Shown: piece by piece, positions 1 to 64,000 of the stretch
Layout of the letters: each line of letters begins with the position of its first letter
How positions within the stretch are numbered: the stretch's first letter is position 1
Assembly: GCA_963706595.1 (NCBI GenBank)
Contig: OY970166.1
Coordinates: 4,320,001 to 4,384,000, forward strand
Origin: an uncultured cyanobacterium
GTDB lineage: Bacteria > Cyanobacteriota > Cyanobacteriia > Cyanobacteriales > Nostocaceae
DNA length: 64,000 nucleotides
Reading direction: 5' to 3'
Translations under genes and position numbers: made by a program
The notes under the pieces: generated by a model
What the model was told of the DNA's origin: nothing
Seen by the model: the letters and a program-made list of their open reading frames with translations, nothing else
Database searches by the model: none

Positions 1-112
1 CATTTGGGTCGAAGGTGGGATTTTCGGTTAAATGGGGCTGTTGGTGTTGTGCTTCTACGGCGTGGTAGGTTTCACAACTGTCTACGTAGTGGCAGTTCAC
101 ACAAATACACAT
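1..112 (-). CDS. ycf34: Ycf34 family protein, N-terminal part (runs off window)
   Basis: Manual translation of the reverse strand from ATG at 112: MCICVNCHYVDSCETYHAVEAQHQQPHLTENPTFDPN, the characteristic Cys-rich Ycf34 N-terminus. Confidence 0.85.
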   Translation of the reverse strand, partial: MCICVNCHYVDSCETYHAVEAQHQQPHLTENPTFDPN

Positions 113-187
113 AATAGAACTGTCTCCAAAAACCTTTCTTTATTGTTAATGTAACTTAAGCCCAAGTTTTATTCACTATTTGTTGGG

Positions 188-1474
188 TTGATTTTTATGA
201 CAATCCACGGTTTGATATATCCGACTCTAGTTCCTGAAAATTGGCCTTTTGGCTTGGAATGGTTGCCGCAACCTGCTTATATTGTCGGTGGTGCGGTACG
301 TGATGCTCTTTTGGGTAGAACTCGTGAATACTTGGATTTGGATTTTATTATACCCTCTGGGGCGGTGGCAGTGGCTCAGGCGATCGCACGTCATTATCAA
401 GCTGGTTTTGTGCTACTTGACCCTCAAAGACAAATCGCCCGTGTGGTTTTTCCCGAAGCTACAGTTGATTTTGCCCAACAGGAAGGCGATAGTTTAGAGA
501 CTGATTTGCATAGAAGAGATTTTACAATTAATGCGATCGCTTACAATCCCCATACCGCAGAAATCATCGACCCGTTACAAGGGCGGGCTGATTTAGCACA
601 GGGTATCTTACGAATGATATCAGCTGCTAATCTCAAAGATGATCCTTTGCGATTAATGCGGGCATATCGTCAAGCCGCCCAACTTGGTTTTACTATTGAG
701 TCAGATACACAGAAAACTATTCAGTCTTTGGCATCACAGATAACTGAAGTCGCAGCCGAACGAGTGCGGGTAGAAATTAATTATTTATTAGCAAATTCTC
801 AAGGTACATTTTGGCTGACAAAAGCCGCAGAAAATAATTTACTTGCGCCTTTCTTCAAAAATGCTACCCCCGAAAGCTGGGAGAAACTAGGAAAAGTAGA
901 CACAGTAGCCGCTTTAATTCTCCAGAATTGGCCGCAATTGAGTAGAGAACTGCACCAGTATGTCCGCGATACCGTAAAAACTACTTGGTTAGGTATGACT
1001 AAACTGGCTTGTCTTGTTCACCCTAATCCAGAAGTTGCCAAAATAGAACTACAAGCACTAACTTACAGCCATGCAGAAATTAAAGCTGTTAGCACTGCGC
1101 TGAAACTGTTTCCGCAGCTAAAATCAGCTAGTATGTCTGTGCGAGAACAGTACTTTTTCTTCCAAGAAGCGGGAAATGTATTTGCGGCTACCATAATTTT
1201 AGCCTTAATAGATGATAATTTGGTATCGGCGATGTCTGGAGACCAGTCGCTACGCGTCTACGCACCATTAATCAGCCGCTACCTGAACCCTGATGATCTG
1301 GTTGCCCATCCCACTAAACTCGTCAGTGGTGACCAATTAATTATAGCCTTAAATATTGCACCTTCGCCAAAATTGGGCGAATTATTAACAGAAATCGCCG
1401 TAGCCCAAGCTGAGGGTAGAATTTCCACTCCAGAACAAGCGATCGCATTGGCGCGGAGTTTACTCGTAGACTAG
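188..1474 (+). CDS. Class II tRNA nucleotidyltransferase / poly(A) polymerase family, probably CC-adding type; start may be ATG 197
   Basis: VGGAVRD, DLDF, DLHRRDFTINAIA and DDPLRLMRAYR motifs. Confidence 0.85.
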   Translation: MIFMTIHGLIYPTLVPENWPFGLEWLPQPAYIVGGAVRDALLGRTREYLDLDFIIPSGAVAVAQAIARHYQAGFVLLDPQRQIARVVFPEATVDFAQQEGDSLETDLHRRDFTINAIAYNPHTAEIIDPLQGRADLAQGILRMISAANLKDDPLRLMRAYRQAAQLGFTIESDTQKTIQSLASQITEVAAERVRVEINYLLANSQGTFWLTKAAENNLLAPFFKNATPESWEKLGKVDTVAALILQNWPQLSRELHQYVRDTVKTTWLGMTKLACLVHPNPEVAKIELQALTYSHAEIKAVSTALKLFPQLKSASMSVREQYFFFQEAGNVFAATIILALIDDNLVSAMSGDQSLRVYAPLISRYLNPDDLVAHPTKLVSGDQLIIALNIAPSPKLGELLTEIAVAQAEGRISTPEQAIALARSLLVD

Positions 1475-1595
1475 TGACACACTTCAAAAACTGTCCTGGT
1501 AGATATAGGAACTCCTATCTAATTTTTGTGGGCGTAGCCTGCGCTATGCGCTGACAATCTCGACGTAACACAAAAAGGTTATTCCCCACTCCCCA

Positions 1596-1835
1596 GAAGA
1601 AGCAGGGGCGCACCGGAGCAGGGAGCAAGGGGGAGTTAAGAGGCAGGGGCGCAGGGTGCAGGGTGCAAGGGGGAGTTAAAAGGCAGGGGCGCAGGGTGCA
1701 GGGTGCAAGGGGGAGTAAGAAATTATTTTAAAACTTCCGGTTACTTAGCAACCATTCCTCTTCTCTCCTGCACCCTGCCCCCTGCCCCCATTCTTCTTCT
1801 CCCCTGCCCCCTGCACCCTGCACCCCTGCTTCTTC
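1596..1835. repeat. Inverted heptamer-repeat element (GCAGGGG arm / CCCCTGC arm) without a gene
   Basis: Ends GAAGAAGCAGGGG...CCCCTGCTTCTTC; flanked on both sides by CCCCACTCCCCA; internal ~40-bp direct duplication. Confidence 0.8.
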
Positions 1836-2175
1836 CCCCCACTCCCCATTAGCATTTTTGCTGATCCTTGCTACTGATTCTTATTGCTGCTGCTGAAATT
1901 TTTCATCCATTTCTTATTTTGCAGAATCAAAATGTCAATAATACTGCTCAAGTATAAAGTTTACACAAATAAAGCAACCTCCAATAAATTCAGCCTGGAG
2001 TGTAGGCTAAAATATGATTATGAGCGATGCCACTATTTCATCGAGCAATGCCATTCTCACCAGTAAATACATCAATTTATATTACATTTAATTAATTTTT
2101 TTTAAAAAACTTTCTTTTCCATAAATAAATTGTATATTTCGCAAAAATTACGTTTAAACTCTGGAATTTGACATA

Positions 2176-5100
2176 ATGCAAAACCAAGAAAATTCCCAGC
2201 CGCCAAATATTTTGAAGTTATCATTGCTACCAAAAATCACGGAATTAGAGGCATTAAATACACCCATCCATTCTGTGCAGTCAAAAGAAATAAAATTACT
2301 CGCAGAAAGTCACAAACAAGAGTTGCTAGTTAGTTCTACTCAAGAAGAAGGAATGATTTTTCAGCTAGCTGATACAACGATACAAGCCTGTAATTCTGCT
2401 GCTGAGAAAATTTTAGGATATCAGCTGCACCAAATAGTGGGAAAAACTTTTTTTGAACCGCCCTGGCAAATAATTCATGAAAATGGGTCAGTTGTAACAC
2501 CAGCAACTCATCCGGCTATGGTTGCTCTCCAAACAAAACAGCCATGTAAAAATATGGTGATGGGCTTTTATCAGCCGACTGGCAAATTAGGTTGGTTATT
2601 GTTAAATTCCCAGCCGTTATTTCCAGCTAATCAAGCTGAACCCTATGCTGTTGTCACGACATTTATCGATATTACTGAAATAAAACTTGATCAATTTAGC
2701 AATGATAATGCTATTGAAATAAATAAAAAATTATTTATAAGTGGCGACCAAATTCAAGTTAATCAAACTTTATCACACAGTGATTTTTGGAATTTTTCCC
2801 TTGACTTGTTATGTGTGACGACATTAGATTGGCACTTTCATCAAATCAACACTGCTTTTAGTCAAATGCTGGGTTACTCATTTGAAGAACTGGTTACTTA
2901 CTCTTGGATGGATTTGATTCATCCAGATGACCAAGCTGCAACTCAAGCAGAAATGAATAAACTAAAAACAGGTATACACAGTACTTACTGGGAAAATCGT
3001 TACCGTTGTCAAGATGGTTCTTACAAATGGCTGGGTTGGACAGTAACTCAGCCCAGAGAAGCACAACTTATATATGCAGTCGCACGAGATATTAGTGTAT
3101 ATCAGCCAGAAATCAAACAGCAGGTTGTAGAATGCACAGCACAATTACCACCCGCCAATGCCATCTTAGCTGAACGAGAAATACTTTACCGGACTCTGAT
3201 GCAGCATATCCCCAATGGTGCTGTTTACTTATTTGACCACAATTTGCGTTACTTGGTGTGTGAAGGTACTGAGTTAGCAGTGGTGGGATTAGCAGCCGAT
3301 TCTATGATTGGCAAAACCGTTGGGGAAGTTTTTCCTGGGGAAACCTGCCAAATCATAGAACCTTTGTATCGTGATGCTTTAGCAGGTAAAACCACAGTTA
3401 GAGAAATCATTTATCAAAATCAAATCTACGAAACTCATACTGTTCCTGTTCGTAACCAGCAAGGAAAAATTTTTGCAGGTATGATGCTACAGCAGAATGT
3501 GACTAGTTGCAAGCAAAATGAAGCCCTCTTGTCCTTGCAAAACCATATTTTAGAATTGATTGCGACGGGTGTATCTCTCCAGGAAGTTTTGATAACTTTA
3601 GCCCAGTCCATCGAGGTCAGGTTACATCAAGTTTTTTGCTCGATTATGTTACTAGATGAATCGCAAACGAAATTACATCTGACTGTCGGTTCTAGCCTAC
3701 CAGAGAAATATACTCAAGCATTAGCAGATGGTGTGCCTGTGGGTGCAGATATGGGCAGTTGCGGCACGGCTGCTTATACCAAAGAAACGGTAATTGTCTC
3801 AGATATTGCTAACGATGTGAAATGGGTAAAATACCGCGATTTGGCACTGCCTCACAATCTTAAAGCTTGTTGGTCTGCGCCGATTTTAGGTAGTCAAGGC
3901 AATGTCTTAGGAACCTTTGCGCTGTACTATTCCACACCACGCATTCCGCAACCATCAGAGCAACAACTGATTGAGAGTGCATCTCACCTCGCAGGTGTGG
4001 CTATTGAGAAATATCGCTCAGAACAGGCGTTGCAACAAAGTGAATATCTCTTGCGGTTGATGACCGAAACTATTCCGCAACAGGTATGGACAGCATTACC
4101 TAATGGTGAATTGGATTACTATAACCAGAGGTGGCGTGATTTTACAGGTAAAACACTCGAACAACTGCAAGCTGATGGGTGGTCTGATATTGTGCATCCA
4201 GAAGATTTAGCACGAGTGGAAAAAGTGTGGAATCACTCTGTGCAAACTGGTAGCGAATACGAGGTTGAGACTCGCTTGCTTTCTAAGAGTGGGGAATATC
4301 GTTGGATTCTAGGACAGGCGCTGCCTTTACGTGACCAAGAAGGAAAGATAATTAAATGGTACGGTACTAATACTGATATTACAGATCATATCCGAGCGAG
4401 GGAAGCTTTCAAAGCCAGCGAATTAAATTTCCGGACTTTGGCAGACACGATGCCACAAATTGTTTGGACTGCTCAACCCGATGGCTGGATAGACTACTAT
4501 AACCAACGCTGGTTTGACTATACGGGCATGACTTGGGAGGAAACTCAAGGTTGGGGCTGGGAAGCGGTACTACACCCCGAAGATGTCCAAATGTCCGTAA
4601 ATAATTGGACTGAATGCGTTCGTACAGGTAAAAATTATGATGTAGAATACCGCTTTCGTCGTGCTAGTGATGGACAATATCGCTGGCATTTGGGTCGAGC
4701 TTTTCCTTTACGTAATTACAAAGGAGAGATTATTAAGTGGTTTGGGTCTTCTACCGATATTGATGATTATAAACAGTCAGAAGCTGCGCTGTGGAGTGCC
4801 TTGCAACAGCAACAAGCCGCGCGTGCGGAAGCTGAAAAAGCTAATCGTATTAAAGATGAGTTTCTCGCAGTGCTTTCTCATGAACTACGAACCCCACTTA
4901 ATCCCATTCTGGGTTGGGCGCAGCTGTTGAAAACTGGCAAGCTAGACCAAGCTAAGACTGCTCAAGCAATAGAAACTATTGAACGCAATGCTAAATTACA
5001 GGTTGACTTAATTGAAGATTTGCTGGATGTATCCCGCATCCTCCAGGGCAAGTTAACTTTAAATGTATCTAGTGTGAATCTAGCAAAGATTATTTCCGCA

Positions 5101-5985
5101 GCGTTAGATACTGTTAGTCTAGCCGCTTCTGCAAAAGAAATTACCATTCACACTATGTTAAAGGAAAATATAGGGGAAATTACAGGTGATTCGGCTCGTT
5201 TACAACAAATTGTCTGGAATCTTCTATCTAATGCGGTGAAGTTTACCTCTCCGGGCGGGAAAGTAGACGTGCGGCTAGAGGAATGTGGTTCTATGGCTCA
5301 AATCCAAGTCAGTGATACAGGCAAAGGTATTAGTCCGGAATTTTTGCCATACATATTTGACTACTTTCGTCAAGAAGATAGTTCAATTACTAGAAAGTTT
5401 GGGGGACTAGGCTTAGGACTAGCAATTGTCCGGCAGTTAGTAGAGTTACATGGCGGCACTGTGAAGGCTGAAAGTTTAGGCGAAGGACAGGGAGCAACTT
5501 TTACGGTGAGACTACCGTTGCGTAAAAGGGTAGCGACTTATCGCCAGACTTCACCGCAACCAGAGAGATTAACAGATCATGCACCGCAGGAAGCAACTTT
5601 AAATTTAAATAGTATGAAAATTTTAGTTGTGGATGATGATGCTGATTCGCGGGATTTTATCGCTTTTGTGCTGAAGATGTATGGTGCAGAAGTGACCAAA
5701 GTGGCTTCAGCATGGGAAGCATTGCAAGTTATTTTCAAGTCTCAGCCAGATGTTTTAGTCAGCGATATTGGGATGCCGTTTATGGATGGCTATGAATTGT
5801 TACGTAAACTGAGGGTTTTGCCGCCAGAAACCGGTGGAAAAGTTCCGGCGATCGCTCTCACGGCCTTTGCGGCAGAGTATGATCAGCAACAGGCGATCGC
5901 CGCAGGTTTTCAAATGCACATCCCTAAGCCCGTGGAACCAGATACTTTAGCAGCAGCAGTTGTGCAATTAGTTAATAATTCGTAA
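2176..5985 (+). CDS. Hybrid sensor histidine kinase (multiple PAS/PAC, GAF, HisKA, HATPase, REC)
   Basis: HPDD/HPED PAS motifs, SHELRTPL H-box, NAVKF, DTGKGI, GGLGLGL, C-terminal VVDDD..SDIGMP..KP receiver. Confidence 0.95.
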   Translation: MQNQENSQPPNILKLSLLPKITELEALNTPIHSVQSKEIKLLAESHKQELLVSSTQEEGMIFQLADTTIQACNSAAEKILGYQLHQIVGKTFFEPPWQIIHENGSVVTPATHPAMVALQTKQPCKNMVMGFYQPTGKLGWLLLNSQPLFPANQAEPYAVVTTFIDITEIKLDQFSNDNAIEINKKLFISGDQIQVNQTLSHSDFWNFSLDLLCVTTLDWHFHQINTAFSQMLGYSFEELVTYSWMDLIHPDDQAATQAEMNKLKTGIHSTYWENRYRCQDGSYKWLGWTVTQPREAQLIYAVARDISVYQPEIKQQVVECTAQLPPANAILAEREILYRTLMQHIPNGAVYLFDHNLRYLVCEGTELAVVGLAADSMIGKTVGEVFPGETCQIIEPLYRDALAGKTTVREIIYQNQIYETHTVPVRNQQGKIFAGMMLQQNVTSCKQNEALLSLQNHILELIATGVSLQEVLITLAQSIEVRLHQVFCSIMLLDESQTKLHLTVGSSLPEKYTQALADGVPVGADMGSCGTAAYTKETVIVSDIANDVKWVKYRDLALPHNLKACWSAPILGSQGNVLGTFALYYSTPRIPQPSEQQLIESASHLAGVAIEKYRSEQALQQSEYLLRLMTETIPQQVWTALPNGELDYYNQRWRDFTGKTLEQLQADGWSDIVHPEDLARVEKVWNHSVQTGSEYEVETRLLSKSGEYRWILGQALPLRDQEGKIIKWYGTNTDITDHIRAREAFKASELNFRTLADTMPQIVWTAQPDGWIDYYNQRWFDYTGMTWEETQGWGWEAVLHPEDVQMSVNNWTECVRTGKNYDVEYRFRRASDGQYRWHLGRAFPLRNYKGEIIKWFGSSTDIDDYKQSEAALWSALQQQQAARAEAEKANRIKDEFLAVLSHELRTPLNPILGWAQLLKTGKLDQAKTAQAIETIERNAKLQVDLIEDLLDVSRILQGKLTLNVSSVNLAKIISAALDTVSLAASAKEITIHTMLKENIGEITGDSARLQQIVWNLLSNAVKFTSPGGKVDVRLEECGSMAQIQVSDTGKGISPEFLPYIFDYFRQEDSSITRKFGGLGLGLAIVRQLVELHGGTVKAESLGEGQGATFTVRLPLRKRVATYRQTSPQPERLTDHAPQEATLNLNSMKILVVDDDADSRDFIAFVLKMYGAEVTKVASAWEALQVIFKSQPDVLVSDIGMPFMDGYELLRKLRVLPPETGGKVPAIALTAFAAEYDQQQAIAAGFQMHIPKPVEPDTLAAAVVQLVNNS

Positions 5986-6116
5986 TTTAGATTTTTTTGT
6001 TTCGCGCAAAGGCGCAAAGTCGCAAAGGAAGAAGGAAGAAGAAATTAATATAGATGAAAGCTGCTGTAAACTAATTTTAGGGAAGTATATAACTTCACTA
6101 CCCAGGGACATAAATT

Positions 6117-6737
6117 ATGGTACACAGCTTTATACTGCCACAAGAAACAATTTCTATCTTTCAAGAACGATTAAAAATACTTGAGAGATGTCTGAATGAT
6201 GCCAACCCGAAAGATGAAGTAACAGCAGAGATACTTGAACTGGCAAACAGCAGGCAAATATCTTTGATTCAACTCCGAGAAGAATTTAGAAAGTTTCAGG
6301 ACAAAGTTAATAAGTTTAATAAATTGGGACATAGATTAAACGACAAAGTTAAACAAGGTGAATTAGCAGTTTTACTTTGTGTTAGATTCTATTTTTTGCT
6401 CAAAGAAATTGCAGATAAATACTGGTATTTCTCCTCAATTCAAGTGGGGAAAAAAGTATTTAAAATTATGACTTTAAATTTTATTATTGCCTACAAAAAA
6501 TCAATAATTGAAGCTGGACATGAACATTATAAAAATGAGCATAAATATATTATAATAGAATCGCTAAAACATTTAATCCCATCACTAATCCAAGCTAGTG
6601 TAAGAATGAATGCATTATCTGAAGGAGAAATTAATGCACTAGAGTTAGGAGAAATCACACCCCAAGAATCAGAAACTATGCTGATTTCTTTGGCATCTAC
6701 AAACAAATGGGATGAGGTGTACAAGAATCTTGCATAG
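6117..6737 (+). CDS. Hypothetical protein, putative antitoxin partner of the downstream Doc toxin
   Basis: 206-aa ORF overlapping the doc gene; C-terminal WDEVYKNLA helix resembles Doc-neutralising antitoxin tails. Confidence 0.5.
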   Translation: MVHSFILPQETISIFQERLKILERCLNDANPKDEVTAEILELANSRQISLIQLREEFRKFQDKVNKFNKLGHRLNDKVKQGELAVLLCVRFYFLLKEIADKYWYFSSIQVGKKVFKIMTLNFIIAYKKSIIEAGHEHYKNEHKYIIIESLKHLIPSLIQASVRMNALSEGEINALELGEITPQESETMLISLASTNKWDEVYKNLA

Positions 6738-7125
6738 TCCTAAATTTATTGAAAAACCAGATGTTTTAAATATACATACTAAGCAGATTAAGCGATATGG
6801 TGGCTCATTTGGCATCCGCGATGAAGGCTTACTAGATTCTGCTATTTACCAACCTCAAGCAAGTTTTGGGGGTGAACTTTTACATCCGACAATTGTTGAA
6901 CAAGCAGCAGCATATTTATTTCACATCACTAATAACCATGCTTTTGTAGATGGTAATAAGCGAACTGCTTTTGATGTTATGGTGACATTCTTAAACTTGA
7001 ATGATTACGAACTGAATCTGACACCAAAAGAAGCTGAAGAATTAACAATACAGGTTGCCGATAACAAAGTGGATAAAGAAAAGTTAATTGAAATCCTGAA
7101 AAATTGCATCATAGAACTCTTCTAA
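6712..7125 (+). CDS. doc: Death-on-curing (Doc/Fic) family toxin; likely start TTG 6730
   Basis: GIRDEGLLDSA and HAFVDGNKRTA Doc motif. Confidence 0.9.
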   Translation: MRCTRILHSPKFIEKPDVLNIHTKQIKRYGGSFGIRDEGLLDSAIYQPQASFGGELLHPTIVEQAAAYLFHITNNHAFVDGNKRTAFDVMVTFLNLNDYELNLTPKEAEELTIQVADNKVDKEKLIEILKNCIIELF

Positions 7126-7126
7126 T

Positions 7127-7306
7127 AGGATGTTTGTAAAGTCTAATTTATTAATAGCCCCGGCGACTAGAAGTCGCGGCTATACAGACCAAACCCGCCT
7201 ACGCGGGTTAAAAATAAAAACCTTAATTTTTTCATTAGTCCACGGAGGTGGACTTTGCTTGTGTAGTAGCGAATTATATTCGCCCAAAACTTTTAAAACT
7301 CTTCCT
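7127..7306. mobile_element. MITE-like element (AGGATGTTT.. terminal repeats) with GCGACTAGAAGTCGCGGCTA core
   Basis: Imperfect terminal inverted repeats related to 57947-58111; core related to 15543-15745 and 58185-58350. Confidence 0.65.
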
Positions 7307-7345
7307 CTCTGCGACTCTGCGCCTCTGCGTGACACCAATCCATAT

Positions 7346-10300
7346 TTAAACTGTCACCCCTTCCAACTGTTCATCAGTCAAATCATACAACTGACGCAAC
7401 TTATCCAACTTATCTGCATCAGCTTGCCAAATACCCCGCCCATGCGCCTCAATCATTCTGCTCAAAATATTGCGAAAAGCTTCAGGATTCGCCTTGCGTA
7501 ACTTCTCCGCCATCTCTGCATCTAAAGCATAAGTATCCGCCGCTTGGTCATAAACCCAATCATCGTGAAAATCAGCAGTCCCACCCCAACCAATCAACGC
7601 CGTCATCCGTTGGGAAATTTCAAACGCACCACCAGAACCTTGATTCGCCATAGCTTGCGCCCATTTCGGATTGACTAATTTACTGCGGTATTCCATTCTG
7701 AGTAAATCATCTAAATTGCGGGGTGTGGTATCCTTCGAGAAACTTTCCACAAAACTGGTTGTCACCTTCTTACCGCGTCGCATTTCTGCCGCCTTTTTCA
7801 AACCGCCCGTATTAGCGTAATATTCTTGAATATCAGTTAAACCATATTCTACAGAATCGATTTCTTGAACAATGCGATCGCTAGTTTTTAATAAAGCATT
7901 TAAAATCTCTGGTCTAGCTTGACCCTTATCTTCCCTACCATAGCTAAACACATTCCGACCTTGCCAAGTATTGCCTAATTCTTCCCCAGATTCCCAATTA
8001 CCATCAACCACCTGATCATTTACCAAAGAACCGAAATCACCAGATGGATTAGAAAACAATCTTGCAGAACTATTCTCTACACCTTGCGCCTGTAAAGCTA
8101 AAGCGTGCTTTCTAATAAAATTCTCCTCTTCCGATTCATCAGCATCAGCCGCCCGTTGAAACAAATCATCCAATAATTCAATAATATTCACAAAACTATC
8201 GCGGAAAATCCCCGACAAATTACCCAAAATATCAATTCTGGGATGTCCCACCTCAGACAAAGGCTGCAACTCATAACGCACAATGCGCCCAGTCCCCTCC
8301 TTCACAGGTTCAGCCCCCACCAACTCCAAAAGAATCCCCAGAGACTCACCCTTAGTCTTAATCGCATCCAAACCCCATAACATCACCGCCACCGTTTCCG
8401 GATACGTCCCATGTTCAGCCAAATGCTGGGCGATAATTTTCTGACCAATTTCCCGCCCCCGTGCAAAAGCCGCCGGAGAAGGCATTCTATAAGGATCTAA
8501 AGCGTGAATATTCCTCCCCGTAGGTAACACACCCGCACCATCTCGCAACAAATCACCCCCAGGCGCAGGCAAAATATACTCCCCATTCAACCCCCGCAAC
8601 AAACTCCCCAACTCATCAGTAGACTGCATCAACAAACCACTAACTAACTCCTCCTCCTCTTGGCGACCTTGGCGACTTGGCGGTTCGTCTCCAAAATAAG
8701 CCTCCAAATAAGCCTCCAACTCCTCCTCATTCGGCGGTTCCCCCAAAATATGCAAACCCGAAGAAAACAGACGATTCTCCAGAACTTGCAGATATTCGTA
8801 CAACTTCAGCAAATAATCATCAAAAGCGCGATCGCTAAACATTCGCACATTCTCAGGACTAAAAGCAATCCCCAAACGTTTAGCATCATCAAAAGGACAA
8901 TCAGCATCCAAACCAGAATCAACAATCTTCTTACAAATAACCTCCTTCAGCAGATAATTCTTCTGCGGGTCCTCACGATACTCCGAAATCAAATCCCGCA
9001 AAGACAGCAACTCCTTATATAAACCAGCCCGACCATAAGGTGGTACATTGTGAGAAATTAACACCCCATAACCGCGACGCTTCGCCAACATCGACTCAGA
9101 AGGATTATTTGCTGCATATATATAGAGATTAGGCAAATCCCCCAGCAGAATATCCGACCAAGAATAACCAGTATTACCCAAAGGTGAACCCGGCAACCAT
9201 TCTACAGTCCCGTGCATCCCGAAATGAACCACAGCATCCGCCGCAAAATCATTTTGTAGCCATTTATAGAAAGCCGCATATTGGGGATGGGGAGTTAAAT
9301 CTCGTTCAAACATTAACCGCATCGGGTCGCCTTGTATCCCCAAAGGTGGTTGCACACCAATCCAGACATTACCTAACTGCACACCACCAATATGTAACTC
9401 CTCCCCATAAGTTTTAATTCCAGTTCCCGTTAAAGACTTCCATTGTTTTTCAATGCGGGAAGTTAGCAGATATCCCAACCATTTTTCTAACTTACGGAAA
9501 TGGACAGTATTTGCAGATGCGGGGAAAGGTTTATTTTTTTCCCATGTTTCCATTTCTTCATCTGCTGCTTTCACCTGACGAATCAACTCTTCCCCATCTT
9601 CAGGAATATCACCAACCTCATAACCTTGGTCTTTGAGGGCGTGGAGAAACTTAATTAGACTCCGGGGAACATTCAATAAAGCCGCAGTCCCTACAGCCCC
9701 ATATCCTGGGGGAAATCCATATAAAATAATTGCTATCTTGCGTTCTGATGCCGACTTTTGCCGTAAAGCAATCCAATTTTTGACTCTACCAATTAAACGC
9801 TGGACTCGTTCGGGAACTAGATAAATTTGTTCCCCCACTAAACCGCCGAGGGGAATGGTATCAATCGCCCCATCCAGTTCCGGTAAAGCATACAATACGA
9901 CACTTTGCAGTCCGCCTACACCTTGACGCGTCCATGAGTGAATGTCTTGAATTAGCAGGGGTGCGGCTACTATATAGGGTACATTCTTAGCAGCGAGGAT
10001 GCGTTTGGCTACTTCCACCTGTCGCCCTGCTTCCATTGAACCTGCGGGGCCACCCACCAGAGGAAAGCCAATGGTAGAAACAATTGCATCTACCTGGACA
10101 GCTTGAGCAGAAAGTGAGAGAGTTTCAGTATTACCTTTTTGTCTTTGCTGGGTTTCGTAGTCGGTGGTCATCCAATCTCTGACTGCTACGTGTCCTTCTA
10201 CACCGTTGATAAAAATGGGTAAGGGAATTAACCCGGCTGATTCAAAACGGCGGATTAATTGGGCAATATATGGTTGTTTAGTAATTACGTGCTTACGGTA

Positions 10301-11059
10301 GAGTAAAATCCCGATGACTGGGGAGTGGGGAGTTACTTCGACTGCGCTCAGTAACCGGGGGAATGGGGAGTGGGAAATTTTGTTCTGATTTTTATACCAT
10401 GCTAAATATTCACGGGGGGATGTAAAAAATCCCTGATAGTCGGGATGCAGTAAACCCATGTCGGGGGTTTCAATGGGTGGGGGAATGTCACCGACTTTTA
10501 AATCTAAGTATTTTTCTGCTAGTATCCAGAATAATGCGGCAACGTTTTCGGAACCGCCGGCGTTCCAGTATCCATAGATAATTAACCAGTTGCGTAAGTC
10601 TTGGACTTTCTGCACTGGGACGAATTTTAAAAGTTTAGGACCAATTTTTAAGAAGCTAATATAACCAGCGAGTTTGTCTTCTTCCCGTCCGTTGCTGAAT
10701 TTGTCGAGGATGAATTTAACAGGTTTTGGCATTCCTTTGGGTTTGTCGCCAATGGCAAAAATACCCAATTTGGTTAAACTCATCAGTTCTAAGGCTGACT
10801 CGAACACCAGACGGATGGGAATTTGGGCAATGCGATCGCGCAACCACAAAACTTGGTCATAATCAAATAGCAGACTACCGAAAAATACATCAGCGCCATC
10901 TAGGGCTGCTTCTACTTCGCTGCGTTGACTGGTAATATGGCGATCGCTAAACACCCGAATATCCAAATCAAGACAGCGCGATTTAGCCACCTCAGCCGCT
11001 TTCCTGTACAAGTCAGCGTTAAACGATTCAAATCCAGCAATCAAGACAATGCGTTTCAT
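7346..11059 (-). CDS. bchH: Magnesium chelatase subunit H (CobN/ChlH/BchH family), divergent paralogue
   Basis: 1237 aa; GFPLVGGPA, HFGMHGTVEWLPG, YAANNPSE..AKRR, LPTGRNIH, SGIFRD, NPKW motifs. Confidence 0.85.
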   Translation of the reverse strand: MKRIVLIAGFESFNADLYRKAAEVAKSRCLDLDIRVFSDRHITSQRSEVEAALDGADVFFGSLLFDYDQVLWLRDRIAQIPIRLVFESALELMSLTKLGIFAIGDKPKGMPKPVKFILDKFSNGREEDKLAGYISFLKIGPKLLKFVPVQKVQDLRNWLIIYGYWNAGGSENVAALFWILAEKYLDLKVGDIPPPIETPDMGLLHPDYQGFFTSPREYLAWYKNQNKISHSPFPRLLSAVEVTPHSPVIGILLYRKHVITKQPYIAQLIRRFESAGLIPLPIFINGVEGHVAVRDWMTTDYETQQRQKGNTETLSLSAQAVQVDAIVSTIGFPLVGGPAGSMEAGRQVEVAKRILAAKNVPYIVAAPLLIQDIHSWTRQGVGGLQSVVLYALPELDGAIDTIPLGGLVGEQIYLVPERVQRLIGRVKNWIALRQKSASERKIAIILYGFPPGYGAVGTAALLNVPRSLIKFLHALKDQGYEVGDIPEDGEELIRQVKAADEEMETWEKNKPFPASANTVHFRKLEKWLGYLLTSRIEKQWKSLTGTGIKTYGEELHIGGVQLGNVWIGVQPPLGIQGDPMRLMFERDLTPHPQYAAFYKWLQNDFAADAVVHFGMHGTVEWLPGSPLGNTGYSWSDILLGDLPNLYIYAANNPSESMLAKRRGYGVLISHNVPPYGRAGLYKELLSLRDLISEYREDPQKNYLLKEVICKKIVDSGLDADCPFDDAKRLGIAFSPENVRMFSDRAFDDYLLKLYEYLQVLENRLFSSGLHILGEPPNEEELEAYLEAYFGDEPPSRQGRQEEEELVSGLLMQSTDELGSLLRGLNGEYILPAPGGDLLRDGAGVLPTGRNIHALDPYRMPSPAAFARGREIGQKIIAQHLAEHGTYPETVAVMLWGLDAIKTKGESLGILLELVGAEPVKEGTGRIVRYELQPLSEVGHPRIDILGNLSGIFRDSFVNIIELLDDLFQRAADADESEEENFIRKHALALQAQGVENSSARLFSNPSGDFGSLVNDQVVDGNWESGEELGNTWQGRNVFSYGREDKGQARPEILNALLKTSDRIVQEIDSVEYGLTDIQEYYANTGGLKKAAEMRRGKKVTTSFVESFSKDTTPRNLDDLLRMEYRSKLVNPKWAQAMANQGSGGAFEISQRMTALIGWGGTADFHDDWVYDQAADTYALDAEMAEKLRKANPEAFRNILSRMIEAHGRGIWQADADKLDKLRQLYDLTDEQLEGVTV

Positions 11060-11158
11060 GCCTAAGCTACGAAAGATCCCTCTATGATCTTAAAGGTAGT
11101 TTCGCTGTAATGACCAATAGTTCCTTAATGGTACAACCCCTGATATTTATCAGTGGAG

Positions 11159-11192
11159 TCAATCTAAAATCTAAAATCTAAAATCCAAAATT
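11159..11192. repeat. Heptamer tandem repeat (AATCTAA/AATCCAA)n
   Basis: aatctaa-aatctaa-aatctaa-aatccaa-aat. Confidence 0.85.
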
Positions 11193-11348
11193 GTTTGACC
11201 CATACCCCAAAATGAATTCGGTAATCTACCCAAAGACTGAAAATTATTGGTTACAAAATACCATTTGGCAATTTGGCACATTTTCTGATTGCTGAGTTGG
11301 TATTGTGAGATTCGCGAATATCTTTGTGCGACAATACCGACTTGCAGA

Positions 11349-11388
11349 ATCCCTCAGTTAGCAGGCTAGCTACTGGGGGTATTTTTTT
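11349..11388 (+). terminator. Rho-independent terminator-like hairpin in the bchH/NYN intergenic region
   Basis: CCCTCAGT..ACTGGGGG stem followed by T7. Confidence 0.55.
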
Positions 11389-11997
11389 GGTCTTTTATAA
11401 ATCCGTTGGAACTGAAGTTCAAAAAACTCCTGATCGCATAACTGTATGTATGATCACGTCCAAACTAGGATAAAAATTGTTGGTTATATACCTAGCAATG
11501 GCAAAATTCTCTTCTAGATTCATGAAAAATTAAACAATAAATAATATTTTATTTTGATAACTTTCAGCCGAAAAGTAGTGGTAATTTTTACTAAATCAAT
11601 ATACAAAGATTGGCTTAATGAAGGATTTTTCAATAGAGATGTACAATAAAACTAACTGCCAAAGGTTCACCCCTACTTCTACCATCACACCCAAGCTACT
11701 TTCGCCAAGTTTTTGTATCCTGCGGTCAACCTATATGCATTAGAAGTAGGCAATGGAGAGCATACCTATAGGCAAAGGAAAGATTGCGTAAAACCTGCCT
11801 GGACAAGAGTTAATCAACTCCTTGGGGCGTTATATTTGGGAATCTCGACAATCACCACAATTTGAGTTTATTTGCGGCTAGTACCCCTTAACGTCAGTTG
11901 AAAGGCTTTCATTTTGGGATCTATATTTACGCCGTGAAAGAAGACCTATTGACAATTTACCCAAAAGCGTTTCCAGATTTAAAATCTAGAGGAGTCC

Positions 11998-12708
11998 ATG
12001 AGTACCACTAATTTTACCAAAGCAGAAAATTCCCATAAACGCCCAGAGGAAGAACCTCATTTACCAAGAAAAAACTTGATAAAAAATGGTATAAAACATG
12101 AAAATTCCCAAAAACGGGAGTCTTTATCTGATAGTTCCTTGTTAAAACTTGAAAATCGTGGTCGAGTAGCTATTTTCATTGATGGCGTAAGTCTATTTCA
12201 TACAGCTTTACAACTCGGTATTGAAATCGACTATCTCAAACTACTTTGCCATTTAACAGGGGGTTCTCGGTTGTTGCGTGCTTTCTTTTATACTGCTATT
12301 GATACCTCCAGACCCACTGCGGCACGTCCACGGACGAATGAAAAGCAACAAGGTTTTCTGTTTTGGATGCGGCGCAATGGTTATCGTGTAGTTACCAAAG
12401 AAGTTCAACTGGCAGACCATACCAAAAAACACAATTTGAATGTCGAAATTGCTGTGGATATGATTACCTTAGCTCCTTACTATGATACAGCAATCTTAGT
12501 GAGTGGAGATAGAGATTTAGCTTATGCTGTAAATGCTGTCAGCGCTACAGGTTCTCGCGTTGAAGTTGTGAGTTTGCGGGCATTGACTAGCGATAGTTTG
12601 ATTGATGTCGCCGACGAGTTTATTGACCTCGATAGAATTAAACAATACATTCAGAAAGATTCCCATCTTGGCTATAGTTATCGGGTGCTTTCCAATTCCA
12701 AGTTGTAA
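11998..12708 (+). CDS. NYN domain protein (LabA/DUF88 family)
   Basis: AIFIDG, VEIAVDM, LVSGDRD, L...ADEFIDL motifs. Confidence 0.9.
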   Translation: MSTTNFTKAENSHKRPEEEPHLPRKNLIKNGIKHENSQKRESLSDSSLLKLENRGRVAIFIDGVSLFHTALQLGIEIDYLKLLCHLTGGSRLLRAFFYTAIDTSRPTAARPRTNEKQQGFLFWMRRNGYRVVTKEVQLADHTKKHNLNVEIAVDMITLAPYYDTAILVSGDRDLAYAVNAVSATGSRVEVVSLRALTSDSLIDVADEFIDLDRIKQYIQKDSHLGYSYRVLSNSKL

Positions 12709-12830
12709 ATCTCCATTGCCAATTGAGCAAATTTGATCTTGATTACTGCCTCTACTTATATCAGCTTAATAGAGTAGAATGGCAAACTAGGGAATTACTC
12801 TGCGTATTTTTTTATTAAATCCTGATTGAA

Positions 12831-13535
12831 ATGGATATTTTAATTGTTGAGGATGAACTGGAAATTTCTCAGTTAATCCAACATTCTTTAAACAAAGAGG
12901 GATTTTCCTGTCGAATTAGCCGCGATGGTATCAACGCTTTGCAGATGTTTCAGGAACAACCACCAGATTTAATCATCCTCGACTTAATGATTCCGGGGTT
13001 GGATGGACTGGAAGTGTGTGCGCGGATTCGTCAAAAACCCGGTGTAAAAGACCCTTATATTTTGATGCTGACAGCTAGGGGTGAGGAAATTGATCGGGTG
13101 ATTGGCTTATCGACTGGTGCTGATGACTACATGGTTAAACCCTTCAGTCCCAGAGAGTTAGTTGCTAGGGTCCGGGCCTTATTGCGGCGTAGTCTCCGCC
13201 AAGGAGGACAGCATCAGGTGAATCGGACTCAACACTTTGTGATTGATTTAGACCAACACACTGCGATGCGACAAATTAATTCCCAACCAGCCGAAACCTT
13301 AGACTTAACTACTTTAGAATTTAATCTATTAAACACCTTTGTCAGTAATCCGGGTCGAGTTTGGAACCGGACTCAGCTAATTGATAAACTTTGGGGGGAT
13401 AATTTTTTTGGTGATGAACGGGTTGTAGATACTCATGTAGCCCGATTGCGGAAAAAAGTTGAGCCTGATCCCGCTAGTCCCACTTTTATTAAAACTGTGG
13501 TTGGGATAGGGTATAAGTTTGAAGATACCCTGTAG
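12831..13535 (+). CDS. OmpR-family response regulator
   Basis: IVEDE, LDLMIP, GADDYMVKPF, winged helix VDTHVARLRKK..TVVGIGY. Confidence 0.95.
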   Translation: MDILIVEDELEISQLIQHSLNKEGFSCRISRDGINALQMFQEQPPDLIILDLMIPGLDGLEVCARIRQKPGVKDPYILMLTARGEEIDRVIGLSTGADDYMVKPFSPRELVARVRALLRRSLRQGGQHQVNRTQHFVIDLDQHTAMRQINSQPAETLDLTTLEFNLLNTFVSNPGRVWNRTQLIDKLWGDNFFGDERVVDTHVARLRKKVEPDPASPTFIKTVVGIGYKFEDTL

Positions 13536-13550
13536 CGTGAGGAGAATGGC

Positions 13551-14657
13551 ATGGGCTGGCGTTGGGCAAGGTCTTTGCCTCTGGCATCGCGTCTGTTTTT
13601 ATCCCACCTCGTGGTGATGATTGTGGGGTTAGCTAGTCTGGTAATCATTAGTGGAATTTCTTCTCCTCGCTTTTTTTTCCTGCACTTGCAAAGGTTAGAA
13701 AGTCGAGGGATGAGATTAATTAATATTCGGACTGAATTGGTGCAAGGATTTGAAACGGCTTGGCGACGTAGCACGATTTGGTCTGTGATTGTCGGTAGCA
13801 CTGCGGCGGGAGGATTGAGTTATTGGGTATCCAAACGAATTATGCTGCGGTTGACAGAGATGGAACAAATTACGCAAAAGTTTGCATCTGGTCAACTAGA
13901 GGCGCGATTACCTTTATCTGACATTCCCGAACTGCATCGCCTGGGGACTAGCTTTAATCAGATGGCGGCTAGTTTAGAAGGGGTGGAAGCCCGGCGGCGG
14001 GAATTGATTGGTGATATGACTCATGAATTGCGGACACCATTAACGGTTGTGCGGGGTTACTTAGAGGAACTCGCTGATGGAGAAATAGAACCATCTCCGG
14101 AGATTTATCGGCGGTTGGCGAAGGAAACGAAACGGTTAGAGAGATTAGTTAACGATTTACAAGAATTATCGAAGGCGGAAGCTGGTTATCTGCCAATTAA
14201 TATTCAGCCTGTAAATTTATGGCCTTTATTAGAGTCATTGGTGGAAAAGTTTAGCGACCAACTGCTAGAAGATGGCCCGGTTTTAGCCTGGGAATGTCCC
14301 GAACAATTACCTCTGGTGTTGGCAGATATTGACCGCACAGAACAGGTGTTAGTTAATTTGCTGGGTAATGCTATACGTTACACTGTCAAAGGTGCAATCA
14401 CTATTCGTGTTTATATTGAGGCTTCTCAACTCTGGATTGCTGTTATAGATACAGGTATTGGCATTTCTCCACAGGATTTACCTCATGTATTTGAACGCTT
14501 TTGGCGGGCTGACCAATCACGCGATCGCGATTCTGGTGGTACTGGTATTGGTTTAACTATCACCCGCCGTTTAGTGGAACTCCAAGGAGGTCGGATTTAC
14601 GTCACAAGTGAACTGGGTATTGGCAGTACCTTTCGTTTTTGCTTACCTTTGGCGTGA
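13551..14657 (+). CDS. HAMP sensor histidine kinase
   Basis: Two TM segments, HAMP, THELRTPL, NAIRY, DTGIGI, GTGIGL. Confidence 0.95.
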   Translation: MGWRWARSLPLASRLFLSHLVVMIVGLASLVIISGISSPRFFFLHLQRLESRGMRLINIRTELVQGFETAWRRSTIWSVIVGSTAAGGLSYWVSKRIMLRLTEMEQITQKFASGQLEARLPLSDIPELHRLGTSFNQMAASLEGVEARRRELIGDMTHELRTPLTVVRGYLEELADGEIEPSPEIYRRLAKETKRLERLVNDLQELSKAEAGYLPINIQPVNLWPLLESLVEKFSDQLLEDGPVLAWECPEQLPLVLADIDRTEQVLVNLLGNAIRYTVKGAITIRVYIEASQLWIAVIDTGIGISPQDLPHVFERFWRADQSRDRDSGGTGIGLTITRRLVELQGGRIYVTSELGIGSTFRFCLPLA

Positions 14658-15043
14658 ATATAGAAAATGGCTGGACGCGATCGCCTATTTATTTCCCCAA
14701 AATCATTCCCCAGACTCAGCAAATTACCTATTGTTGCAATTAAGTATCAGATATTTTGTATAGATGGTTACTAGGGGTGTAACCCCTACGACAGTTACTA
14801 TGATCATGAATTAATGTGAGTTAATTGACTAAAAATGTGTCATTATTGCCACTCAGCTAATTTTTAGCGGAAATTCAGCCTCAACGCTGTTTTATGTGTT
14901 TGCTAGTTTTGATTCATATTTATATATTCAAAAAGTATTAGGGTGACTCCAGAAAGCAGAAAATACCAGTTACATATATCTAGCTTTTTGGGAATCAAAT
15001 CATATAATAACTGTATTCAGTTTTGTGGGATTAACCATAAGGA

Positions 15044-15337
15044 GTGTTAAAAATGAATCAGATGCAATTATCTTTACTGATGAGCTATTTTCTGATGACT
15101 TGCTATTTTTTCACCAATTGGCTCAAATTTACCCTGCGTCATCCTAATTCTACTCCGGAAGAGAAATTTTTATCTTTTGTGATGTTTCTGATCACAACTA
15201 TTTTTTGGCCTTTAACTGCCATAATGAATTTATGGGAAATATTCAATCAAAGAAAACTGGAATTAAGAACGACGATTCCTGTTATCTTAGCCATCTTTGC
15301 CTTTAGTCTTTCATATTATTTAACTTATCTGTATTAA
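15044..15337 (+). CDS. Small hypothetical membrane protein
   Basis: 97-aa hydrophobic ORF preceded by AAGGAG. Confidence 0.6.
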   Translation: MLKMNQMQLSLLMSYFLMTCYFFTNWLKFTLRHPNSTPEEKFLSFVMFLITTIFWPLTAIMNLWEIFNQRKLELRTTIPVILAIFAFSLSYYLTYLY

Positions 15338-15542
15338 CAGAGTTTTGTCCCTAAGAATTTATTCCGCTCATTCCCATCTTAATTTTGAGAAATTTGAGCA
15401 TATACCCCTGCATATTTTTTAGCTATTTCTGCAAAATATAAAATTTTAATCATACCTGACCAGCCCCAGAGAACCTAGATTTTACATGGGATAATCAAAC
15501 TAATGAACGTAGAATACTTCACCTTTGGTCAACAGAGAACAG

Positions 15543-15745
15543 CTCATATCTTGCACCAGGCGACTGGAAGTCGCGGCTACACAGGCAAAACCCTCCTACG
15601 TGGGTTGAAAAACTGGATTTTCTGTTAGTCCACGCAGGCGGTCACTGAGCTTGTCGAAGTGCGGAATGTGGGTTGTATAGCCGCGTTCGCCCTTGGTGTT
15701 GCGTTAGCAATATTCCCATCGCCAGGGTTAGGTGCAAGATGTGAG
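15543..15745. mobile_element. MITE-like element with CTCA(C/T)ATCTTGCACC terminal repeats and nested small repeats
   Basis: ctcatatcttgcacc...ggtgcaagatgtgag; core shared with 7127-7306 and 58185-58350. Confidence 0.75.
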
Positions 15746-15783
15746 TTAGCGTACCTCTGCGTTTAAAAAGCCAAATTCCGACC

Positions 15784-16284
15784 TCAAGTGACCATTTCAA
15801 ACTCTAGCTGATGACTCTGGAAAAAATCATGAGTGAAATGATCAACCACATTAGTATCAGCAAGTTCTAAATTATAAAAATCCACAAATTCATGCTCAAA
15901 ATATGGACCAGCGTGCCAAGTACCCTCATTTAACTTAATGAAGCAATTTCCCGGTATGCGGAAAGCCGAAATCTCTGCTAATACTGGTTCATTCAAATCA
16001 TTATGAGGAGGACAAACTGCAATTAACCAATCCTTTCCTGCCAAAGAACCTAAACATTGAGTACATTGTAAATGACGAGTAATTCTATCAAACTTCCTGC
16101 CCCGTTTTTCTAACCTCATAATGTAAAATCGCGGAGTCCCATTTTTGAGGTTTAATTGAGCATCTTCTACATCAAAAGTTTTACCGTCTTCACTAGCAGA
16201 AATTACCTGTCCATAAGGGCGAAAATTTTCTGGTGTTATCCATTCAGCCGGCAATTGTTGCATTGTCTGTGATCTATTCATCAA
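15784..16284 (-). CDS. Ureidoglycolate lyase-like cupin protein
   Basis: ITPENFRPYGQVI, RH..CTQ, GTWHAGP motifs. Confidence 0.8.
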   Translation of the reverse strand: MMNRSQTMQQLPAEWITPENFRPYGQVISASEDGKTFDVEDAQLNLKNGTPRFYIMRLEKRGRKFDRITRHLQCTQCLGSLAGKDWLIAVCPPHNDLNEPVLAEISAFRIPGNCFIKLNEGTWHAGPYFEHEFVDFYNLELADTNVVDHFTHDFFQSHQLEFEMVT

Positions 16285-16377
16285 TCTGACTGCTTATATA
16301 TATTAGGATCGGGGTAATTCTAGGATATTATCTTTTTGGAAGTCTACTTGCACTCGCATCTGCTATGAGGTTCATCT

Positions 16378-17373
16378 ATGCCAATCTATGTATACTGGGG
16401 CGAGGATGATTTTGCCATCGAAAAAGCAGTTACAATATTACGCGATCGCATTCTCGATCCACTCTGGACAAGTTTTAACTATACATCTTTATCGCCCGAT
16501 CAACCCGATGTCGCAATTGCGGGTTTAAATCAAGTCATGACACCGCCTTTTGGGGCTGGTGGACGATTGGTGTGGCTAATGAATACTTCTCTGTTTCAGC
16601 ATTGCCCAGAAAATATCTTAGCAGAACTGACGCGAACTCTGTCAGTGATTCCCGAAAACTCCTGGTTATTACTCACCAGCCGTAATAAACCTGATGAACG
16701 CCTCAAATCTACCAAATTACTCAAAAAATCCGCCCATGAATTTCGAGAATTTCCCCTGATTCCACCCTGGAAGATAGAATTGCTAGTACAGTCAGTGAAT
16801 CAAGTGGCTCAAACGGTAGGAGTGAAACTGACAAACCGGACTGCGGAAATTTTAGCAGAAGCTGTAGGTAATGATACTCGGCTACTATACAATGAAATGG
16901 AAAAGCTACGCCTTTATGCATCGGATAGCGGTAAGTCTTTAGACGTAGATACCATTACACTATTAGTTAGAAATACTACTCAAAATAGTTTACAATTAGC
17001 AGCAGCAATTAGAATGGGAGAAACGGCTAAAGCTTTAACTATTTTGGCTGATCTCATCAATGCTGCCGAACCGGGATTGAAAATAGTTGCTACACTTATA
17101 GGTCAATTTCGTACTTGGTTATTGATTAAGATTGCCATGGAAAGTGGGGAACGCAATCCTCAAGCGATCGCCAAATTAGCCGAGGTTAACAATCCCAAAC
17201 GTATTTACTTTTTACAGGAAGAAGTCAAATCGCTTTCTGTGCAGCAACTAATCTCCTGCTTACCATTACTACTAGAGTTAGAAGTCAGCCTCAAGCAAGG
17301 ATCTACGGAAGTATCTACACTTCAGACCAAAGTGATACAACTTTGTCAAGTATGCCAACGGGGCGGATATTAA
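16378..17373 (+). CDS. holA: DNA polymerase III delta subunit
   Basis: YWGEDDF, TPPFGAGGRLV, KPDERLK, EMEKL, LELEVSLKQG. Confidence 0.9.
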   Translation: MPIYVYWGEDDFAIEKAVTILRDRILDPLWTSFNYTSLSPDQPDVAIAGLNQVMTPPFGAGGRLVWLMNTSLFQHCPENILAELTRTLSVIPENSWLLLTSRNKPDERLKSTKLLKKSAHEFREFPLIPPWKIELLVQSVNQVAQTVGVKLTNRTAEILAEAVGNDTRLLYNEMEKLRLYASDSGKSLDVDTITLLVRNTTQNSLQLAAAIRMGETAKALTILADLINAAEPGLKIVATLIGQFRTWLLIKIAMESGERNPQAIAKLAEVNNPKRIYFLQEEVKSLSVQQLISCLPLLLELEVSLKQGSTEVSTLQTKVIQLCQVCQRGGY

Positions 17374-17475
17374 AGATAAAAATTGCATTGACAGACAGTT
17401 CTGTGGAACTTCTCACTCCTAAAATAATTCAAAGCCATTAACATATCCCTAAAATATTTCTGTGCTATCAAATTT

Positions 17476-17955
17476 ATGAAAATAATTTCTAATTTATTTT
17501 TTCAAACTACCTTGCAACATCTATTTCCCAAGAGTCTATTTTTTGGCATTCTTACCACGGCCAGTTTACTTACCAGCAGCCTGGCCTTAAGTTCCCAAGC
17601 GGATGCTCAAACACCTGCTGCTAAAGTTACTGATGACATCACCAGCTACGCCCAAGCCGTGTTAGCAATGGAAACACCGCGTCAACAAGCTTTTGATGAA
17701 ATTAAAAAATTAATTGGGGGTGGAGAAATACCCAAAATTATTTGTAATGATCCCAAAAGTATGGGCAGTCTACCACGGCAGGCTCAAGATATCGCCGTGA
17801 CTTACTGTAATCGCTCTCTAAAAATAGTTGAAGATAATGGTCTGACTATTGATAGGTTTAACAAACTTACTCTAGAGATACAAAATAACAACAACTTAAA
17901 AAGACAAGTTTACAATACATTAATCCGCCTGCAAAAAGCTCCCGAAGCTCGGTAG
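17476..17955 (+). CDS. Exported DUF4168-like protein
   Basis: Signal peptide; YAQAVLAME..R and NGLTIDRFN pattern. Confidence 0.7.
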   Translation: MKIISNLFFQTTLQHLFPKSLFFGILTTASLLTSSLALSSQADAQTPAAKVTDDITSYAQAVLAMETPRQQAFDEIKKLIGGGEIPKIICNDPKSMGSLPRQAQDIAVTYCNRSLKIVEDNGLTIDRFNKLTLEIQNNNNLKRQVYNTLIRLQKAPEAR

Positions 17956-18031
17956 ATTAAATTCCCAAGAATACCCCCGGATTACGCCGAGGGTAAAGAT
18001 TAGTTATTGACGATGAGAAACTAATAACTCT

Positions 18032-18137
18032 TATAGCAATTCCCATTCACGTGAGGTACAAGCACTAATAATTAAACGCAGATGGACGCAGATAAACGCA
18101 GATAATTTTGTACTTGATTAGACTGGTAAATGCTATA
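18032..18137. mobile_element. MITE-like element (TATAGC..GCTATA ends) carrying ACGCAGAT repeats
   Basis: Imperfect terminal inverted repeats; core acgcagatggacgcagataaacgcagat. Confidence 0.6.
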
Positions 18138-18347
18138 TAGAACCCCTTTGACATCTAAGAAGAGGCTGCAAGCCTCTGAACCATCAGCCGAATAAAACAA
18201 AGATTAACTTTGGCAGTCGCATTAACTAGAATTCGTCAAAGTTTTTAACGAGAATTTTGCATCTCTCCATCCAAGCATTTGACTTTTGGAGTCATCTTAC
18301 TTCAAGATAGTAAAAAATGTCAAATGGGTTCTATATATCCATAATTA

Positions 18348-18809
18348 GTGGCGATGAATTATTGGCTCATGAAATCAGAACCATTAGTCTATAGCATCAC
18401 TGACCTTCAACGGCAGAGCGAGACTATTTGGGATGGCGTTCGCAATTATCAAGCTCGCAATTATTTGCGTCAAATGCTCCCAGGAGATTTAGCTTTTTTC
18501 TATCACTCTAACACTAATCCTCCCGGTATTGTGGGGTTAATGCGTGTAGTCAAAACAGGTATTGCTGACCCGACCCAGTTTGAGCCAAAAAGCAAATACT
18601 TTGACCCGAAATCAAGTCCTGAATCACCGCGTTGGCAAACAGTTGTAGTAGAATTCGGGGAAATTTTTGACCACCCTATTAGTCTGTCAACGCTCAGAGA
18701 AAAGTTTACCCCTGAAGAACTAATGGTGGTCAGACCAGGAAATCGCTTATCGGTGATTCCCGTCTCTGAAGCAGTGGCGATGAAGATTCAGGGCATGAAA
18801 ACCTTTTAA
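18348..18809 (+). CDS. EVE domain protein
   Basis: YWLMKSEP, WDGVRNYQARN, FYHS, RLSV.PV. Confidence 0.95.
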   Translation: MAMNYWLMKSEPLVYSITDLQRQSETIWDGVRNYQARNYLRQMLPGDLAFFYHSNTNPPGIVGLMRVVKTGIADPTQFEPKSKYFDPKSSPESPRWQTVVVEFGEIFDHPISLSTLREKFTPEELMVVRPGNRLSVIPVSEAVAMKIQGMKTF

Positions 18810-19004
18810 ATGCAGGCTCAATGCGCTTAAAGGTTTTAAGCAAGGCTGGAAGCTTTATCAAATAAGCGATGGCTTTTCCCCAAAGTGAAAAAGCTATCTA
18901 TTTGTTTGTTCTCTGCTTTACATAAACCTACTTAAAACCACCATCAACATCACCTGATTTACTATAAAATTGTATAGACCAAAGATTAAAAAGAAGATGA
19001 GATC

Positions 19005-19229
19005 ATGAGTTATCAAGACATCATTAAGATTGAACCTGGAAAACGCAGTGGGAAACCTTGCATTCGAGGAATGCGTATCACTGTGTACGATATTTTGGAA
19101 TATTTAGCGGGTGGGATGACAGAAGCAGAAATTCTCGAAGATTTTTCAGAACTGACATCTAAAGATATTAAAGCTTGTCTTGCTTTTGCTGCTGATCGAG
19201 AGAAAAAATTATTTATTGCATCTCTATGA
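19005..19229 (+). CDS. DUF433 antitoxin-like protein
   Basis: GKPCIRGMRITV..IL..LA.G....EIL..F..L...DI.ACL. Confidence 0.9.
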   Translation: MSYQDIIKIEPGKRSGKPCIRGMRITVYDILEYLAGGMTEAEILEDFSELTSKDIKACLAFAADREKKLFIASL

Positions 19230-19348
19230 AACTGCTATTAGATGAAAATTTGTCAGATCGGATTGTTGATAAAATTATTGACCTATATCCTGATTGTCAA
19301 CACGTTAAAACTTTAAGACTTATAAATATAGACAAAGCATTTCAGTAG
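19226..19348 (+). pseudogene. Truncated DUF5615 PIN-like toxin
   Basis: ATGA overlap with DUF433; MKLLLDENLSDRIVDKIIDLYPDCQHVKTL then stop after 40 aa. Confidence 0.75.
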
Positions 19349-19473
19349 TTATAAAGCATGACCCCAGTCATAACAGATAGCTACGGAATATGAATTAAAT
19401 AACATCCAAATTTTGGTTTTTGACCTCACACCGCCTTTAACTTACGTCAAAGTCTCCCCTCTCCTTACTAAGG

Positions 19474-19618
19474 CTACGGTGTACACACAAGTGATCTGAT
19501 CCCCCTAAATCCCCCTTAAAAAGGGGGACTTTAAGAAATTTTCCCCCCTTCTCAAGAGGGGCTAGGGGGGATCAAAACGTGATGAGGCAACTTGATAAGA
19601 CTTGTGTGTACACGATAG
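19474..19618. mobile_element. 145-bp MITE with CTACGGTGTACACACAAGT terminal repeats and duplicated target
   Basis: CCTTACTAAGG on both sides (19463-19473, 19619-19629); uninterrupted copy of the target palindrome at 23795-23835. Confidence 0.85.
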
Positions 19619-19867
19619 CCTTACTAAGGAGAGGGGTTGGGGGTGAGGTTCTGTATTTTATTAAATCCGCATTCCTACGCTGCACTTCGTCAACGTATAC
19701 CAAAGTATCCCATAAACTCAGTACCTTCCTCATTGTTGAGTAACCTCTAGCTATTGCTAACAACCGCCCTAAAAGGGACGGATAACACAACTATGACCAA
19801 GATTAAATATTTTTAACATTACGTTACAATAAATTCATAGAGAAAAGCGCAAGCAAATCTCTTATAT

Positions 19868-21013
19868 ATGTATTCAAAGGTGTACGGCATGAATGGCACA
19901 ATTCGCGTTGGTAATCTCTTCGGGATTCCCTTCTATATCCATCCGTCATGGTTTCTAGTTCTGGGCTTGGTAGCTTGGAGTTATAGCAGTGGACTGACGG
20001 CACAATTTCCCTTATTATCTGGGGGATTAGCTTTAACACTGGGATTGATGACAGCGTTGTTATTGTTTGCCTCTGTCGTCGCCCATGAATTAGGACATAG
20101 CTTTGTCGCAATTCGCCAAGGAATCGATGTCAAATCCATCACATTATTTATATTTGGTGGCTTGGCTAGTTTAGAAAAAGAATCGGAAACCCCAGGGGAA
20201 GCATTTTGGGTGGCGATTGCAGGTCCTTTAGTTAGCCTCGTCCTCTGTGGTGTATTCACAGTCATTGGTGTCACTACCGCCGCCACAGGTGCAACAGCAG
20301 CTATCCTTGGTGTTCTGGCTTCTGTTAACTTGGCATTAGCGTTATTTAACTTAATTCCTGGCTTACCTTTAGATGGTGGTAATATCCTCAAGGCTGCTGT
20401 GTGGAAGATTACAGGCAACCCTTACAAAGGTGTAACTTTCGCCAGTCGCGTAGGACAAATATTTGGTTGGGTGGCGATCGCATCTGGTTTAATTCCCCTA
20501 TTATTCTTTGGTAGCTTCGCCAACTCTTGGAACTTGTTAATCGGTTTCTTCTTGCTACAAAATGCTGGTAAATCAGCCCAATTTGCCAGAGTACAACAAA
20601 AATTCACAGGCTTGACCGCAGCAGATGCTGTAACCGACCATAGCCCCATCGTATCCGCCAATACTAGCCTCAGAGAGTTTGCAGACCAACGAATTTTTAA
20701 CAATCAAGATTGGAAAACATTCTTAGTCACTGATGAAGATGGAAAATTAATCGGCGCAATTAACCTGAATGATTTGCGGACTGTTCCCACAACACAGTGG
20801 ACAGAAACCCCAGTCAGCGCCGTGATGAAGTCCATTGAAGAATCGACTACAGTTAAATCAGATCAACCTCTGTTGGAAGTAGTACAGTTACTCGAACAAC
20901 AAAAGTTATCTACGATTTCTGTGATTCGTGACAATGGTGTACTGGTGGGAATTTTAGAAAAAGCAGCGATTATTCAGTTACTGCAAAATAGAACTCAACC
21001 TAATCCTGTATAG
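19868..21013 (+). CDS. Site-2 protease (M50) with CBS domains; start probably ATG 19889
   Basis: HELGH, FNLIPGLPLDGG, C-terminal CBS pair. Confidence 0.95.
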   Translation: MYSKVYGMNGTIRVGNLFGIPFYIHPSWFLVLGLVAWSYSSGLTAQFPLLSGGLALTLGLMTALLLFASVVAHELGHSFVAIRQGIDVKSITLFIFGGLASLEKESETPGEAFWVAIAGPLVSLVLCGVFTVIGVTTAATGATAAILGVLASVNLALALFNLIPGLPLDGGNILKAAVWKITGNPYKGVTFASRVGQIFGWVAIASGLIPLLFFGSFANSWNLLIGFFLLQNAGKSAQFARVQQKFTGLTAADAVTDHSPIVSANTSLREFADQRIFNNQDWKTFLVTDEDGKLIGAINLNDLRTVPTTQWTETPVSAVMKSIEESTTVKSDQPLLEVVQLLEQQKLSTISVIRDNGVLVGILEKAAIIQLLQNRTQPNPV

Positions 21014-21037
21014 TTGTCTGACAAAATTGAATAGCTG

Positions 21038-21069
21038 AAAGACTCCCTCGGATTTTCTGGGGGAGTTTT
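21038..21069 (+). terminator. Rho-independent terminator
   Basis: AAAGACTCCCTCGG..CTGGGGGAGTTTT hairpin after the M50 gene. Confidence 0.65.
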
Positions 21070-21116
21070 AAAATTAATTATTTCACGCAGAGGCGCAGAG
21101 GCGCAGAGAGTTAGAG

Positions 21117-21809
21117 ATGTTTGAGAAACAGCCAGAAGGTTTACAGCAACGGGTGAAGGAGTTAGCGAACCAAGCTATGGAAGAGGCTAATCCTACTGCA
21201 TGGTTTGATGTTTTATATAGTCAGTCTCAGGGTGATGTCACACAAATTCCTTGGGCTAAGTTAATTTGTCACCCTTATTTACAAGATTGGTTGACTATTC
21301 ATGATACTCAAGGTGAGGGACTTTCGGCGCTGGTAATTGGGTGTGGTTTGGGAGATGATGCAGAAGCTTTAGCCAGTCGGGGTTTTCAAGTTACTGCTTT
21401 TGATATTTCGCCAACGGCTATTGATTGGTGTCAGCAACGATTTCCTGATTCTTCTGTGAATTATGTAGTTGCAGATTTGTTAAATTTACCTGCACAATGG
21501 CATCAAGCTTTTGATTTAGTTGTAGAAATTCGGAATATCCAAGCTTTACCTTTAAATCTCCGTTCTACTGTGATTGCGTCAGTGGCTTCTGTAGTCGCCG
21601 CAACAGGAACTTTATTAGTGATTAATCGGTTTAGAGACACAGATATAGAACCTGATGGACCTCCCTGGGCTTTGTCTGATTCCGAATTAGCCCAGTTTAC
21701 AGAATTGGGTTTACAAGAAGTCAGCCGTGTGCAGTTTTATGAGGGTGAACGGGTTGATGTTCCACAACTACGGTTAGAATATCAGAAATCTGTCCCGCCA
21801 AAAGTCTAA
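21117..21809 (+). CDS. Class I SAM-dependent methyltransferase (TPMT-like)
   Basis: LVIGCGLGDDAE, FDISPTAI, GPPW. Confidence 0.9.
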   Translation: MFEKQPEGLQQRVKELANQAMEEANPTAWFDVLYSQSQGDVTQIPWAKLICHPYLQDWLTIHDTQGEGLSALVIGCGLGDDAEALASRGFQVTAFDISPTAIDWCQQRFPDSSVNYVVADLLNLPAQWHQAFDLVVEIRNIQALPLNLRSTVIASVASVVAATGTLLVINRFRDTDIEPDGPPWALSDSELAQFTELGLQEVSRVQFYEGERVDVPQLRLEYQKSVPPKV

Positions 21810-22009
21810 TAATGCTACAAAATGTTACCTCAGCACTGCTTTAGAAATTTTTGAGTCACAATAGAGGTAGAAGTCATCTACGATTGGAGGTTGTGATGAT
21901 TTACAACTTGACACTATTTGACCCTACCAACTACCTAATTGTTAAACTCAGTATCCTGATTTTGGTACTGCTGACATTTTTGGTAATTTCTGCCGCACCA
22001 GCAGTTTAG

Positions 22010-22681
22010 TCACTCGACTAATTCCACGCCGAATACTTCCGCAAAACAATCAGCTATATTAACACGCACTTCTTCGCAGGTAATACCGGGAATCCATTCG
22101 GCTAAACTGGCGACGGGTTTATCAGCAATACCACAGGGGATAATTTGTTTAAAGCCTGACATATCGGGACAAACATTGAATGCAAACCCGTGCATGGTAA
22201 TCCAACGGCTGACTTTAATGCCGATGGCGGCGACTTTACGCCCTTCTAACCAAACTCCAGTAAAACCCGGTAGGCGATCGCCTGTCAACCCATAAACTGC
22301 CAATACCCGAATTAATACTTCTTCTAGCTGCCGTAAATACCAATGCAAATCTTTACGATAATATTGCAGATTTAAAATAGGATACCCCACAACTTGACCA
22401 GGGCAATGGTAAGTTACTTCGCCACCACGTTCAACTCTGTGAACATTGAACTTACTTTGATCTAGGTCTTTGAGAAATTCGGGGTTGCTGCCTTGTCCCA
22501 AAGTATAGACAGGCGGATGCTCTAGCAATATTAACACATCATCCAGACTAGGTTGAAGAATGCGCTCCTGGAGAAGCGATCGCTGCCATAAAAGTGCCTC
22601 TGTGTATGGCATCAATCCGGCGTTAAATAACAAACAACGTCTGGAATCCCTTTCGGTACTACGAATCATGCCAAAAAACAA
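22010..22681 (-). CDS. lipB: Lipoyl(octanoyl) transferase
   Basis: [39 protein letters not shown]. Confidence 0.95.
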
Positions 22682-23062
22682 CTGGGTTATTCACCAAATA
22701 TATTTCAATTTACAGCTTTTGGGTCAAGAAATGTCAAGCAATGCAAAGGATTTTAAAGGAACGCCAAAGTCAGGTGCATTCTAGAATACAAAATGCTAAG
22801 TTGAATATATAACCTCAACGGTGTTAGGAGGAAATCTCAGCATCCAGCATCACGCCAAACAGAATCAGAACGAATGCACTGGCTGGTGAATCTCATAAAT
22901 CGTTTGCATCTGGAACTGGATCACCCATCCAAAACAGAGCCAACGCATAAGCAGTACATTAAAATAGTTCAAAATTTGTTTTGGCGGTAGTGAAAGACCT
23001 TACCGCGACTTCTTTTCATACAAAACAAATTCACATCAAATATATTCAGTGGGAGAGTTTAC

Positions 23063-23704
23063 ATGAAGCTTGTCATCCACGGCAAAAATATTGAAATCAC
23101 CGATGCTATTCGGGAGTATGTACATCTAAAAATTGAAAAAGCCGTAAGTCATTTTCAGAACATCACCAATGAAGTGGATGTGCATCTGAGTGTCGCCCGC
23201 AATCCTCGGATTACCACCAAGCAAGCGGCGGAAGTCACTATTTTTGCAAATGGTAGTGTTATCCGTGCAGAGGAAAGCAGCGAAAATTTATACGCCAGCA
23301 TTGATTTAGTAGCAGATAAAATTGCCCGTCAACTGCGTAAATATAAGGAAAGACTTCAAGACCAGAAAACTAATGCCCCACCCACAAATCAAGTATTAGT
23401 TCCTGAACCAGTGGCGGCGGATTTAATAGGCGATCGCACCCCCGAACTACCAAACGAGGTCGTCCGTACAAAGTATTTTTCCATGCCCCCGATGACCGTT
23501 GCAGAAGCCACACAACAGCTGCAACTGGTGGGACACGACTTTTATATGTTCCACAACTCTGAAACTGGCGAAATGAATGTGGTTTACGAGCGTAACCACG
23601 GCGGTTACGGTGTAATTCAACCCCGTCATAGTAACGGAAACACCAACGGCAAAAATGGCAATTCAGCCCAAGCTGTCCCCGAAAAAGCCCACTCTCATAA
23701 GTAA
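23063..23704 (+). CDS. hpf: Long-form ribosome hibernation promoting factor (LrtA)
   Basis: [27 protein letters not shown]-terminal GHDFYMF..VVYER..GYG. Confidence 0.95.
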
Positions 23705-23720
23705 GAGTCGGGTCAGCAGA

Positions 23721-23836
23721 CCTAACCCCCCTAGCCCCCCTTCCCTACAAGGGAATGGGGGAAACTAACTCACCTCTCTAGCTCACCTTTCTAGCTCCCC
23801 TCTCCTTACTAAGGAGAGGGGCTGGGGGTGAGGTTC
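23721..23836. repeat. Palindromic intergenic repeat between convergent genes
   Basis: cccccttccctacaagggaatggggg and cccctctccttactaaggagagggg hairpins. Confidence 0.75.
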
Positions 23837-23838
23837 TT

Positions 23839-24297
23839 TTATACCGCCAACTGTTGCAAAGTTTTCAGCGCTTCCTCAACGTGACCCTTAAAATTCAACA
23901 TTGAATCAAACACATACTGCACAACGCCCTCTTTGTCAATCACATAAGTCACACGACCGGGGACAAAACCAAACATAGCAGTTGCGCCGTATTGCTTCCG
24001 TACTTGGTCGCCTTTATCACTCAACAGCGTAAAAGGTAAATTGTACTTCTGGGCAAATTTCTGGTGAGACTCGTTAGAATCACCGCTAACGCCAATCACT
24101 TCCGCACCAGCAGTTTTAAACACCTCATATTGATCCCGGAAAGCACAAGATTCGGCTGTACATCCCGGTGTATCATCCTTGGGATAAAAGTATAACACCA
24201 CAGCTTTTTGACCACGAAAAGCGCTAAGGCTAACTGTGGAACCATTTTGGGCGCTGAGAGAGAAATCAGGCGCAGTATCACCAACTTTAACAGACAT
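23839..24297 (-). CDS. bcp: Peroxiredoxin Q / BCP
   Basis: [20 protein letters not shown]; start reassigned to ATG 24297 (MSVKVGD). Confidence 0.9.
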
Positions 24298-24317
24298 ATT
24301 ATTTCTTACCGATTTTA

Positions 24318-26249
24318 TTAAGCATCCATCTCTGCTAATTCTAACCACCGTTCTGTCGCCGTATCAATCGAATGCTTGAGATTTTCCACTTGTTCGTAGA
24401 GTTTCTGGACTTGGGTGTAATTCCCAGCAGAGACATTTACCAAAGCTTTTTCGGCTGTGGCTTTCTCAGTTTCCAACTTGGCAATTTTACCTTCTAACTC
24501 CTCAAATTCCCGCTTTTCCCAGTTTGATAGTCTGCGGCGCTTTTTATTGTCGCTGTCTGAAGACGAAGCTGCAACTTTCACCTCTTCCTTGGGTTTTTCC
24601 TTCGTATTCGCGGTTTGTTGCTGTTTTGCTTCTTCCTCCTCAGCCTTCTTGTAATCGAGATAAATTGAGTAATTACCTGGATATTTACGGAGATTACCGC
24701 CCTCTTCCAAGGAAAAAATAGTATCTACAGTGCGATCTAAAAAGTAGCGATCGTGAGAAACTGCAATTACACAACCAGGAAAATCTTCTAAATAATCCTC
24801 TAGTACCGCCAATGTCTGCACATCTAAATCATTGGTAGGTTCATCTAAAATCAACACATTAGGCGCACCAATCAGAATCCGCAGTAAAAACAAACGGCGT
24901 TTTTCTCCACCAGATAACTTATTAATTGGCGCATATTGCTGGTTTCCGGGAAACAGAAACCGTTCTAACATTTGAGAAGCAGAAATTTGAGTTCCATCAG
25001 AAACTTTGACAAATTCGCCCTCTTCTTTAATGTAGTCAATCACGCGCTGATTTTCGTCTACGGCTGAAAGTAACTCTTCCGAATGCTGGTCAAAATAGCC
25101 GATGTGAATTGTCGTCCCAATATCCACAATACCGGAATCTGGTTGAATACGTTTGGTAATCATATCCATTAAAGTAGATTTACCAGTTCCATTTCCGCCA
25201 ATAATTCCAATGCGATCTTCTGGACTAAATTCGTAGGTGAAATCCTTAATTAAAGTCCGTCCATCATAGCCTTTAGAGACGTTATTTAATTCAATAACTT
25301 TTTTACCAATGCGACGGCTAACGGTGGAAATATCAACTTTTCCCTGGACTTGTTTAAACTCAGTTTCCCGCAAACTTTCTACGCGTTGAATTCGGGCTTT
25401 TTGTTTAGTGCTTCTGGCTTTTGGTCCCCGGCTTAACCATTCTAATTCTCGGCGTAATATACCTTTGTGTTTGCGTTGGCTACTAATTGCCGATTCTTCA
25501 GCTAAAGCTTTCTTTTCCAGGTAATATGAATAATTACCAGAATAAGTGTAAATATCGCCTCGGTCGATTTCAATAATTCGGTTTGTGACTTGATCAAGAA
25601 AATAGCGGTCGTGAGTTATGAGCAAAAGTGCGCCACGAAAGCGATTTAAATAACTTTGCAGCCATTCCACAGACAGCGCATCCAGATGGTTTGTAGGTTC
25701 ATCCATCAGTAAAACATCTGGTTCTGATAGTAAGGCTGTTGCTAAAGCGATGCGCTTGCGATAGCCTCCTGACAAAGTACCAATAACCGCATCAAAATCA
25801 GAAATTCCTAACTTAGTTAAGATAATTTTGGCGTTGGTTTCCAGTTCCCAAGCGCCAGCAGTTTCCATGCGTTGCATTACCCCAGACAAGCGGGACATTA
25901 ACTGACTATCTTCTGGATGGTGAACCAGTTTATGAGATAGTTCTTCATACTCACGCACCAAAGCCAAATGTTCACCACTATCAGCAAAAATTTGCTCTAA
26001 AACAGTGTGATTTTCATCTAAATCTGGCTGCTGCGGTAAGTAAATTACTTTTGCACCAGAACTAAAGGTAATTTGTCCACTATCAATTGATTCTAATCCG
26101 GCAATCATTTTTAATAAAGTTGATTTACCAGAACCGTTAGTCCCAATTAAGCCAACTTTATCGGTAGCATCTAAGCTAAAACTAGCATCTCGTAAAAGTT
26201 CTTTGATGCCAAAATCTTTTTTAACTGATTGTAATGTAATAGTACTCAT
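24318..26249 (-). CDS. ABC-F family ATPase (Uup-like)
   Basis: Two NBDs ([24 protein letters not shown]), no TM segments, C-terminal coiled coil. Confidence 0.9.
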
Positions 26250-26445
26250 AAAAATTAGTTATTAGCCCTTCGGCTACGCTCAGGGTAAATCATTGATCAT
26301 TAGTCGGTGTCTGTAGAACATCTAGTTTTACCAAGATGGGAACATTTCAAGTGGGTTATTTTCTTTTATCCGCCTGTGTAAGTTACAATCTCGTTAGTCA
26401 ATTTAACTTACACATTTGGAATACTTCCAACGACAGTGGCAAATT

Positions 26446-26862
26446 CTACACAAATAAATCCAGGGGTAAATGTCCATACATTTCGTTGATTCCCCCTTCA
26501 TTATAAGATTGGCAAGAAATTAATACACCCCGATGATGTCCGGCATAAGCATCGAGATAACATAATCCATTTTTGCCATTCAATTTGATATAAACTGGAC
26601 CTTCGGGTGTAGCTAAATCAGTGGGGACTTCATAGCCAAAAGCATGAGAATAAGTCCTCATCGCCAGTATCCCATCTTCTGCGGTATCAGCACAAATCCC
26701 TAATATTTGGTAATCCGAAATACTAGCTACCAAAGTTAAAGCCCGACGCACCAAGGCTTTTTCTGAAGGTTTGAGAATGGGTGCGATGTCTAAGCAGTTG
26801 AATTTATGCAGAATTTTTGTAGCTTCTGAGATTGTCAGGTCTTGATGGTTTGGTGTCGTCAT
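26446..26862 (-). CDS. DUF1824 family protein
   Basis: ILGICAD, GPVYIKLN, RGVLISCQ, YGHLPLDLF. Confidence 0.75.
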   Translation of the reverse strand: MTTPNHQDLTISEATKILHKFNCLDIAPILKPSEKALVRRALTLVASISDYQILGICADTAEDGILAMRTYSHAFGYEVPTDLATPEGPVYIKLNGKNGLCYLDAYAGHHRGVLISCQSYNEGGINEMYGHLPLDLFV

Positions 26863-26943
26863 AAATCAATTTATGATTTTCTGGGTTTGGCTTTGGTATC
26901 TGAGGTGGGTTACTCCCACCCCATTTTGCATTATTTACTCAAA

Positions 26944-27825
26944 TTATGGTTGATTGTATTCGGGATTTCCCAGGTTGAAAAGGAATGGCACACCGCCTTT
27001 GGATTCATTACCCATAACGAGGACTCTAGGCATCTGAGAGCCGCCATTTCTCCAAGCTTCAATTGCTTCTTTTTGCAGAACTAACTGCCCACCTTGGGCT
27101 TTGAGAGTCTCTGCTAAGAGTTTTTGGGCTTCGGCTCTACCCTTGGCGCGATTCACATCCGCCTGAGCTTGTTGTTCGGCTTCCCTGGCTATATAAACGG
27201 CTCTTTGCGCTCGCTGTTCAGCTATCTGTTTTTCTTCTACAGCTTTGGCAAATTCTGGCGAGAAATTCAAGTCAACTACGCTAGTATCTAGCACAATTAT
27301 CCCATATTTAGCCAGGCGATTGCCCAAAGCAAAATCAAAGTCTTCTTTTAATTCACTCCTTTTGGTAATTGCTTCTTCTACTGTTCTTCTAGCAGCAGCG
27401 ATTTTAAATGCTTCCTGTGTCTGAGGAGCAATGATTTTTGAGACAATATTTGCTAAAGTTCCTTGCTTTCTTCTTACCTCAACTACCTGTGTGGGGTCAA
27501 GGCGAAAGTTAATCGCAAATCTTGCTGATAAATTTTGCAAGTCCTTGGTAGAACTTTCGGCTGGGACTTCAAATTTTTGTACCGTCAAATCATACACATC
27601 AACTACCGACACCAGGGGTGGTTTAATGTGAATACCTTCTAGTAGCGCACCATCTCTAGCTTTACCTAAGATGCTGATGACTCCTGCTTGTCCTGGGTTG
27701 AGAATAACAAAGGAATTTAGTCCGACGAGGACAATGAGTGCTAACACAATTCCAAAAACTGTGGTTTGCCAATTCCCAAATTGCTGACTTTTCAAGGTTC
27801 TATCTCCTTTTGCATCTTTAGGCAA
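26944..27825 (-). CDS. Prohibitin / SPFH domain protein; start may be TTG 27795
   Basis: N-terminal TM, STKDLQ, FSPEFAKAVEEKQIAEQ. Confidence 0.9.
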   Translation of the reverse strand: MPKDAKGDRTLKSQQFGNWQTTVFGIVLALIVLVGLNSFVILNPGQAGVISILGKARDGALLEGIHIKPPLVSVVDVYDLTVQKFEVPAESSTKDLQNLSARFAINFRLDPTQVVEVRRKQGTLANIVSKIIAPQTQEAFKIAAARRTVEEAITKRSELKEDFDFALGNRLAKYGIIVLDTSVVDLNFSPEFAKAVEEKQIAEQRAQRAVYIAREAEQQAQADVNRAKGRAEAQKLLAETLKAQGGQLVLQKEAIEAWRNGGSQMPRVLVMGNESKGGVPFLFNLGNPEYNQP

Positions 27826-27857
27826 CTCCTGTACTATGGTGACACGTCCTCGGTAAA

Positions 27858-28466
27858 AAGAGGCAGGGGGGCAGGGAGCAGGGGGCAGGGGAGAAGAGGC
27901 TGGGTGGCGGGGAGAAGAGGCAGGGGAAAAGAGGCAGGGGAGCAGGGAGCAGGGGGCAGGGGAGAAGAGGCAGGGTGGCGGGAATTAGCGTTTTAACAGC
28001 CAGGGTGTTGGGTTGTTGATAATAGTTACTAGAATGCTTAAAATGCGATTGTAGGCTCCATAAAGTTCTCTACCTGTTTCCACATCTAAATAATTACATT
28101 TAACCGCGAACTTAAGCCAAGTTTGCGTTTCTGCTGCCTCGGACTCAGAATCACTTAGTTTAGCTACAAAAGCTGCTTCATAACGACGCTTTCTCCATGC
28201 TTCTGCAAGATTTGCACAAACAGAACGAGATGAACGACGAATTTGATCTATCAATGAATACTTCTCTTCTACAGGAAACTTCTTTGATAATTCAAAAATT
28301 TTCATGGCAACATCAAATGCCATTTTGTAAACTTCCAAGTCTTCATGACTTTTAATTGGTTCTTTTTCCATGTTCCCTGCTACTTTTTTTACCTATCTTA
28401 CCCCCGCTCCTTGCCCCCCTTGCTTCTTCTCCCCCCTGCTCCCTGCCCCCTGCCCCCCTGCCTCTT
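27858..28466. mobile_element. Putative element: inverted heptamer-repeat arms enclosing a four-helix-bundle gene
   Basis: Left arm 27858-27984 (GCAGGGG-type); right arm ~28372-28466 (CCCCTGC-type); outer 19 bp are perfect inverted repeats. Confidence 0.6.
27985..28371 (-). CDS. Four helix bundle protein (23S rRNA IVS protein / Avd-like family)
   Basis: DLEVY, FPVEEKYSL.DQIRRSSRSVCANLAE, E..ETQ.WL. Confidence 0.9.
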   Translation of the reverse strand: MEKEPIKSHEDLEVYKMAFDVAMKIFELSKKFPVEEKYSLIDQIRRSSRSVCANLAEAWRKRRYEAAFVAKLSDSESEAAETQTWLKFAVKCNYLDVETGRELYGAYNRILSILVTIINNPTPWLLKR

Positions 28467-28498
28467 ATTGTGGTAACATCAGTGTCACGCAACCGTAA

Positions 28499-30313
28499 AT
28501 GACTGTGGCTATAGCATTTAAATCTGTTCAGGCATCAAAAAGACGTAGGCATTCAGTACATCCTCTTCAGCGCTTGCTTGACTACGGACACGAGTATCGG
28601 CAACAAATTTGGCTGGCTATTGTTTGTTCTATCCTGAATAAACTTTTTGATTTAGCACCACCAGCACTAATTGGGATTGCGGTGGATGTGGTAGTTCAGC
28701 AGCAGGATTCGATCATTGCTCAGTTTGGTGTTAAAGATGTCTTTGGGCAATTTTTGATTCTGTCTCTACTCACTGTGATTACTTGGATTTTAGAATCATT
28801 TTTTGAATATCGCTATAAGTTATTGTGGCGTAACTTAGGGCAGAAGATTCAGCATAATTTACGTTTGGATGCATACAAACACCTGCAAGAGTTGGAATTG
28901 GCTTATTTTGAGGAACGCAGCACAGGGGGGTTAATGTCTATCCTCAGTGATGATGTGAACCAATTAGAGCGTTTTCTAGATGTGGGCGCAAATGACATCA
29001 TTCAAGTAATCACCACTGTGGTAATTATTGGCGGGGCATTTTTTGTTTTGGCTCCTAGTATAGCTTGGATGGCAATTTTGCCGATGCCTTTTATTCTCTG
29101 GGGTTCGGTAGCTTTTCAGAAGTTGTTAGCACCACGTTATGCTGATGTCCGCGAAAAGGTAGGTTTACTCAATGGCCGTTTGTCAAATAATCTGAGTGGA
29201 ATCACTACGATTAAGAGTTTCACGGCTGAGGAGTATGAAGCCGGACGTTTAGAGTTAGAAAGTCTAGCTTATAAACAAAGTAACTCGAAAGCGATCGCAC
29301 TGTCTGCGGCTTTTATTCCGTTGATTCGGATGTTGATTTTAATCAGTTTTACAGCCTTACTCCTATTTGGTGGTATGGAAGCAGTGGCTGGGAGAATGTC
29401 TGTAGGCGCTTACAGTGTATTAATATTTTTAATCCAGCGTTTACTTTGGCCTTTAACTAGGTTAGGCGATACCTTTGATTTATATCAACGGGCGATGGCT
29501 TCTACTAATCGGGTGATGAATTTGTTGGATACTCCTTTTGCAATTCATCCCGGAAACATCGCTTTACCTGTGGATGTTGTGCGGGGGGAAGTGGAGTTTC
29601 ACAATGTCAGTTTTGCTTATCAAGATAGATTACCAGTGATGGAAAATCTGTCTTTGCGTGTGACCGCCGGAAATACAATTGCAATTGTGGGTTCTACTGG
29701 TTCGGGTAAAAGCACTTTAGTTAAACTTTTATTGCGGTTGTATGAGGTAAAATCTGGGAAAATTACCCTAGATGGGATTGCATTACCAGATTTAAATTTA
29801 CGGGATTTGCGGCGCTGTATTGGTTTGGTGAGTCAGGATGTATTTTTATTTCATGGTACGGTGGCGGAGAATATTGCTTATGGCAGCTTTGATGCTAGAG
29901 AATCAGAGATCATTACGGCGGCTAAGGTGGCTGAGGCGCATGAATTTATTATGGAACTGCCCCAAGGTTATGAGACAATTGTGGGGGAGCGTGGTCAAAA
30001 GTTATCTGGTGGACAACGACAAAGAATTGCGATCGCACGTGCAATACTCAAGAATCCGCCAATTTTGATTTTAGATGAGGCTACCTCGGCGGTGGATAAT
30101 GAAACGGAAGCGGCTATTCAGCGATCGCTCGAACGGATTACAGTAGATAGAACTACCATTGCGATCGCTCATCGTCTTTCTACTATCCGTAATGCTGATT
30201 GTATTTATGTCATGGAGCATGGGAAATTGATAGAATCAGGAACCCATGAGCAATTACTGGATAAAGACGGTATTTATGCAAGCCTCTGGCGTGTCCAAAG
30301 TGGCTTAAGATAA
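28499..30313 (+). CDS. ABC exporter, fused permease + ATPase
   Basis: 6-TM domain, [28 protein letters not shown]. Confidence 0.95.
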
Positions 30314-30326
30314 ATCTCACTCATTC

Positions 30327-30360
30327 AATTACGAATTACGAATTACGAATTACGAATTAT
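30327..30360. repeat. Heptamer tandem repeat (AATTACG)n
   Basis: Four to five copies between the ABC exporter and the next gene. Confidence 0.85.
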
Positions 30361-30362
30361 TT

Positions 30363-30791
30363 ATGATGTTTGGAAGTAGTCAACCGGAGACAGGGAATAG
30401 CAAGTGGCGCGGCCAGTTGGATAGGTTTGTGAAGGAAAATCAGCGCGATTTGGCGGCGCTTTTTTGGGGGTTGTGGTTGGAGAATGGGAATAGTCAGGGT
30501 ACTGTTGGGATTGATTTACAGCCAACTCCACATTTTATTTATTGTCCTCAAGCGGCGATAGAAGATTTAAATCAGAAGGTTGATAATCGGCTTCAGGAAA
30601 TTTTGGGTATTGTTGATCATCATAAACCTGAAATGGAAGTGGTGATGATTGGGATTGGTAAGGGTGAATTGAAGTTGATTCAGTTTGCACCTGAACCTCC
30701 TCCGCCGGTTTGTTTTGAGGAAGTGGGGAAGGATGTAAATGAGTTGTTGGAGTTGTTGGAACAGAAAATGAGTGGACAGTTCGACTTGTAA
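30363..30791 (+). CDS. ccmS: Probable beta-carboxysome assembly chaperone CcmS
   Basis: Recalled similarity (W..QLD.FVK.NQ..LAAL.WG, GIDL.P.PHF); not searched. Confidence 0.6.
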   Translation: MMFGSSQPETGNSKWRGQLDRFVKENQRDLAALFWGLWLENGNSQGTVGIDLQPTPHFIYCPQAAIEDLNQKVDNRLQEILGIVDHHKPEMEVVMIGIGKGELKLIQFAPEPPPPVCFEEVGKDVNELLELLEQKMSGQFDL

Positions 30792-30838
30792 GTAATTAAT
30801 CCTTTAACTTTTTTGTTTAGCTGCTATTTCTATTTAAA

Positions 30839-31399
30839 ATGAGCCATCTGATTTCAGATATTATTCTCATTGGCCCAGTTGGTACAGGTAAAAGCACTCT
30901 GGGAAAACTCCTCGCTCAAAAGTTAGGAATTTCACAGTGTTCTATGGACGATGTACGATTGGATTATTATCAGGAAATAAATTATGATGCAGAACTCGCA
31001 CAGCAAATAAGAGAAGAAGCAGGATTTGAAGGGATTTATCGTTATTGGAAACGCTTTGAAGCCTACGCAGTGGAAAGATTACTTTCTGAACATAAAAATT
31101 GTGTGATTGATTTTGGTGCAGGACATTCTGTTTTTGAAGACAATGAACTTTTCCAGCGAGTACAAAGAGTTTTAGCGCCTTATGAAAATGTCGTGTTGAT
31201 TCTTCCTTCTCCAAATTTAGAAGAGTCTATCCAAATTCTGAATGAACGCAATGGTGGAATTGTGAGTAATGGCGTTGATTTTAACGAACATTTTGTGAAG
31301 CATCATTCAAATCATGATTTAGCCAAGTTCGTTGTTTATACAAATGGTAAATTGCCTGAAGAAACACGAGATGATATACTCAATATGATAAAAGTTTAA
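30839..31399 (+). CDS. Shikimate kinase-like P-loop kinase
   Basis: IILIGPVGTGKSTLGKLLA, VIDFGAG. Confidence 0.75.
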   Translation: MSHLISDIILIGPVGTGKSTLGKLLAQKLGISQCSMDDVRLDYYQEINYDAELAQQIREEAGFEGIYRYWKRFEAYAVERLLSEHKNCVIDFGAGHSVFEDNELFQRVQRVLAPYENVVLILPSPNLEESIQILNERNGGIVSNGVDFNEHFVKHHSNHDLAKFVVYTNGKLPEETRDDILNMIKV

Positions 31400-31403
31400 A
31401 AAA

Positions 31404-31868
31404 TTACTCCTGCAAAGGCAAGACAGTAATTAAGTTAGCAAATCTGGCAAAGTCACTTGTGTTGTGAGTCAGTAGTTGAGGGATATTGTAAACTAGCATG
31501 GTGGCGACAATATTGGCATCATGAACTTGCTTACCACTGCTAGGAATTTGCTCAATGAGATTTAGTAACCTATCTGTTACCAGAGAACTATCTTCAGCTA
31601 CCCGAAAACGGGTTTGAAAATAGAGAACATCCTCAATTACTGTTGCAATGGGTAATGGGTTGGTAAATTGTTGAGTACGGGTAAGAGTAGCTAAATATTC
31701 CCGCAATATTTGTCGGCTAATCCACAAGTCCACACCCACATCATATAAACTTTGCATAGCTGATATCGCGGCTATGTGAAATGGAGACTGAATTTGACTA
31801 GCATATACTAGGATATTTGTATCTAAAAAAACAGGATTACCTTCCCCAATCACCATACATATCCTCAC
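31404..31868 (-). CDS. vapC: PIN domain (VapC) toxin; start probably ATG 31856
   Basis: FLDTNILVY, E, HDANIVATM, LLTHN..DF. Confidence 0.85.
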   Translation of the reverse strand: MRICMVIGEGNPVFLDTNILVYASQIQSPFHIAAISAMQSLYDVGVDLWISRQILREYLATLTRTQQFTNPLPIATVIEDVLYFQTRFRVAEDSSLVTDRLLNLIEQIPSSGKQVHDANIVATMLVYNIPQLLTHNTSDFARFANLITVLPLQE

Positions 31869-32079
31869 GTCTTAAAGAAAGATTTTCAGAACCAAGACCA
31901 CAATTATGCACGGGAAAGTTTAAAGGAGGACGCTTTTCCTGACTCTCTACTTTCTCATCTGTATATTTTTCTTCAATTACTATCACTACATGATGCTCAC
32001 CTGCTGGGATATCAGGCGGTAATTGTACTGTAATTTTACCGTCTTTTGTGACTGTGGCAATTGTTTCTATACTTTTCAT
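31837..32079 (-). CDS. Putative antitoxin of the PIN toxin
   Basis: 80 aa, overlaps vapC; DGKITVQLP..IP.G and SLRREDMY tail typical of cyanobacterial TA antitoxins. Confidence 0.7.
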   Translation of the reverse strand: MKSIETIATVTKDGKITVQLPPDIPAGEHHVVIVIEEKYTDEKVESQEKRPPLNFPVHNCGLGSENLSLRREDMYGDWGR

Positions 32080-33299
32080 ACATCTTCCTCAATTACTGCT
32101 AATACGGCTTTTGGTAATAACTTATCTTTAAACCAGACAATTTTGGCGGGGACATTATCTAATTTTACTCCAGCTTTTTCTAAGTTTAATCTTTCGGAAA
32201 TAGCTAAAATTAAATTGTCACATCCAGAACTACGCACTTGATAAAATTTCTTTTGCAAATATTCTGGTCGCCAATAACCAACTATTTCTAATAAATAGTC
32301 TCTCCCATCAGGATGGACTAACCGAAAATCGGGAATCATCACACTACCAGGAACGGGTAATAAATCCACTTCTCGCTCTAATACCCAATCTGTTTTAAGT
32401 GCATCCCATTTATCGGCAAAGGATGACTCTAGCATACTATCGTAAGGCTTACCCTTGGAATAGTGAGACACTAAACCACATTCAGAATTGAGGGTAAATC
32501 TTCCCGTGTTCCATGCTTTGGTGTAAGGATCACGAGTTTGCAACGTCGCGGAAAGACTCCATTTAGTGACATGAAGTAAAGCCGGAATTAATTTGGCGAT
32601 CGCTAGCCCATATCTTGTACTAGGATTAAATAAACTCGTCGGTCCATCAACGGTAATTGTAAACCCGTGGTCAGCATCACCTTCAATATAAGCCATTAAT
32701 TGAAACAACTTCAAATAACGAAACAACAGCTTATATTCCCCTGGAACATTACGATGAGCATTTAAAATTAACTTACTGGCTTTATAAAAAATTCCCTGTA
32801 CCTGAGACAAATTATATCTATTTAATAAATCCACCGGACTCGGCGCATCAAAATTAGTTAAAATCTTATTTTCAGCCAAATCAGCATATAAACCATCGCG
32901 TACCTGTTCCAACAACACCTCACGTTCCAATTCCTGACTCAACTCATCAGCAATCTTCGTTAAAGTCACCTGAGTAGACTCCCCACTAGGAACCGACTTC
33001 GCCGCCAAAGCAAACACCCGTTCCCGTAACATAGGCGGTTCCAAAGGACTCACCACCTCAAAAGTGCAGAAACTACTCTTGAGAATATAAGCCAAACCCC
33101 GCTTCACCCGATAATCAGTAGCATCACCCTCCAAATCTAAAAGCTGACGTTCCAACACCCCCTGAGTCTTCCCTTTCGCCTCCTCAAAACAACCAATCAA
33201 CTCATTCCCCAAATCCAAAGTTTTCTGATCAATCTTCAACCTCTTCGGAATTATTTCCTCTCCGTTTTGGCGATGACTGAGTAAATCCGTCGGTAACAT
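32076..33299 (-). CDS. DUF790 family (Bax1-like) PD-(D/E)XK nuclease
   Basis: RYNLSQVQG, DGP.SLF...RYG, IPDF...EIVGYW..YL.KK. Confidence 0.85.
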   Translation of the reverse strand: MLPTDLLSHRQNGEEIIPKRLKIDQKTLDLGNELIGCFEEAKGKTQGVLERQLLDLEGDATDYRVKRGLAYILKSSFCTFEVVSPLEPPMLRERVFALAAKSVPSGESTQVTLTKIADELSQELEREVLLEQVRDGLYADLAENKILTNFDAPSPVDLLNRYNLSQVQGIFYKASKLILNAHRNVPGEYKLLFRYLKLFQLMAYIEGDADHGFTITVDGPTSLFNPSTRYGLAIAKLIPALLHVTKWSLSATLQTRDPYTKAWNTGRFTLNSECGLVSHYSKGKPYDSMLESSFADKWDALKTDWVLEREVDLLPVPGSVMIPDFRLVHPDGRDYLLEIVGYWRPEYLQKKFYQVRSSGCDNLILAISERLNLEKAGVKLDNVPAKIVWFKDKLLPKAVLAVIEEDV

Positions 33300-34803
33300 T
33301 GTTCTTATCCGTTGAATACTTAATCTCTACCTGTTCCGCAGCTTTAGGAGTACTACCCTTCCCACCCCCATAAACAACCTGCAAATTCCCCCTCTTTTCT
33401 TGGCGACCTTGGCGACTTGGCGGTTCGTTACTCCTCTCTTCCCCCCTACGTCGCGCCGAAGTCCCCTCCTCACTAGTATCCTCAGCCACCACCTCATATA
33501 AAATCGCCCGCTTATTAGCCACATTCCCCTTTCTCAACACCCGACCCAAACGCTGAACATACTCCCTAGTCGAACCAGTCCCCGACAAAATAATCGCCAC
33601 AGAAGCAGCAGGAACATCAACCCCCTCATTCAACACATGAGAAGCCACCAAAGTATTGTATTCCCCCTCCCGAAACTTAGTTAAAATTTCATGACGTTCC
33701 TTCACAGGAGTTTGATGAGTAATCGCCGGAATTAATAACTTTTCAGAAATACTATAAACCGTCGCATTATCAGCCGTAAAAATGAGAATCCTTTCCGGAA
33801 AATGTTCCGCCAATAAATTAGCTAAAATCCTTAACTTACCATCAGTACCCAAGGCGATGTTTTTCGCTTCCCGGTGTGCTAACATAGCCCTACGTCCAGC
33901 AGGCGATCGCGCACTCATTTTCACAAACATTTGCCAACCTTGAATACTCCCCAAAGAAATCTTTGATTGGCGCAAAAAATCATTGCGAGTTTGAATTAAT
34001 TGATTGTATCTCTCTCGCTCATTCTGTGATAACTTCACCTTAATTTGGACAATTTCATGGTTAGCTAAAGCACTTCCCGCTAAATCCTCAGCGCGTTTGC
34101 GATAGACTTCCGGTCCAATGAGAATATTTAAATCTGCGTGTTTCCCATCAGTGCGTTCTGGTGTTGCTGATAATCCTAAACGATAAGGTGCGATCGCATA
34201 CTCTGCAATTACCCGTCCAAAATCCGTAGGTAAATGATGACATTCATCAAACACCAGCAAAGCATACTTATTTCCCAAGCTTTCCGCATGAATAGCCGCA
34301 CTATCATAAGTCGCCACTAATATTGCAGTGCGATCGCGTGAACCACCACCCAACAAACCCACCTCAGCATCAGGAAAAGCCGCCACCAAATGAGCATACC
34401 ATTGATGCATCAAATCCAAAGTTGGAACCACAATTAAAGTAGTGCGGGGTGTAGATTGCATCGCCATTTGCGCCAAATAAGTCTTTCCCGCCGCAGTAGG
34501 TAACACCACAACCCCCTGTCTTCCCTCCAACTTCCAAGCTGCTAACGCCTCAACTTGGTGGGGGTAAGGCTCCATTTCCATACTCGGAATTAAATCCACC
34601 GGATAAAATTCCTTAGCCTCATCCACAAAATCAACATCTTCAGCTTGTAGTGCTTCCACCAAAGCCCGATATCTCATGGCGGGAATGCGAAACTTCTCCA
34701 CCCGATCATCCCAAGTAGCATAATCCATCCAACCCTTACCCCGTGGCGGTGGATGTAAAATTAATGTACCGCGATCAAATTTTAAGGTGGGTGTGCGAGC
34801 CAT
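33229..34803 (-). CDS. SF2 DEAD/DEAH helicase (XPB/Rad25-like)
   Basis: LPTAAGKT, DECHH, LSATPER, EGVDVP, QRLGRVLR. Confidence 0.9.
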   Translation of the reverse strand: MARTPTLKFDRGTLILHPPPRGKGWMDYATWDDRVEKFRIPAMRYRALVEALQAEDVDFVDEAKEFYPVDLIPSMEMEPYPHQVEALAAWKLEGRQGVVVLPTAAGKTYLAQMAMQSTPRTTLIVVPTLDLMHQWYAHLVAAFPDAEVGLLGGGSRDRTAILVATYDSAAIHAESLGNKYALLVFDECHHLPTDFGRVIAEYAIAPYRLGLSATPERTDGKHADLNILIGPEVYRKRAEDLAGSALANHEIVQIKVKLSQNERERYNQLIQTRNDFLRQSKISLGSIQGWQMFVKMSARSPAGRRAMLAHREAKNIALGTDGKLRILANLLAEHFPERILIFTADNATVYSISEKLLIPAITHQTPVKERHEILTKFREGEYNTLVASHVLNEGVDVPAASVAIILSGTGSTREYVQRLGRVLRKGNVANKRAILYEVVAEDTSEEGTSARRRGEERSNEPPSRQGRQEKRGNLQVVYGGGKGSTPKAAEQVEIKYSTDKNNVTDGFTQSSPKRRGNNSEEVED

Positions 34804-34925
34804 TTAGGGATTTTCCAGAGATATATTTAGAAAAAAAATTGTCAAATATTTGGATATATATAATATAGGATTTTCGGCGATTTATTCAGGTTTATTCACA
34901 AGTAAAAATTGCTGATAATAACTTT

Positions 34926-35648
34926 TCACGAATACTTCCCAAGAGATAAAGTTTGAATAAAAGTACGAGATTCAGGAACATGGTAAAAAATTCTGCCTAT
35001 ACTTTCCATTGTTATAAAATCTAATGCTTTGCTCTGAAGGTCTTCTTCTCGAAGAGTTTGAAGATTCGTAGTACCGTAAAGTAATTGTTTTAATTCTCCT
35101 GGTTTCTTCCCTGGTTTTCTGCCAATTAAGTCTTTTGCAGCAGCGATAAATATCTCAGTTGAGGGAAATGTCACAAGCGGAATTACCACAGGTAAGTATT
35201 CGTGGGTGTAACCTTCTCGTGCCTTCGCTCCATAAAATGTTTCTATTCCTCCTACTAATATTTTAGATATACTGAATCTCCAATCCTTAAAGTAGTCATC
35301 AGGCGTAGTAAGCGTATGTTCACTATCAGCCGTGAGTAGTATGATATCCCGGTTACTAACTTCCGTAACTTCTTTTTCAAATTCTGCAAAAGCACCGTAA
35401 AGAGTATTGGTAACTGATCTTCTAAATTCAGCAGCTTGTTCACCTGTTAAATAGCAACCACTATTTAATTTTATAACTTCTCTACAATATTTTTCTACTG
35501 GATCATGCAGTGTTTGCCTTTTTAATTCAAAATAGTTAAGAGTCACATTATTTTCATAACCATTAGATAGAATACATTCAGAAATTTTTCTAAAAATTGC
35601 CCTATCAGTAGCTCCATCTCCAATAATCCCTATATTTCTCTCTGGCAT
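34926..35648 (-). CDS. Hypothetical protein with TOPRIM-like N-terminus, partner of the upstream ATPase
   Basis: IIGDGATD and later LTADSE acidic motifs; 14 bp downstream of the ATPase. Confidence 0.55.
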   Translation of the reverse strand: MPERNIGIIGDGATDRAIFRKISECILSNGYENNVTLNYFELKRQTLHDPVEKYCREVIKLNSGCYLTGEQAAEFRRSVTNTLYGAFAEFEKEVTEVSNRDIILLTADSEHTLTTPDDYFKDWRFSISKILVGGIETFYGAKAREGYTHEYLPVVIPLVTFPSTEIFIAAAKDLIGRKPGKKPGELKQLLYGTTNLQTLREEDLQSKALDFITMESIGRIFYHVPESRTFIQTLSLGKYS

Positions 35649-35662
35649 TACATTTTACCCAA

Positions 35663-36919
35663 TTACCCAATTGTCCCGGAGTACCAAAGTTCTGCTAATT
35701 GATACTTTGGTATTTGTACTATCCGTTTCCCTGTAGTTTCATCATCTATTATCTCACCTTCTACAGTACCTATACCGACAAGTGTTTCCAGAGATGTATT
35801 TAGATTTCTGACATCACTTGTTCTATTACGTTTTTCTAAACGAACTGTATAAACATGATCTAAGTAATTATGAAATTCACGTAAGACAGAGGGACTATGA
35901 GAAGTAATAATAAATTGAGATGTATATCCTTCTGAAGTTGGAGATGTCATTTGCCAAATCCAATGCATTAGTTCTTGAATATTCCCAGGATTTACACCAT
36001 TTTCAATTTCTTCTAAAAGTATCAAACTTGGTGGTCTATAAAGAGAAGCTAGAAGACTAATAGCCGCCGCTTTCATAAATCCATCTGAAACCGAATCTGG
36101 AGTGAACTCCTCTACAGTTGTTTTTCTGCCAAAATCGAACTCCCAAACCAGTTTAGAAATCTTCTCATTATAGCGAACACCTTGAAAATTATTTTCAAAT
36201 CTCCTCATTAAAGCTGTAAATCTTGTAAATGTCCGTTCCTCTTTTTCTTTAATATATTTAACAACTGCTTGCAATCCCAGCCCTGTACTACCTAATTCAG
36301 CAGGAATTTTAATATAATCACTTTTTCCTATTTCATGAGGAGAATCATCAAGATTCCCCATTTGCTCATCTTTAACTAAACCTTTGAGAAAAGCAGGTTG
36401 AAAATGATAACTATATGTATTTGCAAAATCCCCAAAAAACTCTTTACACAATTGTTTTTCTGCTGTTTGCAAAGATGCATTGTCTTCAAGGTCTTGCCTT
36501 AAAGCCATTAAGTTAGTTGACTGGTCATGTCCACTGGTAATTATCTTTTCATCTGCACTATCTAGCCTTATTGTTATTTTTTCTTTGCAGCTAGCAGATT
36601 CTGGAAAATGCCTATTTTCATATAATTCCATTTCATAGATAATACTTCCCTTTAAGTTATTCCAAGTTATTATAAATCCCATTGGTTCATGATCAGCAGC
36701 TAGCCTATAACGATGAGGATATAAATCTCTATGAACATTAACTGTTTTATTAATATTTCCAGGACGACCTCTTCTTACTAGCCTACAAAAGTGTTGTATC
36801 CCTGTTAAAAGGTTAGACTTGCCTGAATTATTATTACCAATCAGCAAGGTTACTGGATGAAGCTGTACAGTAGTCAGTTTATGTGTTTTAAAGTTTTTAA
36901 GTGTAACTTGTTTAAACAT
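35663..36919 (-). CDS. ABC/AAA_21-type ATPase (AbiEii/OLD/RecF-like)
   Basis: LKNFK, GNNNSGKSN, VSDG, LLEEIENGVNP, ITSHSP. Confidence 0.9.
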   Translation of the reverse strand: MFKQVTLKNFKTHKLTTVQLHPVTLLIGNNNSGKSNLLTGIQHFCRLVRRGRPGNINKTVNVHRDLYPHRYRLAADHEPMGFIITWNNLKGSIIYEMELYENRHFPESASCKEKITIRLDSADEKIITSGHDQSTNLMALRQDLEDNASLQTAEKQLCKEFFGDFANTYSYHFQPAFLKGLVKDEQMGNLDDSPHEIGKSDYIKIPAELGSTGLGLQAVVKYIKEKEERTFTRFTALMRRFENNFQGVRYNEKISKLVWEFDFGRKTTVEEFTPDSVSDGFMKAAAISLLASLYRPPSLILLEEIENGVNPGNIQELMHWIWQMTSPTSEGYTSQFIITSHSPSVLREFHNYLDHVYTVRLEKRNRTSDVRNLNTSLETLVGIGTVEGEIIDDETTGKRIVQIPKYQLAELWYSGTIG

Positions 36920-37115
36920 GATTTTTTTTAGTGATGAACAAGATTTTACATTGCTACTCTTAAAAATACAACTGTTTCGCTTGTTTGCTGACTTAAAGCA
37001 TTAATCTTTTGAGCGATTGCTTGCAACACAAATTGTTCAGTTGAAACTCCCTAAATACTTACCCATTTTTCAATCTTTTGTTGGAGTTGATCAGGAAAAT
37101 TCATATTTTTAACCC

Positions 37116-38264
37116 TTAAAGTGACAGTCTTTGCAAAACTTGCTTAAACACCATCGCCGCCCAATCAACATCAGCCTCCGTAGTATCACGCCCCAAAGTC
37201 AAGCGCACCCCTCCCAAAGCAGCTGATTCGGGATAACCCATTGCTAAAAGTATCGGACTAGGGCTAAGTTTACCACTGTGACAGGCAGAACCGGCACTAA
37301 TACCAATACCAGCCAGATTCATTTGTCTTACCAAAGCTTTACCACTGATTTTTTTACCATCGGCGTGTTCTAGACAGAAACTGACATGGTGAGGTAAACG
37401 ATGATTGCGATCGCCTGTGGGAATTAAACCAGGAATATCTGCTAAGTGAGAAAATAGGCGATCGCGCAACTTGATTAAACGGGGGATTTCACTCAGTAAT
37501 TCTACGGTTGCTAATTCGGCTGCAATTCCAAAACCGGCGATCGCAGGTACGGCTTGAGTCCCAGAACGCAATCCCATTTCTTGACCACCACCACCCAACA
37601 AAGGCACTAATTCGATATTCGGACGCACATACAGCGCCCCAGCCCCTTGGGGACCATATATCTTATGACTGGAAAGGCTGAGTAAATCTACGGGCAATTT
37701 CTGCACATCTATGGGTACACGTCCCGCAGCTTGGACTGCATCTGTGTGAAATAAAACCCCATGTTTTTGGGCAATATTTCCTAATTCTGCAATTGGTTGG
37801 ATAGTACCGATTTCACTTTGTCCGTAAATCACCGACACTAAAACAGTGTTATCTTGCAAAGCTGCTGTTAAATCCTGGGGGTGAACTCTTCCTTTAGCAT
37901 CTACACCCAAACGTGTCACTTTCCAACCCCAGATTTCCAATAATCGCGCTGGTTCAGAAATGGCGGAATGTTCCACCTGGGAAATAATTATGTGTTGCGG
38001 TACAGTATATAATCTGGCAATGCCCATAATGGCTAAATTATTAGCTTCTGTACCACCCGCAGTAAAAATAATCGATTCTGGATGAGCCGCATTAATTAAA
38101 CCTGCAACTTGGATTCTCGCTTGTTCTACCATTGTGGCGGCTCGTTGTCCCCACTCATGTAAGCTAGAAGGATTGCCCCATTGTTGATTGAGGGCTGTTT
38201 GCATAGCTGCGATCGCTTCTGGGCGAGTGGGAGTAGTGGCGCTGTAATCTAAATATATTTGCAT
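37116..38264 (-). CDS. iscS: Cysteine desulfurase (IscS/NifS group I)
   Basis: YLDYSATTP, GNPSS.H, HTDAVQ, SSHKIYGP.G.G, SAGSAC. Confidence 0.9.
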   Translation of the reverse strand: MQIYLDYSATTPTRPEAIAAMQTALNQQWGNPSSLHEWGQRAATMVEQARIQVAGLINAAHPESIIFTAGGTEANNLAIMGIARLYTVPQHIIISQVEHSAISEPARLLEIWGWKVTRLGVDAKGRVHPQDLTAALQDNTVLVSVIYGQSEIGTIQPIAELGNIAQKHGVLFHTDAVQAAGRVPIDVQKLPVDLLSLSSHKIYGPQGAGALYVRPNIELVPLLGGGGQEMGLRSGTQAVPAIAGFGIAAELATVELLSEIPRLIKLRDRLFSHLADIPGLIPTGDRNHRLPHHVSFCLEHADGKKISGKALVRQMNLAGIGISAGSACHSGKLSPSPILLAMGYPESAALGGVRLTLGRDTTEADVDWAAMVFKQVLQRLSL

Positions 38265-38394
38265 ATTATCAATAATTGTGTTAATGCACGAACTACCTAT
38301 ATTTTCAGGAATATCAGTCAGTGGCTGAATTTGGGATACTAAATTTTGGGAAATATAAATGTGTTCATCCCCAATCCACTTTTAACAAATTACC

Positions 38395-40023
38395 GTGCAG
38401 ATTTTCCCACAACGAAAATATTTCCTGATCTTTTTTCTGATTCTCGCCATAGCTGCTTGTCAAAAAGCCCAACCCAAAAATCAGCTTCTAGCAGCCTTAC
38501 CACAAGATCCATTAGTTCAAGTTTACTTTAACCATTCCCAAGCTTCAGAATACCAAGAACCTTACCGCCAGCAAACACGCCTGGGGGATAATTTAGAACA
38601 ACAGATTATTGATGCTATTTCTCAAGCTAAAACCACAGTAGACGTAGCTATTCAAGAATTTCGTTTACCTAAAATTGCTCAAGCATTAGCCCAGAGACAA
38701 AAAGCGGGTGTGAAAGTGAGAGTAATTTTAGAAGATAATTACAGTCGTCCTTGGAGTAGTTTAACACCTGGGGAAATCCAAAAGTTCACACCTAGAGAAC
38801 AAGCTCGTTATCAGGAATTTTTTAATTTTGTTGATTTAAACCAAGATAATCAACTGAGTCCCGAAGAAATTAATCAAAGGGACGCATTAATAATTTTAAA
38901 TAATGCCAAAATTCCTTGGATAGATGATCGGGCTGATGGTTCAGCCGGTAGTAATTTGATGCATCACAAATTTGTGATTGTTGATAATCGTTGGGTAATT
39001 AAAACTTCGGCTAATTTTACTCTGAGTGATATTCATGGTGATTACAGTAATCTTAGCAGTTTAGGCAATGCCAACAATTTCTTAGAAATTGATAGCCCAG
39101 AATTAGCTGTGTTATTTACTGAGGAGTTTAATATTATGTGGGGTGATGGTCCAGGAGGTCAGCCAGATAGTAAATTTGGCATCCAAAAACCAATGCGATC
39201 GCCTCAAACTATAACATTAGGTGAAACTAAAATAACCGTAAATTTTTCGCCTATTTCCCCAACGCAACCTTGGCAGAAATCGAGTAATGGTTTAATCGGA
39301 AAAACTTTAGATTCTGCAAGCAAATCTATTGATATGGCGTTGTTTGTTTTTTCTGAACAGCGTCTAGCTAATATTCTCAAAACCCGTTATCAAAATAATG
39401 TTTCCATTCGGGCTTTAATTGATTCACAATTTGCCTATCGTTATTATAGTGACGCTATGGATATGATGGGAGTAGCGCTGAGTAATGATTGTAAATATGA
39501 AGTAGATAATAATCCTTGGCAAAATCCTCTAACTACTGTGGGTATACCTACTTTAGCTAGAGGTGATTTATTGCATCACAAATTTGGCGTTATTGACCAA
39601 AAAACAGTCATTACAGGTTCTCATAATTGGTCAAAAGCTGCCAATCATGGTAACGATGAAGCACTGTTAATAGTGGAAAATCCGACAATTGCAGCCCATT
39701 ACGTGCGTGAATTTGCCCGTCTTTATGGTGATGCTAAACTGGGTGTACCGCCATCAGTTCAACAAAAAATTGCCTCAGAGAAAAAACAATGTCCTCAGAT
39801 AATAAGTCAGACATCGAGTAAGTCTCTAGAAATTAAACCCGTAAATATCAATACTGCGTCCTTAGAAGAATTGGTAACTCTTCCGGGAGTAGGTAAAAAA
39901 TTAGCCCAAAAAATCATAGTTGCTCGTCAGCAGCAAAAGTTTACATCTTTAGAAGATTTAGCCAGAGTCTCAGGCATTAGTACCAGGATGACAGAAAAAT
40001 GGGGCGATCGCATTAGTTGGTAA
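38395..40023 (+). CDS. Competence ComA/ComE-like lipoprotein: two PLD (HKD) domains + C-terminal HhH DNA-binding domain
   Basis: Lipobox-like IAAC, MHHKFVIVD, LHHKFGVID..TGSHN, NINTAS.EEL..LPGVG. Confidence 0.85.
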   Translation: MQIFPQRKYFLIFFLILAIAACQKAQPKNQLLAALPQDPLVQVYFNHSQASEYQEPYRQQTRLGDNLEQQIIDAISQAKTTVDVAIQEFRLPKIAQALAQRQKAGVKVRVILEDNYSRPWSSLTPGEIQKFTPREQARYQEFFNFVDLNQDNQLSPEEINQRDALIILNNAKIPWIDDRADGSAGSNLMHHKFVIVDNRWVIKTSANFTLSDIHGDYSNLSSLGNANNFLEIDSPELAVLFTEEFNIMWGDGPGGQPDSKFGIQKPMRSPQTITLGETKITVNFSPISPTQPWQKSSNGLIGKTLDSASKSIDMALFVFSEQRLANILKTRYQNNVSIRALIDSQFAYRYYSDAMDMMGVALSNDCKYEVDNNPWQNPLTTVGIPTLARGDLLHHKFGVIDQKTVITGSHNWSKAANHGNDEALLIVENPTIAAHYVREFARLYGDAKLGVPPSVQQKIASEKKQCPQIISQTSSKSLEIKPVNINTASLEELVTLPGVGKKLAQKIIVARQQQKFTSLEDLARVSGISTRMTEKWGDRISW

Positions 40024-40030
40024 AAATTTT

Positions 40031-40138
40031 GGCGTTGCTAATTTGATCATGAATTGAGATTTTTGTAATCTGCCTCAAGGTAGACTTTGCGAGCCTGAGA
40101 GCAAAATAGCACAATTCCTACGATCAATCAGCAACGCT
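40031..40138. mobile_element. MITE-like element with GGCGTTGCT terminal repeats
   Basis: ggcgttgctaatt...aatcagcaacgc; same family at 55689-55798 and 59977-60061. Confidence 0.65.
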
Positions 40139-40773
40139 CTTTTTGAACATTTTTGACTTGAGATACCTATTGCTAAAGGCTATTTAGCGAATGTGAATGG
40201 TTAATAATTATAGTTAGCTGACAAATCAGGTAGCGCGATCGCCCTACTTGTTACTTAACTTATTATAAAAATTAAAAAATCTTTTAATCATAAACCCTTA
40301 GTCTTTTACTTGGTTTTTCTTTAATCAAATAACACACAATCTTCACAAACCCAGAATTATTTATTTAGTCTATTTCTCCGAAAAATTGCCGTGTAATTCA
40401 TGTTGCTTGTAAATTTGAGAAATTTGGTAATTTAACTTTACTTTGTAATTTTTACATAAAGTTCCGGGTTACTACTGGCAAAACACTCAAGTAAACAGTA
40501 TGGTGTAAAAGTGAACTTACGAAGTATTGCTTAGTAAAATAAGCCATTAGTGTACTCGCTGAAGTTCAAGCCTCGCTAGTGCTGGAAAAAGTCATAAAAA
40601 TGCCTGATTTTTAGGTATTTACCACACTTAAGTATCTGCGATCGCGGCAAAAGTTGGATTTACGGACTGTCGTCACAAAAAACTTGAGTACGATTTTAAA
40701 CTTCTCAAGAATCTGACGACATGGATTTCAGAACATCTCAGTAATAACAGTTACAATAGGAGACATCACATCA

Positions 40774-41967
40774 ATGCTGAATTCCAAAAAAAACTTGTCT
40801 CAATTGGCAGCACGTGCTGCTGTATGTTCATTCGCAATAGCTGGAATATTCGTCCCATCGGCAGCTCGTGCGGCCAGCTTAGTCACAGGTTTTACTCCTT
40901 CGGGCGGTGCAGTTGAACCCGGTAACTATGACGTATTTTTAGATGCTGGTGACCCACTACACATAGATGTGACTGTAACCGTCCCCGCAACACCTTCCAA
41001 ACTGGACTTATTCCTACTGGAAGACCTGTCTGGTTCATTTGGGGATGATCTTAATGTAATCAAGACTTTAGTACCAAATTTAGTCACTTCCATCACAGGT
41101 ATTGTGTCTGATACCTTCTTTGGTGTTGGCTCTTATGTTGACAAACCAATTTCCCCATTTGGTTTTTCTGGTGACTATGTATATAGAACCGACTTAGCTC
41201 TGACTGCTGACACAGGTTTACTGCAAACGACTGTCAATGGACTCACCATTAGAAATGGTGGCGATTTCCCTGAATCACAACTAGAAGCACTGTTACAAAC
41301 AGCAGTTCGCGCTACTGGTGAAGTTGGCTTCCGGAATGATGCCTTTAAGGTTGTGGTTTTATCTACAGATGCTACTTACCACAAAGCTGGTGATTTTGCC
41401 TCTAGACCTCCAAATGACGGAGATGCCATTCTTGATGGTAGTCCAGAAGGAACTGGTGAAGATTATCCCAGCATTGCTCAGGTAAAAAATGCCTTACAGG
41501 CTGCTAACATTATCCCCATCTTTGCAGTCACAACCAATGTCATATCTACCTATGAAGATTTGGTAGCTCAGTTAGGATTTGGTTCAGTAGTCCAACTGTC
41601 AAGTAATAGTTCTAATTTGGTAACTGCAATCACCAGTGGTTTATCAGATGTTTTCAGAGACATCACTCTGAATGTAGAAGGTGATGATTTTGGTTACGTC
41701 CAGAGTATTACTCCTGGTGTATTTACAGATGTACCAGAAGGAGACAGCAGAACCTTCAAGGTAGAATTACTCGCTGATGGTGTTGATGATGCCAACGATA
41801 CTCTGAGTTTAGTTGCTCCTGGATTCGGAACAACATTGGTTAACGTTACTGTCAGTGATACAACCTCTGTACCCGAACCAACCACTATGTTGGGTCTGTT
41901 GGCATTCGGTGCTGTTGGGGCTTCCACCGCATTGAAACGTAAACAAAAAGCTGTCGCTACAGTGTAA
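40774..41967 (+). CDS. Secreted PEP-CTERM protein with integrin-beta-like VWA (betaI) domain
   Basis: Signal peptide ending ARA; DLSGS MIDAS at 41023-41037; YVDKP, DFPES, STDA, DYPS, IFAVT; VPEP + TM + basic tail. Confidence 0.85.
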   Translation: MLNSKKNLSQLAARAAVCSFAIAGIFVPSAARAASLVTGFTPSGGAVEPGNYDVFLDAGDPLHIDVTVTVPATPSKLDLFLLEDLSGSFGDDLNVIKTLVPNLVTSITGIVSDTFFGVGSYVDKPISPFGFSGDYVYRTDLALTADTGLLQTTVNGLTIRNGGDFPESQLEALLQTAVRATGEVGFRNDAFKVVVLSTDATYHKAGDFASRPPNDGDAILDGSPEGTGEDYPSIAQVKNALQAANIIPIFAVTTNVISTYEDLVAQLGFGSVVQLSSNSSNLVTAITSGLSDVFRDITLNVEGDDFGYVQSITPGVFTDVPEGDSRTFKVELLADGVDDANDTLSLVAPGFGTTLVNVTVSDTTSVPEPTTMLGLLAFGAVGASTALKRKQKAVATV

Positions 41968-41992
41968 AACATCACTTATATATTTAGTAACT

Positions 41993-42030
41993 GCTGTGTT
42001 TTCTGTTGAAAGACACGGCAATTTTTTTAT
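41993..42030 (+). terminator. Rho-independent terminator
   Basis: GCTGTGTTTTC..GAAAGACACGGC stem followed by a T run. Confidence 0.65.
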
Positions 42031-42221
42031 GTTGAGATTTGCCGAAATCGGGGCATGATATCATGCCCGCCTAATTAGCGCTCTTTTATGACTCTGATGA
42101 AAGAAAAGATGTAGCTTGCTTCCCCCCACTCCCCACTCCCCACTCCCTTTTTTAAGGAATTACTAAGACAGTTGTGTACCCCTCCGGTGCTAGAGTGTAA
42201 GATGACCGAGAATAACGGGAT

Positions 42222-42386
42222 ACAAGCCCAGTCCTTCTACGGCTTTCTGGTAAAATCGGAATATAGTCGCCTTATGGCATGGGGAGACTTTAAACGGACG
42301 TGGAGGGATGGTAAGACTATCTTGGGAGCATCAACCCGAAGAAGCGTCAAGGAATCCTCGGACTTTAGGACGAGGAGGTATGTCAA
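42222..42386 (+). mobile_element. Non-autonomous IS200/IS605-like mini-element (left end + omega-RNA-like right end)
   Basis: Starts CAAGCCCAGTCCTTCTACGGCTTT; ends GAATCCTCGGACTTTAGGACGAGGAGGTATGTCAA. Confidence 0.65.
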
Positions 42387-42422
42387 ATTGCATAATCTTA
42401 TGTCTTCCCAGACCCTATCTGA

Positions 42423-43895
<1,473 letters not shown>

Positions 43896-43898
<3 letters not shown>

Positions 43899-43998
43899 TC
43901 ATTAGTCATTAGTCATGGGTCATTAGTCATTAATGTAATTACTTAATGACTAGTGACAAATTATCAAAAATCACAGACAAAGGACAAAGGACAAATGA
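43896..43998. repeat. Heptamer repeats (TTAGTCA)n and (GACAAAG)n between atpD and atpC
   Basis: ttagtcattagtcattagtca ... gacaaaggacaaaggacaaatgac. Confidence 0.8.
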
Positions 43999-44408
43999 CT
44001 CTAACCGTTCGTGTAGTTTCCCCAGATAAAACAGTATGGGATGCCGCAGCTGAGGAAGTAGTTCTACCCAGCACTACTGGTCAGTTAGGTATCCTCAGTG
44101 GACACGCGCCGATGTTGACAGCTTTGGATACAGGTGTGATGCGCGTCCGTGCTAGCAAAAACGACAATTGGCAAGCGATCGCTTTATGGGGTGGCTTTGC
44201 TGAAGTCGAAGAAGATGAAGTAACCATTCTGGTGAATGGTGCTGAACGTGGCGACGCGATTAAACTTGAAGATGCTCGTGCTGCTTTCAATCAAGCACAA
44301 ACACGTCTAAATCAAGTGAATCCAGGCGAAAAGCAAGCCCAAATTCAGGCGACTCAAGCCTTCAAACGCGCCCGCGCTCGCTTCCAAGCGGCTGGCGGTT
44401 CTGTCTAA
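43995..44408 (+). CDS. atpC: F0F1 ATP synthase epsilon subunit (cyanobacterial atpE)
   Basis: [29 protein letters not shown]; start reassigned to ATG 43995. Confidence 0.97.
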
Positions 44409-44486
44409 ATTTACACATAGACAGCTTTGTTTTGTGGGGTGGGCAAGGATTGCCCGCCCCTTGGTGTTTTTAAACGCAGAGTTTTG

Positions 44487-45707
44487 TTATTTTTTCTGCA
44501 TGAGTTGCCAACATTGTTGCGCGATCGCCCAATCTTCTTGAGTCCGAATTACTAATACGCGCACAGATGAGTTAGCTGTGGCTATATCTTGATCAATCGG
44601 CTGTTGCTGATTTTTTGAGGGGTCAATTTTTAAGTTCAAAAATCCAAAGGCTTCGCAGGCTGCTTGGCGTATTCCTGCCGATTTTTCCCCGATACCTGCG
44701 GTGAATACTAAGGCATCTAATCCGCCTAAGCTGGCTAGCATGGAGCCAATACCAGAGCGTAAGTGATGCACATACATATCCCAAGCTAGTTGAGCGCGAT
44801 AATTCCCTTCGGCGATCGCGGCTATGACTTGGGGTAAGTCGCTGGATACACCCGAAATTCCTCGTAAGCCAGAACCTTTATTTAATACATAGTCTAACCT
44901 TTCCGCAGAGTAATTTGATTGCCGCAACAAATAAATTAAAATCCCTGGATCAACCGAGCCAGAACGACTACCCATCATTAACCCATCCAGGGGAGTGAAA
45001 CCCATAGTAGTATCAATACTGCGTCCATTTTTAATCGCCGCTAAAGAGCAACCATTGCCTAAATGACAGGTAATTAAGCGCAGGGATGCTAAATCTCGGT
45101 TGAGGATTTGAGCCGCACGATTTGAGCAATATTGATGACTGATACCATGAAAACCGTAGCGGCGAATACCTTCCTCTACCCATTCATAGGGACCTGGATA
45201 GATGGCTGCGGCATCAGGGAGAGTGGCATGAAATCCCGTATCAAATACTGCTACTTGGGTGACATCTCCCAAGCTTTGCTCAATGGCTTCTATGCCTTCT
45301 AAAGCGGCTGGATTATGTGCTGGCGCTAAACTAGATAATCTAGAGATTGTCTGTTTGACCTCTTCAGTAATTACTACACTTTTTCTGTATTCCTGACCAC
45401 CATGTACTACACGATGCCCCACCATATCGATTTCTGAGAGATGTTCGATTACCTTGGTAGCACCACGAGTCAGGGTATAAAGCATATAGGCGACGTGTGC
45501 GCGTCGTGAGTCGCCATAAATGGATTCTTGCAGAGTTTCACCCGTAGCTGTTTTCACCTCAATTTCTGCCACACCCCGGTCTTGAGTCCAGTTAACTTTT
45601 CCTGACCACAGAGGCTGGGGTGCGACCGTGGGTAAACAATTATCTGCAATTTCATACAAACAACTTTTTTGGCTACTAGATCCAGCATTTAAAACTAATA
45701 CTTTCAT
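44487..45707 (-). CDS. ackA: Acetate kinase
   Basis: LNAGSSS.K, GHRVVHGG, FDTGFH, YGFHG.SH, HLGNG. Confidence 0.95.
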   Translation of the reverse strand: MKVLVLNAGSSSQKSCLYEIADNCLPTVAPQPLWSGKVNWTQDRGVAEIEVKTATGETLQESIYGDSRRAHVAYMLYTLTRGATKVIEHLSEIDMVGHRVVHGGQEYRKSVVITEEVKQTISRLSSLAPAHNPAALEGIEAIEQSLGDVTQVAVFDTGFHATLPDAAAIYPGPYEWVEEGIRRYGFHGISHQYCSNRAAQILNRDLASLRLITCHLGNGCSLAAIKNGRSIDTTMGFTPLDGLMMGSRSGSVDPGILIYLLRQSNYSAERLDYVLNKGSGLRGISGVSSDLPQVIAAIAEGNYRAQLAWDMYVHHLRSGIGSMLASLGGLDALVFTAGIGEKSAGIRQAACEAFGFLNLKIDPSKNQQQPIDQDIATANSSVRVLVIRTQEDWAIAQQCWQLMQKK

Positions 45708-45806
45708 TACCTTTACCTCTTTGACGTTTGTGAACGCTTAACTATATGGTTACTAATTTTCAGCTATTAAATAAACTAAGTACCGCTAATTGCAGAAAGG
45801 CAAAAC

Positions 45807-46160
45807 GTGAAAAGATTCCAGAAGCTATATTCAATTACGCTCTTGCTATTTGCCTTCATCTATCCGTCGGCTATAGCTGAAGCTAAAGATAGTAATGTCA
45901 ATAATCTTCTCCATCAGCAGAATCTAGAACTAGAGACAAATTTAGTAGAGGGAGATACCAGCCCAGAACTTTTGTTGGCTCATAGAAAGCATAAGCGGCG
46001 TTATCGTAAGAGACGCTCCACAGGACACCACTATCATCGCAGAAGGCGCAATCAACGATATCAACGCATTCGTTATAAGGGACAACCCTATCGTCGTGGG
46101 CGATGGCAGCGAGTCCGCGATCGCCATGGTAGATTAATGTATGACTGGCGAAGACATTAA
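45807..46160 (+). CDS. Hypothetical exported Arg/His-rich basic protein
   Basis: Signal peptide-like N-terminus; C-terminal half dominated by R/H/K/Y. Confidence 0.6.
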   Translation: MKRFQKLYSITLLLFAFIYPSAIAEAKDSNVNNLLHQQNLELETNLVEGDTSPELLLAHRKHKRRYRKRRSTGHHYHRRRRNQRYQRIRYKGQPYRRGRWQRVRDRHGRLMYDWRRH

Positions 46161-46322
46161 ATCAGTGAACAGTTATCAGTTGTCAGTTATCAAGGCATAA
46201 GGTAGGGGACTTAAACCCCATTATGTCTCTTAACTGATAACTGATAAAGCACGCACAAAATAGGGGACGAGATGAGCAGGTTGAGGATTTACTCAACCTT
46301 TAATACTGCTCAGGATAGTGCC

Positions 46323-47327
46323 TTAACGGCTGGCTATCACTTCTCCCTCAAGGCTAGCTAGTCGCTCTGCTAATAGTTTTTCGAGAGCAACTAATGCTTT
46401 GGTAAAGCCATCAATACCTTCTGCTAGTTTGTCAGATGCCATGCGGTCAGCAGCGTGCATCTTGTCATAGGTAGCTTTATCAACGGATATCTTTTTGATT
46501 TCCATGTTTGCTACTTTAGCAGGATCAAGTTTGCGTGGCAATTCTCCCTCAGTTGCTTGCAATTCTGCCAATAGTCCGGGAGAAATGGTCAGCAGGTCAC
46601 AACCAGCCAGTTCGGTAATTTCGCCAATGTTGCGGAAGCTAGCTCCCATAACTTCGGTTTTATGTCCGAATTTTTTGTAGTAGTTGTAGACTGTGGTTAC
46701 AGATAATACACCTGGATCTTCGGCGGCTGGATAGCTATCACTTCCAGTATCTTTCTTGTACCAGTCGAGAATCCGACCGACGAAGGGAGAAATTAAGGTA
46801 ACGCCGGCTTCTGCACAGGCGATCGCTTGGTGCAGACCAAACAACAATGTTAAGTTACAATGAATACCTTCTTTCTCCAGGATTTCCGCAGCGCGAATGC
46901 CTTCCCAAGTGGTGGCAATTTTAATTAGCACGCGATCGCGATCAACACCAGCCGCCTTGTATTGAGCAATCAATTCTCTGCCTTTGGTAACAGTAGCTTC
47001 GGTATCAAAAGACAAGCGAGCATCTACTTCTGTAGAAACACGACCAGGAATAATTTGTAAAATCTTCAAACCGAAAGCCACTGCTAAACGGTCAAAAGCC
47101 AAAGTCACGATATCTGCTTGACTAGCAGCAGCACCAGCATCTTTCTTCGCTTGGAGTAAAGTTTGATCAACAATTTCCTGATATTCCGGCATTTGTGCCG
47201 CCGCCGTAATCAGAGAAGGATTAGTAGTAGCATCTTGGGGTGTAAACTTCTCAATCGCCTTGATATCCCCTGTATCCGCCACCACAACGGTCATTTGGCG
47301 TAATTGTTCTAGTAAAGTTTTAGACAT
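46323..47327 (-). CDS. tal: Transaldolase
   Basis: [39 protein letters not shown]. Confidence 0.97.
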
Positions 47328-47554
47328 ATTTTTCTCCGTAAGTTGTGCTGGTTTCGGACGTACTTAATTCCTTACTTGTTTACACTCTTGACTGTTCCTC
47401 AGAATTCCGATTTTGGCAACTTTTCTTAAACATTGCCCACATTGGCTAGCTAAAATTAACCACAGCCCTATTTTAGGTGCGTTATGCCAAAATTGGCTGT
47501 CCAATGGAATGCACTTTAATTAAATCGGTTGTTCCCAACTTAGCCATTTCGCTT

Positions 47555-47648
47555 GTAGAGACGCGATTTATCGCGTCTAATTATCGCGTCTAATTATCGC
47601 GTCTAATTTATTTGATTTATCGCGTCTGTGGGATAAATCGCGTCTCTC
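47555..47648. repeat. GTAG REP-like palindrome with tandem TTATCGCGTCTAA expansions
   Basis: gtagagacgcgatttatcgcgtct followed by several copies of its right arm. Confidence 0.75.
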
Positions 47649-47670
47649 ACCAAGCACCAACACCAGTGAG

Positions 47671-48774
<1,104 letters not shown>

Positions 48775-49109
48775 TTAACTAGTTAAGGCATATTTACTTG
48801 GCATCTTTTAAGGTTTCTGAATTCTGTGAGCGTAGGCGGTGTAGGGCTATACACGGGATATCCATAAATTTGACTGTGGATTTTTAGACACGAAATTGCG
48901 CGTTAAATTGGTAACATTAATTATGATTAATTTTTTGGCGCTCAATGGTTTGCTTGAGGTGAAGTAAAGGCACTGGTAGAAATAAATTTTGTATTTCAAA
49001 GTACATATAAAAAACCCCTAGCACACGCAGACTAGGAGCTTTTAATTTTCCAATATTTCTTGTGAATCATGTACCTATCCAACTTTATGGTAAATGCTTG
49101 GGTATGAGA

Positions 49110-49540
49110 CTAAGCTACTTCTAAAAAATCTCTGTCTGATGGATTTTCCGGGAAGAATACAGCAGGTGAAACATTGAAAAATTCCGCAAGCTTTTGAATA
49201 TGTTCAACCGTTAATTTACGCTTGCCTTTAAGTACATCAGAAACAATGGATTCCGTTTTAAAAATAGGAACTAAATCCTTTTGTTTGAGGTTCAATTCCA
49301 TAATTAAAACTTTGAGAAGTTCTATCCCATAAATATCTGGAACCAAATCCTGCTTTTCTTCGTATTCATAAATTAACATTCCCAGTAAATGCAAATAGTC
49401 TTCTTCCTCATCAGTTAGTTCGCCTTTATCAAGTAGATTATCGACCACTGCTTGAATTTTGTGTAAATCTTCTTCATCTTTTATAGGGCGTGGGGGAAAG
49501 ATGTAAGTAATTCCATGTAGCTGTTGTGATGATATAACAT
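49110..49540 (-). pseudogene. higA: HigA-like HTH antitoxin with a 1-bp frameshift near 49497; no adjacent toxin
   Basis: MLYHHNSYMELLTS then shift to FPPRPIKDEEDL..VVDNLLD..; HTH LKQKDL..SIVSDVLKGKRKLT..HI.KL. Confidence 0.7.
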
Positions 49541-49570
49541 TTCTTCATTATGGTATTGGTTGCTTAATTA

Positions 49571-49679
49571 TTAGCGCTCTTTTATGACTCTGAATGAAAG
49601 AAAAATGTAGGTTGGGTTGAACAAAGTGAAACCCTACATATACTTAGATTTTTTCAAGAATCAAATCGGATTCCTATAG
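49571..49679. mobile_element. MITE-like element with GTAG-hairpin core; left end repeated at 42075-42115
   Basis: ttagcgctcttttatgactctga shared with 42075; right end tcaaatcggattcctatag. Confidence 0.6.
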
Positions 49680-49687
49680 TTTTATGA

Positions 49688-49933
49688 TTAACTAATCCCC
49701 AAATCTTTCTTACTACTTTTCAACTGTTTCCAAAGAATCTGAATTTGTTTGTAAGCATCCTCCGGAGAAAGCTTACCACCAGTTTGTAAACTACAAATAT
49801 AACTTACTCGTTGAGAAAAATCTTGGAGATTAGCATTAAATTTCAAATACTCTTGTTTAAACTCCCCAGAATATGGACTGCGGGGATAAAGAAAATCAGA
49901 TAATTCCGAGAGAAAATTATTTGGCTGGTTCAT
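49688..49933 (-). CDS. Conserved cyanobacterial small protein of the iron-stress cluster (possibly IsiD-like)
   Basis: FLYP..Y.G.F....L.FNANLQ.F.QRVSYIC.L.TGGK pattern; position downstream of isiBC. Confidence 0.7.
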   Translation of the reverse strand: MNQPNNFLSELSDFLYPRSPYSGEFKQEYLKFNANLQDFSQRVSYICSLQTGGKLSPEDAYKQIQILWKQLKSSKKDLGIS

Positions 49934-49993
49934 AGGTATTTAGATGTGAAAGTTAATAGTAATAGAAATTAAAAATTATCCAGTTTAAAAATT

Positions 49994-50269
49994 TCATCCA
50001 AGCTTGTGCCGTCCCCTTTGAGAAGCATTACAGTTACAAGTCTTAGGTTCAAAATCAATGCAACCAATCGACTCCTCAGAACAAGCTTTAACTGGGTTAA
50101 CTGTGCATTTGAGGCGATAATCATTGGTAAAAAACTCACAATTATGGCAAGGTATTTGGTGTAGCTTTTTTAAATGATTTGTGCCTTTTTTCAAAGTCAA
50201 CCAGACACTGAAGCTAGACAAAATCAAAATTACCCAACTACAGAAAGCGCAAAAAATCATAGCTAACAT
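49994..50269 (-). CDS. Small membrane-anchored Cys-rich protein
   Basis: N-terminal TM; PC..C.FF......KCTV.P......C.DF. Confidence 0.7.
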   Translation of the reverse strand: MLAMIFCAFCSWVILILSSFSVWLTLKKGTNHLKKLHQIPCHNCEFFTNDYRLKCTVNPVKACSEESIGCIDFEPKTCNCNASQRGRHKLG

Positions 50270-50396
50270 GAGAAATCCTCAAATAAATTCAAATAAAAAG
50301 CCTACAGTTGACTGCTGTGAACCGCAGGCGTTAGAAAATATTTAGCTAGTGTTGAGCGAAACTTAATTAATTATTAACTTGACGCGAACTGACAAG

Positions 50397-50671
50397 TCAG
50401 CGCTGGCGCGATCGCCAAGAGTGCCAAACGTAACCCAAGAAAGCCAATACACCAATAAAAAATTGAATGTTTGCCAAACCCAGACGTTCAGAACCATAAA
50501 ATTCTCTAGGGAAAACCGTTGTGTTATATCCCACAAATGCAGCCGAAATCGAAGCCATTAAAGCTAAACCCAGCAAGCTATAAGACAGAATATCCTCACC
50601 ATTTTCTATGGGTAAAATCTTTCTTACCCAATTAAGATGAATTATTTCTTCATCTCCCTCTAGTTTTTCAT
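50397..50671 (-). pseudogene. IsiA/Pcb/CP43-family C-terminal two-helix fragment, frameshifted just after a coupled ATG
   Basis: Manual translation: ..GEDILSYSLLGLALMASISAAFVGYNTTVFPREFYGSERLGLANIQFFIGVLAFLGYVWHSWRSR*. Confidence 0.75.
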
Positions 50672-51426
50672 TAATATATGGAAATAGTGGAAGGTTGTGC
50701 AGATATTGCGAGCGATGATCGCCTCTGGTAACAGCCCCAAAAATTTAAAATTTGTTCGCCCACTTCTTGAGGGTGAAAATAGTGAAAGAAATGATAACCT
50801 TGAGGAAATTGCCAAAGTTTATCTTCCGGCTTTAACCAATTGCGCCAGTCATCTAAAGCAGGTGGATTAACTACCGAATCAGTTTTGCTACCGCAGACCA
50901 TCATCGGCATAGAAACGCCTCCCTTGGGTAAATAAACCAACTTAAAAAGAGAATGGGGTGAAGGCGATCGCTCTAAATCCTTATCTAAAGCCGTAATTAA
51001 TTTTTTAGTGGTGTGACATGGTTGTTTACCAAAGAGACTGCGAACACTGTTAGCTAAAACTTGCTCACGACTAATTGTAAACATTTGTCGTTGAAAGTAA
51101 TAATGAGCGTGCCAAGTATTAGCAGGTTGAGATGCTACAGCCAGGAGAGTAAGCGATCGCACCTTTTCAGGATAACGTCTAGCATAAGTTAATGCGATCG
51201 CACCACTAATTCCATGACCACCCAAATGCACCGCATCCGGGTAAGAAGCTAAAAATTCATGCAACAACAGCACAGCTTGATCTATAGAACTAGCTTCATC
51301 CCTAGTTTGTTGATATTCCCACTGAGCGATTTGCAGATACCCAGACAAGTGTTGAAGCAATGGTTGATCAAAACGCTTCAAACTGGGACTAGCATTTAAC
51401 CAAAGAACATCGAATAAATCAGACAT
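50671..51426 (-). CDS. isiC: Alpha/beta-hydrolase-fold iron-stress protein
   Basis: HLGGHGISG nucleophile-elbow region, GYHFFHY; directly downstream of flavodoxin. Confidence 0.7.
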   Translation of the reverse strand: MSDLFDVLWLNASPSLKRFDQPLLQHLSGYLQIAQWEYQQTRDEASSIDQAVLLLHEFLASYPDAVHLGGHGISGAIALTYARRYPEKVRSLTLLAVASQPANTWHAHYYFQRQMFTISREQVLANSVRSLFGKQPCHTTKKLITALDKDLERSPSPHSLFKLVYLPKGGVSMPMMVCGSKTDSVVNPPALDDWRNWLKPEDKLWQFPQGYHFFHYFHPQEVGEQILNFWGCYQRRSSLAISAQPSTISIY

Positions 51427-51537
51427 ATTAAATCAGTGAACAGTGAACAGTGAACAGTTATCAAGAGACTTAAATCAGTAAATAATGAACAGTTATCAAG
51501 TCCTATAGCAAAGAACTTAGACCCAATTATGTTTCTT

Positions 51538-51668
51538 ATACCAATTATTTGTGAGGCTGCATATTATTTTTAACCCACCCCTTACCCCGGAGAAATCCGG
51601 TTCCCTCCTCGCTTGCGGGGAGGGTTAGGGAGGGGTTCTTTTTATGCATCTTTATATAAAATTGGTAT
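51538..51668. mobile_element. MITE-like element (ATACCAATT..AATTGGTAT ends) within a CAGTGAA/CTGATAA heptamer region
   Basis: Terminal inverted repeats around a CCCTCCTCGCTTGCGGGGAGGG hairpin core. Confidence 0.6.
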
Positions 51669-51696
51669 TAACTGATAACTGTTCACTGATTATTTT

Positions 51697-52209
51697 CTAC
51701 AAACCAAATTCTGTCTTCAACTGTGCAACCCAAGCCTTAATGCGCTCATCTGTCAGGTCAGATTGATTATCATCATCAAGAGCTAAACCACAAAACTTAC
51801 CATTTCGCAAAGCTTTAGAATCGCTAAAATCATACCCATCAGTTGACCAATACCCGACCGTTTTACCCCCCTGTTGGGCAATCTTTTCTTCCAAAATCCC
51901 AATAGCATCCTGAAAATTATCACTATAGCCAATTTGGTCTCCCGTACCAAAATAAGCCACCGTTTTACCGTTAAAATCAACATCATCCAAATCAGGATAA
52001 ACACCTTCCCAATCGCTTTGAAGTTCACCAATATTCCAAGTTGGGCAACCAATAATCAGACATTCATACTCATCAAAATCAGCAGTATCCGCCTGAGACA
52101 TATCATGTAATGTCACCACATCACCGCCAAAAGCATCACGAATAATTTCAGCAGCAGATTCAGTCTTGCCAGTTTGAGTACCGTAGAACAAACCAATTTT
52201 TTTCGACAT
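51697..52209 (-). CDS. isiB: Long-chain flavodoxin
   Basis: FYGTQTGKTE, GCPTWNIGELQSDW, FGTGDQ, GLALD.DNQ. Confidence 0.97.
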   Translation of the reverse strand: MSKKIGLFYGTQTGKTESAAEIIRDAFGGDVVTLHDMSQADTADFDEYECLIIGCPTWNIGELQSDWEGVYPDLDDVDFNGKTVAYFGTGDQIGYSDNFQDAIGILEEKIAQQGGKTVGYWSTDGYDFSDSKALRNGKFCGLALDDDNQSDLTDERIKAWVAQLKTEFGL

Positions 52210-52442
52210 TTTGACACCTAATAAATATTTTTAACTTGAGTTTGAGGAATGAGACTTCCTCAATCTCCAACCCCTACAGAAAAGAGACTGAAAATATCTT
52301 GTGGGGTGGGCATCTTGCCCGCCCTAAACGTGTAGCCACGATTAACCCAGCATGAATCGACTTTGGTGTTTGAACAGCCATGCTGGTCATCAGATTAGCT
52401 CCTGAGAAATTGTGCCTATGCCTGAGATCAATCAACCCAACT

Positions 52443-52508
52443 AATGAGTATCTATCTCAATAAACATTTAGAAACATATTATCAGACTTATTGAAATTAT
52501 TTATCACT
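52443..52508. promoter_or_regulatory. Two putative Fur boxes upstream of isiB
   Basis: 19-bp AT-rich imperfect palindromes AATGAGTATCTATCTCAAT (52443-52461) and ATTGAAATTATTTATCACT (52490-52508). Confidence 0.55.
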
Positions 52509-53060
52509 AATTTAGTGTAAATTTTTGTAACGCAGCCTATAACTGGATCTGTAAAATGCTTGTATGCCATAGCTTCACAGGATATTAGTGCTTAAAAAAT
52601 CTGTAATGATAAAGAAATAATTAATAAAAAAGTGCCATGAAATCTCAATAAGCTCATGGTAAACTGGAAGCTACTCGCACAATGTCAATAAACCTTCCGC
52701 ATTCATAAGGCTGAATCATGTTTTGAGAACTTGAGATAACAAAACAAGGATTTAGCCTTTTTTGTATGCTACAGAAACTTTTAAAATCCTGACTCTCTGC
52801 GTTCTCTGTGCCTCTGTGGTTCAAAAAGTATTTTATTTAACTACACCAGACGCAGAGGACACGGAGTAAAGAGGAATTTTACCCATCTTTAAAAAGGTAA
52901 TTCTTATAAATTAGATATTGACACAATAGACTAAATATGTTTTTAGAAACAAGAAAGCATCAGGACGATGTAATTTCTCTATTTTTCGCAAAAAAGTGAA
53001 AAACTGACGATTTTTGGGAACAATAACCCTATTGAAGCTTAGGCAAATAGGGTAAAAGCA

Positions 53061-53408
53061 TTGACAAATCAAGCGGCTGAACAGTTGCGCCCCTCTGTGG
53101 AGAAGTTAGTTAAGGAAATTGTCGCAATTAACCATGCGTGGAAAGTCGCGCGTGAATTATTTGGAGAAGATTCACATCTATCTATTTCTTCACGCGATTT
53201 AAAAACCTGTTTGCAGGTTCGTTTGTTGCGAAGTTATGCACCAAAACAGGTTTATTTAATTGAGGATAAAGAATCAGAAGGTGAACCCGCTTATGGTTTA
53301 CGTCTTCGGGAACCTATAGGAAACCGCCAGTATGCAGAACATCTGCCAATACGGGTAGCGCAAAAAGTTCTCACAGATAAAGAATTAGAACAATTTCAAA
53401 AGATATAA
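53061..53408 (+). CDS. Hypothetical protein leading the Zorya-like locus
   Basis: 115-aa ORF ending 25 bp before the reconstructed zorA start. Confidence 0.65.
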   Translation: MTNQAAEQLRPSVEKLVKEIVAINHAWKVARELFGEDSHLSISSRDLKTCLQVRLLRSYAPKQVYLIEDKESEGEPAYGLRLREPIGNRQYAEHLPIRVAQKVLTDKELEQFQKI

Positions 53409-53433
53409 CCAAGATAAACAAGAAGGGTGCAGT

Positions 53434-55682
53434 GTGGAAATAACGAAAGTTTGGGACATTATTTGGGATAACGGACCTTTTCATTGGACAATTGCTTTTC
53501 TGTTAGGAGTCGCAATTATTCGCGAATTTTACACAGTATGTAAGTATTTATGGCAGGATTTGGGGGCGACTAAAGCCGCTATTAAATTTTTGAGTAAGTA
53601 AAAACGGTAAAATGTAAACGTAAAAGATAACGAGTGGTTCAAAGAGCATTTCGGAACCGACGATGTAAGCATAATTCGTCAAGAGAGAGAAAAAAACGGC
53701 AAATTCTTACTAATAAAGTATCCATCTGTTTTAGTCCGCCCAGTACCTCGAACTTCTTTGCGTTTTGTGACAACTTTATGTACTGCTATCGGCGTTTTAG
53801 GAACATTTTATGGCATACAACAGGGACTTCAAGGAATTAACTTATCTACAGAAGTCCTGAACAACTGATGAGTGATAGTAAGGTGCTACTGGTAGGAATG
53901 AAAACAGCGTTCTCTACTTCCTTGATGGGGCTTGGTTCTGGTAGCTTGTTTACTTTAGTTTTGTTTGGCAGTGATTTTGTACGGCAGAAAAGGCGTGATA
54001 GTTTGCGTGATGATTTGAAGGCGATTGCCACTTTAAAAACCACAGAGAATGATAACCTTGAAGTTGCTCAAGCACTTACGCTTGTAGCACAACAATTGAC
54101 CGGATTCAAACAGCTAAAAGCCGAAGATATTGGTCAATCTGTAGGTAGGAATATAGCAGAACAGTTCGCAGGTTTAAATCAGTTGTCAGCCCAAGCTATT
54201 GGAGAATCTGTCAGACAGCAAATTTTACCACTTTTGAGAGATATATTCAATGAACAGAGAAGACTTCGAGAACTCCAAGAAAATCAGGGACAGAGAGTTT
54301 TAGAAGAACTTATTAATGATTTGCGAATTCAGGTACTAGAACCGATTGCAGACCGACTAGACAAAAGTGCCGAGTTAACCCAGCAAGCTTCCACCGCCGT
54401 GCTGAATCTACATCAAGAACTTGGCGGAATCTCTGAAAGTTTGGCAAGTTCTATCCTAACAATTCAGAACTTTCAACAAGAGACTTTGGTACAACTCCAA
54501 GGATTTGCTCATAATTTGGGAGATACTTTAAATGATTTTAAAACAGATACAAGAGGTGTTTTACAACAAACAGCCCACGAAATTAATCGAGCTGTAAACC
54601 AGAGTATTGAGGGAATGACAGCCCAACGTAGTGCTTTTAAAGCAAGTGCAGACGAAGCTGCTGATACTTTCCGAGGCATTCGAGAAGAACTGCAAATAGC
54701 ATTACAAGAACGCGCCACAGTCGAACAAGAAATGCTTCAAGGATTTGCTCACAATATGGGAAAAACTTTGAGCCAATTCAAAACTGAAACCACAGGAGTT
54801 TTACAACAAACATCTCAAGAAATTCATCACGCTGTAGTCGCAAGTATTGAGGGAATGACAGCCCAACGCAGTGCTTTTGAAGCCAGTGCAGTTCAAGCTG
54901 CTGATACTTTCCGAGGCATTCGAGAAGAATTGCAAACAGTATTACAAGAACGCGCCGCAGTTGAACAGCAGATGCTTCAAGCTACTCAAACTGGAATTAT
55001 CCGAATTCTCACCCAAGCAAATATAACCTTTCATCAGCAAACTAATACGCTAAAAACAGTGGGTGAAGAAGCCTCTGGATTGATGAATGATGCTAAGGAT
55101 AATCTTTTGGCTACTTTAGGAAATATTGACGAAAGACTCACAGCCACTCGCCAAACAGTAGAAGATGATTTGACAAGGTTTAGGGAAGAATATCAACGGA
55201 ATTTACAGATGTTTTTTGAAGAGCAAAACACCTTACTTGACGATACACTAGGCAGACAACAGGAAGGATTATCTGGAGTTGTGAACAATCTGGATCAAGT
55301 CTTCCGAGATGAATGTCAAAGACGTAGTGAATTGACTCAAGAAGTAGATGCAAGTATGAATAAAGTTCAGGCATCTGTCATAACTATTCACGAATTAGTT
55401 ATTGCTGCTGGATTAAACGATGGAGAACGACTCATACAACTACAAAATCTAGCTCGTGGTATTGGCGAGGAAGTGGAAAGAGTGGAAAACTCATACAGAA
55501 ATTTAAATCACAAATTTGACGATAGTCTTCATGCTTGGGAAGGTCATCTTCAAGGTTATATGAAAAAGACTGTTGAGTTCCAGGTGGACTTTTTCCAACA
55601 AGCAGATACTGCTATGTCTAAAGTTTGCGAAAATGTACTCAAAACAACAGAAGTGCTGCTAGAAGCAAATAATAAATACTAA
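53434..55682 (+). pseudogene. zorA: ZorA-like MotA-family protein with long helical tail, disrupted
   Basis: GTG 53434 TM1; TAA at 53599 and 53608; TM2 AIGVLGTFYGI; frameshift ~53850 into the frame of ORF 53868-55682 with GMKTAFSTSLMG and a helical tail. Confidence 0.75.
54498..54980 (+). repeat. 240-bp (80-aa) tandem duplication in the zorA tail
   Basis: QGFAHN..SIEGMTAQRSAF.ASA..AADTFRGIREELQ..LQERA.VEQ.MLQ occurs twice. Confidence 0.9.
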
Positions 55683-55688
55683 ATTACT

Positions 55689-55798
55689 GGCATTCCTGGT
55701 TGGAAGTATGAACAAGTTTTTGATAATATCAAAGCCCCTGTAGAGACGTGATATGTCAAGTCTCTACACCTAAATTCATACTTGGTTTCAGCCACGCC
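55689..55798. mobile_element. MITE between zorA and zorB
   Basis: GGC..GCC ends, GTAGAGAC..GTCTCTAC core, flanking AAATTAC(T/C) duplication. Confidence 0.7.
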
Positions 55799-55821
55799 AA
55801 ATTACCAATGGAGTCATAAAA

Positions 55822-56475
55822 ATGGTTGATTTGAGCAGCGACGAATTTGTTGATGCAGAGATTACAGAGGATGATGATTCTAGTATTTATCTGTCTATTG
55901 GCGATTTGATGTCTGGTTTGCTGATGTTTTTTGCTTTGCTATTTATCACTGCACTACTCCAGCTTGCACAAAAGGATGTACCAAAACAGCAAGTAATTAG
56001 TAATGTTGTGGAAGAGATGCAAAACAACAATATCAATGTCAAAGTTAATCCAGATACTGGGGATATTACTATCCAAGAATCGATTTTGTTTGCTCAGGGA
56101 AGTGCCGAACTAAAACCAGAAGGTAAAGCCTTTCTACGCAGCTTTATTCCCGTTTATAGTGGGGTAATTTTCTCAAAAGAAGAATTTCAGCAGGAAGTTA
56201 GCCGTGTAGTTATAGAAGGTCATACTAGCTCGGAAGGAGATGAACAAATAAATCTGGAACTGAGTTTAATGCGGTCTGCATCAGTTCATAAATACATTTT
56301 TTCGGACATTGATTTTGATAACAAAGCACTTTTAAGCCAGAAAATACTAGCTGCTGGTCGTGGAGAAATTGAAGCTGATCAGAGTCGGGATAATCCAGGC
56401 GATCGCAAGGTGGTTTTCCGCTTTCAGTTTCGTAATGATGAGTTAAAAAAAGATATCGCTGAAACCTCATTTTAA
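55822..56475 (+). CDS. zorB: ZorB-like MotB/OmpA protein
   Basis: SIGDLMSGLLMFF TM with conserved Asp; ILF..GSA.L, IEGHTS, NLELS..R, RKV.F. Confidence 0.85.
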   Translation: MVDLSSDEFVDAEITEDDDSSIYLSIGDLMSGLLMFFALLFITALLQLAQKDVPKQQVISNVVEEMQNNNINVKVNPDTGDITIQESILFAQGSAELKPEGKAFLRSFIPVYSGVIFSKEEFQQEVSRVVIEGHTSSEGDEQINLELSLMRSASVHKYIFSDIDFDNKALLSQKILAAGRGEIEADQSRDNPGDRKVVFRFQFRNDELKKDIAETSF

Positions 56476-56488
56476 AGGATAAATAATC

Positions 56489-57883
56489 TTGAATTTTCAA
56501 TTTTCTCTTCCTTCCCTACCTGAACCTCCCCAATGTATTCCCAATCAACTAATTCAGCTTACAAGTAATTTACCAGAGCCAACAATCTCAATACCAAGTG
56601 TTGATAAAGTATTAGCAGCGATTGAACAGGGTAAAGCTGATCAAGTAAGTCAATTAGACTGGATTTACTGCATCCATGCTAAAGCACAGTGGGATAAACA
56701 AAATACTGACCGTTCTAGGGAAACATCAGCAGCCATTTGGAAGGTAGCAATTTCTAACTCATGGTTACAACATCAGCTATTGTGGCGTTTAGCTCTTTAT
56801 TCTCATCATCAGCAAGAACAAGTCTTAGCCAAGTCTCTAGCTGAATCTTTTGATATTTTTGCTAATTCTAAGTTAGTTAGTCACCTGCTACCAGTTCAAA
56901 TTGTGCAGGCGCTTTGCAGTCAACAACCAGGGAGAAAGTTAGCAAAACTTGCTTATAAGCAGCGTGTCAATCAAACTGAATTAGTTAACATAATTCGCCA
57001 AGATTTACCAGTTTGGATTCCATCATTCAGCCAATTCGTAGAAGAGATAACACCATATTTTGTAAAAATTATTTCTCCCAATCAGCAGCAAGTAACTTGG
57101 TTGTTAAGTTGCTTAAATGAAATGTCAAATAATCAGCAAATACAAGCTGTTGATTATTTACTCACCCATATTTATAATGATGTAGTAAAAAATCATTCTT
57201 TCTTAGTTGACTGGTTGCTAAATAACTACAGAAGTGGTGAAAACTGGTATGAACTTTCCGAACCAGCTAGGCAAAGGCTTCGAGAGTGGATTGGAGGCAT
57301 TAATTATGGTGATTTCCAAAGGTTAGTAGATGTCATATTAAGCCGGATAGCTTTAGAATCCTCCGAGTCAGATAGGCTAAGTAGTCGCAGAAAATTCTGG
57401 GCTAACTACAGTAACCGCTTTGAACGGCTTCGGATTTTGTTACCCAGGACATCACAAGATGCTATAGGATATCAAATTCAAGGTGATGTCGATCTACTAG
57501 AGGATGATGGTAGTGATCCTACAGAGGTTTGTATATTCGATTTTGGTGACTTGTTTGTAGTCGAATTTTTCCGTGGAAAAGGTAGTGAGATGCGCCTGTT
57601 TCCTAATAATTCCCAAACTCAACAAATCCTTTTTGGTGAATCAAGGCTTTCAGTTAAACGGATTCGCTGTCTGGGTGGCGATAAGCACGATCATGTATTT
57701 CTTTGGCAGTTTTTTTGCCGCCAATGGCTGGTAAATCAGGGAGTTAACCCAAATCCAGGAACTGAACCGTACACAAACCCAACAGCATATAAATTGCAAC
57801 AGCGAGAATACAAGCTTGAACGCTGGAAAGGAGAAATTAAGTATCTAGAACGGGAAGCTAGACTCTACTGTGATTTTCAGTAG
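56489..57883 (+). CDS. zorC: ZorC-like EH-signature domain protein
   Basis: RRKFWANY, VVEFFRG, later H..W (KHDHVFLWQ); follows zorAB. Confidence 0.75.
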   Translation: MNFQFSLPSLPEPPQCIPNQLIQLTSNLPEPTISIPSVDKVLAAIEQGKADQVSQLDWIYCIHAKAQWDKQNTDRSRETSAAIWKVAISNSWLQHQLLWRLALYSHHQQEQVLAKSLAESFDIFANSKLVSHLLPVQIVQALCSQQPGRKLAKLAYKQRVNQTELVNIIRQDLPVWIPSFSQFVEEITPYFVKIISPNQQQVTWLLSCLNEMSNNQQIQAVDYLLTHIYNDVVKNHSFLVDWLLNNYRSGENWYELSEPARQRLREWIGGINYGDFQRLVDVILSRIALESSESDRLSSRRKFWANYSNRFERLRILLPRTSQDAIGYQIQGDVDLLEDDGSDPTEVCIFDFGDLFVVEFFRGKGSEMRLFPNNSQTQQILFGESRLSVKRIRCLGGDKHDHVFLWQFFCRQWLVNQGVNPNPGTEPYTNPTAYKLQQREYKLERWKGEIKYLEREARLYCDFQ

Positions 57884-57946
57884 CTAGACACTAAAATACA
57901 AAAAATTAACTGTAGGGTGTGTTGTCGCGCAGCGCAACGCACCGTT

Positions 57947-58111
57947 AGAGGATGTTTTAAAAGTAGTTGGCTGTAATGTTAAGCACGAGTTGATCCCCCC
58001 TAGCCCCCCTTTTTAAGGGGGGAACTAGAATCAAAGTCCCCCTTTTTAAGGGGGATTTAGGGGGATCTAAAGCGTTTTGCTACTAAAAAGAGGACTCTTA
58101 AAACATCCTCT
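57947..58111. mobile_element. MITE (AGAGGATGTTTT..AAAACATCCTCT) with CCCCCT..AAGGGGG palindromic core
   Basis: Clear terminal inverted repeats; core is an inverted relative of the core of the 19474 MITE. Confidence 0.75.
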
Positions 58112-58184
58112 TAGGGACTAACAAATAAAAAAACATTCCAAATTTTATTGTGGGATGGGTGTCCCCACCCGTCCTTTAATCAGA

Positions 58185-58350
58185 GCTACACAGGCGAAAC
58201 CAGCACTATGGCTAACGCCACGCTACGCTAACGACAAGCTCAGTGACCACCTACGCGGGTTAAAAACCTTGATTTCCTGTTAGTCCGCGCAGGCGGACTT
58301 TGTTTTGTATAGCCGCGACTTCTAGTCGCCTGGACTAGGTGCAAGATGTG
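58185..58350. mobile_element. Partial MITE of the 15543 family with doubly nested small repeats
   Basis: Ends ggtgcaagatgtg; same core as 15543-15745. Confidence 0.7.
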
Positions 58351-58386
58351 TTTCTATGGATTTGGACACCGCGTAAATATTTTACT

Positions 58387-58800
58387 ATGGCCAAAGACCT
58401 ATTCCACCAAGCCGTCAAGCAAGCGTTAATCAAAGATGGATGGACAATTACTAACGATCCATTAATCATTCGCATTGATCGCGTTAAACTAGAAATTGAT
58501 CTGGCTGCTGAAAAAGTATTTGCTGCTGAGAAAGATGGTCAGAAAATTGCTGTAGAAGTTAAAAGCTTTATCAATCCTTCCGCTATTAGTGACTTTCATA
58601 ATGCACTAGGTCAATTTCTCAACTATCGCTTGGCATTGGAAATGACCGAGCCTGCTCGTATCCTCTATTTAGCCGTTCCTATTGATGTTTTTAATACATT
58701 TTTTCAAGAGCGTTTTACTCAAGCTGCGATCTTGCAATATGCCATAAAAATAATAGCATATAAACCGAATACAGAGGAGATAATCGAATGGAAAAACTAG
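58387..58800 (+). CDS. xisH: XisH family protein
   Basis: MAKDLFH..VK.AL.KDGW.IT.DP, DLAAE, AVEVKSF, ALGQF. Confidence 0.95.
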   Translation: MAKDLFHQAVKQALIKDGWTITNDPLIIRIDRVKLEIDLAAEKVFAAEKDGQKIAVEVKSFINPSAISDFHNALGQFLNYRLALEMTEPARILYLAVPIDVFNTFFQERFTQAAILQYAIKIIAYKPNTEEIIEWKN

Positions 58801-59117
58801 CCAAATATCGCCAAATTGTGCGCGAATTATTAATTGCTCATGCCACCCCAAACGAGCCAAATATTGAATGTCAAATCATTTTTGATACAGAACACGATCA
58901 TTATCAAATTCTAGATATCGGTTGGCAAAAGTTTAATCGCATTTATGCCTGTTATATCCATTTAGACATTAAAGACAACAAAATCTGGATTCAGCACAAT
59001 ATGACAGAAGCTGATATTGCTCAAGAGCTAGTGGAAAGAGGAGTTCCACCTTCAGATATTGTTTTAGGCTTGCATCCTCCATACAAACGTCCTTATACCA
59101 AATACGGTGTTGCCTAA
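58788..59117 (+). CDS. xisI: XisI family protein
   Basis: FD...DHYQ...GW, IHLDIK..KIWIQ...TE, DIVLG. Confidence 0.95.
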   Translation: MEKLAKYRQIVRELLIAHATPNEPNIECQIIFDTEHDHYQILDIGWQKFNRIYACYIHLDIKDNKIWIQHNMTEADIAQELVERGVPPSDIVLGLHPPYKRPYTKYGVA

Positions 59118-59173
59118 AAAGTTAAAAAGGGGGATTACAGTGATTTTCAGCTAAATGAACTGTTAAACTTGCA

Positions 59174-59434
59174 TCAGCCGTGAAGATTGGCTTGCTCTTG
59201 TAACCAGGGGTCTACAGGCTGTCCATCTTTGCGACGTAGTTCAATTTCTATGGCTATAACTTCTTTGGAACCAGGAGGCGCAGGTTTTTGATGGAAAATA
59301 ATGTCATAATCTAATGGATCATGTTTGCGTTCTTTTAACCAGTCCTGCACTTTAGTTGTGGCAAAAAATGATTGCCCTTGCTCAAACATCCGGGTAATCT
59401 GCATTTGTAATGTGTAGGGATTGATGCGACCCAT
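59174..59434 (-). CDS. Conserved hypothetical small protein
   Basis: 86-aa ORF with ordinary composition; no family recognised. Confidence 0.7.
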   Translation of the reverse strand: MGRINPYTLQMQITRMFEQGQSFFATTKVQDWLKERKHDPLDYDIIFHQKPAPPGSKEVIAIEIELRRKDGQPVDPWLQEQANLHG

Positions 59435-59582
59435 TTTTTAGACCCTTTCTTAAGTAAACCTCATATTCTAGTTTATCTTAAGGACGGTTGGAAAAGTTTC
59501 TGGAGTACGGGAAACTGTAATACTCCACATATTATGTGTTCGTTACAATCAGAGTTATAAACTAAGTTGAGAGGACACCAGA

Positions 59583-59957
59583 ATGAAAGTTGGATATGAT
59601 TCTGATAAGCGTAAATTGCTATCATCGCTGTGCCACGGGGCGATTTTCTTTAGTACAACACTATTCTCTATTGGGGTTCCAATTGTCATTACCTTCATTT
59701 CTGATGACCCAGTTGTAAAAAGCAACGCTAAAGAATCGATTAATTTTCACTTTAATGTTTGGTTTTGGGCAACTGTAATTGGGGTTCCAATGGGGATTCT
59801 ATCTTTCCTCACCTTTGGACTGGGGGGACTTTTATTCTTTCCCGTGGTGGCGTTGGGTTTTGCTCTGCACTGGGGATTGACAATTTGGGCGCTGCTGCAC
59901 TGTTTCAGCCAGCCGGATGAACCATTCCGTTATCCGTTTATCTTTCGAGTTTTCTAA
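59583..59957 (+). CDS. DUF4870 (Tic20-like) membrane protein
   Basis: LCH, AKESINF, C-terminal FRYPF. Confidence 0.8.
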   Translation: MKVGYDSDKRKLLSSLCHGAIFFSTTLFSIGVPIVITFISDDPVVKSNAKESINFHFNVWFWATVIGVPMGILSFLTFGLGGLLFFPVVALGFALHWGLTIWALLHCFSQPDEPFRYPFIFRVF

Positions 59958-59976
59958 TTGCAGTCAGTTAATTTTT

Positions 59977-60061
59977 GCTGTTGCTGATTTCAAATATGGA
60001 TTTTTGTCACGCAGAGGCGCAAAGGTAATTGAGGCATTTCATATTCTGATTCAGCAACGCC
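59977..60061. mobile_element. MITE of the GGCGTTGCT family carrying a CGCAGAGG repeat
   Basis: gctgttgctgatt...attcagcaacgcc flanked by AATTTTT on both sides. Confidence 0.6.
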
Positions 60062-60304
60062 CAATTTTTTCTTTATGAAAAAGGGCGCGAAAATAATAAT
60101 AATACTGTTTCTCTATTTTACCATGCTGTTTGACACAGTGGTAATTAAATCGGTGAACAGGGTAATGATGAAGCAAATTATCTTCCTCAAGGATTTGTGT
60201 TTTCTTACTTGGGGAATATTTGAGTATAGTAACAAGATATATCTTAAGTTATATACAAATAGATAAGTAGGTCAACCTAATTAAACATAAAACCTTGACA
60301 ATAT

Positions 60305-60337
60305 AGATCCCCGACTTCTTTGAGAAGTCGGGGATCT
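60305..60337. repeat. Perfect palindrome with 15-bp arms
   Basis: AGATCCCCGACTTCT-TTG-AGAAGTCGGGGATCT. Confidence 0.8.
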
Positions 60338-60482
60338 GGATATTGGATATGGCATTTTTTAAGTTTGAGCTACTTAATGAATTCAGGGCAAATATATTCC
60401 CTAAATTCAGCCGCCAGCCAGAGGAAAACTAGGATGAGAATATTTACACTCATGAGTATACATATTCTGCACTTGGAAACTT

Positions 60483-61322
60483 ATGCCTCTTTACAAACTC
60501 GAACATTTTGACCCTAACTACCGAGAAACCTTTGGCGGTGATGATGTAAAGGCTTTAGAGCTTTACACCGAAGGAGGAGTAAGAATCGGCTCGGTGGCTG
60601 ATGCTTTAGTTGACCAAGGTGGACGTTTTCGGTATTTAGTTATTGACAGCAGTTGGGATTCTATTACTAAGAAAATATTACTACCAATTGGGCTTTCCCA
60701 CATCAATTATCCTGCTAAACGTGTTTATGTTGATGGATTGAGTAAAGAACAAGTCGAACATTTACCAGAATATCAGGAAAGCATGACTGTTGATGAAGAT
60801 TATGAAAAACAGGTACGTCATGTTTTTCGCCCTCAAAGCAGAAATGAAGCTGATAATCGCGAGATATCTATTTACGAAAGAGAACCAGATTTATATAATT
60901 TAAATGAACAATATCATCAAACTCTCAGGTTGTATGAAGAACGATTGATTGCTAACAAACATCGGGTTAAAACTGGAGAAGTAGCAGTTGGTAAGCATAT
61001 TGAAACGCATACTGCAAGGGTGACAGTACCTGTTAAAAAAGAACGTGTTTTGATTGAACGAGTTCCACCAACAGAAACAGGAACAGTTGTAGACCCAAAC
61101 GCACTCAAGTTTCAAGAAGGGGAAGTAACACGCATCGAATTGTACGAGGAAACGCCTGAAGTTCGCAAAGAAGCTTTTGTGCGCGAAGAAGTGAGAGTGA
61201 AAAAAGTTGTAGATCGGCAAACAGTAGAAGCACAAGACACAATTCGTCGAGAACAGTTAGATATTAATACTACAGGCGAATTGTATGTGGATGAGACTGG
61301 AAAAACAGAGGAATCTGTTTGA
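60483..61322 (+). CDS. PRC-barrel + DUF2382 (YsnF/AvaK family) protein
   Basis: G.V.D.LVD..G.FRYLV, LLPIG, LYEERL, V.VPV.KE, EEVRVKK, RREQL. Confidence 0.9.
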   Translation: MPLYKLEHFDPNYRETFGGDDVKALELYTEGGVRIGSVADALVDQGGRFRYLVIDSSWDSITKKILLPIGLSHINYPAKRVYVDGLSKEQVEHLPEYQESMTVDEDYEKQVRHVFRPQSRNEADNREISIYEREPDLYNLNEQYHQTLRLYEERLIANKHRVKTGEVAVGKHIETHTARVTVPVKKERVLIERVPPTETGTVVDPNALKFQEGEVTRIELYEETPEVRKEAFVREEVRVKKVVDRQTVEAQDTIRREQLDINTTGELYVDETGKTEESV

Positions 61323-61567
61323 GTAGCTGGGTAATGAATTTGCTTTTAAGATTGATATTAAATTATACAGGCAGGGAAAGGCTTCACTCTGTCTGTACTT
61401 TTTTGGATTTTGCTTAATTACGATCATAAAAATCTAATTTTGCGAGTTTTTATCTGATTAAATCAGGAAATATCTATAACTTTTGATGTCGTCGTTTTGA
61501 AGGAAGTCAGTCGATGGTAGGAGGTAAATCAGTATAGAAAGATTTACATTCTTTATTAAGAGATGGT

Positions 61568-62452
61568 ATGAAAAGTCAGAGGTTAATTTTAATGGCACTT
61601 CATAAATTGGCAGATTTTGATCCAAATTATCATGACACTATTCAAGGTCATGATATTAAAGGATTAGGGGTTTATACAGACGTAGCTAATGAAAAGATTG
61701 GCACTATCAGCGATGTTTTAGTTGATGACGAGGGACATTTTCGCTATCTAGTGGTTGATTTAGGTTTCTGGATATTTGGGAAAAAAGTATTACTTCCAGT
61801 TGGGCGTTCTCGGATTGATTATGATGCTAATCGCGTCTACGCTATTGGTATGACTAGAGAACAAGCGGAAGATTTACCGAGGTTTGAAGAAGGTAGAATA
61901 CTTGATTACGACTATGAAGAACAGGTGCGCGGTGTTTATCGCGATAGTAAGTATGGTACTAGACCTGTAGAAGCATCGACCCGCACAGCAACAACTACAC
62001 CAAGTTACAGTCGTGACAGTTATAGTTACGAGCATGAACCTTCTTTGTACAATCTAAATCAGCAAGACCATCAAACTCTACGATTGTATGAAGAACGCCT
62101 AATTGCTAACAAAATTCGCCAGAAAACTGGAGAAGTGGCAATTGGTAAACACGTTGAAAGTGAAACTGCAAGAGTTTCAATACCTCTAGAAAAAGAACAC
62201 GTTGTGATTGAGCGTATTACTCCTGAAGATGCGGGTAGGGTGGTTTCTGCTCAGGAAGCTAATTTCCGTGAAGGTGAAGTTGCTCGTGTAGAACTCCATG
62301 AAGAAACACCTGAAGTTCGCAAAGAGGCGTTTGTACGTGAAGAAGTTAGAGTTAAAAAGGTTGTAGATCAAGAAACTGTTGAGACTCAAGGAACTGTACG
62401 ACGCGAGGAGTTAGATGTGACTTCTCCTAATCTTCCCGTTGAGGAACGTTAA
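61568..62452 (+). CDS. PRC-barrel + DUF2382 protein, AvaK-like; start probably ATG 61592
   Basis: Paralogue of the preceding gene; DLGFWIFGKKVLLPVG. Confidence 0.9.
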   Translation: MKSQRLILMALHKLADFDPNYHDTIQGHDIKGLGVYTDVANEKIGTISDVLVDDEGHFRYLVVDLGFWIFGKKVLLPVGRSRIDYDANRVYAIGMTREQAEDLPRFEEGRILDYDYEEQVRGVYRDSKYGTRPVEASTRTATTTPSYSRDSYSYEHEPSLYNLNQQDHQTLRLYEERLIANKIRQKTGEVAIGKHVESETARVSIPLEKEHVVIERITPEDAGRVVSAQEANFREGEVARVELHEETPEVRKEAFVREEVRVKKVVDQETVETQGTVRREELDVTSPNLPVEER

Positions 62453-62586
62453 TTAAGTCAGTTGACAGTTATCAGTTATTAAGGCATAAGGTGGGAAATA
62501 GACCTACTATCAATGTTTAATATTAATTGGCTTTTAGTGATGAGATGTCAGTTTACATTGATGTAATACCAAGTATTAAAAGGGGA

Positions 62587-62679
62587 TATAGCGGTTATCA
62601 ATTAAGTGCGATATAAGAACCCCTCCCCGCAAGCGAGGAGGGGGCTATGATGTACTTCATTGAAGTGGATACCGCTATA
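62587..62679. mobile_element. MITE-like element (TATAGCGGT..ACCGCTATA)
   Basis: Terminal inverted repeats; CCCTCCCCGCAAGCGAGGAGGG core shared (inverted) with the 51538 element. Confidence 0.65.
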
Positions 62680-62806
62680 TAAACCGAATTATGTCTCTTT
62701 ACTGATGACTGATAACTGATAACTGATAACTGATAAGTCAACAGGATAAATTATATAGCTAGTTTTTATAAAAGCATTTCATCATTTTTTTAGGAACAGC
62801 CAACCA

Positions 62807-63688
62807 ATGGCAAATGACTTTAAACAAGTAACCCATCAGGCTAGTATCCACAGCTTGCTAGAAAGTTTGAGAAACAAGGTAAAAAATTTTTCTGTGACTG
62901 ATCCGCAAGGTCAAATAGTAGGCAAAGTTAAAGATTTAATTTTGGATGCTAATCGTCGGCTCAATTTAGTTATAGCTCAACAAGGGAATCAAAAAGTTAT
63001 CACAAATGGTACACCTGATGTGGATGCACATCGCTTAGTTTTATTGTTGAGTAGAAAAATCAACAAAATCGACAATTCTACGCAATCTATTCTCCTAGAT
63101 ATAGAAAAATCCGAAATAGAGCTTATGCCTGAATATTTAGAACCAGAAACACAAGACGATCAAAAAACAGTAGATAAATTCACTGAACTAAATCATCCCA
63201 CAATGGTGACAAGTCAAATTGAAACAGCTAATACAGCAAGAGTTGATGAAGAAAGTATTGTTCGTTTAATAGAAGAACGATTGATTGCTGATAGCAGCAG
63301 ACGCAAATTGGGTGAGGTGATTGTTCGCAAAGAAATTGAAACTCGGATGGTACAAGTACCTGTCCGACGAGAAAAATTGATTGTGGAACAAGTTGGGGCA
63401 GAAAATAAACAACTTGCTGAAATTGACTTAAGCCAAGGTGAGATTTCTGGGATTGAGTTGATGGCAGAAGAAAGACCTGAAGGTACAATTCTAGATGGTC
63501 ATTTAACAGTGGGTGGTAATTTTACTTCTCCGAAAATTGCTAGTTTACTTTTAAATGCGATCGCTCTCGAAAAAAATCACGGCTGTCGGCAGGTGAAAAT
63601 CACAATTGCTGTTACAGATGAGTCACTTCAGCAAAAATATCAGGAGTGGTTTGATCGTTGTTCTAAAGGTCAAAAACCCAAGGTGTAA
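62807..63688 (+). CDS. PRC-barrel + DUF2382-like protein
   Basis: VGKVKDLILD, LIEERL, GEVIVRKEIETRMVQVPVRREKL. Confidence 0.8.
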   Translation: MANDFKQVTHQASIHSLLESLRNKVKNFSVTDPQGQIVGKVKDLILDANRRLNLVIAQQGNQKVITNGTPDVDAHRLVLLLSRKINKIDNSTQSILLDIEKSEIELMPEYLEPETQDDQKTVDKFTELNHPTMVTSQIETANTARVDEESIVRLIEERLIADSSRRKLGEVIVRKEIETRMVQVPVRREKLIVEQVGAENKQLAEIDLSQGEISGIELMAEERPEGTILDGHLTVGGNFTSPKIASLLLNAIALEKNHGCRQVKITIAVTDESLQQKYQEWFDRCSKGQKPKV

Positions 63689-63844
63689 AAATTAGCTTAC
63701 AGCTAGTAAATTAACAGGGTGGGCATGATTGTCAACCCTATATTTGTTTGTGCATTATTTATTGCTTTATTTTTAATTAAAATATCTTATAACTAAGTTT
63801 AGGAGTGCTAAATTTAACAATAATATAGTAATTATATTAAATTG

Positions 63845-64000
63845 ATGAAAAAATTTGGTAAATATTTAGGGTTAGGGCTACTATCTACGTTCCTGACTGC
63901 TACTCCTGGACTGGGGGCGGAACGAATTAGCTTTTTTTACCCTCCCTATGGTGAATTCTCCCTGAGTGTTGACTCTTTAGAAACATTTGCCAAGTCAGGC
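63845..64000 (+). CDS. DUF1400-containing alpha/beta hydrolase, N-terminus (runs off window)
   Basis: Manual translation MKKFGKYLGLGLLSTFLTATPGLGAERISFFYPPYGEFSLSVDSLETFAKSG. Confidence 0.75.
   Translation, partial: MKKFGKYLGLGLLSTFLTATPGLGAERISFFYPPYGEFSLSVDSLETFAKSG

Follow-up and report, generated by a model that had tools for sequence, protein, structure and literature searches.

A four-helix-bundle gene between inverted heptamer arrays as a probable mobile cassette of cyanobacteria

A small gene for a four-helix-bundle protein, enclosed by inverted arrays of heptamer words between two host genes of an uncultured cyanobacterium, very probably forms a mobile unit together with its arms. 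Our preferred reading, to which we assign a probability of roughly 0.55, is that the cassette spreads sideways by means of these arms, and that the protein binds its own repeat word and serves as a specificity factor both for the cassette and for gene-less hairpins. That gene and arms move as a unit had been proposed in the initial annotation of this DNA, and among relatives the unit is seen to be gained, lost and replaced.

The cassette and its protein

The window, that is, the whole stretch of 64,000 nt analysed, belongs to the genome designated here G000. The features that the argument needs are the following.

1595..1835, plus strand: gene-less hairpin carrying the arm words of the cassette, with a core of about 50 nt
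26944..27825, minus strand: prohibitin-like gene (SPFH/Band_7) of the host flank, possibly starting further in
27833..27838, minus strand: putative host -10-like hexamer directed toward the prohibitin gene, outside the insert; proposed from its conservation in relatives, the scanner having made no call
27852..28466, minus strand: whole insert of 615 nt, gene and both arms, delimited by comparing the alleles of G003, G021, G026 and G029 with that of G000
27855..27982, plus strand: downstream arm of the gene, built of GCAGGG[AG] and GCAGGGG[AG] units that make up a higher-order repeat of 35-36 nt
27985..28371, minus strand: four-helix-bundle gene, PF05635 / TIGR02436, 128 aa, with residues 112-113 being S-I, the 7-mer type
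28372..28398, minus strand: purine-rich short leader with an AGGGA ribosome-binding-like motif, as read from the sequence
28399..28466, minus strand: upstream arm of the gene, C-rich on the plus strand and G-rich in the transcript; the outermost 19 nt mirror 27858-27876
28471..28479, plus strand: putative host extended -10-like motif directed toward the ABC gene, outside the insert; likewise proposed from conservation in relatives, the scanner having made no call
28499..30313, plus strand: host flank, ABC exporter with membrane and ATPase domains

The layout first described for this locus, a 128-aa gene boxed by inverted heptamer arrays between divergent genes, is borne out, with the ORF (27985-28371, minus strand) and both arrays in place and the Band_7/prohibitin and ABC exporter genes pointing away from each other. 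The outer 19 bp (27858-27876 and 28448-28466) are indeed a perfect inverted repeat, which does not extend beyond 19 nt, and a longer pairing of 40 nt, at 90%, joins 27855-27894 to 28430-28469. The suggestion that the arms could pair with the gene looped out agrees with the predicted fold of the transcript strand, in which a single long stem made of both arms encloses the ORF (-239.7 kcal/mol, z -5.5, 0/20 shuffles). The arms mix 7- and 8-nt units within the 35-36-nt higher-order unit, and the copy number of the downstream arm, G-rich on the plus strand and C-rich on the transcript, varies among genomes. In G002 the left arm has grown to more than 20 copies of a 35-36-nt unit, running up to an assembly gap (L065:900-1640). 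Both arms (28399-28466 and 27855-27982) also contain at least four G3+ runs with short loops, and a G-quadruplex could rival the stem on the G-rich strand.

A promoter scan of the locus returned one site against 1.0 expected, and a search of Rfam gave a single chance-level match, with none near the gathering score. Of 23 RNA runs, all consisting of contigs, four were compared with the locus; the cassette interior is matched in X1 and X9 by long pieces and in X13 and X16 by short ones, these contigs giving neither ends, strand nor level and DNA carry-over being uncontrolled. Three arm-to-arm RNA joints (27962-27968 to 28427-28433) were considered as traces of excision and rejected, as hairpins without a gene, from other parts of the genome, explain them best. 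The 19-nt inversion was likewise rejected as a transposon end: the outer 19-mer occurs 52 times genome-wide (21 + 31), so it is not a unique terminal repeat, and exact flank inversions of at least 19 nt surround 13 of the 4406 crudely called ORFs of G000. Taken singly, the window locus is only mildly beyond chance, and it is for this reason the family-wide enrichment of arms that carries the case.

The protein clearly belongs to the PF05635 / TIGR02436 family (108.6 bits against a cut-off of 33.8, and 98.7 against 24). Its predicted structure consists of four helices (pLDDT 95.5) and matches 2GSC (TM 0.83) and also 2RLD, with Avd far behind; both PDB entries hold five chains, and by homology the 128-aa protein is most likely a pentamer. 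The cassette protein is not itself an Avd, since the bAvd and DivGenRetAVD profiles stay below their cut-offs (21.3 against 40 bits and 20.4 against 80). No transposase, nuclease or reverse transcriptase (RT) domain is recognisable in the protein, whose profile matches are PF05635 and a weak bAvd and whose fold is all-helical. No RT gene was found among the ORFs within about 6 kb of the cassette, and the five RT matches in the genome all lie at least 270 kb away. Values of dN/dS between 0.04 and 0.14 in 12 of 14 pairs (of the other two, one is without silent change and one is saturated) indicate that the ORF is under purifying selection.

The one other family member of the genome above the cut-off (L002, G000 C1:2228251-2228565) has no arms and served as an internal control. 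It is acidic, forms a long branch in the protein tree, is fixed in place across the genus, where it directly precedes another ORF, and has lost the conserved basic motif R..S...N.AE; it is apparently domesticated. Elsewhere in the family, the four-helix ORFs of L129, L137, L222, L293, L302, L308 and L310 carry, at two recurring sites, insertions of 7-10 codons that keep the frame and resemble tiny mobile palindromes.

Gain, loss and replacement among relatives

The gene does not hold a fixed syntenic position. Of the 11 genomes of the genus, 5 carry the complete cassette (G000, G004, G008, G009 and, across an assembly gap, G002, whose second partial copy at that gap was left out of the site counts), and at the corresponding site in other genera the gene is absent from 19 of 19 loci, several of which have other heptamer arrays there. 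Four of the 11 have lost the gene and kept arm remnants: in G001 and G006 the right arm is reduced to 9 nt, in G010 short pieces of both arms flank another element (on two contigs), and in G005 the left arm is kept and followed by a deletion. G007 shows a larger deletion at the site, and G003 has the spacer found in neighbouring genera, which is the ancestral state. The four-helix gene is often broken in relatives.

In gaining the cassette, the site exchanged an unrelated spacer of about 50 nt for it, and comparison with the alleles of relatives reveals no target-site duplication. Two conserved -10-like motifs bracket the insert and, judging from the same alleles, stay with the host genes. The window cassette is therefore not a MITE, and an identity as MITE or IS was rejected on these grounds and because gene-less alleles keep pieces of the arms. 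It is also a single copy, with no near-identical further copies in G000.

How did the cassette reach its present distribution? The silent differences between the gene of G000 and four counterparts number 0/121, 4/120, 2/122 and 9/115, where 17.3, 16.9, 14.3 and 21.9 would be expected from host genes after correction for codon class and GC3; in the comparison with 0/121, the neighbouring genes differ at 33/258. In three genome pairs, cut into 52, 50 and 38 chunks, the gene shows the lowest divergence of all, and in the fourth it lies below all 31 chunks; all four tests share G000, and Poisson P values overstate the effect. SNPs resume 7-18 nt beyond the right arm, and a gradient of co-conversion, which we looked for in the flanks, was not found there. 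The same silent-site deficit appears at five other armed sites; it is missing at three armed site clusters and at the armless orthologue.

Replacement is most directly visible at the L059/L120 site, where one genome carries the protein type of the window and three carry another, the two cassettes having unlike arm words and proteins 31% identical, within flanks that show 6-13% silent differences (6-7% for L059 against L120). At other cassette sites of the sister genomes, G000 often has a gene-less hairpin instead, at two sites one of another word. The low silent divergence relative to neighbouring genes, together with unrelated cassettes at one site in close genomes, argues that gene and arms likely spread laterally, exchange within the arms and replace one another. 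Ordinary recombination also moves alleles here, as is seen from mosaic flanks and from a gene-less allele common to two non-sister genomes.

Some copies travel by other means. One-armed four-helix genes are passengers at the right end of ISL3-like elements, the family name being read from the element ends (L066-L072, L076-L078, L081-L083; seven copies in G030 and three in G163). A MITE with ends of about 25 nt and target duplications of 8-9 nt carries two different four-helix cassettes (L079, L080, L101, L102 and L109, in genomes G095, G003 and G005). An end of that MITE family also precedes an ORF near G000 C1 5289981, presumably dihydroorotase-like. Multi-copy genomes as proof of self-mobility were accordingly rejected, the examined cases being IS or MITE cargo. 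The epithet 'transposase-less' first given to the cassette thus does not apply to every copy, some being carried as cargo.

What distinguishes the family as a whole is the recurrence of the arms. An exact inversion of at least 12 nt flanks the gene at 67 of 97 family loci and direct repeats at 9 of 97, the 97 being those of 103 distinct, non-independent loci with enough flank, 7 armless orthologues included. Among the 69 of 80 close relatives with enough flank, 50 have inverted arms and none direct repeats, with a mean of 18 for mismatched pairings, and the G-rich arm stands upstream in 50/50 of those armed. The background over ORFs genome-wide, taken with a slightly different measure, is 72/4406, so the check on arm enrichment among relatives comes out in favour of the cassette. 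The 79 loci of the close relatives group into 57 neighbourhood clusters, and none stands beside the prohibitin-ABC pair; the arm word follows the clade in the protein tree, and arm pairs stay matched across 70-90% protein identity and all 57 neighbourhoods.

Two variants of this arrangement may be mentioned. At L039, L043, L047, L051 and L055 a four-helix cassette between two genes, which by their motifs look to us like cas6 and cas4, diverges like its hosts and seems vertically kept. Genes of the GxxExxY type (PF13366, PD-(D/E)XK) are enclosed by inverted arms of 8-9-nt words in two of three cases (L205 and L204, at G000 C1:3754787-3755134 and 4632015-4632362, with stems of 18 and more than 30 nt). 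They form a parallel cassette type with a nuclease-fold gene, and the abundant 8-mer arrays of G000 resemble their arms.

Repeat words, hairpins and protein types

The words of the cassette belong to the cyanobacterial heptamer repeats (STRR). G000 holds 227 arrays of the cassette's word family, mostly intergenic, and its close array pairs face inward in 24 cases and outward in one, most with a common core of about 50 nt. These pairs correspond to a dispersed hairpin without a gene, about 100 nt long, whose GCAGGG arms enclose a conserved, asymmetric core; G000 has about 46 core copies, and the hairpin is often nested in CCCCACT arrays. A survey of empty sites at 30 hairpin loci, with approximate categories, gave 10 loci without the core, 4 without anchors, 7 common to G000 and 3 uninformative or absent with other sequence changes; a clean insertion was seen at L175 only, where the hairpin interrupts an array of another word when compared with G000 C1 near 1569400. 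The hairpin core was considered as a deletion product of the cassette and rejected, as it has no real resemblance to the cassette interior and matches it nowhere over more than 9 nt. The hairpin may overlap small dispersed repeats already described.

We compared protein type with word count in 151 family genomes, counting triple-word matches. The 19 carriers of the window protein type (at least 85% identical, one a 65-aa fragment) have a median of 78 matches to their own word against 2 elsewhere, with within-genus comparisons at 9:1; for the other word the same carriers show 10 against 2 and 5:5. The second protein type, in 24 genomes, gives 35.5 against 1 and 11:1 for its own word, and 7.5 against 2 and 7:5 for the cross word. 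The cassette arms themselves add a few counts; at a threshold of at least 50 matches, which is beyond the supply of the arms, the matched combinations give P of 4e-5 and 1e-3 and the crossed ones 0.54 and 0.21, kin being non-independent. Within the genus of the window, carriers have 35-181 matches and non-carriers 18-49 (P 0.012), and the lowest counts (18, 23 and 25) belong to the three genomes with short arm remnants and no gene of this type. Exceptions are numerous, with at least 50 matches in 13 of 132 genomes lacking the protein type and fewer than 50 in 9 of 19 possessing it, and G000 has about ten abundant words, yet one armed four-helix gene. From genome sequences, then, the protein type is linked to its own word genome-wide, and the link is word-specific, statistical, without direction and subject to many exceptions.

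The length of the word may be reflected in the protein itself. Residues 112-113 match a repeat length of 7, 8 or 9 in 107 of the 111 loci (out of 121) that have a clear period, under a post-hoc rule drawn from these same loci: I113 goes with 7-mers and G113, when a non-glycine precedes it, with 9-mers; all others go with 8-mers. When residues 105-122 are left out of the tree, 9 changes of period, 7 of the code and 10 of the two jointly are counted, or about 6 that coincide, and support for this tree is weak. N-terminal columns also correlate with the period, and linkage of gene and arms can mimic such a rule. A code for repeat length at residues 112-113 is possible.

Mechanism, alternatives and known systems

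What could carry the cassette into new sites? We propose that the protein forms a five-subunit ring like those of 2GSC and 2RLD, which would bind single-stranded repeats, much as Avd binds nucleic acid, and direct its own cassette and the gene-less hairpins into existing repeat sites. Catalysis would be borrowed, either from a host recombination or repair route or from an enzyme acting in trans, because the protein lacks a recognisable transposase, nuclease or RT domain. In RNA, the paired arms probably insulate the ORF, much as in the intervening sequences (IVS) of 23S rRNA. We lean slightly toward the prediction that the protein binds its own word; that it has a causal role in the spread of the repeats falls somewhat short of even odds. 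A wider and more tentative proposal, which we hold to be rather doubtful, casts the PF05635 proteins as master genes of a mobile class that has no transposase, in which each pentamer would read one 7-9-nt word, home its own cassette and seed the heptamer arrays that cyanobacterial genomes hold by the hundreds. Helix-4 residues 112-113 would then set the period, homing would proceed into existing hairpins across species, and the 23S rRNA IVS would be one special landing site. Against the preferred reading, gene-arm linkage can produce a protein-word match at the level of the locus by co-inheritance, and word-rich genomes may simply offer more landing sites.

In the leading alternative, unlikely as we consider it, the ORF is inert cargo in a hairpin spread by host recombination between arrays, IS or MITE, the word match reflects co-travel and word-rich genomes catch more cassettes. 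The copies riding in ISL3-like elements and a MITE, the freely recombining flanks and the gene-less hairpins, which show polymorphism of their own and abound where the protein is missing, are all expected under such passive carriage. An inert ORF would hardly be under purifying selection, however, nor keep matched arms over the observed range of protein identity and neighbourhoods; the fixed orthologue has lost its arms together with the conserved basic motif, and it is the arm-remnant genomes without the gene type that have the lowest word counts of the genus.

A regulator useful to the host, binding the repeat in leaders and trailers, its own included, tuning stability or translation, with alleles that pass between species by ordinary recombination and are then spread by selection, is improbable. 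The mostly intergenic position of the arrays and the single armed copy facing hundreds of sites in G000 would suit a regulator, as would the reported effect of heptamer repeats on promoter regulation in Nostoc, for which a binding protein was postulated (bioRxiv 10.1101/2022.06.06.494920). Such usefulness is difficult to reconcile with a gene repeatedly lost in the genus, often broken in relatives and found at unrelated sites, and with cassettes of unrelated words replacing each other.

Still less probable is a role confined to RNA, in which the arms pair in transcripts, RNase III cuts them and the insert becomes tolerable, the protein not reading the repeat at all. The same family has the same stem-around-ORF layout in 23S IVS, one of which is excised by RNase III in vitro (PMC4990558), and both the fold of the cassette and the fixed polarity of its arms fit this picture. 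Any inverted repeat would suffice for such insulation, though, leaving the tandem words, the link to protein type and the genome counts unexplained; moreover, the insert lies between outward-facing promoter-like motifs, so that presumably no host transcript needs to cross it. Finally, two independent arrays landing on either side of an ordinary small gene might be conceived in a genome with 227 such arrays, where several housekeeping ORFs also have long flank inversions, and this is very improbable given arms at 50/69 and 67/97 loci against 72/4406 and given that gene and arms come and go together.

The preferred reading, mobility through arms whose word the protein recognises, may be set against known systems. 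The cassette works like RAYT-REPIN and is built like an ORF-bearing IVS, and it departs from the defining feature of each, as it does from those of Avd and of MITEs. With the ORF-bearing 23S IVS (S23p / PF05635) it shares the protein family, a terminal stem enclosing the ORF and a sporadic distribution, which in the IVS has been ascribed to horizontal transfer (PMC4990558). It differs in lying between protein genes and not in rRNA, in arms made of tandem 7-9-nt words, in its dozens of sites and in the purifying selection on its ORF, where reductive evolution was reported for that of the IVS (PMC4990558). As in RAYT-REPIN (PMC3337134), a short low-copy gene under purifying selection is flanked by its own repeat, with one protein type per repeat type and many gene-less hairpins, the correspondence here being statistical and with exceptions. 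Unlike RAYT-REPIN, the cassette lacks an HUH/Y1 transposase and repeats a non-palindromic word in tandem; its gene seems to move between sites and to be replaced, and the coupling to genome counts is looser.

Avd, of the diversity-generating retroelements, is a pentamer that binds nucleic acid. The cassette protein has a related four-helix fold (PDB 4DWL; PMC10053308; Foldseek E 0.036, TM 0.67), falls below both Avd profile cut-offs and has no adjacent RT with template and variable repeats. Like Nezha (PMC3184786) and other cyanobacterial MITEs, the cassette is small and hairpin-forming, with sites filled in some relatives and empty in others, and some copies of the gene do lie inside a MITE; the window cassette differs from MITEs in lacking both a unique terminal repeat and a target duplication and in having replaced host sequence. 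The heptamer arrays described in PMC4692102 and PMC4679880 are, like those studied here, intergenic and tandem and often form close inverted pairs, their origin and carrier being left unexplained. Here the word is tied to a protein family, a link that neither text makes in the parts considered, where the term 'helix bundle' is also absent. In the literature searched we found no description of the gene-plus-arms unit.

The cassette joins two open questions, the function of the PF05635 proteins and the origin of the intergenic heptamer repeats of filamentous cyanobacteria, and the pairs of protein and word are specified exactly, as is a swap of two residues. If the proposed mechanism is true, it would represent a new way for selfish DNA to spread and a small natural family of proteins whose recognition of repeats can be tuned.

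Follow-up and report, generated by a model that had tools for sequence, protein, structure and literature searches.

Does a cyanobacterium encode a genuine integrin beta headpiece and, if so, what would such a module do on a bacterial surface? The question is raised by a gene in a 64,000-nucleotide stretch of an uncultured Nostocaceae genome (contig OY970166.1 of assembly GCA_963706595.1; hereafter the window), the product of which, P0001, was described in an initial annotation as an integrin-like betaI and hybrid domain carried on a PEP-CTERM anchor. All 13 peptide stretches quoted in that annotation are found in P0001, in the order stated.

Gene Structure and Export Signals

The P0001 gene is a 397-aa ORF at 40774..41967 (+), in which a signal peptide, the N-half of a hybrid domain, a betaI domain, the C-half of the hybrid domain and a PEP-CTERM signal are assigned from the ORF, profiles and a structural model. 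The ORF is preceded by a ribosome-binding-like AGGAG (40758-40762), and the gene stands between a PLD/helix-hairpin-helix gene and a gene which, from reading of its sequence, we take to encode ATP synthase beta. The upstream non-coding leader (40321..40663, +) is common to other PEP-CTERM genes which occupy this slot in congeners: pieces with 66-80% identity in blastn lie upstream of PEP-CTERM genes at seven loci (L256, L257, L258, L259, L260, L262, and L266). This leader is a probable promoter region, and a promoter scan of the region gave 2 sites vs 5.9 expected. Downstream, a hairpin scan detected a terminator-like hairpin followed by a T run (41992..42030, hairpin at 41992-42020, +), in a region common to the slot genes of the congeners; because the region has four such sites vs 2.2 expected, the hairpin is weak evidence taken alone. 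Repeats found in the region are short and in two copies each. A search of Rfam gave a single chance match (E 0.95), and a search of the genome with PF00362 for a second betaI copy gave P0001 as its one match. An Atlas search had a best score of 0.89 and provides leads only.

The predicted Sec signal peptide of P0001 covers aa 1-33 (40774..40872, +), as supported by hydropathy (top window, residues 11-27) and by an AxA site conserved at A33. C18, the only cysteine of P0001, is located within this peptide, and the mature chain is cysteine-free, as the annotation held. The C-terminal PEP-CTERM sorting signal (41866..41967, +) consists of VPEP, a transmembrane helix seen in hydropathy and a basic tail, and exceeds the cut-offs of both PF07589 in Pfam (21.5 vs 20.7) and TIGR04155 cyano_PEP in NCBIfam (23.5 vs 21.6). 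The exosortase search which had been proposed together with this anchor detected both CrtB (501.9 bits vs a cut-off of 300) and CrtC (350.2 vs 225) in the genome. These two genes, together with the organisms in which relatives of P0001 were found, identify the host as a cyanobacterium. According to the accessible text of PMC12188702, both biofilms and adhesion to hormogonium polysaccharide depend on CrtB in Nostoc punctiforme, and some PEP-CTERM proteins (ScyD/E/F) act in the periplasm.

An Integrin-Type betaI Domain within a Split Hybrid Domain

The betaI (VWA) domain is of the integrin type and covers aa 76-293 (40999..41652, +), as indicated by PF00362 and by a structural match to the beta6 betaI chain 5ffg_B. 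Pfam PF00362 (Integrin_beta) matches aa 77-290 with 133 bits (cut-off 24.8; E 1.9e-38), PF24909 (vWA_SIBA-E) matches with E 8e-15, and VWA_4 with 14 bits only. Sequence matches of P0001 in the PDB are integrin beta chains or pactolus in 60 of 60 cases. An AlphaFold2 model of aa 34-364, made from 49 sequences and no templates by a network trained on integrin structures, has a pLDDT of 95.8 and a pTM of 0.90, and the matches listed by Foldseek for this model are all integrin beta chains. VIA-align superposes 326 of its 331 residues on beta3 58-435 (Z 36.5, rmsd 2.9), a span which we take to comprise the hybrid and betaI domains. Among 48,161 representative chains, the four top matches are beta chains (Z 33.6-35.3), and the betaI domain of P0001 matches 5ffg_B with Z 31.3 and an rmsd of 2.2 over 222 residues. 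As a single static structure, the model has an rmsd of 2.9-5.3 to most beta chains and of 8.3 to 9lt3_B. The Pfam search and the superposition on the beta3 headpiece, both of which the initial annotation had proposed as checks, agree with its assignment of the betaI subtype, integrin beta being the best match of profile and structure alike.

A generic VWA domain was considered as an alternative and is ruled out by the low VWA_4 score as compared with that of PF00362 and by the Z of 16.6 for the best non-integrin VWA domain.

As the network had seen integrins, the sequence was also checked apart from the model. A profile of 32 PEP-type proteins gives one continuous alignment with beta2 73-419 (E 4e-50) and with beta3 80-431 (E 8e-45), and aligns with 17 full-length eukaryote beta chains from metagenomes over 311 columns with a probability of 100. 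When betaI is removed, the C-half of the hybrid domain alone finds its counterpart in eukaryote beta chains, scoring 28.1 vs a maximum of 18.4 in 40 shuffles; the N-half alone aligns in register at 15.4 vs a 40-shuffle maximum of 11.8, but is equaled by a cross control at 15.6.

These two halves flank betaI. The N-half (aa 34-75; 40873..40998, +) has three strands in the model, is aligned from beta3 58 and has its profile match from position 43, and the C-half (aa 294-362; 41653..41859, +) is delimited by the model and by structure and profile alignments. The beta2 PHE fragment 2p26_A, which we take to lack betaI (280 residues over the range 60-424), matches 107 residues spread across model positions 1-330 (rmsd 1.9, Z 14.2). 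In the model, the flanks, which had been read as a split hybrid domain, fold into one Ig-like domain matching that of integrins. In its predicted structure, P0001 is a split Ig-like hybrid domain into which betaI is set.

Metal-Binding Sites, Switch and Loops

The beta-MIDAS motif DxSxSxxDD, which the accessible part of PMC6889490 defines together with the beta6-alpha7 (D/N)S motif and the beta5-alpha6 Thr of typical integrins, is located at 41023..41049 (+) and is supported by conservation; it provides D84, S86, and S88 for the MIDAS and D91 and D92 for the ADMIDAS. The MIDAS Glu and Asp are present as E167 and D199, the latter lying in the segment TD199A...H203-x-AGD...PNDG (41365..41421, +), which was placed by profile alignment and domain counts and continues into a shortened loop. 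The DYPS motif (aa 230-233; 41461..41472, +) follows in alignments, T253 corresponds to the beta5-alpha6 Thr, and the beta6-alpha7 loop (41596..41652, +) has the (D/N)S motif as N278 and S279, from which helix alpha7 leads into the hybrid domain in the model (motif as in the same part of PMC6889490). Filtering 478 domains at 90% identity left a non-redundant set of 394, in which both the switch loop and the residues of the MIDAS are nearly invariant. Among PEP-type domains, E167, D199, and S279 are present in 35/35, and D84, S88, D92, and the D/N preceding S279 each in 34/35.

The SyMBS is incomplete. Its consensus is given as D/E...NDxPxE in the portion of bioRxiv 2020.04.29.069435 that was available. 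The first SyMBS Asp lies in D123-K-P (41140..41148, +), which is invariant in 32 of 32 proteins and aligned to FVDK of beta2 and beta7; the SyMBS/MIDAS loop G162-G-D164-F-P166-E167 (41257..41274, +) retains D164, P166, and E167 and, by the domain counts, has Gly in place of the integrin Asn. Gly is found at this position in 34/35 PEP-type, 262/273 other bacterial, 41/41 propeller-fused and 28/28 divergent domains, and Asn in 16/16 animal-type domains. Without the Asn, the metal site of P0001 may be tuned differently. The motif match to integrin beta chains stated in the annotation stood for the MIDAS, ADMIDAS, PNDG, DYPS, IFAVT, and LS loop, but not for the SyMBS, where the Asn of NDxPxE is Gly162.

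Two loops are reduced as well. The SDL2 loop, which is disulfide-bonded in integrins, is mostly 5-7 residues long vs about 18 in integrins, and P0001, which has no Cys there, shows a 17-residue deletion relative to beta2 in the profile alignment. The loop from AGD to PN has 5 residues in P0001 and in 17/30 PEP-type domains, as compared with 8 in 15/15 animal-type domains; a G[K/R] occurs in this loop in 1/30 PEP-type vs 14/15 animal-type domains, and P0001 has neither Lys nor Arg in it. In integrins, the Lys/Arg of this loop inserts into the alpha propeller.

A Swappable Slot for Surface Heads

P0001 was sought in 10 congeners and found in none of them, and both of its flanks are conserved there. 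In 7 of the 10, the slot holds 1-3 other PEP-CTERM genes each, the heads of which are NIDO (3), DUF1194 (1) or unnamed, and these genes have upstream DNA and a tail region in common with the P0001 gene. As for the remaining congeners, one slot has DUF29 and two have none in the stretch compared. The occurrence of other PEP-CTERM heads at this slot suggests that the P0001 head belongs to a set of surface modules that can replace one another, and for cyanobacteria it reveals a chromosomal slot where surface heads get swapped.

P0001 might instead be a self-associating subunit of a sheath or coat, in which the MIDAS of one molecule would grip an acidic loop of its neighbor with no outside ligand. 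The mature chain is indeed acidic and Ser/Thr-rich (44 D+E, 14 K+R, and 62 S+T of 331 residues), and PEP-CTERM proteins have been proposed as components of the polysaccharide layer (accessible text of PMC12188702). However, the absence of P0001 from the congeners and its replacement by unrelated heads at the same site suit a binding module that strains may lack better than they suit a core component of the coat, and a coat subunit is considered unlikely.

Gain and loss at the strain level would also be consistent with a cation store or an inert cargo of a mobile PEP-CTERM cassette which has no specific ligand. Transcription was not seen in two read runs in which 0.12 and 0.07 of the words were present; these runs gave five short contigs with 90-99% identity, from relatives. 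Such a passive role is nevertheless very improbable, given the near-invariance of the MIDAS and the switch loop across the 394 domains and the intact frame and terminator of the gene.

Alpha-Type Propellers and the Question of a Partner

In integrins, the beta headpiece is paired with an alpha chain, and the annotation had stated that no alpha partner is nearby. This holds: the window contains no FG-GAP match, and the 16 matches of the genome are located at C1:1.756-1.759 Mb and at 4.177 Mb, the nearest being about 183 kb from the P0001 gene. Among the best 78 loci of relatives, a neighboring FG-GAP gene occurs at one, and at none of the PEP-type loci. Most likely, judging from the short AGD-PN loop, the lack of G[K/R] in it and the lack of an adjoining FG-GAP gene, P0001 has no partner.

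In other bacteria, propeller and betaI occur in a single chain. FG-GAP and Integrin_beta are fused in 41 of 120 long relatives and at 12 of the best 78 genome loci, all 12 of which belong to Pseudomonadota. In these chains, seven FG-GAP repeats fill the first 490 aa and are followed by RTX repeats, betaI and more RTX. The N-terminal 495 aa of a fused protein match integrin alpha chains only (60 of the 60 matches listed; best E 7e-10), and the AGD-PN loop has the full 8 residues in 34/34 chains, yet a Lys/Arg in 0/34. In addition, the present genome encodes at 1.756-1.759 Mb an RTX-tailed FG-GAP protein with 13 repeats in frame and one before a frameshift.

These fusions and the full-length loop in them, together with the 13-14 repeat FG-GAP gene, raise the possibility that P0001 is the beta half of a bacterial integrin-like pair, docking on a seven-bladed FG-GAP propeller and binding its ligand at the interface. 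This reading is considered improbable. In P0001 itself the loop is shortened and has no Lys/Arg. The aromatic cage, a motif of the alpha propeller described in the accessible text of PMC3192720, is missing in 213/216 fused blades (it is kept in 3/216) and in 13/13 blades of the genome's own FG-GAP protein, the gene for which is 2.6 Mb distant and is frameshifted after the first repeat. In the fused chains, propeller and betaI are separated by about 390-770 residues of RTX repeats, and a hybrid domain is present in 0/26. As fused chains occur in cultured Asticcacaulis strains (L076 and L087), docking of the alpha/beta-like kind can be directly tested.

Family Distribution and Integrin Origins

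Integrin-beta-like domains had been noted as present in a few cyanobacteria; they are present there but are not confined to them, with betaI relatives in five or more phyla and in the protist Mantamonas. In the search for P0001 relatives, it is betaI that gives the match in 112 of 115 proteins. The 78 best genome loci comprise 38 from Cyanobacteriota, 35 from Pseudomonadota, 2 from Myxococcota, one each from Planctomycetota and Campylobacterota, and one unassigned, and 36 of them have the hybrid C-half. Of 334 betaI proteins, both halves of the hybrid domain are present in 71 and its C-half alone in 40, and the other 223 have neither half; this suggests that family members can do without the hybrid domain, which may serve just as a stalk. 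The module is carried by RTX, cadherin-like, Calx-beta, T9SS-tail and lipoprotein surface proteins. PEP-pattern counts are not totals, since the loose pattern falsely flags L027 and L044 and the strict one misses several; similarly, eukaryote integrins may be among the 704 clusters found at E 1e-30 or better, and this number is not taken as a bacterial count.

The PF00362-type family is sparse. With the centre genome included in each case, it is found in 15/301 cyanobacterial genomes, in 2/401 genomes of the class of Asticcacaulis, and in 19/201 genomes of the phylum of a Myxococcales genome, where one match is strong and the others have E 1e-9 or worse vs PF00362. In a divergent clade of the Desulfurobacterium type, the modeled VWA domain lies inside an Ig domain, the best match being integrin beta (Z 23.2, 304 aligned residues, rmsd 8.2). 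In Mantamonas plastica, P0142/P0338 is a membrane protein with hybrid and betaI domains, Ig_SibA repeats and NPxY-like motifs, which scores 355 bits on the bacterial profile; human beta chains score about 170 in a separate search.

Trees of betaI were constructed with LG+C20, first from 75 rows and then from 54, after 26 long or redundant rows had been dropped and 5 VWA_4 outgroup rows added, one of these 5 being a re-cut of a dropped row; canonical protist integrins, Sib and CglD sequences lay outside the set. Animal-type rows form one clade (100/100) with no bacterial row inside. This clade joins P0001, Trichodesmium, Mantamonas and the fused proteins in a 37-row group (99/94) which leaves out 12 divergent bacterial rows and the outgroup, although in the careful tree the outgroup is not on one side of a branch and the bootstrap had not settled. 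In AU tests, uniting animals with the outgroup is not rejected in a quick (p 0.279) or a careful (p 0.0996) test, and neither is uniting animals with Mantamonas (p 0.61; log-likelihood 7.6 above the quick tree).

Capture from a eukaryote would be an alternative origin, P0001 then being a mimic that binds proteins in the matrix of a host or a grazer. The patchy spread (15/301, 2/401 and one strong match in 201 genomes), the attribution of the Trichodesmium gene to transfer (available portion of bioRxiv 2023.10.19.562135) and the AU tests, which do not reject basal animal integrins (p 0.28 and 0.10), could be read in this manner. Against it, more divergent bacterial clades share the wrap-around Ig domain, as in the Desulfurobacterium model, and the SyMBS Gly (28/28), no bacterial row is nested among the animal-type rows, and P0001 lacks the SDL2 specificity loop. 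Capture is considered improbable. We lean toward a bacterial origin of integrin betaI. P0001 belongs to a scattered bacterial family whose bearing on integrin origins, as the annotation proposed, is real, in that animals nest among bacterial rows; the direction of transfer does not follow, since an AU p of 0.10 permits the alternative.

A fuller scenario, in which the integrin head is a bacterial invention, can be put forward only as speculation, with well below even chances. Metal sites and allosteric switch included, the betaI-hybrid unit would be an old bacterial surface module which acts alone in P0001-like proteins. In a proteobacterial branch, an alpha-type propeller and betaI would have come to lie in one secreted chain, docking mutually. 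Eukaryotes would then have taken the module over, the Sib-like adhesins of the Mantamonas type keeping its bacterial form; legs, tails, the SDL2 loop, the SyMBS Asn and the Lys-cage contact would be eukaryotic additions.

A Model for P0001 Function

P0001 is not an integrin subunit, as it has no legs, no tail and no nearby propeller. We favor, with a probability of roughly 0.6, the view that it is a monomeric, cysteine-free integrin-beta headpiece serving as a surface adhesin or matrix-binding protein. P0001 would be exported by Sec with cleavage of the signal peptide, and a cyanoexosortase would cleave the PEP-CTERM tail, resulting in attachment to the outer surface or to exopolysaccharide. 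Mg2+ at the MIDAS (D84, S86, S88, E167, and D199) would take a ligand carboxylate, which might come from an acidic protein residue or from polysaccharide uronic acid. Ca2+ at the ADMIDAS (D91 and D92) and the beta6-alpha7 loop would restrain the low-affinity state. By analogy with integrins, ligand or tension could shift the affinity through a hinge, because helix alpha7 enters the hybrid domain and this domain forms the anchored end; this idea is tentative. P0001 would act without an alpha chain and would not signal across the membrane.

The hybrid domain may be a stalk only, and PEP-CTERM proteins can be periplasmic; both count against this model.

If the adhesin model is correct, one cyanobacterial PEP-CTERM protein would gain a concrete binding mechanism. 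P0001 also makes testable the order in which the integrin head was assembled and the affinity switch of a beta headpiece without an alpha chain, and the headpiece, as a cysteine-free unit of 331 residues, should express easily.

Comparison with Known Systems

Like known substrates of the cyanoexosortases CrtB/CrtC, P0001 has a signal peptide, PEP, a helix and a basic tail (accessible text of PMC12188702, in which integrin and von Willebrand domains are not mentioned). Most cyanobacterial PEP-CTERM proteins have no domain of known function, whereas P0001 has a defined ligand-binding fold.

In comparison with metazoan beta headpieces (beta3 6AVU/3NID, beta7 9P96, beta2 4NEH, and beta6 4UM9), 321-326 of 331 residues superpose with Z 33-36 at 25-30% identity. 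In both, betaI is inserted at the same place in a split Ig-like hybrid domain, and the MIDAS, ADMIDAS, PNDG, DYPS, IFAVT, and the (D/N)S loop are shared. Unlike metazoan beta subunits, P0001, whose mature 331 aa are fully covered by hybrid and betaI, has no PSI, I-EGF or beta-tail domain, no NPxY tail and no disulfides; it has Gly for the SyMBS Asn, a cut SDL2 and a shortened Lys/Arg loop, and its C-terminus is a PEP-CTERM signal whose basic tail is short, with no alpha chain gene nearby. The I domain of mammalian pactolus (2IUE) has a betaI-type fold like that of P0001 (Z 27.4, rmsd 2.1, 205 residues). Pactolus is a beta-like chain which lacks the SDL loop, is not known to have an alpha partner and has a defective MIDAS.

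Dictyostelium Sib proteins match P0001 in the PF24909 vWA_SIBA-E region alone (E 8e-15), and both they and the Mantamonas protein cross the membrane once and have Ig repeats and NPxY-like tails. Such repeats and a talin-binding tail are absent from P0001; Sib proteins reportedly have none of the three cation motifs (available portion of bioRxiv 2020.04.29.069435). Mantamonas P0142/P0338 has hybrid and betaI domains, is 55-56% identical over betaI and has the bacterial SyMBS Gly. CglD of Myxococcus xanthus, compared here by description, is also a surface adhesin with a beta3-like VWA/MIDAS and a beta-sandwich, and the MIDAS Asp is needed for its function; it is a Cys-rich lipoprotein of 1130 aa with thrombospondin-type (DxDxDG) repeats and is tied to gliding, features which P0001 does not have (available portion of bioRxiv 2023.10.19.562135).

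A precedent is the protein of Trichodesmium erythraeum IMS101 (L027), which matches P0001 aa 30-359 at 49%, with hybrid N-half, betaI and hybrid C-half alike. Unlike P0001, it is extended by Ig/cadherin-like repeats, lacks both the signal peptide and the PEP-CTERM tail and keeps the 8-residue loop with Lys. We infer that L027 is the published integrin-beta-like protein, which PMC3192720, PMC2651865, and two preprints, as far as their text was accessible, credit to Johnson 2009 and Sebe-Pedros 2010; as the published protein already has hybrid and betaI domains, the unit is not new to databases. In the accessible parts of the sources, its sequence is homologous to over 450 beta-chain residues (PMC3192720), it is described as a single domain only (bioRxiv 2020.04.29.069435), the gene is called the lone prokaryotic case (bioRxiv 2023.10.19.562135), beta-like proteins in cyanobacteria are listed (PMC2651865) and how prokaryotic domains relate to integrin subunits is termed obscure (PMC3192720). 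The accessible parts of PMC6450878, PMC12422189, and PMC3034196 contain nothing on bacterial betaI. A PEP-CTERM headpiece, the breadth of the family and the propeller fusions were not found in the literature searched, the scope of which left out most subscription papers. As compared with the lone, transferred, one-domain gene in print, in so far as those sources are accessible, the present case is a whole betaI and hybrid headpiece with MIDAS, ADMIDAS and switch loop, and its relatives are spread over at least five phyla.

Chromosomal setting of P0001 and its probable sorting machinery

The gene for P0001, the integrin-beta headpiece protein with a PEP-CTERM signal, lies in a variable slot (window 40024–42449; corresponding congener loci are among L256–L266) bounded by a PLD/HhH gene on one side and the ATP synthase beta gene on the other. 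In congeners, the slot contains PEP-CTERM genes in tandem, which have a common leader and a common tail and whose heads are NIDO, DUF1194 or unnamed. A dispersed repeat of about 185 bp (window 42203–42387), ending in TCAA, has 10 copies in this genome (E 1e-10 or better) and many in congeners. The repeat seems to resemble the end of IS200/IS605-type elements.

The cyanoexosortase CrtB is encoded in a cluster (G000 C1:5392874–5397404) with a CrtB-associated protein and a polysaccharide export gene. At the CrtC locus (G000 C1:2384270–2386838), the CrtC gene adjoins an HpsJ-like gene and the gene for a protein with a C-terminal VIPTP-type sorting tail. Elsewhere in the genome, an FG-GAP gene on the minus strand (L215, G000 C1:1754771–1759025), directly 3' of a TIGR03032/DUF4915 gene, specifies 14 repeats and an RTX tail, with a frameshift after repeat one.

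Other architectures of betaI and VWA domains

Cyanobacteria of the same family encode betaI proteins with RTX and without the hybrid domain (L208–L213; 460–560 aa), the MIDAS motif being degenerate in some. Tandem betaI or hybrid–betaI units occur on single chains in P0116, P0117, P0118, P0120, L035 and L045, with up to five units in P0120 and three paralogous genes side by side at L035. The VWA_4 proteins P0382, P0384 and P0385 bear an M23 peptidase region, and Ig-like strands, judged by eye only, seem to enclose their VWA domain too; thus, this enclosing arrangement may be older than the betaI subtype.

In Pseudomonadota, secreted RTX proteins (P0268, P0278, L063, L076, L087 and related loci) combine an integrin-alpha-like FG-GAP propeller of seven repeats with an integrin betaI domain on a single chain. 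Such fusions account for 41 of the 120 long relatives and 12 of the best 78 genome loci.

Comparison with Sib proteins

Sib proteins are described as confined to dictyostelids in a preprint (bioRxiv 2020.04.29.069435). The Mantamonas plastica membrane protein P0142/P0338 (EukProt), with a hybrid–betaI head of bacterial type and an NPxY-like tail, is a Sib-like protein beyond dictyostelids.
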